A program made the translations under genes and the position numbers. 39,064 bases of DNA from IMG/VR virus record IMGVR_UViG_3300029951_000066. One strand, written 5' to 3'. The notes below the pieces were generated by a model. That model made no database searches. It saw only the letters and a program-made list of their open reading frames with translations, and had not been told where the DNA came from. Origin of the DNA: a virus. How positions within the stretch are numbered: position 1 is the stretch's first letter; the number at the start of each line of letters is the position of its first letter. This document shows, piece by piece, positions 1-39,064 of the stretch.

Positions 1-127
1 GTCAGCACCTCGTGACGCTGGTCGCCAAAGATCACGCTCGGGTGCTGGCGGTCAAGCCACATCATTCGTCCACCGCAGCACGGGTCGAGAATTGTCTTTT
101 CGGCTACGTCGCTCACGCTCCGCTCCC
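1..127. repeat. Terminal redundancy, copy 1 (identical to 38938-39064); consistent with a circular assembly overlap or a permuted/terminally redundant genome
   Basis: Direct comparison of the first 127 nt with the last 127 nt shows an exact match. Confidence 0.9.
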
Positions 128-1957
128 AGTAGCGCTAGCAGCAGCGATGCGGTCGATGCGCTCAATTTCGGCAAGGATCAATGCCCCGGCTTTAATAAGC
201 ATCCAACGCAGCGTGTCAGGTTTCCACCACTCGCGGCTCCAAGGCCACCATGGAGGAGGCTCGCAAAATGCACGCATAGGATCATTGGGCCATCCGATCG
301 CTATGTTTCCTGCATTCAGTGCATATGCTGCGGCAGCTTTCGCCATCTCCCCATTTGTATGCTCGTCATCGTGCTCGACCGTCCAACCTTCAACATTCAC
401 CTGACGAACTCGCTCGGCCAGCACATCGCGTACCGCATCACTCAGCCCGCTCGGCGCTGCTGTCTGATCGCCCATGCCAGCCGCGTAAGCATCCCGCGCT
501 ATCTGCTTGGGACTCGCGCCGTGCGCACGGTAGTCCGAATACCAACCTTCGAACCTGGAATCGCCAACGTGCCGAGTATCAGTGCTCGGCGCTGCTTGCG
601 GCTGGGCGGCGAAATAGAGAGGGAGTGTCGGGTAATGCTTCGGACGATCACCGACATCGAGCAATGGCACCGTGTTGGCCCACAACGGCCCTTGCGTCGG
701 ATGAATCGGAACATGCGCCACCACTCCCCCAGCCTCACCGATAGGGGCGCCGTGGGTTTTAAGGTGATTCTCAAATCTTGCGAATGCCTGTTGTGACTCA
801 GCACCGCGCCGGGATAATCTCCAGTTTCGAGCAAGGCTTTTTGCCGTTTCAATCCAATCTTCGCTTAAGTTTTTTTCGTGCCAAAACAGGTGCCCCGCAT
901 CAAATGACAGCGAAGAAATTTCCTTTGCCGGCATCCCGGAAAAGTCTTGTGCGGCATACCACTTCGAAAACTGCACGAGTGCGCCTCCTTCGGGGCCTGC
1001 CGTTCCTACCGGCGCAGCCTCACCGCTATGGGGCACGGGGGCGCTAGCTTGCATCCGTTCTATCTGGAAGCGGATCTGACCCAGCACCGAAAAGAGAGAG
1101 TCAAGCAGTTCAGCATCGTCCGCTGGAATAGCGCTCTCTAAACCCAGCGTCTTACAGATGCCACGCAAACGGGTTGCAGCGTAATCGTCCGTGCTCGATG
1201 CTACTTGCGGTGCCTTGGCGATCAGCGCGTCTGCATAGCCCAAGTCATATCCGAAGCTCCATGCTTCATGCATTCCTGCTGGGCACGTCATAGCCCCGTT
1301 CGGGTCGAGGCAATACCCCTCTGGCCATTTGATCTGTTTCGAGTAGCTCGGCGCTGCCGCAGGGACTATCACAGGTCCGTCAAATATGCGGTCTAGAACC
1401 GCATCCAATTGCTTGACTTGGCCCGTCGTCATGGAAAGCCGATCAGCAATCTGCGCATTAAGCAGCGCCTTCAATGCCGGGTCGCGCTTCGTATCGCCGT
1501 TGTACATAATCGGTGGAATGCTCGCATCTACCGGCACAGCGACGGGCGCAGCAGGTGCTGTTCCCGTTCCTGAGCACGATTTACACAAGTCAGCAGGCGC
1601 TTCGTCTATCCCGGTCCAAATCGAACCGTAGCCATCACATGCTTTGCAGGAGACAGCGACGAGATTGTGTTTCGCAAGCCATACTGCCAAGCTTAGAAGT
1701 GTTCCCTCGAACACTTGCTTAGCGGTGTGATCGGCCGATATTTGACCTTGCTGGTACATTTCCCAGCAATGATCCAATACGTCTTGTGTCAACCGCACCT
1801 TAACTCCCTCGCTCTTGTGGGCGATAGCTGCTTGCCAGCCGAGCCAGCAGATTTGCGCTTCGGTCGATGGGTAGTCATCGACCATCAGTGGGCCGGTATA
1901 GTTGTCAGCCCAATATTTCTCAAACGCCTCTCGGCTATCGCTAAGTTCTTTGCTCAT
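113..1957 (-). CDS. Large multidomain hypothetical protein (about 614 aa from ATG at 1957); CxxC...CxxC zinc-ribbon-like segment, three internal F-x-K/G-W-Y repeats, C-terminal acidic EHDDEH..GE motif reminiscent of MazG/DUF550-like NTP pyrophosphohydrolases
   Basis: 638-aa ORF in track; internal ATG (MSKELSDS) preceded by AGGAA RBS; stop overlaps the methyltransferase start (GTGA) in the circular sequence; domain call from motifs only. Confidence 0.6.
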   Translation of the reverse strand: MSKELSDSREAFEKYWADNYTGPLMVDDYPSTEAQICWLGWQAAIAHKSEGVKVRLTQDVLDHCWEMYQQGQISADHTAKQVFEGTLLSLAVWLAKHNLVAVSCKACDGYGSIWTGIDEAPADLCKSCSGTGTAPAAPVAVPVDASIPPIMYNGDTKRDPALKALLNAQIADRLSMTTGQVKQLDAVLDRIFDGPVIVPAAAPSYSKQIKWPEGYCLDPNGAMTCPAGMHEAWSFGYDLGYADALIAKAPQVASSTDDYAATRLRGICKTLGLESAIPADDAELLDSLFSVLGQIRFQIERMQASAPVPHSGEAAPVGTAGPEGGALVQFSKWYAAQDFSGMPAKEISSLSFDAGHLFWHEKNLSEDWIETAKSLARNWRLSRRGAESQQAFARFENHLKTHGAPIGEAGGVVAHVPIHPTQGPLWANTVPLLDVGDRPKHYPTLPLYFAAQPQAAPSTDTRHVGDSRFEGWYSDYRAHGASPKQIARDAYAAGMGDQTAAPSGLSDAVRDVLAERVRQVNVEGWTVEHDDEHTNGEMAKAAAAYALNAGNIAIGWPNDPMRAFCEPPPWWPWSREWWKPDTLRWMLIKAGALILAEIERIDRIAAASATGSGA

Positions 1958-2163
1958 GATTGTTCCTTTTCCGGGTGTGGGACTGGTTCCGAGATGCCGC
2001 AGTCCATCGGGGCCCATCCCGACGTCCACCCATCCTCTAGCTGACCATTGCGGCGTGTGTGAGGACCCATAGCAGACCGATATACGTAGAGCCCTCCCTG
2101 CTCATCGAGCCCGTACAGGTCTCCGTCTTCCCCTCCCATAGCTTGTATCTGAATGATTTTCAT
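1954..2163 (-). CDS. Hypothetical small protein (69 aa)
   Basis: ORF with strong AAGGAG RBS upstream of ATG at 2163; stop overlaps the downstream ATG (ATGA). Confidence 0.5.
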   Translation of the reverse strand: MKIIQIQAMGGEDGDLYGLDEQGGLYVYRSAMGPHTRRNGQLEDGWTSGWAPMDCGISEPVPHPEKEQS

Positions 2164-2465
2164 CCCAACTCCTTCTCAGCCTTAATAGCTGCGCGCATCG
2201 ATTCCAACTTGCCCCATGTGCTATTTGGCTTATCTGGGCATGGATACGTGTTCTTGGCGATAATCGCTTCGGCTTCCTCAAGCGCTGCTAGCAGTGCTGC
2301 ATGTGATGCAGAGAGACGCCGCAATTTGTCAAACTTCCTGTTGATATACTCGGTAAGTACCTGCGCCTCTTCTCGATTCTCTCCAAGACGCAGTCAATCG
2401 AACCCATTTCCTTTGATGGTTGGCCGTTCGTCAGCGCTGTAGTGGCGAACCACGAAATCTTCCAT
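2160..2465 (-). other. 101-codon reading frame interrupted by a single in-frame TGA (plus-strand 2394-2396); flanked by ATGA overlaps with both neighbouring genes
   Basis: Manual translation of the minus strand: MEDFVVRHYSADERPTIKGNGFD-TGA-LRLGENREEAQVLTEYINRKFDKLRRLSASHAALLAALEEAEAIIAKNTYPCPDKPNSTWGKLESMRAAIKAEKELG. Confidence 0.35.
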
Positions 2466-2689
2466 CATGCACCTCCCTTAGACGCCGACTGGGTGAGCAC
2501 CTCATCGGTCTGCTCGCTCGCCTTCGGATGCAAATGCGCAGGCTTGTGCAGCTCGACCGATTCGTATGCTGCCAATGTTGACCAAAGCTTTCCCATACCA
2601 TATACGGTGACACCGTCGAGCCGCACGTGATTCATATCAATCACATCATGCGCGGCTGCTATGAATGCTTCTAGCTCTTTGGTTTTCAT
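2465..2689 (-). CDS. Hypothetical protein (74 aa)
   Basis: ORF with AAGGAG RBS; ATGA overlap with the upstream gene. Confidence 0.5.
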   Translation of the reverse strand: MKTKELEAFIAAAHDVIDMNHVRLDGVTVYGMGKLWSTLAAYESVELHKPAHLHPKASEQTDEVLTQSASKGGA

Positions 2690-2913
2690 TTCTTGCTCCT
2701 TACGATGTCGTCAGCCCAGTGTGGGAAATGTGGCTCACCGCCCGCGCGCATCTGTGCGTGGTATTCATCAAGCATGATCTGAGCTGTACGTTCAATTGAA
2801 GGATCGGGCTTCGGCTCTGAACGCAAACATCGCTCATCAGCACCGCGGATGAATACACACAAGAAGGTAACAAGCAGCGAGACTAGTCCGAAAATGTATA
2901 TCCATCCGATCAT
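2686..2913 (-). CDS. Small membrane protein (75 aa, N-terminal hydrophobic helix)
   Basis: ORF with GGAG RBS; hydrophobic N-terminus IGWIYIFGLVSLLVTFLCVFI. Confidence 0.5.
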   Translation of the reverse strand: MIGWIYIFGLVSLLVTFLCVFIRGADERCLRSEPKPDPSIERTAQIMLDEYHAQMRAGGEPHFPHWADDIVRSKK

Positions 2914-2925
2914 GGCGAACTCCGG

Positions 2926-3213
2926 TTATGTGGCGGATGATTCAATGCACTTGAGGTCTTGCAGGCGACTGTTGATCGGCGTCACGCGTCTCTTGAATTC
3001 CAAGGTCAACTCTGCTTTTTTGCGCTTCAGCGCCTGCGTCTCGATAGCGATTGGGTTTAACTCGCCAGGAACCTCAAAGGTTAGTTCGTGCTCGCATACG
3101 AACACCCAGCCGATACAAGTCATGTCTTGGTAAGTGGCGAATTTGTATTCGAGCAGCTTCGTGTAATCGTCTACGGCGGCGTGGATAAAACCCTTCTGCG
3201 TGATGGTTGGCAT
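2926..3213 (-). CDS. Hypothetical protein (95 aa)
   Basis: ORF with GGAG RBS upstream of ATG at 3213. Confidence 0.5.
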   Translation of the reverse strand: MPTITQKGFIHAAVDDYTKLLEYKFATYQDMTCIGWVFVCEHELTFEVPGELNPIAIETQALKRKKAELTLEFKRRVTPINSRLQDLKCIESSAT

Positions 3214-3268
3214 GCCTATCTCCAGCGAAGAAAAAGAGGCGCCGGGGATGCGCGCCCAACGGGGTTGG

Positions 3269-4033
3269 TTATGCGCCTAGCAATTCTTCGCGGCGCTGGT
3301 GGTAACGCTCGGTCGCTTCTTCGCGGTCGGCTTCGGGCAATTCGCTGATCAGGGTGGCGTCGGCGTCGAGTGCGTCGATGTCCATGCGGCTGTTCATGGT
3401 GTCGATGAGGTGCTTGGTACCGACGCTGAGTGCGGCAGGTTGGGGCTCGACGGGCGGTTGGGCGCTCGTCACACCGCCGCGCAACTCTTTCGCGCGTTCA
3501 GCATAAGCATCACTAGCTGCCTGCACGTCGCTCTCGGAGGTGAGCTTCATTGCCATCACCTTCGCCGCGTTCATCGCGTTGCGACCAGTAGCGGCCTTGA
3601 TTGCCTTGAGCACGTCATCGAGCGTTACGACCGTGAGTGGCAATATCGTATGCGTCGCTTTCTTGCCCTTCGTAGAATTCAGCGACAGCGATATTTCGCG
3701 CTCGATATTGCTCAAATGGCTGATGCGAATTCCACCCACGACCATCCCGCCGAACTTCACAGCATGATCGTTGTAAAGCGTCATGGACTTGCCGATCCAC
3801 TCGCGCCCGTCCTCACCCCACGCGAAAATCAGCAACTTGCGCATGGTCTTTCCAGGCTTGAACGGACGCCCCTGATCATCCTTGTAGTGCAGGATCACGG
3901 GCTGTTCATCATTGCCCATGCGCACGTCTGTAACGGTGATCGTCATATCGCCGTCAAGCAGTTGATCGGCGTTTAGTTGATCCGACTTCGGTACGATCGT
4001 ACTGCGAAGATTTGTGATATCAGACGTAGCCAA
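3269..4033 (-). CDS. Hypothetical protein (about 254 aa), probable TTG start; possible recombination partner of the adjacent nuclease (position only)
   Basis: ORF; AGGAGG six nt upstream of the TTG at 4033; overlaps the nuclease stop. Confidence 0.5.
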   Translation of the reverse strand: MATSDITNLRSTIVPKSDQLNADQLLDGDMTITVTDVRMGNDEQPVILHYKDDQGRPFKPGKTMRKLLIFAWGEDGREWIGKSMTLYNDHAVKFGGMVVGGIRISHLSNIEREISLSLNSTKGKKATHTILPLTVVTLDDVLKAIKAATGRNAMNAAKVMAMKLTSESDVQAASDAYAERAKELRGGVTSAQPPVEPQPAALSVGTKHLIDTMNSRMDIDALDADATLISELPEADREEATERYHQRREELLGA

Positions 4034-4931
4034 TTTCAACCTCCTGAGATTTGAATGCGTACGGCGGCAGGTCTATCGTGGTGGTGCTGTCCGCATAGCC
4101 AGGCCATACATTAGTGCGCAGGCATTCCTCGTAGATGTCCAACAGGCGGTGGACTTCGAGAAATCCTTCCTCGCGGCTCTCATTGCCTAGTTCATACGAT
4201 GCCGCGGCATATGGCCATTCGGACTCGACGGCGATAAAAATGAATTTCTCGACAGAAACATTTGCCGCTACACCATAGCCGCCAGAGTAAAAGGCATCCT
4301 GCCGGTGATAGTTCTTGCGTGCTGCGACTCTCGCAAATTCTGCTTTCGATGCGTCGCCACAGGTTTTCACATCGAGCAGCACGACTGAGCTTTTGCTGAG
4401 CGGACGCACGAAGTCAGGACGGCACCTGCATTTCACGTTGGTGATTGAATCGGTCCAGTAGCCCGACACCTCGGCGCGACCGCGCGACAGAAACTCACGA
4501 ATCTCCGGCAAAGCGCGCACGCTCTCAGCCTGCCGCATCGCCACTTCGTACTGACCGAGCGCAATCGGCAACTTCTGTTGGTTCTCAGTGGCCCACGCAG
4601 ACCACCATTCCATAGCCGCGATACTGTCATCGGACGGCTTCTTTGCATTCCACTGGGCTTCGGTGGGCTTGCGTGGCGCATTCTTCGGCGGTACTGCGTA
4701 CCGCTTGCCAAACTCTTCCGGCTCAAGAATCGCGCAGTGCGCAAGGTGGCCCTCAAGTTGCCCGGGCTTAGCGACACGAGCGGGCGCATCGGGCGACTGC
4801 CACGCATGGAAGATTGCTGGCGCCTTGTCGATCAGGTCGAGGCCTGTCTTCGAGATGCTGTCGCGATCGGCATGGTATTTCTCGATGGAGAGGTCGTAGA
4901 CGACCCTACCGGGGAACATGGAGTCATTCAT
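4020..4931 (-). CDS. PD-(D/E)XK family nuclease (phage recombination exonuclease-like)
   Basis: 303-aa ORF; RPDF...VVLLDVKT (D...D/E-x-K) and downstream Q/Y motifs typical of the PD-(D/E)XK fold; ATGA overlap with the upstream gene. Confidence 0.6.
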   Translation of the reverse strand: MNDSMFPGRVVYDLSIEKYHADRDSISKTGLDLIDKAPAIFHAWQSPDAPARVAKPGQLEGHLAHCAILEPEEFGKRYAVPPKNAPRKPTEAQWNAKKPSDDSIAAMEWWSAWATENQQKLPIALGQYEVAMRQAESVRALPEIREFLSRGRAEVSGYWTDSITNVKCRCRPDFVRPLSKSSVVLLDVKTCGDASKAEFARVAARKNYHRQDAFYSGGYGVAANVSVEKFIFIAVESEWPYAAASYELGNESREEGFLEVHRLLDIYEECLRTNVWPGYADSTTTIDLPPYAFKSQEVEIGYV

Positions 4932-5164
4932 TTATGGGCATCCCAACTCTGGTCATCGTCGTAATCGTTTCGCGCGGCGAAGCCTTCGATATATGCCGCG
5001 TTCTGGCCCGTGCGCTTTTCCTGCTTCTTTGCCTTGCACGACTTCGAGCAGAACAAGCCCCAGCCGCGCTTAACATCTGCTTCACGCGCTTGGAAAGGGT
5101 CTCGACACCATGCACATTTACGGCTCACCATCTTCGGCGCCCCATAGTGCTTTTGTGCGTTCAT
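4928..5164 (-). CDS. Small zinc-ribbon protein (78 aa; CAWC...CSKSC)
   Basis: ORF from internal ATG (MNAQKHYG) with RBS; two CxxC pairs. Confidence 0.5.
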   Translation of the reverse strand: MNAQKHYGAPKMVSRKCAWCRDPFQAREADVKRGWGLFCSKSCKAKKQEKRTGQNAAYIEGFAARNDYDDDQSWDAHK

Positions 5165-5343
5165 AACAGCACCACCAGATAAGCCGAAACAATCGCCAGA
5201 AGAGTAGCCAGCACCATCCCGCAGACCGGGTGTGCGCGATCCCATGCGACGAAGCGGCGAAAGGTTGAGCGCAGGAAGCTGCGAGCACGATATAGCGCGC
5301 CCGAGCGGATGCGTTTAAGGTCGACGTTTGGAGAGAGGTTCAT
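5161..5343 (-). CDS. Small membrane protein (60 aa)
   Basis: ORF with GGAG RBS; C-terminal hydrophobic segment; ATGA overlap with the downstream gene. Confidence 0.4.
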   Translation of the reverse strand: MNLSPNVDLKRIRSGALYRARSFLRSTFRRFVAWDRAHPVCGMVLATLLAIVSAYLVVLL

Positions 5344-5525
5344 TCGTCATCTCCGAGGATTGCATCGATAGCTCTGTGAGCGTCGCCGCCCTGGTCGATC
5401 GCGGCCAAACCAGCGGACACAAGCTCAGGCGGATAGCCATAGAGGCCATGCGCTTGCTCGATGCGCAAACAGGCGTCGGTGTCGCCGCGCACCATCGCTT
5501 CGGCGTAAGCTTTGGATTCGCTCAC
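5340..5525 (-). CDS. Hypothetical small protein (61 aa, GTG start)
   Basis: ORF with GAGG RBS; start overlaps the upstream stop. Confidence 0.4.
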   Translation of the reverse strand: MSESKAYAEAMVRGDTDACLRIEQAHGLYGYPPELVSAGLAAIDQGGDAHRAIDAILGDDE

Positions 5526-5887
5526 GCTGCACCTCGCTCGGCAGCCTTCTCAGCCGCAGTCATCAGCTCATCTGCCTTGTTGTCGGCCATCTTGCCGAAT
5601 GCAGTCGCCAGCAGTGTGCGCACAGCAAAGCCGAGACGCGCATCGCGATTCGCTTCGTCGCCGGCCCATGCGCAGCTCAGAATCGTGCCCTCAGCTTGCG
5701 CGAAGTATTCGACAGCGCATTGCATGTCGAGGCCGGTTGGAGCTGCACAGAGGCGCTCGTATTCAGTGCGAGCGAGCTTCTCGTGCTCAGCGTTGTATGC
5801 CTCAATCTGGCCCAGCAAGCGCGTGTAATGCGATGCAGCTTGCTCGTGGCGCGCTTCTGCTATGGATTCGGTACGGGCTAAGTTCAT
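5522..5887 (-). CDS. Hypothetical protein (121 aa)
   Basis: ORF with GAGG RBS upstream of ATG at 5887. Confidence 0.5.
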   Translation of the reverse strand: MNLARTESIAEARHEQAASHYTRLLGQIEAYNAEHEKLARTEYERLCAAPTGLDMQCAVEYFAQAEGTILSCAWAGDEANRDARLGFAVRTLLATAFGKMADNKADELMTAAEKAAERGAA

Positions 5888-5982
5888 GGATACCTCTGAG
5901 AGTGGTGCGGCGTCCCACCGCTGCGGCGTATGGAGCGGCCGTCGCTTAACGCTATTCGGCGTCGATCATCCGCGACAGCAGT

Positions 5983-6648
5983 TCATGCGCGGAGGCTTGG
6001 AGGGTTTTTACTGTAGGCCCCTGCGGCGGCCCATGCGGCGGCCCCTGCGGCGGCCCGTGCGGCGGCCCGTGCGGCGGCCCCTGCGGCGGCCCATGCGGCG
6101 GCCCCTGCGGCGGCCCATGCGGCGGCCCATGCGGCGGCCCCTGCGGCGGCCCATGCGGCGGCCCGTGCGGCGGCCCCTGCGGCGGCCCCTGCGGCGGCCC
6201 ATGCGTTTGCGGCTTCGGTTTTTGCCTTTTCAAGTGCTGGCATCGCAAGACGCAAGTCTTGCTCGCACGTTAAGGGTGGCAGCGCTTTCAGCGCATTAGC
6301 ATGGGGCATGAGTGCCGGCGTTAAAGTGAGCCAGGCAGCGGTATGCACGCGTACCAACCAGTCCATCGCCATCCAAGAACGCTTGCGGGAGAGTTCGGGA
6401 CCCTTGTTCGTGCCAACCAGGCGCACGATGTACTGCTTGAGCTGCTCGCGCTCTTCGTCGCAGTGCATGCCGTCGTTCCACGAGATGCCGAAAGAACGAA
6501 GCACCGGATCGACGCATTCCGGCGTGTCGCCAAACGGTTCGTTAGCGAACATGCTCACGACTTCGAGCAGGCAGTGACCATCGTCGGGCGAGCCGTGACC
6601 GCCATGATTCAGGGCGATTGCATCGAGCATTTCCAGTGTCAGTTTCAT
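5983..6648 (-). CDS. Hypothetical protein (221 aa): unique N-terminal domain of about 145 aa followed by about 16 tandem AAA[W/G/R] tetrapeptide repeats
   Basis: ORF with strong GGAGAGGAAG RBS at its ATG (6648); C-terminal third is encoded by a 12-bp tandem DNA repeat. Confidence 0.55.
   Translation of the reverse strand: MKLTLEMLDAIALNHGGHGSPDDGHCLLEVVSMFANEPFGDTPECVDPVLRSFGISWNDGMHCDEEREQLKQYIVRLVGTNKGPELSRKRSWMAMDWLVRVHTAAWLTLTPALMPHANALKALPPLTCEQDLRLAMPALEKAKTEAANAWAAAGAAAGAAARAAAWAAAGAAAWAAAWAAAGAAAWAAAGAAARAAARAAAGAAAWAAAGAYSKNPPSLRA
6018..6205. repeat. Tandem array of about 15.7 copies of a 12-bp unit (cccNtgcggcgg), with only the 4th base varying (a/c/g)
   Basis: Direct reading of the sequence; unit boundaries checked by position. 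Confidence 0.9.
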
Positions 6649-6665
6649 CTCTTCCTCTCCAGTTA

Positions 6666-6803
6666 TTAGAAATTGAGCCAGCGCACCACATACCGCACGT
6701 ATCCGATTGCTTGTTCCAGCCGATCAGCCAAAGTGTGGGCGTCGTCAGGCGTATCAAAGCCGCCTTCGTCAGCACCGGTTCGGATATCGATTACGTGGTA
6801 CAT
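6666..6803 (-). CDS. Possible small ORF (45 aa) between the repressor and the repeat-protein gene
   Basis: Manual translation; GAGG five nt upstream of the ATG; below the ORF-track size cut-off. Confidence 0.3.
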   Translation of the reverse strand: MYHVIDIRTGADEGGFDTPDDAHTLADRLEQAIGYVRYVVRWLNF

Positions 6804-6842
6804 GACGGCCTCGCGGTTGTTCGTGGTGCTGCGTTGGAATCA

Positions 6843-6871
6843 ACTATAATTCAACGTATGCATTTTGCCAA
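6843..6871 (-). promoter_or_regulatory. Putative sigma70-type leftward promoter (TTGGCA-17 nt-TATAGT on the minus strand) just downstream of the repressor gene
   Basis: -35/-10 hexamers with 17-nt spacer in an AT-rich intergenic stretch. Confidence 0.4.
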
Positions 6872-6894
6872 TGATTTTTGAATAAATATTTGCG

Positions 6895-7188
6895 TCATGG
6901 CAATAGCGGTATTGTCCTTTTCCTCCGCTTGCGGCCTCGGACTATGGAGAACTTGACAATCGATGTGCGGTTGTCGTCGCCATTTCCGAAGTGTGCGACG
7001 AGTTCTTCTATAGACAGATCAAGCACTCGGGCTATCTGTTGAGCCTCGCCGAGCCTGACTTCTCGCTTGCCGCTGAGAGTGAGGGACATGCTTGACGGAT
7101 TCATATGGATCGCGTCCGCCAGTTCCTTCTGAGACATCTTGCGGGTCTTGAGCAATGCGCGGAACCATTTCAGGTCAATGTGTCGCAT
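6895..7188 (-). CDS. XRE-family HTH transcriptional repressor (CI-like)
   Basis: HTH motif SQKELADAIHMNPSSMSLTLSGKR; start at internal ATG (MRHIDLK) with GGAG RBS; divergent from a cro-like gene. Confidence 0.8.
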   Translation of the reverse strand: MRHIDLKWFRALLKTRKMSQKELADAIHMNPSSMSLTLSGKREVRLGEAQQIARVLDLSIEELVAHFGNGDDNRTSIVKFSIVRGRKRRKRTIPLLP

Positions 7189-7246
7189 ATTGGATACTCC
7201 AGTGGGGTAATGACAACTTGACCACCGAAGTATAGGAAAGATTCCC

Positions 7247-7275
7247 TTGAGGTGTTCTTGGTGATACGCTAATAT
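7247..7275 (+). promoter_or_regulatory. Putative sigma70-type rightward promoter (TTGAGG-17 nt-TAATAT) for the cro-like gene
   Basis: -35/-10 hexamers with 17-nt spacer; AGAGGA RBS and ATG at 7300 follow. Confidence 0.5.
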
Positions 7276-7299
7276 CAACGAAACGGAAAGAGGACTGCT

Positions 7300-7530
7300 A
7301 TGACCCCCGCTGAGATTGTCATCAAAGAATTCAATGGAATCGCGCCACTCGCTAGAGCTCTGGGTATAAGCTCAGCAACGGTTTGCCGGTGGCGCAGGCC
7401 TCGCCCGAAAGATCCGCAAGGAGGGCAAGTGCCGGGCAAGCACCATCGTCGCATCATCGAAATTGCGAAAGATCGCAACTTACCGATTGTCTTAAAAGAC
7501 CTCTGGTATGGCCGAGAAGAGCAGGAATAG
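7300..7530 (+). CDS. Cro-like HTH DNA-binding protein
   Basis: 76-aa ORF; motif GIAPLARALGISSATVCRWR resembles Cro/YdaS-type HTH; divergent from the repressor. Confidence 0.7.
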   Translation: MTPAEIVIKEFNGIAPLARALGISSATVCRWRRPRPKDPQGGQVPGKHHRRIIEIAKDRNLPIVLKDLWYGREEQE

Positions 7531-7536
7531 AGCATC

Positions 7537-8352
7537 ATGGCGTGCGCTGAGAAGAACAAGGCCGACATATGGATGCCGATTTATATCGGTAACTATTTGG
7601 CGGACACAACTCGCTTGACCACCGAACAACATGGGGCATATTTTCTGCTCATGATGGACTATTGGCGCTCTGGTCCGCCGCCCGACGATGATGAAATTCT
7701 GCAAAACGTCACGCGTTTATCTGCATTTCTTTGGAAGAAAACGCGGCCTGTTCTAGAGAAATTATTTTATGTCCATGATGGTGCATGGCATCACAAGATA
7801 ATTGATGAGGAAATCGCTGCTGCCCTTGAGGGAAAAGGGGCAGCGAGCGAAAAGGCACGGAAGGCAGCGGAAGCGAGATGGGGAAAAAAGGATGCTCCGA
7901 GCATTGCTCAAGTAGATGCCCCAGAGGTGCTTGAGGAATGCCCTTTACCATTACCATTACCGTTAACACCTAAAACCTTAGCAACAGGCGGAAAAAGTAC
8001 GCATAGCGGTATACCTCGCGCGCAACCTGCCGAATTGTCTGCTGCAATGCGTCGATACAGCATCGCAGCGCAACCCGCAGATCCCCGAATCATCGCAGCG
8101 GCTGATGCCGGTGTTTCCGTCGCAACGGTCGAAGCCGCATGTGCGGAAGCCAAAGCCGCTAAGCCAGGTCAGCGCATAGCGCCGGCGTACGTCCTTCGAA
8201 TCGCCGAGCGATGGACCACCGAAGCAGCTGCGCCACAGGCCCGCGCATCACCCTCTAAGCCTTTGAACGTGCATGACGATCGCAGACGCGCCTACGAAAT
8301 TCTCACCGGAAACACGCCTCATGAACCTGCCAGCGACATCATCGACATCTAA
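7537..8352 (+). CDS. DUF1376-like protein, putative replication initiation protein (lambda O analogue by position)
   Basis: N-terminal WMPIYIGNYLADTTRLTTEQHGAYFLLMMDYW matches the DUF1376 signature; followed by a P-like gene. Confidence 0.6.
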   Translation: MACAEKNKADIWMPIYIGNYLADTTRLTTEQHGAYFLLMMDYWRSGPPPDDDEILQNVTRLSAFLWKKTRPVLEKLFYVHDGAWHHKIIDEEIAAALEGKGAASEKARKAAEARWGKKDAPSIAQVDAPEVLEECPLPLPLPLTPKTLATGGKSTHSGIPRAQPAELSAAMRRYSIAAQPADPRIIAAADAGVSVATVEAACAEAKAAKPGQRIAPAYVLRIAERWTTEAAAPQARASPSKPLNVHDDRRRAYEILTGNTPHEPASDIIDI

Positions 8353-8962
8353 CCCCCTAGCGCCGAGCAATTGGCCGAAGGATGCTGCGCCGGAGCATTG
8401 GGTCACGGGTCTGTTCGAGAAAATGGCCAGGACGTGGGGCGCTCGTTTCCTCGACCAGTGGCGCGGGGTTGACCTCGAAGGCGTTAAGGTCGAGTGGGGC
8501 AGGGCACTCGCGAAACTATCGAACGCTGAGCTCAAAGCCGGGGTTGGCGCGCTTCTTACGCTGAAATTTCCGCCGACGCTTCCCGAGTTCTTCGGCCTGT
8601 GCAAGCAGACGCGGCTTTACGAATCTGCCAGCCATACGCTTCGGCTTGAAAGCGGAGGTCAATCGACGCCGAGTGTTGTTGATGCCCATATCGCGCAGAT
8701 TGGACCGCTGCTCAAGCGGTTGACCAACCCCGAGCCGACCGCTGAGTGGGCATTTAAGCTGCTTCGGCGTGGGATGTCGCTATCTGGCTTGCCACTCACC
8801 TATGAGGTCCGTCGCTGCGCTACTGACGCGATGCTTTCGAGCGCTGGACGCAAGGTGCTCGAGAACTGTGCGGATGAGGATCGCGAGGAATACACGAACC
8901 TGTACCAGATCGCCAGGGCTTTGAAACTGGCCACTGGGCAGAAGATTTGGGAGACACCATGA
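8321..8962 (+). CDS. Lambda P-like replication protein (helicase-loader family); start uncertain (8273 or 8321)
   Basis: Motif WGRALAKLS...LKAGVGALLTLKFPPTLPEFFGLCKQ parallels lambda P (PFLPSPGQFVAWCRE region). Confidence 0.55.
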   Translation: MNLPATSSTSNPLAPSNWPKDAAPEHWVTGLFEKMARTWGARFLDQWRGVDLEGVKVEWGRALAKLSNAELKAGVGALLTLKFPPTLPEFFGLCKQTRLYESASHTLRLESGGQSTPSVVDAHIAQIGPLLKRLTNPEPTAEWAFKLLRRGMSLSGLPLTYEVRRCATDAMLSSAGRKVLENCADEDREEYTNLYQIARALKLATGQKIWETP

Positions 8963-8996
8963 TCACCAGCACACGCGTGCGCGATGGAGCTAAAGC

Positions 8997-9488
8997 ATGA
9001 CTATCGTCATTGGTATCGACCCTGGCATAACCGGTGCTCTCGCCACTCTCGACGGTGAAAGCGTCTACGTCGATGACCTGCCGATCCGCCTCAAGCGAGA
9101 TGTGAGCAAGGTCAAGAACGAGATCGACCCCGTCGCTTTGAAGGCGCTTCTGCTGAAACGCTTGCCAGCTGATCGCAGCGCCATATGCGTCATGGAGGTG
9201 CTAAACACCTTCGCTGGCGGTTCGGTGCAGACGATGGCATCACTGGCGGCTACGAAGGCTGTCATCAGCACAGTGCTCGAACTGTGCGGTGTAGACACGC
9301 TATTCGTCTCGCCCCAGGCATGGCAGAAATGGTATGGCATCCGCAAGAGCGAAATCAGCGATACCAAAGATCAGAGTCTTGCCCATGCGCGAAAGCTGTT
9401 CGGCTCTGCATTCTGTCCGCTCAAGAAGCATCATGGGCGTTCTGACGCTCTGTTGATCGCTAGGTATGCGCAGAGGCATTTCGTATGA
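8997..9488 (+). CDS. RuvC-like Holliday junction resolvase
   Basis: N-terminal IVIGIDPGITGALA motif typical of RuvC-fold resolvases; GGAG RBS. Confidence 0.7.
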   Translation: MTIVIGIDPGITGALATLDGESVYVDDLPIRLKRDVSKVKNEIDPVALKALLLKRLPADRSAICVMEVLNTFAGGSVQTMASLAATKAVISTVLELCGVDTLFVSPQAWQKWYGIRKSEISDTKDQSLAHARKLFGSAFCPLKKHHGRSDALLIARYAQRHFV

Positions 9489-9543
9489 GCAGCCTCGCGC
9501 CGATCAGTTATGCCGTGGCTCAACATTCGTTGGAGATTTTGTG

Positions 9544-9747
9544 ATGACGCCAGAACGATTGAGGGAGAAGCGCACGCAGCATGTAGCGCGTGAGCTTCTG
9601 CGTATGCAGATGGCTGTCGTGGAGCAGAACGCGGTGATGCACTCAGCGATGCTTAAAGAGCAAGAAAATTACATGATCGCCGTTGAAACTGCGTCTCGGG
9701 AGTTCAATGCGATTTGTTTGGCGCTTTCGTTTACGAGATTCGTTTAA
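9544..9747 (+). CDS. Hypothetical protein (about 68 aa)
   Basis: ORF from internal ATG of the 9466 track ORF. Confidence 0.4.
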   Translation: MTPERLREKRTQHVARELLRMQMAVVEQNAVMHSAMLKEQENYMIAVETASREFNAICLALSFTRFV

Positions 9748-9749
9748 CC

Positions 9750-9986
9750 ATGCAGTCCCTCGCACGCCTCTCAGCAATCCTCTGCCGCGACCCTGTGTTT
9801 CGACAATGGCTCGTGCACGACACCGATTTCAATCCGGGGGATGCGGCAGAGGCTGCCGAGGTCGTGCGCGTCGTATGCGGCATAGACAGCCGCCGCGAGC
9901 TGGACACGAATCCGACCGCTGCTGAGCGGTTTCACGAGCATTTGCGCAAGCCGTTCATCGAATGGAGAGATCATCATGAAGGATAG
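9750..9986 (+). CDS. Hypothetical protein (about 78 aa)
   Basis: ORF from ATG at 9750, immediately after the upstream stop. Confidence 0.4.
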   Translation: MQSLARLSAILCRDPVFRQWLVHDTDFNPGDAAEAAEVVRVVCGIDSRRELDTNPTAAERFHEHLRKPFIEWRDHHEG

Positions 9987-10338
9987 TCATCGCAACCTAT
10001 GCCTGGCGGTCGAGGCGAATCCAGGGGCCACGTTCGATGAATTGGCCGAGGTGATGTGCCAGAAGCCGGACGCGATCCGCAAGAAGGCGCTACTACTTAT
10101 CGAGCTGGGCATGCTGCGTGGTGATCGCAAAGGTCGAGCGCAGAAAACTCGTCTATTCCGCACTAGCGAGCCCCTTGGCGACGCTGCCGAGTTCAGGATA
10201 AGCGCCTACACGGCCAAGCGATACGCAGAGGCACAGGCGCGGCTAGCGCCGCCTCCTGTGCCGGATTTAGCGCATCTCATGCCCGAATTCGTTCGGCAGT
10301 CGCTACGATTCACATCAACCCTGGAGCAATCATGCTGA
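9976..10338 (+). CDS. Hypothetical protein with a possible winged-helix DNA-binding domain
   Basis: 120-aa ORF; FDELAEVMCQKPDAIRKKALLLIELGML resembles wHTH. Confidence 0.5.
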   Translation: MKDSHRNLCLAVEANPGATFDELAEVMCQKPDAIRKKALLLIELGMLRGDRKGRAQKTRLFRTSEPLGDAAEFRISAYTAKRYAEAQARLAPPPVPDLAHLMPEFVRQSLRFTSTLEQSC

Positions 10339-10445
10339 AATTCTGCCTTTGCACGCTGTTTGTCGCCTTTTTGGTCGGACTGTTCGTCCATCCGGTGGCT
10401 GCATCGCTCGTTTTCGCGGGTGCTTGGCTAGTCCACACCCGATAA
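10332..10445 (+). CDS. Possible small hydrophobic peptide (37 aa)
   Basis: Manual translation MLKFCLCTLFVAFLVGLFVHPVAASLVFAGAWLVHTR; GGAG RBS; overlaps the upstream stop. Confidence 0.3.
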   Translation: MLKFCLCTLFVAFLVGLFVHPVAASLVFAGAWLVHTR

Positions 10446-10447
10446 TC

Positions 10448-10476
10448 TTGCCAAATCATCAAGATTGAGGTATGAA
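10448..10476 (+). promoter_or_regulatory. Putative sigma70-type promoter (TTGCCA-17 nt-TATGAA) upstream of a small ORF and the HNH gene
   Basis: -35/-10 hexamers with 17-nt spacer; the spacer contains a 6-bp inverted repeat (atcttg/caagat). Confidence 0.35.
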
Positions 10477-10505
10477 TACCGCCATCAACATTTCGGAGAG
10501 TCGCC

Positions 10506-10661
10506 ATGCCAGCAGCTAAACAGGGCGAGAAGCTTTCCGACTTCCTCTCGCGGTTTGTGTCATCGAAACGTGAGGATCGCAAGTACTCGAACGTCAAGCA
10601 GCGCCTTGCTTTGGGCTACTCGGAAGCCAGAGAGCAGGCCAAGAAAGGAGTTAGGTCATGA
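10506..10661 (+). CDS. Possible small protein (51 aa)
   Basis: Manual translation with GGAGAG RBS; stop overlaps the HNH start (ATGA). Confidence 0.35.
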   Translation: MPAAKQGEKLSDFLSRFVSSKREDRKYSNVKQRLALGYSEAREQAKKGVRS

Positions 10662-11152
10662 GACGAATTGCGATCGCTAGGTTACATTTTTTGTTGCGCC
10701 TCGATGAAGCGACCGGGTTCCTGTGCTGGCGAGGGGCTAGCTTAGGGCATCACGCCGACGATCGCGCCGGAAGCCTGAAGAGCGATGGGTATCGCCGGGT
10801 CTACATCGATGGTTCGCGCATCTATGAGCACCGAATCACGTTCGCGATGACAAATGGTCGTTGGCCAGATTTGCACGTTGACCATGCCAACGGAGTACGT
10901 GATGACAATCGTCCCTGCAATCTTCGCGAGGCAACAAGGTCCCAAAACAATGCAAATAGTAAGATTTCTTTGCGTAACACCAGTGGGCTCAAGGGTGTCG
11001 GGTTCCACAAGCAAATAGGTAGATTCAGGGCCGACATACGGATTGAGGGGAGCCTCAAGTACCTCGGCCTATTCGATAGCGCAGAAGAGGCGCATGCCGC
11101 CTATATGCGAGCAGCGCAGCAATTCCATGGCCAATTCGCGAGGGCAGCATGA
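10658..11152 (+). CDS. HNH homing endonuclease with AP2-type DNA-binding domain
   Basis: Motifs HVDHANGVRDDNRPCNLREATRSQN (HNH) and SGLKGVGFHK...YLGLFDSAEEAHAAY (AP2-like); AAAGGAG RBS. Confidence 0.8.
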   Translation: MRRIAIARLHFLLRLDEATGFLCWRGASLGHHADDRAGSLKSDGYRRVYIDGSRIYEHRITFAMTNGRWPDLHVDHANGVRDDNRPCNLREATRSQNNANSKISLRNTSGLKGVGFHKQIGRFRADIRIEGSLKYLGLFDSAEEAHAAYMRAAQQFHGQFARAA

Positions 11153-11300
11153 GCAAAATCTCACAGAAACCGAGTCAACCCAAATCGCAGCCTAGGCTTC
11201 CCACTGGGCACTTCGACCGGAATGGCACCAGCCAAGGCCAGCAGAGCGGCGCAGTACGCAAGTCGCCAGACGCCTACAACGATCGCAAGGAGCAAAAATA

Positions 11301-11765
11301 ATGCCCCGTGACGTCAAAGGAAAGGCCAAGGGCGACGAGACCATGAGCGCGGTCAACATGACCGACATGCGCCGCACCAACGCTGCGAAGAAGGAAGGCG
11401 CGACCAATGCCATGACCAACTCTGACGGCCCCGAGTATCCGTACGGCCTAAAGGTGCATCTCGACCACGACAGCATGAAGAAGATGGGCATGAACGATAT
11501 GCCCGAGGTCGGTAGCGAGGTCACGATGCATTCGAAGGCGCATGTCGTCGGCGCTCGTGCAGAGAAGCGCGAGGGCGGCGATGAAGAGCGCCATGTCGAG
11601 TTGCAGATTACGCACCTTGGCGTTCATCACAAGCCGGATGGCATGACCAAGCAAGCGCAGGCTGGCAGTGGTAAGACGCCGGATGCTGGCAAGGTGACCG
11701 AGAAGAAGGGCGCTAAGCCGGGTTATACGAAGCCTGAGCCGGCATACGGCAGGAAGCGCCACTGA
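11301..11765 (+). CDS. Hypothetical protein (154 aa)
   Basis: ORF with AAGGAG RBS. Confidence 0.55.
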   Translation: MPRDVKGKAKGDETMSAVNMTDMRRTNAAKKEGATNAMTNSDGPEYPYGLKVHLDHDSMKKMGMNDMPEVGSEVTMHSKAHVVGARAEKREGGDEERHVELQITHLGVHHKPDGMTKQAQAGSGKTPDAGKVTEKKGAKPGYTKPEPAYGRKRH

Positions 11766-11941
11766 TGCCTAACCAGCTTATCACCATGGAAGAAATGGCC
11801 GCGGACTTCGATCGGATCTGCCTGGAGAACGGTGTAACGCCGCAGGAGTTCTTCGGGGCTTTGCGCCATGCTGCTGCGACTGAATACGATGCGGATGAGG
11901 ATGCCAGAGTAAGGAAGATTTATGGGTTGGAGGCTTATTGA
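11765..11941 (+). CDS. Hypothetical small protein (58 aa)
   Basis: Manual translation; TGATG overlap with the upstream gene. Confidence 0.4.
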   Translation: MPNQLITMEEMAADFDRICLENGVTPQEFFGALRHAAATEYDADEDARVRKIYGLEAY

Positions 11942-12116
11942 CATGATGCACCTACCTTCGATTGTGAGTCCGCCGCAGCGCAAGTCACACATCTTTTGCG
12001 AGGCTGGGAAGTGGGTGCTGCGCACATTCGGACCTGCTATGGCATGGGATATGCCGTTTGAGTCGGTTACGGATATTCAGCGGTATCACAAGCGCTACAT
12101 ACGGAGATTTCGCTGA
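11922..12116 (+). CDS. Hypothetical small protein (64 aa)
   Basis: ORF with AAGGAAG RBS. Confidence 0.45.
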   Translation: MGWRLIDMMHLPSIVSPPQRKSHIFCEAGKWVLRTFGPAMAWDMPFESVTDIQRYHKRYIRRFR

Positions 12117-12394
12117 TGACTATCGATTATGAGCGTGGAACTGGGCGCACGACAGAGCAAATGAAGGCTGCGCCGCGCGGTGCCGTATATGTTTCTCCGC
12201 ATCCTTTCGCCACCGACTATGTCCGCAAGCTCGCTGCGAAGATTTTGCGGGAAGACCTAAGGATCGTAGAGCCTTCGTGGCTAGACCATGGATGGCACGG
12301 CAAGATTTTGGAGGGCATCGTCGTGGACCATGCATGCCATCTGGATGACCATCATCGACAACTTCTTTTGAATGCCGAAACAAGGATTCGATAA
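12116..12394 (+). CDS. Hypothetical protein (92 aa)
   Basis: ORF with TGATG overlap and GGAGA RBS. Confidence 0.45.
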   Translation: MTIDYERGTGRTTEQMKAAPRGAVYVSPHPFATDYVRKLAAKILREDLRIVEPSWLDHGWHGKILEGIVVDHACHLDDHHRQLLLNAETRIR

Positions 12395-12828
12395 TGGGCG
12401 TCAACCTCAAGACCAATGGCGCTGGCGGGGAGTTGTCTTACGAGACGAAGACCTACGTTGCGCCCGACGAGAAGATCCAGCCGCTTCACGACTACATCGT
12501 GGTCGAGCCGCTGCCGATAGAGCATTCGAAGATTCTGCTTGTTGTCGAAGAGATCAAGCCGGTTCGCGGGATCGTGAAGGCTGTTGGGCCTGGCCACTTT
12601 CCATTGCGATATGACCACCCGGACAAGCACCGTCGCACGAAGATGTGGCGCAGCAAGACATTTTTGCCAACCCAGGTGAAGGTGGGCGATATCGTTGAGC
12701 TCGGCTCGGTGCAGTTGGAAGGCCGGTATGTTGGCTACAGCTTTCAGCAAATTTATTGGGGAAACACGATGCATATCATGTGCCGTGAAGCCGATGTGAG
12801 CGGGATAGTCGAACAGGAGGCAGCATGA
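12394..12828 (+). CDS. GroES-like co-chaperonin (Cpn10 family)
   Basis: Motifs PLHDYIVVEP, GIVKAVGPG, VKVGDIVEL and C-terminal ADVSGIVEQ parallel E. coli GroES (PLHDRVIV, GEVLAVGNG, VKVGDIVIF, SDILAIVEA). Confidence 0.65.
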   Translation: MGVNLKTNGAGGELSYETKTYVAPDEKIQPLHDYIVVEPLPIEHSKILLVVEEIKPVRGIVKAVGPGHFPLRYDHPDKHRRTKMWRSKTFLPTQVKVGDIVELGSVQLEGRYVGYSFQQIYWGNTMHIMCREADVSGIVEQEAA

Positions 12829-13076
12829 ATACGCTCGACAAGATTTGGATCGATGAAACATCGGACTTCGTTGCTTCCAAGGAAAAACTGATCAAGATGA
12901 CAGGAAAAGCACTTCACAAGCTGCGCAAACGTGCGCACATCGCCGCAGCAATCGCTGCTCAAAGCGCCTGGATCGAAGACGCGCTGTATATCAACACAGA
13001 AGATCGCCGTATGCGTGACAAGCTGTTCTGCTATGCACGCGAAATCCAAGCGCGAAAGCAGAATGAAGCGCGCTAA
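12825..13076 (+). CDS. Hypothetical protein (83 aa)
   Basis: ORF in track, coupled to the upstream gene. Confidence 0.45.
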   Translation: MNTLDKIWIDETSDFVASKEKLIKMTGKALHKLRKRAHIAAAIAAQSAWIEDALYINTEDRRMRDKLFCYAREIQARKQNEAR

Positions 13077-13377
13077 CGTCAAGCGTGGTGCGCTGCCAGT
13101 CGAGGCCGTCGATGACGTGCCTACCGAAACCAGCGAGCAGGCGCTAATCGATGACTCCGGCGACGAACTGCGCTACGTCAGCATCCCGTCCGACTGGCGC
13201 AAAGGCAACCTACTCAACGTGCGCAACTACGGGCCGGAATATGTCGTCACGCTCTATCCCGAGGAGCTAGACCACGATAAACCCGAGCGCGCGCTTCACT
13301 TTCCGAATCACGGGCTGTGCCAGGCGTTCGTTTCCGGTTGGTATGCCCGCGAGAGTCATGACCCGAGGGCGAGATGA
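13063..13377 (+). CDS. Hypothetical protein (about 104 aa)
   Basis: ORF from internal ATG of the 12931 track ORF. Confidence 0.4.
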   Translation: MKRANVKRGALPVEAVDDVPTETSEQALIDDSGDELRYVSIPSDWRKGNLLNVRNYGPEYVVTLYPEELDHDKPERALHFPNHGLCQAFVSGWYARESHDPRAR

Positions 13378-13586
13378 TGGCAATCATCAGCGAAGCGTTT
13401 CGCATGTTAATACTGAAAGAGTCGGTAGGTGCTCTCGACCGAGAATATGCTGTATTTCGGGATGCCATTCCACGCCGCCATTCCACTGCGGGATTTATAG
13501 CAAAGCACAGCTACGATATCGCGCAGGATTCGGTTCGTACCTGCATCTCATGCGGCTCCAAAACTCAACCCTGTTGCGGGCACTGA
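13374..13586 (+). CDS. Hypothetical protein (70 aa)
   Basis: ORF with ATGA overlap. Confidence 0.4.
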   Translation: MMAIISEAFRMLILKESVGALDREYAVFRDAIPRRHSTAGFIAKHSYDIAQDSVRTCISCGSKTQPCCGH

Positions 13587-13587
13587 G

Positions 13588-13800
13588 ATGGCAACGATCA
13601 ATAGAGACGGCACGATCAATTTCGGCAACTCGAAGGGGTTGCTCTCGATAAGTGAGATCAATCGGAAGGCGATGGAATTCTTCGTGAAGATGCAGGAAAG
13701 CCAGGACATCTGGGACCGTCAAGAGCGCATCAGTGAGTTGCGCAAATCGTGCGGCGCTGAACCGCAGTACACGAAGATCAAGATCGGCTCAGGAGCGTAA
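13588..13800 (+). CDS. Hypothetical protein (70 aa)
   Basis: ORF in track. Confidence 0.45.
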   Translation: MATINRDGTINFGNSKGLLSISEINRKAMEFFVKMQESQDIWDRQERISELRKSCGAEPQYTKIKIGSGA

Positions 13801-13802
13801 CG

Positions 13803-14201
13803 ATGGCCGGTAAGAAAGGACAAGCGCCGCGTACTGAGTTCTCTCAGAAGCTGTTCGATGAGATATGCGAGCTTATTGCAGACGGCAAGAGCTTGCGCGA
13901 GACGTGCGAACTGAAGGGCATGCCCGACCGGGCGACGTTTAATAAATGGCGCAAGCGTGCGCCAGAACTGCAAGCTCAGTACGATCAGGCCTACAAGGAT
14001 TACGAAGATTCTTGCCTGCAAGATATCGTCTATATCGCGGATACGGAAAAGGACTCGGCGATCGCAAAGAACCGCATGGACGCTCGTAAGTGGGAGCTGA
14101 AGATACGCAACCGCAAGAAGTTTGGCGATAGCGTGCAGCATACCGGCGATCCGGAAGCACCGATGCAGCTCGTGCTCAATGGATCAGACGTACATGGCTG
14201 A
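13803..14201 (+). CDS. Terminase small subunit (HTH-type)
   Basis: N-terminus KKGQAPRTEFSQKLFDEICELIADGKSLRETCELKGMPDRATFNKWRKR matches the common small-terminase HTH family; AGGAG RBS; immediately upstream of the large subunit. Confidence 0.75.
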   Translation: MAGKKGQAPRTEFSQKLFDEICELIADGKSLRETCELKGMPDRATFNKWRKRAPELQAQYDQAYKDYEDSCLQDIVYIADTEKDSAIAKNRMDARKWELKIRNRKKFGDSVQHTGDPEAPMQLVLNGSDVHG

Positions 14202-15546
14202 GTTCAAGCTCACTACTAGGCAGGCCGAAGCCCAGGAGATGCTGAACGGGCCGGCGAAGCACGTGATGCTTGCGGGTGGTTCTAGGTCCGGAAAGACGCT
14301 GCTAATTATTAGGAAGCAGGTCCAACGTCGTCTTAAGGCGCCCGGCTCACGCGGCGCTGTGCTTCGTTTTCGCTTTGGTCACGTCAAGAACTCAATCATG
14401 CTGGACACCTTTCCTAAGGTGATGTCCATATGCTTTCCGGGCGTCCCATATGACGTGAATAAGTCGCTGGGCTATGCGACGTTTCCCGGTGGCAGTGAGC
14501 TGTGGTTCGGCGGCCTCGATGACAAGCAGCGCACTGAGAAGATTCTCGGCACAGAGTTTGCCGACATCTTTTTGAATGAGTGCTCTCAGATTCCATATTC
14601 GGGGCGTGAAATGGTCATGACGCGCTTGGCGCAGAAGGTACGCGACAATGCGACGGGCAACGATCTGATCATGAAGATGTATTACGACGAGAATCCGCCC
14701 GACAAAGGGCATTGGACCTATCGCCTGTTTAAGACCAAGGTGAGTCCCGAAACGCGTGCATCGTTGAGCGAGCCCGACAACTACGCCTTCATGCAGATCA
14801 ATCCTCGCGACAACCAAGAGAATCTGTCCGCCGACTACCTGAAGACGCTGTCCGAAATGTCGCCACGGATGCGCAAGCGCTTCCTCGAAGGAGAGTTCCG
14901 CGATGCCTCGCCTAATGCACTTTTCTCCGAAGAAGTGTTTGAACGTTGGCGCAACATTGATGACGAACTGCCGGACATGTTGCGTATCGTCGTGGCAGTC
15001 GATCCGTCAGGCGCCGATGATGATGACAACGTCGACAATGACGAAATCGGAATTGTCGTGGCTGGTCTCGGAATTGATGGGAATGGGTATGTATTGGAGG
15101 ATCTGACGTGCAAGGCTGGTCCTGCTGTGTGGGGCAAGGTTGCGACGGATGCCTATAAGCGTTGGGGCGGCGATCGCATCGTCGGTGAGGTGAATTATGG
15201 CGGCGCGATGGTCAAGTTCGTGGTACGCACGGCGCTGCCGAATGTACCGTTCAGGCCGGTCACCGCGACGCGTGGCAAGGTCATCCGAGCCGAGCCGATA
15301 TCAGCCCTGGTAGACGCTGGAAAGGTCCGCTTAGCTGGCGTGTTCCAAGAGATGGAAGACGAGTTATGCGCAATGACCACGCATGGCTATACCGGCGAGA
15401 ACAGCCCGAACCGTGCCGATGCGATGATATGGGCTATGACCGATCTATTCCCCGAGCTGGCCAAGCCGGAAGCAATTAAACCAGAGCCAAAGCCGCAGTT
15501 CATTCATCGGCGCCTTGGGTCAAACACAGGCTGGATGAGATCATGA
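14194..15546 (+). CDS. Terminase large subunit
   Basis: Walker A GGSRSGKT near the N-terminus; about 450 aa; between small terminase and portal. Confidence 0.85.
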   Translation: MAEFKLTTRQAEAQEMLNGPAKHVMLAGGSRSGKTLLIIRKQVQRRLKAPGSRGAVLRFRFGHVKNSIMLDTFPKVMSICFPGVPYDVNKSLGYATFPGGSELWFGGLDDKQRTEKILGTEFADIFLNECSQIPYSGREMVMTRLAQKVRDNATGNDLIMKMYYDENPPDKGHWTYRLFKTKVSPETRASLSEPDNYAFMQINPRDNQENLSADYLKTLSEMSPRMRKRFLEGEFRDASPNALFSEEVFERWRNIDDELPDMLRIVVAVDPSGADDDDNVDNDEIGIVVAGLGIDGNGYVLEDLTCKAGPAVWGKVATDAYKRWGGDRIVGEVNYGGAMVKFVVRTALPNVPFRPVTATRGKVIRAEPISALVDAGKVRLAGVFQEMEDELCAMTTHGYTGENSPNRADAMIWAMTDLFPELAKPEAIKPEPKPQFIHRRLGSNTGWMRS

Positions 15547-17723
15547 CCGACCAAGTAACACACGGCGCCAACGAGCCAACCCAGCGCACCGAAGAGGATC
15601 GCGAGTTTGCTGCGATCTCTGACGAAGAAATATGGCTCGAAGCAAAAGACCGCCTGCAGATCGCGGCTGAAGCTTATTCCGATAACCGCAAACGCGCTAA
15701 GGCTGCGATGCTGTTCCGTGACGGCGATCAGTGGGACCACGATACGGGCACGAGCGCTTCCGAGGATTCGCCTGAGCTGACCATCAACCTCACCGATGCA
15801 TTCGTGCGCCGCGTGGTGAACAACATCAAGCAGCAGCGTCCGCGCGGCAAGTGCCATCCGGTAGGCGATGGCGCCGATGTCGAGCTCGCCGAAATCATCA
15901 ACGGCATCGGTCGGCATGTTGAAACGCGTTCCGAAGCGTCGATCGCCTACGATCTGGCCGCCGAGCGTGCTGTAGATGCAGGCGAGGGCTACTTCCGGCT
16001 AGTCGCTGAGTATGTCGACCCGCGCTCGTTCCAGAAGGATCTACGCATCCTGCCGATCCGCAATATTTTCAGTGTGCACATGGACCCGAGCGCCATGATG
16101 CCTAGCGGCGCTGACCAGAACTGGTGCTTGATATCAGTCAAGATGAAGCGGCAGGAGTACCGCCGTCGCTACCCGAACGCGAAGAATGTGCAGTGGAACG
16201 ATATCGACCGCCAGCAGAGCCGCATCGACTGGGAAGACAAAGAGGAAATCCGGCTCGCCGAGTATTTCCGCATCCGTGAGAAGCCAGAGAAGCTCTATCA
16301 GATCGTCGACAAGACTGGCCAAGAGCATATGGTCTACCAGTCGGAGTTGAAGCGGATAACAGGCTCAGTGGCCTCGCTGAAAGATGCTGTCGATAGCTTA
16401 ACGCAGGCAGGCATTCGAATTGTCAACGAGCGTGACTCGGTAAAGCGCCAGGTGGAATGGTTCAGGCTCAATGGCCTGGTCGTAGTCGAGCGCCAGGAGT
16501 TGCCCGGAAGCATGATTCCGGTGTTTCGTGTCGATGGCAACACGATGGATGTGGACGGTGCGATCCGACGCAAGGGCATGGTCGATTCGATGATGGACCC
16601 TCAGCGCATGGTCAACTATGGCGAAGTGGCTAAGATCAAGCGTCTAGGGCTCGCGCCTAAAGCGCCGTGGGTCGCAGCAGAAGGGCAGCTTGACGGCCAC
16701 CCTGAGTGGGATAATGCAAACCAAAAGTCATACTCGGTACTGACATACAAGCCGATCGTCATCGAGACCGGCAGTCTGCCGATCATGATCCCAGCGCCAG
16801 CACGTCAGCCACCGGCACAAATCGAGGCGGGTTTCAGCGAGTTCGTGCAGGGTATGAGGTCTAACTTGGTCGCTGTGGCTGGCATGCCGAACGAGCCCGG
16901 ACAGGATCAGCAGGGTGTCGTTGTATCTGGCCGCGCCATAGACCGTCGTCAGTGGCTCTCAGATCAGTCGCACTTCCAGTATTACGACAACCTGACGCAG
17001 GCCATCGCCCAGTGCTGGCGCGTTATGGTCGAATGGATTCCGACTTACTACTCAGAACCAGGTCGCATGCAGCGCGTGATCGGCGAGGACTCGACGCCGC
17101 AGATGGTCAAGGTCAACGACAAAGAGACCGACGATGGCGGTATCGAGCGCGTCAAGAATGACCTCTCTATCGGCAAGTACGATGTCGTGATGGACACCGG
17201 TCCAGGCTATGAGACGAAACGCGAAGAGGGTGCATCGAATCTGGTCGAGATGATCAAGATCCCGCCGCTAGCAGAGATTATCGCCAAGACTGCCCCGGAT
17301 TTGGTATTCCGTTCGATAGACCATCCGTACATGCAGGAGTTGGCCGACCGGCTGATGGCCTCGAATCCCGAGGGCTTGAAGAAGATCATGGAGGGCCTAT
17401 CGAGCCGCGCCAAGAGCATCGTTCAGGCGCAGGCCAACCAGATCACGACGCTCCAGCAGCAGCTCCAGGCGGTGACAACGGAGATCAAGCAGGGATTGCA
17501 GAAGGCGCATATGGCGGCTGTCGTCAAAGCGCACGACACCGAGACACGTGCCGCTACGTCGCTGCAAGTCGAAGAAATCCGCGCCGGCGGCAAGATCATC
17601 GACTCAAACGCCGACCGTGGCCACGATGCGCGGATGCTCGAAAAACAGCTTTTGCATGATGCATCACAATCTGCGGCCGACCGAGCCGTTCAACCTCAGC
17701 AGCCCACCGGAGAGCAGCAATGA
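15543..17723 (+). CDS. Portal protein (large, about 726 aa)
   Basis: Size and position directly after the large terminase, ATGA-coupled; function inferred from synteny. Confidence 0.7.
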   Translation: MTDQVTHGANEPTQRTEEDREFAAISDEEIWLEAKDRLQIAAEAYSDNRKRAKAAMLFRDGDQWDHDTGTSASEDSPELTINLTDAFVRRVVNNIKQQRPRGKCHPVGDGADVELAEIINGIGRHVETRSEASIAYDLAAERAVDAGEGYFRLVAEYVDPRSFQKDLRILPIRNIFSVHMDPSAMMPSGADQNWCLISVKMKRQEYRRRYPNAKNVQWNDIDRQQSRIDWEDKEEIRLAEYFRIREKPEKLYQIVDKTGQEHMVYQSELKRITGSVASLKDAVDSLTQAGIRIVNERDSVKRQVEWFRLNGLVVVERQELPGSMIPVFRVDGNTMDVDGAIRRKGMVDSMMDPQRMVNYGEVAKIKRLGLAPKAPWVAAEGQLDGHPEWDNANQKSYSVLTYKPIVIETGSLPIMIPAPARQPPAQIEAGFSEFVQGMRSNLVAVAGMPNEPGQDQQGVVVSGRAIDRRQWLSDQSHFQYYDNLTQAIAQCWRVMVEWIPTYYSEPGRMQRVIGEDSTPQMVKVNDKETDDGGIERVKNDLSIGKYDVVMDTGPGYETKREEGASNLVEMIKIPPLAEIIAKTAPDLVFRSIDHPYMQELADRLMASNPEGLKKIMEGLSSRAKSIVQAQANQITTLQQQLQAVTTEIKQGLQKAHMAAVVKAHDTETRAATSLQVEEIRAGGKIIDSNADRGHDARMLEKQLLHDASQSAADRAVQPQQPTGEQQ

Positions 17724-17983
17724 ACTTTACGCATACGGCAAAACCAGTAAAGGTACGAGCTATCGAGATAGTTAGCATTGACAATGAGGCGCACAACAAC
17801 GGTTCATACGACGTGGCTCTCCGAGATGGTACAAACTCGATAATCACCGAAGAAATGACGGCTCGTTACTTTCCGATCGAAGGTGACTATCTGGTAACTC
17901 AGGAGGATGGGTATGTCTATATCAATCCGAAAGAGGTTTTCGAGCGTAAATATTCGCCACTCTTCGTTGGAGAATGCAAATGA
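17720..17983 (+). CDS. Hypothetical protein (87 aa)
   Basis: ORF with ATGA overlap with the portal gene. Confidence 0.5.
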   Translation: MNFTHTAKPVKVRAIEIVSIDNEAHNNGSYDVALRDGTNSIITEEMTARYFPIEGDYLVTQEDGYVYINPKEVFERKYSPLFVGECK

Positions 17984-19014
17984 CCGTAACCGTACTCGAT
18001 AGTACCGATCTGACTGGAATCCTGGCCGATGCCGGAGTCGAGTTGGATCAGCCCCAAGGTGATCAGCAAGTGCAAGCGCAAAAGCCCGAGGGCAAGGATG
18101 CCAGCAAGCCGACCGGGCAGCAGCAGGATCAAGACCAAGACGACGACGAAGATGAAAAAGGTCTGAGTGCCGCCGATAAGGAGGTGCTCACGAAGCGCAT
18201 GCAAAGGGCCGTCGGCAAGCAGCATCGCAAGCGCATGGAAGCCGAAGAGTTCGCCGAGGCCGAGTACAATCAGCGCCATCTTGCAGAGCAGCGCGCCGAG
18301 AATCTTGAGAAACAATTGGCGGCGCTCAAGCAAGGGAGTACCCCGGAGACGGTGGAAAGCACTGCACCGGTACCCCCATTGCGCCAGAATTTCTCCAGCG
18401 AGAACGATTGGGTGGACGCAATGATTCAGTACGGCGTCGACAAACGCCTGGCTGAAAAGGCCGAAGAAGACCGTACTGCGGCGCAAAAGCGCGAGTATGA
18501 CGAGCGTATCGAGACCGCCAAAGGCCGCATTGTGAAGGCCATAGACCTGGTGCCAGACTTCGAAGAAACGATCATGGGCAACGACTCTACGCTGTCGCCA
18601 GCCATCGGTACTTACCTCGAAGAATCCGAGATGGTGGCCGAACTGACCTACTATCTGGCCAAGAACCCGGATGTATTAGTTTCGCTACTGAAATTGTCGC
18701 CACACACCCAATTAGTGAAAATCGGAAAAATTGAGAGTACACTCACGCCATTCGGTGGTAGCACTCAAACCGAGCACGACAGCAAGTCGAGCAAAGAAGC
18801 ATCCAACGGGAAGGTCGCCAAGACCGAGCCGAGCACCAATACAGGCATTGACCTGAGCAAGCCGCGCAGCAAGCCGGCCCCGGTGTTCGCGCCGTTAGAT
18901 GCAGGCGGTAACGCAGCAGCTTCGAAAGATTCGAAGGATATGAACATCCGGGAATCAATCGAGGACTTTGCCAAGCGCAACCGCGTCAATCTCGGTTCAC
19001 GTAAGCGGCATTAA
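17980..19014 (+). CDS. Putative scaffolding protein
   Basis: Acidic, Q/E/K-rich sequence with predicted coiled coil, between portal and capsid; GGAGA RBS. Confidence 0.6.
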   Translation: MTVTVLDSTDLTGILADAGVELDQPQGDQQVQAQKPEGKDASKPTGQQQDQDQDDDEDEKGLSAADKEVLTKRMQRAVGKQHRKRMEAEEFAEAEYNQRHLAEQRAENLEKQLAALKQGSTPETVESTAPVPPLRQNFSSENDWVDAMIQYGVDKRLAEKAEEDRTAAQKREYDERIETAKGRIVKAIDLVPDFEETIMGNDSTLSPAIGTYLEESEMVAELTYYLAKNPDVLVSLLKLSPHTQLVKIGKIESTLTPFGGSTQTEHDSKSSKEASNGKVAKTEPSTNTGIDLSKPRSKPAPVFAPLDAGGNAAASKDSKDMNIRESIEDFAKRNRVNLGSRKRH

Positions 19015-19088
19015 GCCGCATCTCCGGTGGTCCCTAAGCTGCGCTTTTGCGGATGCTTTGCGCCTCATGGCGCGCTTAGGAGCTACAC

Positions 19089-20474
19089 GTGTCAAATCAG
19101 CTACTCACGATCAGCCAGATCACCAACCGGGCACTCCCGGTTCTGGCAAACATGTGCGTTTTGACGGACAAATTCAACCGCCAGTACGACAAAGAATTCG
19201 GGCAAAAGGGCCGCAAGATCGGTGCGACGTGTAACGTCCGCCTGCCCCCGCGCTACCTCGGTACTTTCGGCCCTGCGCTCAATGTCGAGCCCAGCACGGA
19301 GAACTACGTACCGGTCAACATCCTGTATCAGTTCCACGTCGACATCCAGTTCAACACCATCAACATGCTGTTGGACATCGACGACTTCGAAGAGCGCTTC
19401 ATCCACCCGGCTTGCGTCGCAGTGGGTAACCGCATCGATTCGGACGGCGCCTACTTCGCTTTGCAGAACACCGCAAACCGTCAAGGCACGCCCGGTACGC
19501 CCCCCGGCAGCGGCCAGACCGCACAGGCGGCGCTCCAAGCATTCACCAACGCTCGCGCTATCCTCGTGTCGGAAGGCATGCCCAAGGGCTTGATCCCGAC
19601 CGCCGTGATGCACCCAATTGCCAATGCGTTCCTGACGCCGGCACTGTCGGGCCTCTTCAATCCGCAAGCGAACATCAGCGACTACTTCGAGACGGGCATG
19701 ATCGCCTTGAAGACCGCCGGCGCCGACTGGTTCGAAGATCCGAACATCGCCAACTATACGACTGGCACCTTGACTGGTACGCCGGTCTTGGCTGGCGTGA
19801 CTACGGCTTCTGCTGGTTCGGCGTTGCTCACTTCGGGCTGGGCGCAGACGGGTGTGTTGAACATCCAAGGCTTGACCAACACTGCAGCTCAGTGCACGGT
19901 CGGCGACACGATCCAGATCGCCGGTATCTTCCCGGTCAACCCGCAGAACCGCGGCAGCTACGGCACCACGCTCAAGCAGTTCGTGGTGCTTCCTCCGGGC
20001 GGCTACGCGCAACTCACTGGGTCGGCTGCGCCTGGCGGTCCCGGCTTCGCTCCTGCGACGCTCGCGGCTGGCACGTTCAACGCAACGACCGGCGTCTATA
20101 CGTCGAGCGGTACCGGCACGCTGTCGGTAACGATCGGCGAGTGCGTGATCACGGGCGGCCAGTTCCAGAACTGCCAAGCGCGTGCTGCATTCACTGGGAA
20201 CCCGGCTGTGACGATCAACGGCGGCGCAGCAGCGGCGACCTCCTCGACGGAAAATCTGTACTTCCATCGGGATGCCTTCGCACTGGCCTTCGTCGATTTG
20301 CCGCTGCCGCGCACCGCGGTCGAAGCAAGTCGAGCATTCGATGAAGATCTCGGTCTATCGATCCGGGTTGCAACGCAATATACGATCAATAACGACGCGG
20401 AACCGACACGTATGGATGTGGCATACGGATTTTCGAGCCTCTATCGTTCGCTGGCTTGCCGCGTGTCGGGCTAA
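19089..20474 (+). CDS. Major capsid protein (GTG start)
   Basis: 461-aa ORF after the scaffold; AGGAG RBS six nt upstream of the GTG; followed by a small gene and a terminator. Confidence 0.7.
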   Translation: MSNQLLTISQITNRALPVLANMCVLTDKFNRQYDKEFGQKGRKIGATCNVRLPPRYLGTFGPALNVEPSTENYVPVNILYQFHVDIQFNTINMLLDIDDFEERFIHPACVAVGNRIDSDGAYFALQNTANRQGTPGTPPGSGQTAQAALQAFTNARAILVSEGMPKGLIPTAVMHPIANAFLTPALSGLFNPQANISDYFETGMIALKTAGADWFEDPNIANYTTGTLTGTPVLAGVTTASAGSALLTSGWAQTGVLNIQGLTNTAAQCTVGDTIQIAGIFPVNPQNRGSYGTTLKQFVVLPPGGYAQLTGSAAPGGPGFAPATLAAGTFNATTGVYTSSGTGTLSVTIGECVITGGQFQNCQARAAFTGNPAVTINGGAAAATSSTENLYFHRDAFALAFVDLPLPRTAVEASRAFDEDLGLSIRVATQYTINNDAEPTRMDVAYGFSSLYRSLACRVSG

Positions 20475-20486
20475 GGAGAAAATATC

Positions 20487-20894
20487 ATGGCATTCCCTTC
20501 AAGCACTAACGTCGATGGCTCGAATCCTGGGCCGAACGTAGCGACTCAGCCGGATACCGTCCAGTCGCCGATCGGTAACGTCCAGAAGACGGGGATTTTC
20601 TCCATCGCTCTGACGCCCACCGCTGTGGCGGCAAACACGACTGCCGAACAGACCTTTGCTGCAACCGGCATTGGCCTGTTGGTTACCGACAATGTGGATG
20701 TGAGCAAGCCGAGCTTCCAAGCTGGTTTGGGTATCGTGAACGTTCGCGTGTCGGCAGTCGATACGCTTGCGATCACTTATATCAACGCAACCGCATCGCC
20801 GATCACGCCCACCGCTGAAACGTATCAGGTCAACGTTCTGCGCGTCCAACCCAACTGGATCAAGCCCGCTTCTGGCAACCAGATGGACTGGTAA
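20487..20894 (+). CDS. Putative head decoration or minor capsid protein (135 aa)
   Basis: ORF with AAGGAGA RBS immediately after the capsid gene; beta-rich. Confidence 0.5.
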   Translation: MAFPSSTNVDGSNPGPNVATQPDTVQSPIGNVQKTGIFSIALTPTAVAANTTAEQTFAATGIGLLVTDNVDVSKPSFQAGLGIVNVRVSAVDTLAITYINATASPITPTAETYQVNVLRVQPNWIKPASGNQMDW

Positions 20895-20925
20895 TCGAGT
20901 CTCCTCGGGTGGCCTCGGGGCCTTG

Positions 20926-20955
20926 GGGCCGCCTTAGGGCGGCTCTTTTTCTTTC
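20926..20955 (+). terminator. Putative rho-independent terminator
   Basis: GC stem gccgcc/ggcggc with ttag loop followed by tctttttctttc. Confidence 0.45.
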
Positions 20956-20961
20956 GGATGA

Positions 20962-21300
20962 ATGGGTATGGCGACGATGCCGAATCTGGTTGGCCTGAAC
21001 TATCGAGCGGCTACCGTGGCGCTGATCGAGGCCAATATCGTTCCGAACGATGGCTCTGTGCCGAACGCTCAGACTTCTGCGCCGACAGTTGGATATTTCT
21101 CCCCTTGGCCGGTGGCCATCGTGTGGCAACCCGGAGCGCCGGTAGACGTCGTAACAGCGCAATCGCCAGCAGCAGGGCAACCGGTCACAGTGACCAACAC
21201 GACTCCGGTGAGCGAAGCCTACACGCCGCCAATAACGCTTACGGTCAATGCGCCGAAGATGGCCGTGTCCAGCCAGTTCACCGCGGGAGCTTTTTCATGA
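20962..21300 (+). CDS. Hypothetical virion-associated protein (112 aa)
   Basis: ORF whose stop overlaps the next ATG (ATGA). Confidence 0.5.
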   Translation: MGMATMPNLVGLNYRAATVALIEANIVPNDGSVPNAQTSAPTVGYFSPWPVAIVWQPGAPVDVVTAQSPAAGQPVTVTNTTPVSEAYTPPITLTVNAPKMAVSSQFTAGAFS

Positions 21301-22289
21301 CCATTGGAACCACTACGGCAGAGAGCCTCATCAAAGGGGCGCTGCGTCGCATCAATTCGTATCAGTCTGGCGAGCAGCTCGCGGAGTTCGACGCTGCGGA
21401 TTGTTTGGACACGCTGAACGATTTGCTCGACTCGCTCAGCCTGGATAAAGACCATATATTTGGCTCGCAGGAAAACATTCTTTCGTGGACGGCGCAGCAG
21501 CGCCTGTACAAGATAGGCAATCCGGTATGCACCCTGCTCGGACTGCAGCCTTTTACCGGGACTCTAACGGCAGGCTCACCGGTCATAGCCGGAATTACCA
21601 ACCTGCCGCCGCAGCTTGTCTCCGGACAGAATCCGGCTTTTCAGGTTGGCTCCGGCTCGATCCTGTCAGATGCGCAGGGACTGATTCCGGTCAATGCCAC
21701 AGTGCTGTCGGTAACGCCGACGACCATAACGATGTCTGCGCCGGCGATCGGAAACTCTGCCGGCCTGGATAGCATCACCTTCACAGTCCCCGGTGACTTG
21801 CCGATTCCGCGCCCGCTGCGCATCACGCACGGATTCACACGCTTCAATGCGCTCGATTTCACGCTTGACGTCTACGCTACGGAAACACAGTACACGCAAT
21901 TCCTATACAAGGCCCAGCCTGGGCCGTGGCCTACCGTGGCATGGTACAACAATACGTTCCCGTATGGCCTTCTGAATGTCTACCAGACCCCGGGTAACAG
22001 CACAGAGTGCCATCTGTTCACGGATACGATCCTACAAAATCTTACGTTGCAGCAAGTCCTTGTCATGCCTCAGGGCTACAGCCGAATGCTCAAGTGGCTG
22101 CTCGCGAAAGAAATCTGTGCGGAGTATGGCTTCCCGCTTACTCCGGCCATCACGTTGAATGCGAAGGAGGCGCGAGAGTTTGTAAAAGCGCTCAATGCGA
22201 AGCCGGCGAACGTGTCGAACTATGACCGTGAGCTGTCGCGAGGGAACAGGCCCGATGGCGGATGGGTGACTCATGGAGGTTACCGATAA
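21297..22289 (+). CDS. Putative head-tail adaptor or tail tube protein (330 aa)
   Basis: ORF with GGGAG RBS; position in structural module. Confidence 0.5.
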   Translation: MTIGTTTAESLIKGALRRINSYQSGEQLAEFDAADCLDTLNDLLDSLSLDKDHIFGSQENILSWTAQQRLYKIGNPVCTLLGLQPFTGTLTAGSPVIAGITNLPPQLVSGQNPAFQVGSGSILSDAQGLIPVNATVLSVTPTTITMSAPAIGNSAGLDSITFTVPGDLPIPRPLRITHGFTRFNALDFTLDVYATETQYTQFLYKAQPGPWPTVAWYNNTFPYGLLNVYQTPGNSTECHLFTDTILQNLTLQQVLVMPQGYSRMLKWLLAKEICAEYGFPLTPAITLNAKEAREFVKALNAKPANVSNYDRELSRGNRPDGGWVTHGGYR

Positions 22290-23929
22290 TGCCAGGCGGT
22301 AATAACGGACCTCTGAACCTGTTCGGTGATTTTGGCCTGGCTGGCGGTCAGGACAATGCGCCTAACCATCTGCAAGACGATCAGATGTGCATCAACATGT
22401 ACGCCGAGGTCGATCCGGGCAACTCCAAAGAGGTGCTTGGTCTGCTGGGTTGCCCAGGCCTAAACCAACTTGTCGCCGCACCTGTCGCCGGGGCCGGTGC
22501 GCCCGGATTCACTTCGACAATGACCGTGTGGCCCATGCCGTACTCCGGCCCTTCGCTGGAGGTGCGCGGGCTGTGGGAGCTTCCGGCCAATAACGACACG
22601 GTGCCGAACGGGACGGGTAGCACGGTCGATACGACAGCCCTAGCGGTCATTGGAAACACTTGCTATCTCGTCACTGCGACAATGACGGCGCCCACCGTGT
22701 TTCCCACCTTGTCTCTGACTTCGGTCGGTACGCTCCAAACCAGCACCGGCCCCGTGCACATCCGCGACAACAATACGGGCGGCGGCAACGCCGTGATCGT
22801 AGATGGCCCGAACGGTTATCTCTATGACATAGCGACGCAGGCCTTCACTCAGATCAACGATCCGAGTTTTCTAGGCTCAGATACGGTTGCCTATATCGAC
22901 GGTTGGTGGATCTTCAACAAGCCGGGCACACAGACGTTCTATTCGAACTCGCAGCCGTATAGCCTGACGTTCAATGCGCTGTTCTTCGCACTCAAGGATG
23001 CCGCGGCTGACAACCTCGTGGCCGTGATCGAGAACAAAGAGCTGCTGTGGTTGATAGGCGATAAGACGACAGAGATTTGGTACAACGCTGGCGGCGCGCC
23101 AGGTGGTGTAGGCGCGACCTTTGCCTTTCAGCGCATTGTCGGCACCCTTTTGCAGGTCGGTTGCAAGGCTAAACACTCGGTGGCTCGCTATGGGTCCCAG
23201 GGTCAGGAAGGGTTGATCTGGTTCGGGCGGTCGGAGCGCGGCGAGAATGTGATCGTGCGGACGCAAGGCTTTCTCGATCAGGTCATATCTACGCCTTCTT
23301 TCGGTGCGGAGGTGGCCACATACGCGACCACCGACGACGCAATCGGATACACCTATCAGGAAGACACGCATGAATTCTATGTGCTGATATTCCCGACCGC
23401 AGACACGTGCTGGTGCTATGACGGGCAATCAGGGCTGCTGCACAAGCGCCTTTCGTACGATCCGTATGCAAAGGAGTTCCATCGCCACCGTTCGAACGCA
23501 TTCATGAACTTCCAGGGTATGCGCGTCGTTGGCGACTATCAAAACGGGGCTCTGTACCAACTTACGAGAGCCGCCTATACCGATGCTGGCTGGCCACTGC
23601 TGGCAAAGCGACGCGCACCACATATTTGGGACGGCGGGCAACGCGGACGTGTTTTCATGCAAAGCCTACAACTCGATTTTAACGTTGGGGTCGGCAACCC
23701 AAGCGGCATGGGTACGAATCCGCGCTGCGGACTCTCGATCTCTCGCGATGGCGGCAGGACATTCGGCGATCGTATGTATGCGCCGATGGGTGCAATAGGT
23801 GAGTATCGCACACGCACGATGTGGCGCAAGCTAGGCTGGGGCCGGGATAATGTGGTCGATCTGGAAGTGATCGATCCAGTGAATCGCGACCTTGTTGGTG
23901 CAACGATGAAAGCATTCAGTTCAGCATGA
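22289..23929 (+). CDS. Putative tail structural protein (546 aa)
   Basis: ORF with GGAGG RBS at the internal ATG (MPGGNNGP); large beta-rich protein in the tail region. Confidence 0.55.
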   Translation: MPGGNNGPLNLFGDFGLAGGQDNAPNHLQDDQMCINMYAEVDPGNSKEVLGLLGCPGLNQLVAAPVAGAGAPGFTSTMTVWPMPYSGPSLEVRGLWELPANNDTVPNGTGSTVDTTALAVIGNTCYLVTATMTAPTVFPTLSLTSVGTLQTSTGPVHIRDNNTGGGNAVIVDGPNGYLYDIATQAFTQINDPSFLGSDTVAYIDGWWIFNKPGTQTFYSNSQPYSLTFNALFFALKDAAADNLVAVIENKELLWLIGDKTTEIWYNAGGAPGGVGATFAFQRIVGTLLQVGCKAKHSVARYGSQGQEGLIWFGRSERGENVIVRTQGFLDQVISTPSFGAEVATYATTDDAIGYTYQEDTHEFYVLIFPTADTCWCYDGQSGLLHKRLSYDPYAKEFHRHRSNAFMNFQGMRVVGDYQNGALYQLTRAAYTDAGWPLLAKRRAPHIWDGGQRGRVFMQSLQLDFNVGVGNPSGMGTNPRCGLSISRDGGRTFGDRMYAPMGAIGEYRTRTMWRKLGWGRDNVVDLEVIDPVNRDLVGATMKAFSSA

Positions 23930-24729
23930 GCGGTCTGCCTACTCTCATTCCTCCGCAAAGCGTCCCTATCTCGGTCGACGGCCAGGGTGCACCTGCATTT
24001 TTGAACATCAACTGGTATCTGTTCCTCTATAACCTAGGTGTACAGGTGCTGGGGACTGGATCCGGGGGCGGCGGCACTACACCTGTTTCTCCGTTCGACG
24101 CACTGGATGCGGCCAACTTATTCGCGCAAGGTGCGGATGTCCCGCAGGCATACCGAGGACTGGAAAATCTGGCCACGCTTATCGCTGGTGGCGCTCTTGT
24201 AGACCCCTCGCCACGTGCTCAGCCAGCACAGAATATCACTGTCGGTGCATCTCCGTTCACCTATACCGCGCTTCATGACGGAACCCTGTCCGTGAGCAAT
24301 GGCGTCGCGTCATCGATCGTAATTATCCGACAGGGAATTGTTGTTCCTACCGGAATAACGCTTTCCAGCGCAGGTGTTATCGGCGCTCTGACTGATGAGA
24401 AGGGGTCTGGTGGCCTGCCTGGTTTTGTGGCTGGCACCGATTTCACTCCCGGCACGACTACCGCTCTCACTCTTTCCCAGGCCTATGGCAGCGCATCCAA
24501 TCTCTGGATAGCCTTTGATGCGGCTGAGCAGGGGCCAAATACTTATTCATTGAGCGGCACCACGCTGACGTTTAACGCGCCGATTCCAGTCGGAACCGCG
24601 AATGTATTCGTGAAAGGTGCCGTTCCCTCGACGCTCAGTTCGCTTGGTGGGCTAATTCCATTGCGGCGCTTGGATCAAGTTCGTATCACGTATACCGGAT
24701 TGCCTCTCGTCGTATTTCTGCCGGACTAG
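23926..24729 (+). CDS. Tail fiber-like protein (267 aa) sharing an N-terminal anchor module with the tailspike
   Basis: Segment SNLWIAFDAAEQGPNTYSLSGTTLTFNAPIPVGTANVFVKGA is homologous to tailspike residues around 32150-32340. Confidence 0.6.
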   Translation: MSGLPTLIPPQSVPISVDGQGAPAFLNINWYLFLYNLGVQVLGTGSGGGGTTPVSPFDALDAANLFAQGADVPQAYRGLENLATLIAGGALVDPSPRAQPAQNITVGASPFTYTALHDGTLSVSNGVASSIVIIRQGIVVPTGITLSSAGVIGALTDEKGSGGLPGFVAGTDFTPGTTTALTLSQAYGSASNLWIAFDAAEQGPNTYSLSGTTLTFNAPIPVGTANVFVKGAVPSTLSSLGGLIPLRRLDQVRITYTGLPLVVFLPD

Positions 24730-24737
24730 GAGACCTC

Positions 24738-25073
24738 ATGACCACGATTACGCCGGTTCAAATTGTCGCGCCACAGCAACTAGCGGCGGTCGACACGTCC
24801 GTATATACTTCCGGTACGCAGACATCGACCCAAATTGGTCGCGCGGTGTTCACCAACACCACGGCGAGTGCAGTCACAATCACTGCCGGTATCTCTACCG
24901 GTGGAGCACTCGGAGCAACATCAATGATCTCTGCACGCACTATTGCCCCCGGCGAATCCTACGTATCGCCTGAACTCGCGGGCGCTGTCATCCCTGCAGG
25001 CTCACAGCTACGCGCCTTCTCTAGCGCCGCTACGTCTGTGTCATTCACCGCTTCCGGCGTCCTGATCCAGTAG
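24738..25073 (+). CDS. Hypothetical small beta-rich protein (111 aa)
   Basis: ORF with AGGAGA RBS. Confidence 0.5.
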   Translation: MTTITPVQIVAPQQLAAVDTSVYTSGTQTSTQIGRAVFTNTTASAVTITAGISTGGALGATSMISARTIAPGESYVSPELAGAVIPAGSQLRAFSSAATSVSFTASGVLIQ

Positions 25074-25079
25074 GCGATC

Positions 25080-25658
25080 ATGCGGAACTTTCAAAAAATA
25101 TTCGAAGGTGTTACGGTCGCGCCGCTTCTAAATGCGCTGTACCGAAAACCCGAACTATGGAAAGCCGATGACTTCCTTAGAAAGTTTCCACAAGGCCCGT
25201 TTGGCGAGACAGATACGATCTATCTTCGGTTCCAAGACAAATTGCAGGTTATTGATGATTCGGAAGTTAAGGCTTACGAAGAAAATCGCCTAGCAGGCCA
25301 TGACCTCCACGAATGTCCGTGGCGACCAGAAATGAATGAGTTGCCGGAGGCGCGGACACATATCAGCGCTCTAATGAGCGGTATGGGAGCAACTCGGCTA
25401 GGGCGCTGCATGATTAACCGCATCGCTCCAGGCGGGCATATTTTTCCTCATGCAGATACGAAATGGCACGCGGACTATTGGGACCGCTATCACCTAGTTC
25501 TGCAGTCGGAGCCGGGTAACGTTTTCCGATGTGGCAACGAGCAAGTGCACATGCGGCCTGGCGAACTATGGTGGTTCGAAAATGCTATTGAGCATGAGGT
25601 CACGAATAACAGCGCAAATGACCGCATTCACATGATCATCGATCTGAGGTTTTCGTGA
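25080..25658 (+). CDS. Aspartyl/asparaginyl beta-hydroxylase-family 2OG-Fe(II) oxygenase (cupin fold)
   Basis: C-terminal DRYHLVLQSEPGNVFRCGNEQVHMRPGELWWFENAIEHEVTNNSANDRIHMIIDL aligns by eye with the ASPH catalytic core (R.HL.L...G...RC.NE...G...F...EHEV...S..R...D); HxD-like PHAD upstream. Confidence 0.75.
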   Translation: MRNFQKIFEGVTVAPLLNALYRKPELWKADDFLRKFPQGPFGETDTIYLRFQDKLQVIDDSEVKAYEENRLAGHDLHECPWRPEMNELPEARTHISALMSGMGATRLGRCMINRIAPGGHIFPHADTKWHADYWDRYHLVLQSEPGNVFRCGNEQVHMRPGELWWFENAIEHEVTNNSANDRIHMIIDLRFS

Positions 25659-26122
25659 TCACCTTTTCCATCGAGCGGTTCTCCGACGTGTACGGCGAGA
25701 TGAAGCCGTTGCTAGAGGAGCACTATGTGGAAATTTCCACCCACGTGGCGCATGGCGTTCCGCTAAAGCCTAGAACGCAGGTATACGAGGATCGCCAAGC
25801 TGATGGTTCATTGATGATTGTGGTTGGTCGCGAAGCCGGTGATATCGTCTCGTACTTCTTTTGCTTTATCGCTTCCGCGCTCCACTATGAAACCTGCCTG
25901 ACCTGCTCGCCAGACATTTTCTATGTGAAGCCAGATCGACGCAAGGGTCGCTTGGGCATCCGGATGTTTCGATTCGTCGAGGATGAACTTAGACGCCGCG
26001 GCGTAGTGCGGTGGGCGGTGGGTAGCAAGATAGATCACGATGCATCTGCGCTATTCAAGTATCTGGGCTTTGAACCCGTCGAGACCACGCATGAGAAGTG
26101 GTTAGGAGAAAAATCATGGTAG
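25655..26122 (+). CDS. GNAT-family N-acetyltransferase (GTG start)
   Basis: Motif RRKGRLGIRMFRFVEDELRRRGV...ALFKYLGFEPVE (GNAT motif A-like); GTGA overlap with the hydroxylase gene. Confidence 0.7.
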   Translation: MITFSIERFSDVYGEMKPLLEEHYVEISTHVAHGVPLKPRTQVYEDRQADGSLMIVVGREAGDIVSYFFCFIASALHYETCLTCSPDIFYVKPDRRKGRLGIRMFRFVEDELRRRGVVRWAVGSKIDHDASALFKYLGFEPVETTHEKWLGEKSW

Positions 26123-26907
26123 GTGCTGCAATCGCAGTTGGGGCCGCTACGGTTGGCAGCGCTGCTATATCTGCAAGTGGCGCTGAGTCTGCTGCTAATA
26201 CGCAGGCTGGCGCAGATAGCGCTGCCTCTGCTCAGCAGATGGCGATGTTCAATACCATCAACGGGCAGGAACAGCCGTTCATGTCGGCTGGGGTCAGCGC
26301 AACTAATTCACTGTCGCAATTGCTTGGACTGACGCCCGGTGGCTCTGGCAATGGTTACTTGTCGCAAGCTGGGCCAGCGCCGTTTTCATTCAATCCATCG
26401 AGCATCACAAGTTCGCCCGGGTATCAATTTTCTCAAAGCCAGGGATTGCAGCAGACGCAGAACGCAATAGCGCCGAACGTTGGGGCGCTGTCTGGACCTG
26501 CCCTGCAAGCTTTGACCAACTATGCAACTGGTAACGCCGAGCAGTATTACAACAATTATTACAATCAAGCGTTGGGCGCATACACGACGAACTTTAATAC
26601 TCAGCAGACTGCGCAGAATAATATTTTCTCACGCCTTTCCGGCATCGCTGGCTTGGGACAGAATGCGGCGAGCAATGTTGGGACGGCAGGGACGCAACTG
26701 GGAACCGGTGCAGCTCAGGCGACTGCAGCAGGCGGCGCGGCACAGGCGGCCGGTACCGTGGGTGCGGCAAATGCCGCTGGAGCCGGAATAAGTGGCGCGG
26801 GTAACGCTTTTGCTTTGAATAGCATATTGAGCGCTAACCAGGGAGGGAGTGCCATTCAGGGGAGTGCCACTCCTGCCGGCCTAACTGCTGAAGACGCTGG
26901 ATTCTAA
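26116..26907 (+). CDS. Gly/Ala/Gln-rich putative internal virion protein
   Basis: ORF from ATG at 26116 with AGGAG RBS; low-complexity sequence typical of podovirus core or ejection proteins. Confidence 0.55.
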   Translation: MVGAAIAVGAATVGSAAISASGAESAANTQAGADSAASAQQMAMFNTINGQEQPFMSAGVSATNSLSQLLGLTPGGSGNGYLSQAGPAPFSFNPSSITSSPGYQFSQSQGLQQTQNAIAPNVGALSGPALQALTNYATGNAEQYYNNYYNQALGAYTTNFNTQQTAQNNIFSRLSGIAGLGQNAASNVGTAGTQLGTGAAQATAAGGAAQAAGTVGAANAAGAGISGAGNAFALNSILSANQGGSAIQGSATPAGLTAEDAGF

Positions 26908-26916
26908 GGAGAAATC

Positions 26917-28413
26917 ATGCCCGACTTCGGCTCCCCAGTCGCTACCGGTATAACACCGCCGAACCCTAACCAGCTTACACAATCGTTGTCCGGGATCTTG
27001 AGTCTCAAGAATCAGCAGCAACAGTTGCAGGTCGGGCAAGCGCAAGCGCAGCAGGCTCAGCAGCAGATGCAGGAGCGGCAGCTATTGCAGCAAACGTTAG
27101 CAAGTGGCACGGCGCCAGATGGAACCTCAGTAAAAGACTCTAGCGGCCAGATTGATCCGGTTGCGATGTCGAAATTTGCCAATACATCGCTGCCTCTGAC
27201 GGGGCAAGGTGTGCTGCAGTCGATCATCCAAACGCAGGATAATCACATCAAACTGAATGACTCAATCCGCGGACTGAGCCAGAACGTGAACAATGATCTA
27301 TCCGGAATCATTCGCTCAGGCGTCGGCTCGCCCGATCCTGTGGCGACGGTTGGGCCGGCTCTGGATGCGTATGCGCAGCAGAATCCAACTGCTGCTAGTG
27401 CGGTCTCACGCGTCAAAGCACTATCGCAAAACCTCAATCCGCAGATGCCTATGGATCAGCGGAATATGGCAATCCAGCGTCTGGCTCAGCAATTCCAGCC
27501 TGCGGCTACTACGGTGGCGGAACAAACACCGGGCATACGTACTACAACCGGCCCAGGCGGCGGCGTCCAGGCAGTACAGACTAATCCGCTTTCCGCTGTC
27601 CCAATGGGCGCGGTCGGACCAGAAACGGCGCAGGGCATCCCGCTGGGTGAGCGTTCGCAAGTCGGCACCAATGCACTGACCGGTGGCCCCACTGTGGTCA
27701 ACAAGAATGGACAGGGGCAAGTTACCGGGATCACGAATGCGCCGACGCAGAACGTCTACGTCCCGCAACCCGGAGACGCACAAGCGATTCCCGGACTCTC
27801 TGCCGAGCGCGAGGCGGCGCGCAATGCATACACAAGCGCTCCTTCTGCTCACACCAACAATCAACTGGTCCTGCAGAATATCGATAACGTTGCGGCAACC
27901 GGCGCTGTCGGCCAGAAGGCACGCGCCGCCCTCAACGTCTTTGGGCTTGGCCAAGATACCGATGCGGCAACTGCATATGACTTGGTGGGTAAGGGCTTGG
28001 AGCGCTCCGCATTGCAGGCAGCACAGTCGATGGGGCCGAATACAAATGCTGGTCTAGACGCGCAGATCAAGGCTAACGGTTCGCTTGGCTATACGCCCGC
28101 TGCTATCAAAGAAGTGACGAAGCTGAACGATGCTCTTACGACTGGCGTACAGGCGTATCAGCCTGGCCTAGAACGCGCCATCGCTGCGAATCCGTCTGCT
28201 GGCGTTATCGCCAAGCGCCAGTTCGACCAGCAATGGGGCGCGAACTTCGACCCGAACATCTTCAAGTACTACAACGCGATCAAGGCTGGTGACACTGGCG
28301 AGCAGCAGGCTATCGTTAAGCAGTTGGGCGGCCTGAACTCAAAAGGCTACAACGACATGATGCAGAAGGCTCAGAACCTCCAGAAACTGTCTAATACTGG
28401 CGGTTCTCAGTAA
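26917..28413 (+). CDS. Gln-rich putative internal virion protein (498 aa)
   Basis: ORF with AAGGAGA RBS. Confidence 0.55.
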   Translation: MPDFGSPVATGITPPNPNQLTQSLSGILSLKNQQQQLQVGQAQAQQAQQQMQERQLLQQTLASGTAPDGTSVKDSSGQIDPVAMSKFANTSLPLTGQGVLQSIIQTQDNHIKLNDSIRGLSQNVNNDLSGIIRSGVGSPDPVATVGPALDAYAQQNPTAASAVSRVKALSQNLNPQMPMDQRNMAIQRLAQQFQPAATTVAEQTPGIRTTTGPGGGVQAVQTNPLSAVPMGAVGPETAQGIPLGERSQVGTNALTGGPTVVNKNGQGQVTGITNAPTQNVYVPQPGDAQAIPGLSAEREAARNAYTSAPSAHTNNQLVLQNIDNVAATGAVGQKARAALNVFGLGQDTDAATAYDLVGKGLERSALQAAQSMGPNTNAGLDAQIKANGSLGYTPAAIKEVTKLNDALTTGVQAYQPGLERAIAANPSAGVIAKRQFDQQWGANFDPNIFKYYNAIKAGDTGEQQAIVKQLGGLNSKGYNDMMQKAQNLQKLSNTGGSQ

Positions 28414-31046
28414 TGGACGATCTGCTCGCCACGATCCAAAGCGGAAACCCGAGCGCGTCGCCGGCCGGACCAGCGCCGGCTGCGTCGTCGGCTAGTGGCG
28501 CATTCAGTCCCTCCCAGAGCTATGGCACGCCAGCAAAGCTGCTCGACAATCTCGCGTGCGAGGAAAGCAGCGGCGACCAGTATGCTATTAACCCGAAAAC
28601 CCAGGCCATGGGTCCGTACCAATTCACCCCATCCACTGTAGCCATGCTGCAAAAGCAGGGCGTCAAGTTCAACCCATTCGACCCGCAAGAAGCGCGTAAT
28701 GCTGCCGACTACTATTTGCAGCAACTCAAAGGGCAGAACGGCGGCAGCTATGAAGGCGCTTTGAAGGCCTATGGCGGGTTCAAGACCGCCGACCCTACAC
28801 AGTATGTCGCGAAGGCGATGAGCGGTGTAACGGGCCAGCAAAGCGCGCCGGCACCGACGATTCCAGGGCAGTCGAACTCCGGTGCTCAGCCACAGAGCGA
28901 CTCGGGTCCAATGTCGGATCTATTCTCGACGCTCCAGCAGGGTCCATCGCAACCTTCGAAGGTTGCGCAACCTGCCGCGCCCGCACCTGATAAGCAGCCT
29001 CCGGCGCAAGGCGGATTTCTCGCTGGCCTAGGCCGGTCGACGGCTGGACTCGCAGATACAGTGCTAGGCGCTCCTGGCGCTGCTGCTGGCGCCGCTGACT
29101 ACGCTGTTCGTCGTGCATTTGGACAGAATCCCCAGCAAGCGCAGCAGAGCTCCGCAGGCGACTTCGGCGGATCAGTCCATCCTGTCGGCAACGCTTTCGG
29201 CGTGACCAACACGCCCGAGTACCAGAATGAAGCATCACAGCAAGCTACGCAGGCCGTAGGCAATGTGGTCGGGAAAGGCGTTAATGCAGTGGCCAGTGCA
29301 ACCGGTCTACCGCCGCAAGACGTTTCCAATATGGTGGGGTCTGCATCGATGTTGGTCCCCGGTGCGGCTCACCTCGCTGCTCCGCTAGCGAAAGGCGTGG
29401 CGAACGAAATCGGCTACGCCGCTTCTGCTGCTGGCCAAGGCATAAAGGCTGCGGCTGGCGCTGTCGGAGATGCAGCGTCTGATGCCGCGAAAGCAGTTGG
29501 GCAGACAGCGGGCGACCTCAAGAACGCGACCAGCGTGGCGACTGGGATCAAGACGCCTCAACAAGTCGCTACCGAGCAAGCTGCTGGGCAAGCATCTATA
29601 CCTGTTGTAGGCGCTGGTGCTGCAGGCCGTCCGAGTATGGGCGCGGCGGGAACCTCGTTCGCGCAGCAGGCTGCGGCCGAGGGCGTTCCCGATGCGCTTG
29701 TCGGGAAAATTGCCGCGGCGGAAAAGAGTGGCACCTTGAACCCCGTCTCAGCAGGCCGGCACATCGAGGCCGGTTCTTTGCCAGTTCCGATCGATCTGAC
29801 TGCCGGACAAGCGAGTAGCGACGTGCGTTTACTCTCCGACGAATTGAATGCTCGAGGAAAGAACCCTGAACTGGCGAACCGCTTCAATATGCAGAATGGC
29901 CAGATCGCTGACAACCTCAGTGCGATCCGGGATCAAGTCTCGCCAAACGTAAATGTTCCCTCTGGCGCGCCGACGGGACAAGCGCTTGTTGATGCATACA
30001 AGCAGATGGACGCGCCGATCACGCAGCAGATTTCTGATCTGTATTCCAAGGCACGCGGCGCCGACGGCACACCCGCTTTGGTCAACGCTGCGCCGCAGAT
30101 GAAAGATTTCGCTTCGCAGATCGGTCCCACACGGTTCAATGCGCTGCCATCTAACGTTCAACAGATCTTCCGCGACGCAAGCGCCAATCAGGTATCTCTC
30201 CCGGCTGGCTTCGAGCAGAACGGTTCGTCAGTGCGTCCGATGAATGTCGGCGACTTGATGGATATCGATAAAACGCTCTCGGGAGCCATGCGCGGCGCCA
30301 CGGATGGTTCAGTTCGGCACGACATCGGCGCACTGCGCGATAGCGTCGTGAATTCTCAGCTTGACCCTTCGGCGGCGGGATCGGACGCCTTCGCAGCGTA
30401 CAAGACCGCGCAGGCGAGTGCGCGAGCGCGTTTCCAAGCGATGGACTCGGACCCAGCCTACAAAGCCGCAGTGAACGATATAGCGCCCGCGGGAGAGCCT
30501 TCTGCGCTGGCCGATGACTTCGTGCGCAAGTACGTGGCTGGCGGGAAGACTTCAAACGTACAGAACATGATGCAGAACCTGTCGAATGATCCGGTCAATT
30601 CGGAGCTCGTCGCTTCCGGGTTGATGGACCATATCAGGAGCCAGGCCGGTGTCGACCTACGCACTGGGTCGGGGAATATCAGTCAAGCGGGCCTGAATAA
30701 ATCCCTTCAAAACTTGGGCGATAAGACGCGCATTGTGCTCGGTCCAGAGGCATCGCAGACGGTCGAGAAACTCGGCAATGTTGCGCGCTACACGCAGGAG
30801 CAACCGCGAGGCAGCTATGTCAATAACAGCAACACATTTGTTGCGTCGGTCGCAAACGCTGCCAAGTCATCGGCAGAGGGTGCGGCTAACGTTGCGGCTC
30901 ATGGGATTCCCGTTGGAACATGGACCCGGCAGGCACTCGCAAGGCGTGCTGATGCAAAATCCGTGGCCAGCTCGCTTGAGCCGGGTGCCGGACTTAAGTC
31001 GGTTCCGCTCAATCAATTACTCAATAAAACAAAGGGGAATCCTTAA
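28413..31046 (+). CDS. Internal virion protein with N-terminal lytic transglycosylase (SLT) domain
   Basis: Motif CEESSGDQYAINPKTQAMGPYQFTPST (E-S catalytic, AxGxxQF); 877 aa; TAATG overlap with the upstream gene. Confidence 0.75.
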   Translation: MDDLLATIQSGNPSASPAGPAPAASSASGAFSPSQSYGTPAKLLDNLACEESSGDQYAINPKTQAMGPYQFTPSTVAMLQKQGVKFNPFDPQEARNAADYYLQQLKGQNGGSYEGALKAYGGFKTADPTQYVAKAMSGVTGQQSAPAPTIPGQSNSGAQPQSDSGPMSDLFSTLQQGPSQPSKVAQPAAPAPDKQPPAQGGFLAGLGRSTAGLADTVLGAPGAAAGAADYAVRRAFGQNPQQAQQSSAGDFGGSVHPVGNAFGVTNTPEYQNEASQQATQAVGNVVGKGVNAVASATGLPPQDVSNMVGSASMLVPGAAHLAAPLAKGVANEIGYAASAAGQGIKAAAGAVGDAASDAAKAVGQTAGDLKNATSVATGIKTPQQVATEQAAGQASIPVVGAGAAGRPSMGAAGTSFAQQAAAEGVPDALVGKIAAAEKSGTLNPVSAGRHIEAGSLPVPIDLTAGQASSDVRLLSDELNARGKNPELANRFNMQNGQIADNLSAIRDQVSPNVNVPSGAPTGQALVDAYKQMDAPITQQISDLYSKARGADGTPALVNAAPQMKDFASQIGPTRFNALPSNVQQIFRDASANQVSLPAGFEQNGSSVRPMNVGDLMDIDKTLSGAMRGATDGSVRHDIGALRDSVVNSQLDPSAAGSDAFAAYKTAQASARARFQAMDSDPAYKAAVNDIAPAGEPSALADDFVRKYVAGGKTSNVQNMMQNLSNDPVNSELVASGLMDHIRSQAGVDLRTGSGNISQAGLNKSLQNLGDKTRIVLGPEASQTVEKLGNVARYTQEQPRGSYVNNSNTFVASVANAAKSSAEGAANVAAHGIPVGTWTRQALARRADAKSVASSLEPGAGLKSVPLNQLLNKTKGNP

Positions 31047-31054
31047 TGGTTTCC

Positions 31055-31567
31055 CTATGCCTTTGTAAAGCGGCCCGTTCTTTCGTCTCTTCCGCCGCGC
31101 TTATTAGCGAGTTGCTCTTTTCTGGTCGCCCAACGGAAATTATTCGGCGCGTATGGCCCATCATTATCGACGCGATCAATTTCGAGATTCCCGGGCCTTT
31201 CTCCGACGTCAGCGAGAAAATATGGGAAATTCAGCCATCTATCACAGACGACTATTCCCCTGCCACCATAGCAATGGAAGGCTGGATTTTCCGGATTGTT
31301 GCAGCGATCTATCATTGCTCGCCATACCCAATAAAGAGGCGTATTAGATTTTCCGCTCCGAATATACTTCCTTCCTGTCGGAGTAACACATCCGCAAGAT
31401 ATGAGCACGCTTTGCCGGAAACCACTGATGATTTTTTCGTTTCCACAAGAGCATTTACAGAGCCACTGCGTCGACTTCCCATCCCCCGATCCCCTAGGAA
31501 TTCTTCGAATAGCGGTCAGTTCGCCATGAACTTCGCCCGGTTGGATCCGTGTATTTTTATTCGGCAT
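31055..31567 (-). CDS. HNH-type homing endonuclease-like protein, antisense within the virion operon
   Basis: AGGAG RBS; Cys-rich CKCSCGN...CGC plus motif WVWRAMIDRCNNPENPAFHCYGGRGIVVCDRW common in phage HNH/AP2-type proteins. Confidence 0.6.
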   Translation of the reverse strand: MPNKNTRIQPGEVHGELTAIRRIPRGSGDGKSTQWLCKCSCGNEKIISGFRQSVLISCGCVTPTGRKYIRSGKSNTPLYWVWRAMIDRCNNPENPAFHCYGGRGIVVCDRWLNFPYFLADVGERPGNLEIDRVDNDGPYAPNNFRWATRKEQLANKRGGRDERTGRFTKA

Positions 31568-31607
31568 CTACCGCTCCTAACCATAAATACTGTTTCTGGA
31601 TAATATC

Positions 31608-33881
31608 ATGGGAACGTCTGTCGTTCAGGCACCTGACGCAATATTGCAATTTTTCAATAATGCGGGGCTACCAAATGTCGGTGGAAGTCTGCTAACCCAG
31701 GTTGGCGGCGTCAACTATCCAACATTCGAGGATGCTGCTGGTAGCACTCCGCTGCCTAATCCGATCCCTTTGAACTCCCGTGGCGAGATTTCCAATTCGT
31801 CCGGTGTATCGAGTCAGCTTTTCCTTTTCGATGCGGTCGTTTATACCTTCACGCTATTCGATGCACACGGAAATCAAATTTGGGTTGCCGAAAATGTCAC
31901 AAGCGGCGGGGCAGAAACAGGCAGCATGACCGACGAAGGCCCATTCCTGGCCGGACCAACATTTACCGGTTCCATCACTGGAACTGCATTGACTATCAGC
32001 GGAGTGACCGGATCGGTTGCCATTGGTCAGACGTTGTTCGGCGCTGGTGTAACCGCAGGAACGACGATCACGGGGGGGGCCGGTACCTCATGGACCGTCA
32101 GCACACCGCAAACCGTCGCCTCTGAGCCAATGTCCTCGGCAGGCACAGATCAGTTTGCGCCTGGATTCAGCACGGTCCTGACCCTGGTCGGTTTCTATGG
32201 CAGCAAGTCGAATCTATGGATCCAGTTCGATGCTGCCTCGCAGGGAGAGGATACGTTTGGCCTCAATAATTTCACGTTGACCTTCAATGCTCCTATCCCC
32301 ATTGGTGTTCAAGCTATCTACATAAAAGGAGGCACTACAGTCAGTATTGGTGCACCCGGAACAGGGACAGTTACAGATTCCACCGTAGCCGCCAATGCAG
32401 GGATCGAGGCATCCAAGCTTTCCTATACTGCGCCCTACACTGGCGCCGTCGCTGAAACTGTCCAGGCACGGCTTTCAAATTCGGTCTCGGTAAAGGATTT
32501 CGGGGCAACCGGCAATGGTACAACTGACGATACGACAGCATTCCAGAGCGCCATCAACTCGGGCGCCACTCGGATCAGCGTGCCGGCTGGCACCTATCTG
32601 ATTACCAAGACGCTCAACTTCACGAATCGTGGGAGCGTGCCTTTAGTCATAAGTGGCGACGGGGGATACTTAGAACAAAATACGGGGACAACGCTTCTAT
32701 TCCAGACGGGCACATGGATGGCCGATATGACTGGCTGTCAATTCCTACATCTAGAGCATATGCGCTGGTTTTCCAATGGCGCCGCGACTGGTTTTTCGAC
32801 GCTAGGCTGTCTGTACGCGAGGTCAACTGTAGTCGGCTTCGCCATATTCAACTCGATGTTCAAGATGATCATTGAGTTGCCGTCAAGCTCAGGAAGTAGC
32901 GCGGGGTCTATCGCGCTAGCAGACAACTGCATGGAAAATTGTCTGTTCGATATGTGCTGGTTTCTTTCCGACACTCCTTATGCTTCCACATTGGCGAATG
33001 AGTTAAGTTTCGTGTCAACGTACGCGACAGTCGCTAACACTACGTTCAGCAATACCGACAAAACGTTTAGGCAATGTATTTTCTTGGCTAGGAACGGAAC
33101 GGGCTGCTTCTTACAGGGAGTGGCCGATACCACATTTGATCAGTGCAATTGGTCTCTAAATGGCGCTCTAGGCGGCGCCATAGCCGCAGCCATGACGATT
33201 TTGTCATCGGCGGATGGTTACCAGAACTGCTCAAACATACGATTCACTGGGGATTTTGAATCATTCCCAGCAATCGCAGCACTTACCGGAAATACAGAAG
33301 GCCTCGTATTCGACTGCACCTCGGCGGGCCTGACAGGTTCGGCATATATCCTAAACACATCGGGCACCACTCACGATGGCATGAAGGTAAAGGTTAATAC
33401 GCTGTCCGGAGCGCAATTGAAGATGATCCTCACTAGCTCCGGATCATCGATAGTGAACAATGCCGAAGTCCATATGAATAATGGGCAGACACTACTAGAT
33501 GGGGCACTCACGATCAATGGCGGGACGATTTACGGCGGAGCAAATGATCTTTCCAATTCTGGCGTTCTGTCGATCGCTCCAGCATCAAGTTTTATCGCAA
33601 CTTACGAGAACTCAAAGCTGACTGGGAGCGTGTCTTGGGCGCCAGGTTCTGTGCCCGGCAATAGTACCGTTCTGTTTCCCGGAACAGTTACAGTGCCTGG
33701 CGCGGTAGGAGGGTCTTCCGTAGCAGTAAAGGTGCCATATGCGATACCATTTTGTATCGCTAGTGGCTTCGTAACGACCAGCAATCAGGTTGAGCTTATG
33801 CTTTCCAATGTCAACGGCGCTGCATCCGCAGCTTTCGGTACTGGCACTTGGATAGTGGAAGTGAAGAAGGTCTACGCTTGA
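31608..33881 (+). CDS. Tailspike with pectate-lyase-fold (right-handed beta-helix) depolymerase-like domain
   Basis: Motif VKDFGATGNGTTDDTTAFQSAINSGATRISVPAGTYLI typical of Pectate_lyase_3/GH28-type tailspikes; N-terminal module shared with the 23926 protein. Confidence 0.8.
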   Translation: MGTSVVQAPDAILQFFNNAGLPNVGGSLLTQVGGVNYPTFEDAAGSTPLPNPIPLNSRGEISNSSGVSSQLFLFDAVVYTFTLFDAHGNQIWVAENVTSGGAETGSMTDEGPFLAGPTFTGSITGTALTISGVTGSVAIGQTLFGAGVTAGTTITGGAGTSWTVSTPQTVASEPMSSAGTDQFAPGFSTVLTLVGFYGSKSNLWIQFDAASQGEDTFGLNNFTLTFNAPIPIGVQAIYIKGGTTVSIGAPGTGTVTDSTVAANAGIEASKLSYTAPYTGAVAETVQARLSNSVSVKDFGATGNGTTDDTTAFQSAINSGATRISVPAGTYLITKTLNFTNRGSVPLVISGDGGYLEQNTGTTLLFQTGTWMADMTGCQFLHLEHMRWFSNGAATGFSTLGCLYARSTVVGFAIFNSMFKMIIELPSSSGSSAGSIALADNCMENCLFDMCWFLSDTPYASTLANELSFVSTYATVANTTFSNTDKTFRQCIFLARNGTGCFLQGVADTTFDQCNWSLNGALGGAIAAAMTILSSADGYQNCSNIRFTGDFESFPAIAALTGNTEGLVFDCTSAGLTGSAYILNTSGTTHDGMKVKVNTLSGAQLKMILTSSGSSIVNNAEVHMNNGQTLLDGALTINGGTIYGGANDLSNSGVLSIAPASSFIATYENSKLTGSVSWAPGSVPGNSTVLFPGTVTVPGAVGGSSVAVKVPYAIPFCIASGFVTTSNQVELMLSNVNGAASAAFGTGTWIVEVKKVYA

Positions 33882-33883
33882 GG

Positions 33884-34495
33884 ATGAAAATGAAACGACT
33901 ATTTATCTCACTGTTCAGTGCAGCATCGATCTGTGCACATGCTGCCACAAATCTCCCGATCCAACTGATAAGCCCGGTTGGTTCGACAAGTGGACAGGCA
34001 ATAGTTTCAACCGGAGCTTCGAGCGCGCCGGCTTGGACTGCGGTAGTTGGCGCATCATCTCCGACAATCACGACTCCGAATATTATCGGTGTAACTAATA
34101 CATCAAATGCGGCAGCTGGAAGCGTAGGAGAGGTCATAACAGCACAGAGTGGGGCAGTTTCTCTCTCGACATCGACATCGACAAATATCATAAGCATTCC
34201 GCTAACTCCTGGCGATTGGGATGTTCGCGGGAATGTTGAGTATGATCCGGCTGGCACGACGATTTTTGTGCAGTCTGTATCTGGAATTTCTGTTACTTCC
34301 GCCACTCTTCCAAGTTCACCATTGAAGGCCGTGAGTAATTACCCAAGCATAGCTGGCAATCAGCAGTCTTCTTTTTTGCCAATTACCCGCGTCAACATTT
34401 CTTCTCCAACTACAGTTTTTGTAGTTGGATTTGCAGGGTTTACGGTTAGCACTTTGACTGCAACAGCATACATTGCTGCTCGACGTATTCGCTAA
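33884..34495 (+). CDS. Secreted Ser/Thr-rich protein with N-terminal signal peptide
   Basis: N-terminus MKMKRLFISLFSAASICAHAATN (K-rich n-region, hydrophobic core, AHA cleavage-like site); lower GC than the genome average. Confidence 0.55.
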   Translation: MKMKRLFISLFSAASICAHAATNLPIQLISPVGSTSGQAIVSTGASSAPAWTAVVGASSPTITTPNIIGVTNTSNAAAGSVGEVITAQSGAVSLSTSTSTNIISIPLTPGDWDVRGNVEYDPAGTTIFVQSVSGISVTSATLPSSPLKAVSNYPSIAGNQQSSFLPITRVNISSPTTVFVVGFAGFTVSTLTATAYIAARRIR

Positions 34496-34504
34496 GGAAG
34501 CAAA

Positions 34505-34678
34505 ATGAGCCTTGATCAAGCGATTCCATGCCGCTGGTGTTCGCATTTCCACGGCGATATTTGTCCGCATGTTAAGGCGCTAGAATTCGCAGAGGATGGC
34601 GTGACTGTCATTCGCGTTGAGTTCCTAACGCCGAACGATCGTCTGCATACCGATATTCCGCACGGAGCGAAGTCATGA
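34505..34678 (+). CDS. Small Cys/His-rich protein (57 aa)
   Basis: Manual translation with AAGGAAG RBS; ATGA overlap with the next gene. Confidence 0.4.
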   Translation: MSLDQAIPCRWCSHFHGDICPHVKALEFAEDGVTVIRVEFLTPNDRLHTDIPHGAKS

Positions 34679-34992
34679 CATTAGACGGTGGATGGGCCCT
34701 GATCATATCAGGCATCCTAGTGATCGTCGTGGGAGGCGCTAGTGCTCTCATATGGCGCCATGTGGATAATGCACAAGGCGACGCGAATGAGGCCCGCAAG
34801 GAAGTTATAGAGCTTTTGAAAGAGATGCACAGGTTCAAGGAAGAGAGTCTGCGTTTCGAGACATACGTCGAAAAAACGTTTGCACGCGTCTCGGGGGTGG
34901 AGCGCATGGAGACGATTCTATCGGCAACGATGGTGCGCTTTGAAACGAAGCTGGATTCACTTCTAGGCCACAGAGTAACGACTCATGGCTAG
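34675..34992 (+). CDS. Membrane protein with one N-terminal TM helix and a coiled-coil domain (holin- or i-spanin-like)
   Basis: TM segment WALIISGILVIVVGGASALIW followed by a charged helical region; immediately upstream of the endolysin. Confidence 0.5.
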   Translation: MTLDGGWALIISGILVIVVGGASALIWRHVDNAQGDANEARKEVIELLKEMHRFKEESLRFETYVEKTFARVSGVERMETILSATMVRFETKLDSLLGHRVTTHG

Positions 34993-35494
34993 AATATCAA
35001 TCGACCTGGCAGGAGGCCAGAACCGAATTGCATTCTTGGATATGGTCGCAGGGAGCGAAGGCACTGTGACCGATCCTGCAACCCTGGACGATGGGTATGA
35101 TGTACTCGTAACTGGTATGAATGGACCGCAGCGGTTCGATAGCTACGCGTCGCACCCTGACGTGCTGGTGACAGTAAATACCAGCGGACTTCAATCTACT
35201 GCTGCGGGCCGGTATCAGCTTCTCTATCGATACTGGCTCGCGTACCAAGCGAACCTCAATTTGCCCGACTTCAGCCCGATCTCGCAGGATAGGATTGCAT
35301 TGCAGCAGATCAGGGAAAGAGGCGCTCTTCCATTTATCGATGCCGGTAATTTCCCGAAGGCAGTTTCTTTGTGCTCGAATATTTGGGCTAGCCTGCCCGG
35401 AAATGGGTACGGTCAGCATCAGAACACTATCGCGACGCTTATGTCAGCCTATCAGTTGGCTGGCGGCACTTTATCGGTCGGAGTTGCTTCATGA
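34985..35494 (+). CDS. Endolysin, lambda R-like lytic transglycosylase
   Basis: Strong motif-level match to lambda R: AFLDMVAGSEGT, GYDVLVTG, AAGRYQLLYRYWLAY, DFSPISQDRIALQQIRERGALPFIDAG, CSNIWASLPGNGYGQ. Confidence 0.9.
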   Translation: MARISIDLAGGQNRIAFLDMVAGSEGTVTDPATLDDGYDVLVTGMNGPQRFDSYASHPDVLVTVNTSGLQSTAAGRYQLLYRYWLAYQANLNLPDFSPISQDRIALQQIRERGALPFIDAGNFPKAVSLCSNIWASLPGNGYGQHQNTIATLMSAYQLAGGTLSVGVAS

Positions 35495-35706
35495 ATTCAA
35501 CCATAACAACATATATTGTTTCCTGCTTCCTATATAGCTTATGGGCGGCTCTCGTGATCTTGGGCAAGGCAGACTCACAACCGCTTACGATCGCGCTAGG
35601 GGCTGGTGTAGCCACCTTGCTGGGCTTCCACGGCGCATACCAAGCAATCACTAAACTCCAAGCGGTCGAGCCAGACCCTTTGGCCCAGGCCGGTGCGCAG
35701 AAATAG
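35491..35706 (+). CDS. Small two-TM membrane protein (holin-like)
   Basis: Two hydrophobic helices in 71 aa; ATGA overlap with the endolysin; GGAG RBS. Confidence 0.5.
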   Translation: MNSTITTYIVSCFLYSLWAALVILGKADSQPLTIALGAGVATLLGFHGAYQAITKLQAVEPDPLAQAGAQK

Positions 35707-35762
35707 ACGAGACCGGCAAAAAAGTTTTTCCGCAGTCCAACCCTAGTAAAGAGGTGATCACC

Positions 35763-36149
35763 ATGTCCAGCACCACTGCATCATCGATTTTCGCGCAACT
35801 CGCGCAACTCGCCGCATCGGAAGCATTTCCGCCTGTGCTGACGCTCGTCAATTCGACGCTGGCAGATATCGAAGCCAATCCCGCAGAATGGGTGAACCCT
35901 GCATCCGCCACGATCAAAGGAACCGCATTCGTTGCGAATCTGGTAGCTACCCTGCCCGCCATCGAAAACGCCGCTGTTCCGGCCGCTGCTCAGCTCATCA
36001 GTGCCGCGCTCGCCGCCATCAGCGCAAAGCTAGCGGCTCCCGGCGCGCTCACCCCGACTTCGGTGGGAACCGCAATTGGCAACGACATCACCGGCACGGC
36101 TGCTGCGACTCCAGCACCCGCTGCTGTCGCCGGTATCGCAGCGAGCTAA
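35763..36149 (+). CDS. Ala-rich hypothetical protein
   Basis: ORF from ATG at 35763 with AAAGAGG RBS. Confidence 0.45.
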   Translation: MSSTTASSIFAQLAQLAASEAFPPVLTLVNSTLADIEANPAEWVNPASATIKGTAFVANLVATLPAIENAAVPAAAQLISAALAAISAKLAAPGALTPTSVGTAIGNDITGTAAATPAPAAVAGIAAS

Positions 36150-36152
36150 GCC

Positions 36153-36626
36153 ATGGGTGCCGTAACCTTCCAATTCGTCGAGGGGAGGGGCCTCAGCTCC
36201 TCTCTAATTGAATGGTTTGATCACGACCGTTACTCTCATGTCGATCTCGTCTTGCGAGACGGCACGTTGCTAGGCGCCCGCGACGATATGATTCTAGGCA
36301 TACCGGCAGGTGTGCAGATTCGCCCGTCCAGTTATGTGGACGGGGAATCAGTTCTCAGGGTGTCGGTGCCGTGCACAGACGAGCAGGAAGCGGCGTTCTA
36401 CGCCTATGCTCAAGAACAGGTGGGGAAGCCATATGACCAAGAAGCCATTGCCGCCTTTGTGGTGGGTCGGAATTGGCGCGATCCTAACGACTGGTACTGC
36501 TCTGAGCTGGGCGCTGCTTGCACTGAGAAAAGCGGGATTGTTCCGCCGTTGATTGCGCCTTGCAACAAGATAGCGCCTGGAGATTTGGCGCTGCTTTTGT
36601 CTGCTCTGGTTGAGATTCAGCCGTGA
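36153..36626 (+). CDS. Putative permuted papain-fold cysteine peptidase (YiiX/C92-like), possible second cell-wall hydrolase
   Basis: His-then-Cys order (YSHVDLVL ... WYCSELGAAC) reminiscent of the permuted NlpC/P60-like amidase family. Confidence 0.45.
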   Translation: MGAVTFQFVEGRGLSSSLIEWFDHDRYSHVDLVLRDGTLLGARDDMILGIPAGVQIRPSSYVDGESVLRVSVPCTDEQEAAFYAYAQEQVGKPYDQEAIAAFVVGRNWRDPNDWYCSELGAACTEKSGIVPPLIAPCNKIAPGDLALLLSALVEIQP

Positions 36627-37108
36627 TTAGCGAACTCTCCGTGAAGTCTTTCCCTGGCCTCATGAAGAGCGTTGCCAGCCTCTTCCTTCGATATGAAATA
36701 TCCCACGCATTTTTGCTTCCCATTGGATTGAAGTCGAGCTACCCATCTCGCACTGTATTTATGCCAAAACACTCCTTTTATTCCAGAAGTGTTATCAGTT
36801 CTAATCGACGCGTTTTGGGCGTTCTGCGAGTGTGTAGCATGCCTCAGATTAAAGAAGCTATCGTCCGATCTGCAGGTATTGCGATGGTCTATTTCATGTT
36901 CAGGGAAGACGCCGGTCATATATAACCAGGCGAGCCTGTTGGCCTTGTAGTTTTTGTTATCGACCATGATCTTTCTGTAGCCATCCGGCTCTATTGATCC
37001 TGCTAGATCGCCAGGCTTCAGACGATTAGAGGAAGGCTTGACCCAAGTGAATATCCCTGTTTCGGGATCATAGTGAAGGACTTCTTTTAGGCGTTCTTGA
37101 GTAAGCAT
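36617..37108 (-). CDS. HNH homing endonuclease with AP2-type DNA-binding domain (paralogue of the 10658 gene)
   Basis: Motifs ERLKEVLHYDPETGIFTW, EIDHRNTCRSDDSFFNLRHATHSQN, SGIKGVFWHK...VGYFISKEEAGNA; GGAG RBS at ATG 37108. Confidence 0.8.
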   Translation of the reverse strand: MLTQERLKEVLHYDPETGIFTWVKPSSNRLKPGDLAGSIEPDGYRKIMVDNKNYKANRLAWLYMTGVFPEHEIDHRNTCRSDDSFFNLRHATHSQNAQNASIRTDNTSGIKGVFWHKYSARWVARLQSNGKQKCVGYFISKEEAGNALHEARERLHGEFANHG

Positions 37109-37198
37109 TTGATCTCCGGTCAAGGAAGTCTGTGGTGTGCGGCAAGCGTTGACTAGACGCTGTTCGGATGCCTCCTAGCCGCACTAAAATCATACCAT

Positions 37199-37432
37199 TC
37201 AGTCGTCCGACTCGCCGCGCTCAACGTCTAGGGCGCGTATATCCGCTTTACGATGGTTGGTCTTAGTCACCTTGGTCTTAGTGCCAAGGTGGTACTTCCC
37301 GCAGACGTGGCAGCGATATGGCACGCGGCGCAGGCTATGGATCCGGTGCTTGCTGCGGTTTGTGACCTTCTTCGCTGCTTCGAGCGATTCGAAGGGCACC
37401 TTACCGATACATAGCTCTGCGTCGTCTTTCAT
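37199..37432 (-). CDS. Small Cys/His-rich basic protein (77 aa; YRCHVCGKYH)
   Basis: ORF in track; CxxC/H cluster. Confidence 0.45.
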   Translation of the reverse strand: MKDDAELCIGKVPFESLEAAKKVTNRSKHRIHSLRRVPYRCHVCGKYHLGTKTKVTKTNHRKADIRALDVERGESDD

Positions 37433-37713
37433 AGGAGTCCCTTTTCAGACATCTTGTGGCAGCATTGCCAACCGGCCATCCAGATTAGCCGGCTTAAAAT
37501 ACCTTGCTTCCATGCCGCATTTCTTCGGCTCGAGTCGCTGCTGATCACATGTTTCATATAAGCCACCACGCTTAGTTCCATCGACAGGATTATAGGTCAC
37601 AGGGGTAGGATTTTTCATGCATTGCGCAGCGACGAAAAATGCGAAACCTGGGAGTAGAATGCCGCCATCGCCTGATGATGACGCTTTGTAGTAAATTCAA
37701 TCTTTACAGAATT

Positions 37714-38010
37714 TCATAGTACCCAGCATATAAGTATCGCCAGCAGGGCGAACAAGCCCAATCTAACGAAGGTGTAAATTCGGTCGTCTTTGGCGTACGT
37801 TTCAGCGCGCCGCTTTTCCCAAGTCTCGTGATCACCACGCCGCTCTTTCGCCAACTTCCAGGCAGCGTAGGCTTCGACGGCTGTGCTGCCCGTACCTACA
37901 ACATCATCGCCGGGGATTGTGCACTCAAGCACTCCGCCGCCTATGTTGCAGTTGAACATCCCGACCAGCGAGTTGTAGTGCCAGCCTGCAGCTTGGATGT
38001 GGGGTTTCAT
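37714..38010 (-). CDS. Tail-anchored membrane protein (about 98 aa)
   Basis: ORF from internal ATG (MKPHIQ) overlapping the upstream stop (ATGA); C-terminal TM IYTFVRLGLFALLAILICWVL. Confidence 0.45.
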   Translation of the reverse strand: MKPHIQAAGWHYNSLVGMFNCNIGGGVLECTIPGDDVVGTGSTAVEAYAAWKLAKERRGDHETWEKRRAETYAKDDRIYTFVRLGLFALLAILICWVL

Positions 38011-38204
38011 TTCGGGTCTGCTCCGTAATAAGGAGGCCCAGCTTGCTGCCCTTGGTTCTGCACACGCTGCATATCTTCTGGCGATTGCACGGTATATAGG
38101 CCACCCCAATGGCGGTTGTGGTCCATGAAGTCTTCAAAATTCCGCCGCCGAGCCAATTCCATCTCTAGTTCGGAGACCGTAAAATTCGCGAGTTTGTTTT
38201 CCAT
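38007..38204 (-). CDS. Hypothetical small protein (65 aa)
   Basis: ORF with AAGGA RBS. Confidence 0.45.
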   Translation of the reverse strand: MENKLANFTVSELEMELARRRNFEDFMDHNRHWGGLYTVQSPEDMQRVQNQGQQAGPPYYGADPK

Positions 38205-38205
38205 T

Positions 38206-38532
38206 TCAAGATCCTTTGGTACGGGCAGCGTCGATAGCTTCGTCTACGGTTTCCGGCTTGAACTTAACGCCATGGAATGCCTTTCCCACTGAAAGGTAGA
38301 ATGCGCATATCCCCGGCTCGCTCTTATCGCGCAGCCACCTATACCGCTCTGCATCAACTGCTAGCGCCTCGACCGCCGAGCGGAGTTTCGCTATTGCTTC
38401 TCGGTGCTTTTTGGAATCAGCCCCAGGAACGTAGCCCATCAGAGGAATTGCCAGGGTCTCGCATTCAAAGGCCAAAAGCATAACCTGCTCGACCGTTGGC
38501 GCTACTGTGGGGTTGGGTGTTGGGGTGGTCAT
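38206..38532 (-). CDS. Hypothetical protein (108 aa)
   Basis: ORF; ATGA overlap with the methyltransferase stop. Confidence 0.5.
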   Translation of the reverse strand: MTTPTPNPTVAPTVEQVMLLAFECETLAIPLMGYVPGADSKKHREAIAKLRSAVEALAVDAERYRWLRDKSEPGICAFYLSVGKAFHGVKFKPETVDEAIDAARTKGS

Positions 38533-39053
38533 GATTTATCTCCATGCGCAGCGGTCTTCATAAAGACGAGCCAGTGTGTGAGCCCTTTGCGGCCGCTTAG
38601 ATGGCCAAAGAGCGGCTTGACCTCAGCCAACGCCAAAACCTCACTCACCTTGATCTGCGTTTCATTCCACTTGAAGATCAAAACGCCATCCACGGAGAGC
38701 ACGCGAAAGCACTCTGCGAAGCCTCTGCGTAGGTCGTCGCGCCAGTCGGGACCGAGTTGGCCATACTTAGCTGCCAACCAACTCTTGGCTCCAGCACGCA
38801 CCAAATGCGGCGGATCGAACGAAACCAGTTTGAAAGCGCCGTCCGAATACGGCAAAGCACGGAAATCCAGCATCACGTCAGGCTCAATGCGGAGCGTGCG
38901 CGTGCCGCTGTCGTTACCATGCGAGCGGTCAGTAACGGTCAGCACCTCGTGACGCTGGTCGCCAAAGATCACGCTCGGGTGCTGGCGGTCAAGCCACATC
39001 ATTCGTCCACCGCAGCACGGGTCGAGAATTGTCTTTTCGGCTACGTCGCTCAC
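38529..39053 (-). CDS. Small SAM-dependent DNA methyltransferase-like protein (amino-methyltransferase motifs I and IV), orphan; GTG start lies in the terminal repeat
   Basis: Motif I-like ILDPCCGG and motif IV-like DPPH (DPPY variant); GGAG RBS; no adjacent restriction endonuclease gene. Confidence 0.55.
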   Translation of the reverse strand: MSDVAEKTILDPCCGGRMMWLDRQHPSVIFGDQRHEVLTVTDRSHGNDSGTRTLRIEPDVMLDFRALPYSDGAFKLVSFDPPHLVRAGAKSWLAAKYGQLGPDWRDDLRRGFAECFRVLSVDGVLIFKWNETQIKVSEVLALAEVKPLFGHLSGRKGLTHWLVFMKTAAHGDKS

Positions 39054-39064
39054 GCTCCGCTCCC
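38938..39064. repeat. Terminal redundancy, copy 2 (identical to 1-127)
   Basis: Exact 127-nt identity with the window start. Confidence 0.9.

Follow-up and report, generated by a model that had tools for sequence, protein, structure and literature searches.

The gene at positions 33884-34495 of the window (the whole stretch of viral DNA analyzed here, 39,064 nucleotides) very probably encodes an exported homolog of a tail fiber tip. Judged from its sequence, the product is the distal half of a tail fiber in which a secretion signal has replaced the part responsible for virion attachment. Export is well supported by sequence patterns conserved throughout the family. New with respect to the papers searched is a conserved and widespread class of Sec signal-bearing tail fiber tips, while the knob itself and exported phage exclusion proteins were already known. 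We propose, with a probability of roughly 0.4, that the protein is an exported receptor-binding fiber tip that stays out of the virion and serves, in late infection or upon lysis, to mask an envelope receptor.

By gene content, the whole window represents a P22/BPP-1-like podovirus, as it encodes terminase, portal, scaffold, capsid, tail and ejection proteins. It also encodes a CI-like repressor, hence the phage is probably temperate. Three HNH endonuclease genes are present in the window as well. The tailspike, the phage's own receptor-binding protein (RBP), is encoded directly upstream of the gene under study (31608-33881, + strand). It has a pectate-lyase-like domain (PF12708, E=7e-10) and several tailspike PHROG matches, and its N-terminal 100 aa have a predicted fold like that of the P22 tailspike head-binding domain. 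The region of aa 100-290, the candidate site of a branching (T4 gp10-like) domain, was modeled with pLDDT below 50, the model being poor beyond residue 100. The lysis cassette lies downstream (34675-35706, + strand) and codes for a 105-aa membrane protein, an endolysin (34985-35494, + strand; phrog_90, E=9e-54) and a 71-aa protein with two transmembrane segments. The PF12708 and PHROG matches of the tailspike and the phrog_90 match of the endolysin confirm the placement of the gene between tailspike and lysis cassette proposed by the initial annotation.

The ORF extends on the + strand from an ATG at 33884 to a TAA at 34493-34495 and encodes 203 aa (N-terminus MKMKRLFISLFSAASICAHA). This ORF, as initially annotated, is real, however, its start should probably be moved from 33884 to the second ATG at 33890, which is most likely the true start on sequence grounds and yields a product of 201 aa (CDS with stop codon: 33890-34495, + strand). 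The start at 33890 is favored because (i) a GAGGA ribosome-binding site is found 5 nt upstream of it; (ii) nearly all homologs begin with MKR or MKK; and (iii) P0001, a near-identical database protein that differs from the ORF product by one substitution, was called from the ATG at 33890. The GAGGA (33880-33884, + strand; directly 3' of the tailspike stop codon TGA at 33879-33881) overlaps the first ATG, and a start at 33884 would add two residues (MK) to the product. The richness in Ser, Thr, Ile and Val and the low-GC setting noted at first are both borne out: S+T amount to 28.4%, I+V to 18.9% and charged residues to 6.5% of the product, and the GC content is 47.9% for the gene and 50.9% on average for the 31-35.5 kb region versus 56.0% for the window. 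A nucleotide search of the region against phage records returned no match.

In the 201-aa numbering, the protein is composed of a signal (1-18), a conserved motif (19-49), a linker (50-61) and a knob (62-201). The motif, which forms the mature N-terminus (ATNLPIQLISPVGSTSGQAIVSTGASSAPAW; 33944-34036, + strand) and was delimited by family alignment, is a fiber-shaft element of the type G..G..I.S.G....P.W and contains nearly all of the 18 invariant alignment columns. The C-terminal knob (34073-34492, + strand), a TNF/C1q-like jelly roll according to homology and structural modeling, ends with a conserved ARRIR. Residues 38-203 of the ORF product match the C-terminal end (positions 370-538 of 538) of phrog_11393, a tail fiber PHROG, with E=5e-19, and the family profile matches the C-terminus of 8VBX chain R, the "Tail fiber (gp47)" of Pectobacterium phage PhiM1, with E=5e-26. 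Direct comparison of the window residues 62-201 with residues 397-534 of gp47 by hhalign gave a probability of 99.3% and 37% identity. The same knob terminates annotated tail fibers in 78 phage records (Pectobacterium, Klebsiella, Enterobacter and others). A Pfam search found no model for the protein, and the knob likewise is without a Pfam model. In the AlphaFold model (62 sequences) residues 2-18 form a helix that corresponds to the signal, residues 19-75 are low-confidence coil, as expected of a trimeric shaft modeled as a monomer, and residues 80-201 form a beta-sandwich with pLDDT above 95. The knob is thus, in the model, a jelly-roll beta-sandwich of the TNF/C1q type. The beta-rich periplasmic or surface protein of the initial annotation is thus not anonymous, its knob being homologous to a tail fiber.

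PhiM1 gp47 forms six trimeric fibers on the virion (PMC11440229). In gp47 (PDB code: 8VBX) and in KP34-type fibers, similarly to the window protein, a knob of about 140 aa stands at the extreme C-terminus, gp47 ending with ARRVR. In contrast to the window protein, gp47 is 534 aa long and lacks both a signal peptide and cysteines, and its knob is preceded by a shaft, a coiled coil and, at the N-terminus, a T7-type attachment domain; in the window protein a signal peptide stands in for the first ~400 residues. The alignment to gp47 is confined to the knob, and the profile comparison revealed no virion-attachment domain. The fold class and the trimeric state of gp47 suggest that the window protein, modeled here as a single chain, is a homotrimer. 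Since the knob is homologous to a virion fiber, receptor binding is the most natural activity to expect of it.

The N-terminus, MKRLFISLFSAASICAHA with predicted cleavage before ATNLP, follows the canonical Sec/SPase-I pattern. The signal peptide (aa 1-18; 33890-33943, + strand) has an n-region (MKR), an h-region (LFISLFSAASICA) and A-H-A in front of the predicted cleavage site. We called the signal by the -3/-1 rules and by conservation at the level of the family. As a simple rule for signal peptides picks out some spurious ORFs too (7 of 212 in the window), the call relies on the family conservation and not on this rule. Of 168 distinct family proteins, 167 have A, G or S at position -1, 158 have A, S, V or T at position -3, and all have Thr at position +2; the signals themselves comprise 165 distinct sequences with a median length of 18 aa. 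Mean pairwise identity of the 168 proteins is 29% over the last 15 signal residues, 76% over the first 30 mature residues and 38% over the last 40 residues. A canonical signal (M-K/R, followed by 13-15 uncharged hydrophobic residues and then small-x-small) is present in about 105 of 120 homologs and in 95 of the 95 loci that were found with the family profile. Real signal peptides evolve in this way, keeping their properties while the sequence drifts, and these data support the Sec signal recognized initially. A lipobox, the search for which had been suggested, was not found (there is no L-[AS]-[GA]-C where the signal ends), and a lipoprotein signal was rejected: the single Cys (in SICAHA) follows an Ile and is not a conserved residue of the family. 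A Tat signal was rejected as there is no twin arginine.

The distribution of cysteines also argues for export. In signal-bearing members, the knob cysteines nearly always come in pairs that occur together; at least five distinct position pairs are seen, in different sub-lineages (co-occurrence in 12/12, 36/37, 10/10, 13/14 and 8/12 cases), while there are none in PhiM1 gp47 and none in the signal-less copy at locus L123 (see below). A knob-only profile run against 1.84 billion representatives gave 16,695 clusters at E ≤1e-3, in which the knob always stands at the extreme C-terminus of proteins of 160-1,500 aa. As an independent sample, we took the 57 full-length top matches of this profile, 18 with a signal-like N-terminus and 39 signal-less. 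The 18, which have mature N-termini of four different types, contain 0.68 Cys per 100 aa versus 0.31 in the signal-less proteins, and an even number of cysteines (two or more) is found in 11/18 versus 7/39 (Fisher p=0.002). Such repeated, independent gain of Cys pairs would be the mark of disulfides formed in an oxidizing compartment.

The family includes 184 loci in IMG/VR, mostly on contigs of 37-45 kb, 22 loci in genomes of Burkholderiaceae (Paraburkholderia, Cupriavidus, Ralstonia, Trinickia and Caballeronia) and 155 homologs of 160-360 aa in a large protein database. Among cultured phages, only Burkholderia phage BcepC6B (gp19) and Xanthomonas phage PBR31 (gp35) have a homolog. Our literature search yielded no proteomic data for either protein, no description of the family and no precedent for exported fiber-like phage proteins; gp35 is not discussed in the PBR31 paper. 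The original annotation of BcepC6B named only gp16 and gp18 as structural (PMC3426561), which indicates that the RefSeq name of gp19, "tail fiber protein", is a later automatic label. The members share a common plan: a signal, a near-invariant mature N-terminus (consensus ATLNPIQLLNPAGSTSGQAIVSTGASSAPAW), a middle part of fiber repeats of variable length, and, last, the knob. In the window protein this plan is seen in its minimal form. A few members keep the signal and the N-terminal motif and carry other C-terminal domains, which match only the distal parts of phrog_863, phrog_6202 and phrog_454 (from about position 325 of 690). The family is hence best described as distal modules of tail fibers, the attachment half of which has been replaced by a signal peptide. 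The type of motif seen at aa 19-49 also occurs internally in signal-less fibers and hence has the appearance of a shaft element more than that of a docking peptide.

The gene lies on the late strand in all of the 81 distinct loci compared, and it is closely packed there. A same-strand ORF ends at most 30 nt upstream in 77 of the 81, with an overlap in 22 of these. By consensus scan, promoter-like sites within 200 nt upstream were found at 0/78 loci versus 4/312 controls, and terminator-like sites downstream at 6/78 versus 2/312, which is a slight enrichment. A stand-alone moron between reverse-strand genes was rejected by the gap analysis, which shows the tight packing of a late operon. Of the traits of morons, an accessory distribution and a deviant GC content (47.9% against 56.0%) are present, while an own promoter and terminator are not. 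The upstream ORF is of tailspike size in 45/81 loci, and the lysis genes usually come next, as in the window, BcepC6B and PBR31; at many other loci the gene follows the lysis cassette and stands beside an integrase, an acyltransferase (O-antigen) or large membrane proteins. At least four unrelated types of upstream partners were found: tailspikes with P22-type head-binding domains, BPP-1 Bbp9-like fibers, tailspikes of the "LPNAKQQF" type and "MYSTNDLQKLV" proteins. In a myovirus-like phage (locus L137), the gene of a signal-bearing knob protein has the baseplate wedge genes on one side and the gene of a classical, signal-less tail fiber on the other. Two loci carry in tandem a second signal-bearing gene for a fiber- or tailspike-like protein, one of these with a pectate-lyase-like domain. 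A fusion to the tailspike by frameshift or read-through was rejected, as the gaps and the upstream partners vary more than a conserved recoding site would allow. Neither in 82 loci nor in the whole window did the knob or the N-terminal motif occur a second time (the positive control worked); consequently, a decoy copy of the phage's own RBP was rejected. Relatives of the window phage were also chosen independently of the gene, via the ejection protein. Among the 13 with enough downstream sequence, eight have the gene with a signal, two have it without a signal and three lack it, which implies that the gene is accessory.

The signal-less form was found at two loci, L123 and L125, where the sequence of a 246-aa ortholog, MTTKVPVQL at its start, sets in at the precise point predicted for the mature N-terminus. 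The stop codon of the tailspike gene and the ATG of the ortholog overlap (TAATG), which indicates a clean start by translational coupling rather than a signal that was damaged. The ortholog shares 53% identity with the nearest signal-bearing relative sampled, in an alignment that begins right after the signal of the relative. This low identity and the start of the alignment argue for an old and intact lineage. Prior export is thus apparently dispensable for the job of the mature protein, which argues for a site of action that can be reached from both compartments, hence after lysis, with the protein either bound to the particle or loose in the medium.

The mechanism that we propose is as follows; its export and cleavage steps, the trimer, the ligand and the masking of a receptor are inferred. 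The attachment domain of a tail fiber would have been replaced by a cleavable Sec signal, so that a short shaft motif and a trimeric TNF-like knob remain. The gene would be transcribed together with the late genes; this late timing is suggested by the short upstream gaps (≤30 nt in 77/81 loci) and the lack of promoter-like sites (0/78). The product would be exported to the periplasm, cleaved before ATNLP, folded and probably trimerized there, with disulfides in the Cys-containing relatives, and it would be left out of the particle. Until lysis, the free protein might bind an envelope structure of the kind recognized by such knobs from within the periplasm, and once the cell has burst it might do so on membrane debris and on cells in the vicinity; the structure would most likely be LPS, a different surface glycan or a component of the outer membrane. 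By masking the receptor, it would prevent the loss of progeny phages on debris, shut out competitors that use such fiber tips, or both. That the protein is no standard part of the virion is suggested by the missing attachment domain, by the presence of the N-terminal motif behind at least four types of partners including P22-type tailspikes, by the shifting gene position, by its absence in 3/13 relatives and by the myovirus-like phage in which a signal-bearing knob protein accompanies a classical tail fiber. The view expressed initially, that a virion component would be unexpected, holds for a standard structural role.

A gene for receptor blocking linked to an RBP gene has precedents, as llp of T5 adjoins the RBP gene and cor adjoins tail fiber genes in phi80/N15-type phages. 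T5 Llp and Cor of phi80, N15 and HK022 are lipoproteins that act on FhuA, block the receptor against superinfection and spare the progeny. Being small exported proteins encoded beside a receptor-binding gene, they are the functional model for our proposal; they differ in being lipoproteins unrelated to fibers, while the window protein has no lipobox, has the fold of a fiber knob and shows no detected sequence similarity to them. Several points count against masking. A periplasmic protein would have no obvious access to receptors on the outer surface before lysis, and the knob is no copy of the phage's own RBP, as 82 loci and the window hold no paralog. Secondary RBPs of some podoviruses carry short conserved anchor peptides, which the mature N-terminus resembles. 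The signal-less lineage also counts against masking, as an extracellular or virion role would accommodate it more easily than one confined to the periplasm.

The main rival to masking is a reading that we regard as possible but doubtful: the protein could be a second, accessory receptor-binding fiber of the virion, the conserved mature N-terminus of which serves as a docking peptide. Signal-less forms would then be assembled in the cytoplasm, while signal-bearing forms would fold and be oxidized in the periplasm, joining the particle only after the holin and lysis have mixed the compartments. The homology to real fiber tips is consistent with it, as is the typical RBP architecture of a conserved N-terminus, a repeat shaft of variable length and swappable C-terminal domains. 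The gene adjoins a tailspike or tail fiber gene in the late operon, its translation is coupled to that of the tailspike gene in an old and intact lineage that has no signal, and the knob is the sole one of its kind in the genome. Yet no attachment domain is present, and the N-terminal motif is found behind at least four tail architectures, including P22-type tails, which have no known site for an extra fiber. The occurrence of the same motif type inside ordinary fibers gives it the look of a shaft element and not of a docking peptide. The gene is patchily distributed among relatives and sometimes follows the lysis cassette. Cytoplasmic synthesis, moreover, would apply only to the exceptional L123/L125 form, as the signal is present at 95/95 loci found with the family profile. 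We know of no tailed-phage fiber that matures through the periplasm; our literature search found none, and an assembly step after lysis would be unprecedented. That some tailed phages of Burkholderiaceae route an RBP fiber through the periplasm, with Sec export, signal peptidase cleavage, disulfide formation and trimerization followed by docking after lysis, the signal-less lineage being the ancestral one, is in our estimate distinctly improbable.

The initial annotation favored instead a factor of lysogenic conversion or superinfection exclusion or, alternatively, an unusual periplasmic lysis accessory. For the former, the prophage would express an exported, lectin-like trimer that alters or occupies an envelope structure (e.g., O-antigen intermediates) or, in the periplasm, blocks an incoming phage, so that the lysogen profits. 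The export features (conservation of the signal and Cys pairs) fit such a role, and in many prophages the gene stands at the end of the late region beside an integrase, an O-antigen acyltransferase or large membrane proteins. A GC content lower than the genome's, patchiness among relatives and a CI-like repressor, by which the phage is probably temperate, point in the same direction. Late-region genes can be expressed in lysogens, as lom of lambda is. Classical lysogenic conversion, however, needs expression in the lysogen, and the gene is packed in a late operon with neither room for nor a sign of a promoter (gaps of ≤30 nt in 77/81 loci, promoter-like sites in 0/78). The existence of a signal-less lineage also speaks against it; the claim is thus weakened and we consider it unlikely. 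A lysis accessory, acting, for example, on the disruption of the outer membrane or on lysis timing, is very improbable. The sole hydrophobic segment is the 13-residue core of the signal, there is no lipobox, and neither Pfam nor PHROG provided a match to a lysis family. These phages already possess complete sets of holin, endolysin and spanin-like genes, the gene is missing in related phages with the same lysis genes, and its position varies. A diversifying, swappable receptor-binding tip is not expected of a lysis factor either. XepA of the Bacillus subtilis element PBSX lends no support, as it has no signal peptide; it was rejected as a close analog, showing a weak fold match only, and it differs further in its Gram-positive host, its pentameric state, its secretion without a signal peptide and the lack of any sequence relation.

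The receptor-masking fiber tip that we favor resembles other known systems in part. T4 Spackle (gp61.3), a small helical protein, is a periplasmic exclusion factor whose signal peptide is cleaved off and which inhibits the gp5 tail lysozyme. As predicted for the window protein, it is soluble, is encoded by a phage and reaches the periplasm through Sec, and it acts against incoming phage; unlike the window protein, it is not related to fiber tips, and no similarity between the two was found. The pIII protein of filamentous phages is a receptor-binding protein with a Sec signal and periplasmic disulfides; filamentous phages are assembled at the membrane, while tailed phages are assembled in the cytoplasm. 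The likeness lies in a Sec-made, disulfide-stabilized receptor-binding protein, the difference in the lack of homology and in the other site of assembly. Chlamydial Pgp3, the N-terminal lectin of Burkholderia BC2L-C and the trimeric knobs of BclA, C1q and TNF resemble the window protein in fold only (9-15% identity) and are not the products of phage late genes.

RBPs are the main determinants of the host range of phages and the parts of phages that are engineered most often. The class of exported fiber tips described here has so far gone unnoticed, while it is present at hundreds of phage loci, and about one third of the closest representatives of the 16,695-cluster knob family carry signals. 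If receptor masking is true, the class would represent a novel RBP-derived route to superinfection exclusion or progeny protection, and it would be a source of soluble, naturally secreted glycan-binding modules. If the virion reading is true, there would be an extracytoplasmic branch in the assembly of tailed phages. Either way, the automatic label "tail fiber protein", as carried by BcepC6B gp19, misleads the prediction of host range.

A knob-domain profile built from alignment A4 matched 16,695 representative clusters at E ≤ 1e-3 and 13,609 at E ≤ 1e-10, and the knob always occupied the extreme C-terminus of the matching proteins, which range from 160 to 1,500 aa in length. Pfam holds no model for this domain, which corresponds to 34073-34492 in the window. 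The database protein P0339 (1,497 aa) has four separate stretches that match the profile, which suggests the presence of tandem knobs within a single polypeptide.

A 57-aa Cys/His-rich ORF (CRWCSHFHGDICPH; 34505-34678, plus strand) separates the window's fibre-tip gene from the lysis cassette; it is also found in the near-identical contig L136, and a search for a family match returned none. A 157-aa ORF lies 3' of the lysis genes (36153-36626, plus strand) and matches phrog_1128 (E=5.5e-17), a moron-category family annotated as 'enoyl-CoA hydratase/carnithine racemase-like'. In the 'after-lysis' loci, the family gene is located directly 3' of a conserved 74-79-aa protein (phrog_34710/3342; L017:7760-7999, L091:7774-7998 and similar loci), the last of the lysis cassette, with the motif …GSPNETISERAAKARN.G..WGC.LC….

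Three HNH homing-endonuclease-like genes are present in the window (31055-31567 and 36617-37123, both minus strand; 10658-11152, plus strand), as judged by PHROG matches to phrog_374 (E=1.6e-50) and phrog_99 (E=1e-68 and 2e-58). One of the three interrupts the late operon in antisense orientation, between the ejection-protein and tailspike genes. A CI-like repressor is encoded in divergent arrangement at 6895-7278 (minus strand), but a scan of ORFs across the whole window revealed no integrase. An identical ejection protein (P0121) is encoded by 38 contigs, which reach 101 kb in length, hence an integrated form may exist.

Loci L123 (15993-16733) and L125 encode a signal-less orthologue of the fibre-tip protein, the first residue of which coincides exactly with the predicted mature N-terminus. 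Its ATG overlaps the stop codon of the tailspike gene (TAATG); the protein is devoid of cysteines, and its nearest signal-bearing relative is 53% identical. In two other loci, the family member directly follows a gene (L051:4453-6063 and L047:6523-7992) whose product also bears a signal and resembles a fibre or tailspike. The L051 product (536 aa) combines the signal with a pectate-lyase-like domain and thus looks like an exported depolymerase.

A 541-aa signal-bearing knob protein, whose mature N-terminus (QFVTGQVLTA) differs from that of the family, is encoded by the myovirus-like phage L137 (8001-9626), where its gene is flanked on one side by those for the baseplate wedge and on the other by that for a classical tail fibre of 477 aa. 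Predicted exported fibre-like proteins therefore extend beyond podoviruses.

What the first reader, a model, noticed from the sequence alone, without database searches (positions are those of the whole stretch)
38529..39053. Small orphan DNA methyltransferase-like gene spanning the circular junction
The 174-aa protein has a motif I-like DPCCGG close to the N-terminus and a motif IV-like DPPH about 75 residues later, with no restriction endonuclease partner nearby. An orphan phage methyltransferase is a classic anti-restriction or epigenetic-regulation device. Its first 38 codons lie in the 127-bp terminal repeat, so naive annotation of the linear contig would truncate or duplicate it.
Basis: partly seen in the sequence, partly recalled or inferred. 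Interest (0 to 1): 0.45.

Follow-up and report, generated by a model that had tools for sequence, protein, structure and literature searches.

The report
Small orphan phage methyltransferase gene
This is an ordinary member of a very common family of small phage methyltransferases that probably methylate the phage's own DNA to escape host restriction enzymes, although I found no experiment that shows what this family methylates.

Summary
A 174-aa ORF lies at 38529-39053 (minus strand, GTG start). DPCCGG is at residues 11-16 and DPPH at 80-83. The first 116 nt of the ORF lie in an exact 127-nt terminal direct repeat (1-127 = 38938-39064).

The gene is not truncated in the window. It is intact, has a GGGAG ribosome-binding site, and overlaps both neighbouring genes by 4 nt (GTGA, ATGA). 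That places it inside an early leftward operon.

The protein belongs to a very large, highly conserved phage and prophage family:
- PHROG 954, E 1e-68
- REBASE-derived PADLOC models MTase_II and oMTase
- Listeria phage A118 gp50
- more than 6000 clusters in public data, and 252 phage records spanning Proteobacteria to haloarchaeal viruses

A confident AlphaFold model (pLDDT 89.6) shows a minimal class I SAM-methyltransferase fold with no separate target-recognition domain. Its structural neighbours are non-specific and include RNA, protein, small-molecule and DNA methyltransferases.

DPPH is invariant across the family, which points to methylation of an exocyclic amino group. No restriction enzyme is found in the window, and none recurs in 79 related bacterial loci, so the gene is an orphan.

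A DNA substrate is likely, because of phage context and frequent adjacency to bona fide DNA methyltransferases, but it is unproven. This is a new member of a known kind and of low interest.

The parts
38529..39053 (-). Coding sequence of the 174-aa methyltransferase (GTG start, TGA stop)
   Evidence: phrog_954 E 1.1e-68. PADLOC MTase_II E 4.5e-76. AlphaFold model with pLDDT 89.6.
39060..39064 (-). Shine-Dalgarno-like GGGAG, 6 nt upstream of the GTG start
   Evidence: Read from the sequence. The same GGGAGCGGAnC-GTG arrangement is present in relative L008.
39006..39023 (-). Motif I, DPCCGG (residues 11-16), SAM-binding loop after strand beta1
   Evidence: Sequence. L10, D11 and G15 are conserved in at least 90% of 118 family members. 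Beta1 is at residues 9-11 in the model.
38958..38960 (-). D32 at the end of strand beta2 (motif II acidic residue; inferred to contact the SAM ribose)
   Evidence: Nearly invariant. Beta2 is at residues 28-32. The role is inferred from the general class I methyltransferase architecture.
38883..38957 (-). Beta-hairpin insertion between motifs II and III (residues 33-57); its length varies between subfamilies, so it is a candidate substrate-recognition element
   Evidence: Strands 36-41 and 51-56 in the model. It is 8 residues shorter in Firmicutes-phage members and differs in archaeal-virus members. The role is inferred.
38862..38867 (-). D63-F64 (motif III-like)
   Evidence: D63 is invariant in 118 sequences.
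38805..38816 (-). Motif IV, DPPH (residues 80-83), directly after strand beta4
   Evidence: D80, P81, P82 and H83 are invariant in 118 sequences, including haloarchaeal virus members. It is the only [DNS]PP[YFWH] motif in a plausible coding ORF of the window; the only other match, SPPF at 23482-23493 (+), lies in an 86-aa ORF overlapped by the head-closure gene 22262-23929.
38938..39064 (.). Second copy of the 127-nt terminal direct repeat (equals 1-127); an assembly overlap that marks a circular or circularly permuted genome of 38,937 bp
1..127 (.). First copy of the terminal repeat; positions 1-116 duplicate the 5' end of the methyltransferase gene
113..2029 (-). Upstream gene of the same operon (up to 638 aa, function unknown); its TGA stop overlaps the methyltransferase GTG (GTGA)
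   Evidence: Its C-terminal domain hits nine PHROGs of unknown function, E down to 1.5e-37.
38206..38532 (-). Downstream gene of the same operon (108 aa, unknown); its ATG overlaps the methyltransferase TGA (ATGA)
   Evidence: Only weak PHROG hits; no Pfam or PADLOC hit.

Best explanation
The gene encodes a stand-alone (orphan) SAM-dependent amino-methyltransferase of a temperate-type phage. It is expressed from the early leftward operon together with recombination genes. Shown: the protein has a minimal class I Rossmann-like methyltransferase fold. Shown: motif I (DPCCGG), an acidic residue at the end of beta2, D63-F64, and an invariant DPPH directly after beta4 are all present. That is the arrangement used by enzymes that methylate exocyclic amino groups. 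Inferred: the substrate is phage DNA (N6 of adenine or N4 of cytosine), methylated as it replicates, which would protect progeny genomes from host restriction endonucleases. Inferred: because there is no separate target-recognition domain, recognition would rest on the variable beta-hairpin (residues 33-57) and the loop after motif IV. This would suggest a short or relaxed target sequence.
For: Family membership:
- phrog_954 'DNA methyltransferase', E 1.1e-68.
- REBASE-derived PADLOC models MTase_II (E 4.5e-76) and oMTase (E 1.8e-45).

Fold:
- AlphaFold model with pLDDT 89.6 and pTM 0.86.
- The matches include amino-methyltransferases with (D/N)PP(Y/F): Trm11, TrmN, RsmC, N6AMT1/KMT9, TrmM and M.TaqI.

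Conservation:
- D80, P81, P82 and H83 are invariant in 118 diverse members.

Context:
- The gene sits in an early operon with a RecE-like exonuclease and overlaps its neighbours by 4 nt.
- Homologues lie in the replication or recombination modules of 252 phage records.
- They are often directly next to bona fide DNA methyltransferases. Examples: a C5 enzyme in Gordonia phage Bosnia, Akkermansia phage Chantilly and relative L008; an adenine enzyme in Streptococcus phage Javan486; a Dam-domain protein in Aeromonas; another DNA methyltransferase in HSTV-1.
- The family occurs in phages of very different bacterial phyla and in haloarchaeal viruses. That fits a universal substrate such as DNA.

Precedent:
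- 179-aa phage m6A methyltransferases are experimentally active and sequence-specific (PMC5537653). Small size therefore does not argue against a DNA substrate.
Against: - No DNA-methyltransferase Pfam family matches. The only hit is a sub-threshold Methyltransf_11 match, E 0.04.
- The profile search of PDB sequences is weak and mixed: PH0226 3e-4, RsmD 0.12, an N4C DNA methyltransferase 0.25.
- The top structural neighbours are RNA, protein and small-molecule methyltransferases. M.TaqI is only rank 36 in Foldseek.
- There is no recognisable target-recognition domain.
- I found no published biochemical or methylome assignment for any member.
Confidence: 0.6

Rival explanations
1. It is an RNA amino-methyltransferase (for example m2G or m6A on host tRNA or rRNA), or a protein Gln/Lys methyltransferase. 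The phage would use it to modify a host translation component or to blunt an RNA- or protein-targeting defence.
For: - RsmD (2ift) scores E 0.12 and Trm11 E 0.64 in the profile searches.
- JGI annotates one member as RlmK/RlmI.
- The protein has no target-recognition domain and is very strongly conserved: about 50% identity between Proteobacteria and Firmicutes phages. That would suit a conserved macromolecular target.
Against: - The gene travels with DNA methyltransferases and replication or recombination genes.
- I know of no precedent for such a widespread phage RNA or protein amino-methyltransferase.
Confidence: 0.2
2. It is a DNA methyltransferase, but its main role is epigenetic regulation (phage gene expression, replication timing or lysogen physiology) rather than anti-restriction.
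For: - It is an orphan inside an early operon of a temperate-type genome that also carries a repressor-like gene at 6895-7278.
- Prophage orphan methyltransferases can reprogram host gene expression, as PamA does (PMC12435837).
- Phage CcrM-like enzymes have been proposed to act in replication (PMC5537653).
Against: - There is no direct evidence here.
- The family is spread across hosts with unrelated regulatory systems, which fits a generic protective role better.
Confidence: 0.12
3. It is a small-molecule methyltransferase of the Methyltransf_11 type, acting on a metabolite or a nucleotide-level substrate.
For: - Precomputed Pfam labels on many members are PF08241 or PF13649.
Against: - An invariant DPPH after beta4 is not a feature of Methyltransf_11 small-molecule enzymes as I know them (my background knowledge; not tested here).
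- The Pfam hit is below threshold (15 bits against a cutoff of 21.2).
- The similarity is confined to generic SAM-binding and helix alphaD-strand beta5 segments.
Confidence: 0.08

Closest known systems
PHROG 954 / Listeria phage A118 gp50 (ORF50, 'putative methyltransferase') and its homologues in Lactobacillus phage A2, Enterococcus phiFL phages, Streptococcus Javan prophages, Acinetobacter, Vibrio and Gordonia phages, and halovirus HSTV-1 gp48
   Same: True homologues: 33-77% identity over more than 90% of the length. They share the motifs, the single-domain size (148-180 aa) and the position in early replication or recombination modules.
   Different: Nothing essential. The Proteobacteria-phage subgroup, including this gene, has an 8-residue longer beta-hairpin between motifs II and III. 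I found no biochemical characterisation of any of these proteins.
REBASE-derived PADLOC models MTase_II (PDLC03288) and oMTase (PDLC03730)
   Same: Full-length matches, E 4.5e-76 and 1.8e-45.
   Different: These models show how the family is classified, not that DNA methylation has been tested. No cognate endonuclease is present here.
Gamma-class N6-adenine DNA methyltransferases such as M.TaqI (NPPY)
   Same: Motif I comes before motif IV. Both have a (D/N)PP-aromatic catalytic loop after beta4 and a class I fold (Foldseek rank 36).
   Different: M.TaqI has a large C-terminal DNA-recognition domain; this protein has none. It carries H in place of Y. No Pfam N6_Mtase match.
Small phage Dam/CcrM-like m6A methyltransferases (179-218 aa, NPPW/F/Y, GATC or GANTC specific; PamA)
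   Same: Small orphan enzymes encoded near phage replication genes. They show that a methyltransferase of about 180 aa can be a specific DNA enzyme (PMC5537653; PMC12435837).
   Different: The catalytic motif differs (NPPW/F/Y against DPPH here). PF05869 (Dam), the Pfam family I assume these enzymes belong to (not checked), does not match this protein. The Aeromonas prophage carries both a PF05869 protein and a member of this family.
RNA and protein amino-methyltransferases Trm11, TrmN/Trm14, RsmC, RsmD and N6AMT1/KMT9
   Same: Compact class I fold with DPPY, DPPF or NPPY after beta4. They are among the best structural matches.
   Different: Those enzymes carry extra RNA-binding domains (THUMP and others) or need the partner Trm112. 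The similarity is generic (13-20% identity, TM about 0.5).

Membership tests
Class I (Rossmann-like) SAM-dependent methyltransferases | Seven-stranded beta-sheet fold with a SAM-binding loop after beta1 and an acidic residue at the end of beta2 | tested here: met
Amino-methyltransferases (N6-A, N4-C, N2-G, Gln/Lys N-methylation) | (D/N/S)PP(Y/F/W/H) catalytic loop immediately after strand beta4 | tested here: met
   F79-D80-P81-P82-H83 directly follows strand 74-79. D, P, P and H are invariant in 118 sequences.
DNA methyltransferases (exocyclic amino type, classes alpha, beta, gamma) | A target-recognition domain or equivalent DNA-binding module | tested here: not met
   The protein has 174 aa and a single domain. 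The only extras are a beta-hairpin at 33-57 and loops. The 150 best family representatives are almost all single-domain proteins of 150-250 aa.
DNA methyltransferases (exocyclic amino type) | Match to a curated DNA-methyltransferase family (Pfam N6_N4_Mtase, N6_Mtase, MethyltransfD12, Dam, MT-A70) | tested here: not met
   The Pfam scan at E <= 10 returns only Methyltransf_11, below threshold. NCBIfam returns nothing significant.
DNA methyltransferases (exocyclic amino type) | Demonstrated methyl transfer to DNA | not testable with these tools
   No paper characterising a member was found.
PHROG 954 / A118 gp50 family | Full-length profile match and shared invariant residues | tested here: met
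   phrog_954 E 1.1e-68 over residues 5-170. 50% identity to A118 ORF50. Invariant residues are listed.
Orphan (solitary) methyltransferase | No cognate restriction endonuclease encoded nearby | tested here: met
   Neighbours gave no restriction-enzyme hit in PHROGs, Pfam or PADLOC; only HNH-AP2 homing-type endonucleases were found. In 79 related bacterial loci the only recurrent neighbour is an integrase.
Type II restriction-modification system | Methyltransferase paired with an endonuclease of the same specificity | tested here: not met
   Same evidence as the row above.

The most novel reading that the evidence does not exclude
The family is a minimal amino-methyltransferase without a recognition domain, and its real activity is not ordinary sequence-specific methylation of duplex DNA. 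It could methylate DNA non-specifically or on single strands during replication, giving broad anti-restriction cover. Or it could methylate a conserved host RNA or protein. Either way, one of the most widespread and conserved phage 'DNA methyltransferase' annotations would be wrong or incomplete.
Probability: 0.2. Interest if true: 0.55.

Novelty: new member of a known kind. Interest (0 to 1): 0.17.

Why it matters
For this window it matters little. The gene is a routine accessory gene of temperate phages, and its presence suggests the phage DNA carries a protective methyl mark.

The wider point concerns the family. It has thousands of members, reaches from Proteobacteria phages to haloarchaeal viruses, and is about 50% identical between phages of Proteobacteria and Firmicutes. 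Yet it has no Pfam model, no solved structure, and no biochemical characterisation that I could find. Its DNA substrate is therefore an assumption worth testing once, on any member.

Tried and rejected
1. First structure prediction. It used a shallow alignment of 35 sequences at 71-99% identity and gave pLDDT 59, which was unusable. I fixed this by adding Firmicutes-phage and archaeal-virus homologues.

2. Conserved partner hypothesis. I asked whether the upstream 638-aa protein supplies DNA recognition. Rejected: the upstream genes differ in Pararheinheimera, Pseudomonas, Gordonia, Akkermansia, Listeria and Streptococcus phages. No such cluster recurs in 79 loci.

3. Sequence search of PDB, with the single sequence and with profiles. 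Only weak, generic hits.

4. hhalign of the family profile against single DNA methyltransferase sequences from related loci. Only the motif IV region aligned with a ParB-N6_N4 enzyme (E 0.0098), and nothing aligned with the Javan486 adenine methyltransferase. This was not informative.

5. Domain fusions as a clue to substrate. None appeared among the top 150 representatives.

6. Literature searches for the DPPH motif, A118 gp50, and orphan, anti-defence or Methyltransf_11 phage methyltransferases. No characterisation of this family turned up. The Murphy 2013 review was not available.

7. The afdb50 fold library was unavailable. The BFVD search found only an unnamed family member.

8. Nucleotide search of 25 kb of the window against phage records gave no match.

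9. The promoter and terminator scan around the gene found nothing above chance.

Full report
**1. The observation**

The window carries an exact 127-nt direct repeat at its two ends (1-127 = 38938-39064). This is the usual signature of a circular or circularly permuted genome assembled with an overlap. The unique length is 38,937 bp and GC is 56%.

A 174-aa ORF runs on the minus strand from a GTG at 39053 to a TGA at 38529. DPCCGG occupies residues 11-16 and DPPH residues 80-83. They are 69 residues apart rather than about 75.

The gene is nevertheless complete in the linear window. It includes a GGGAG ribosome-binding site 6 nt upstream of the GTG (39060-39064). It becomes split only if the second repeat copy is trimmed.

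The GTG is the only canonical start codon upstream of the conserved motif I. All close homologues keep the segment (V/I)LDPCCG(G/S). A 99%-identical relative on a 65.7-kb JGI contig has the same GGGAGCGGAnC-GTGA arrangement. There, however, the gene was called from an ATG 17 codons downstream and so lost motif I. The real annotation hazard is therefore start-codon choice, not the junction.

**2. Gene organisation**

After wrapping, the GTG (116-114) overlaps the TGA (115-113) of the upstream ORF 113-2029 (GTGA). The gene's own TGA overlaps the ATG of the downstream ORF 38206-38532 (ATGA). The gene is therefore an internal member of a long leftward operon.

That operon also holds a RecE-like exonuclease (4020-4931; phrog_412 and DUF3799) and small genes of unknown function. 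It starts near a repressor-like gene at 6895-7278.

The plus strand carries terminase, portal, scaffold, major head and tail genes. GC and GC3 of the gene match the rest of the genome. The structural half of the genome has no near nucleotide match among 50,697 phage records.

**3. What the protein is**

- It matches phrog_954 ('DNA methyltransferase') at E 1.1e-68.
- It matches the REBASE-derived PADLOC models MTase_II at E 4.5e-76 and oMTase at E 1.8e-45.
- Pfam gives only a sub-threshold Methyltransf_11 hit, and NCBIfam gives nothing.

The family is very large:
- 6190 clusters at 90% identity match this protein, and at least 8000 match the Listeria phage member.
- 340 clusters at 50% identity score below 1e-30, and nearly all are single-domain proteins of 150-250 aa.
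- 252 phage records carry it. They include Streptococcus, Vibrio, Acinetobacter, Porphyromonas, Listeria (A118 ORF50), Gordonia, Lactobacillus (A2), Enterococcus (phiFL) and haloarchaeal viruses.

Conservation is unusually high for a phage gene: about 50% identity to Firmicutes-phage members and 33% to HSTV-1. Eighteen residues are invariant in a 118-sequence alignment, among them D80, P81, P82 and H83.

**4. Structure**

A shallow alignment gave a useless model (pLDDT 59). A diverse alignment gave pLDDT 89.6 and pTM 0.86.

The model is a minimal class I methyltransferase:
- beta1 is followed by motif I.
- beta2 ends in D32.
- A beta-hairpin insertion (strands 36-41 and 51-56) lies between beta2 and D63-F64.
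- beta4 (74-79) is followed directly by DPPH.
- One long helix (104-118) and further strands complete the fold.

There is no separate target-recognition domain. The hairpin and the loop after motif IV differ in length between the proteobacterial, Firmicutes and archaeal subgroups. This makes them the best candidates for substrate recognition (inference).

- Bud23, Trm11, nucleomethylin and KMT9/N6AMT1 come first in Foldseek.
- M.TaqI is at rank 36 in Foldseek.

Profile searches of PDB sequences are equally non-committal. The fold confirms that the protein is a methyltransferase. It does not tell DNA from RNA, protein or small-molecule substrates.

**5. Orphan status and context**

No restriction endonuclease was found in the window. 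The only endonucleases are two HNH-AP2 homing-type genes. The gene holds the only amino-methyltransferase motif IV found in a plausible coding ORF of the genome.

I clustered the neighbours in 79 related loci from bacterial genomes. The best of these come from Betaproteobacteria.
- The only recurrent neighbour is a tyrosine integrase (23 loci).
- Serine recombinases occur in 6 loci, a C5 DNA methyltransferase upstream in 6, and a ParB-N6_N4 methyltransferase in 3.
- No endonuclease cluster appears.

The immediately upstream gene is unrelated in different phages. There is therefore no conserved partner that could supply recognition.

The gene is repeatedly found beside bona fide DNA methyltransferases of other classes.

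**6. Most likely function**

Shown: the protein is a SAM-dependent methyltransferase with the catalytic loop typical of amino-group methylation. It is an orphan, it is an early-operon gene, and it belongs to a phage and prophage family.

Inferred: the substrate is phage DNA (N6-adenine or N4-cytosine) and the role is protection from host restriction. I give this 0.6. In favour:
- the phage-wide distribution across unrelated hosts;
- the position in replication and recombination modules;
- co-location with other DNA methyltransferases;
- the REBASE and PHROG classification;
- the precedent that 179-aa phage m6A enzymes are active and specific (PMC5537653).

Against:
- no recognition domain;
- no match to a curated DNA-methyltransferase family;
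- no experimental work that I could find;
- equally good structural similarity to RNA and protein amino-methyltransferases.

Rivals: an RNA or protein amino-methyltransferase (0.2), a regulatory rather than protective DNA methyltransferase (0.12), and a small-molecule methyltransferase (0.08).

**7. Novelty and verdict**

This is a new (metagenomic) member of a long-annotated family. The family appears in databases at least since the phage A118 record AJ242593, which dates from about 2000 to my recollection. The junction issue is cosmetic. Interest is low (0.17).

The residual point of interest is at family level. One of the commonest phage 'DNA methyltransferase' annotations rests on motif inference alone, for a protein that lacks any obvious DNA-recognition module.

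Noticed in passing
window 5968-6241 (within ORF 5983-6648, minus strand): About 16-20 tandem copies of a 12-nt unit (GGCCCNTGCGGC on the plus strand). They encode AAA[G/W/R] tetrapeptide repeats at the C-terminus of a 221-aa protein that has no PHROG or Pfam match.
   Followed up: partly
window 113-2029 (minus strand), residues about 521-634: The gene upstream of the methyltransferase ends in a domain of about 115 aa (motif EGWTVEHDDEHTNGEMAKAAAAYAL). It matches nine or more PHROGs of unknown function (E down to 1.5e-37) but no Pfam family. It looks like a widespread uncharacterised phage domain attached to varied N-terminal regions.
   Followed up: partly
window 36617-37123 (minus) and 10658-11152 (plus): Two paralogous HNH-AP2 homing-type endonuclease genes (phrog_99, E 1e-68 and 2e-58). 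For 36617-37123, GC is clearly lower (0.47 against 0.56 for the genome), which suggests a recent insertion; GC of the second copy was not measured.
   Followed up: partly
whole window: The layout is temperate-like: a repressor-like gene at 6895-7278, a RecE-like exonuclease and a Holliday-junction resolvase. Yet no integrase was seen among the ORFs I scanned, whereas many relatives of the methyltransferase locus sit next to integrases. Not all ORFs were scanned.
   Followed up: partly
L008 5950-6474 (JGI contig Ga0500009_000379): In a 99%-identical relative the methyltransferase was called from an internal ATG (157 aa). This removed motif I, although the same GTG start overlapping the upstream stop is present. 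Several database entries of this family may be truncated at the N-terminus in the same way.
   Followed up: yes
window 38404-38952 (plus strand): A 182-aa ORF lies antisense to the methyltransferase gene. Similar antisense and out-of-frame ORFs recur in 57-63 of 79 related loci, which I attribute to the strong conservation of the methyltransferase DNA. I treat them as shadow ORFs, not genes.
   Followed up: yes
L003 1475-3474; L004 1512-3468; L007 3001-4237: In phages of Gordonia, Akkermansia and Streptococcus, the small methyltransferase overlaps a C5-cytosine or adenine DNA methyltransferase gene by a few bases. This forms two-gene methyltransferase cassettes in phages of very distant hosts.
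   Followed up: partly
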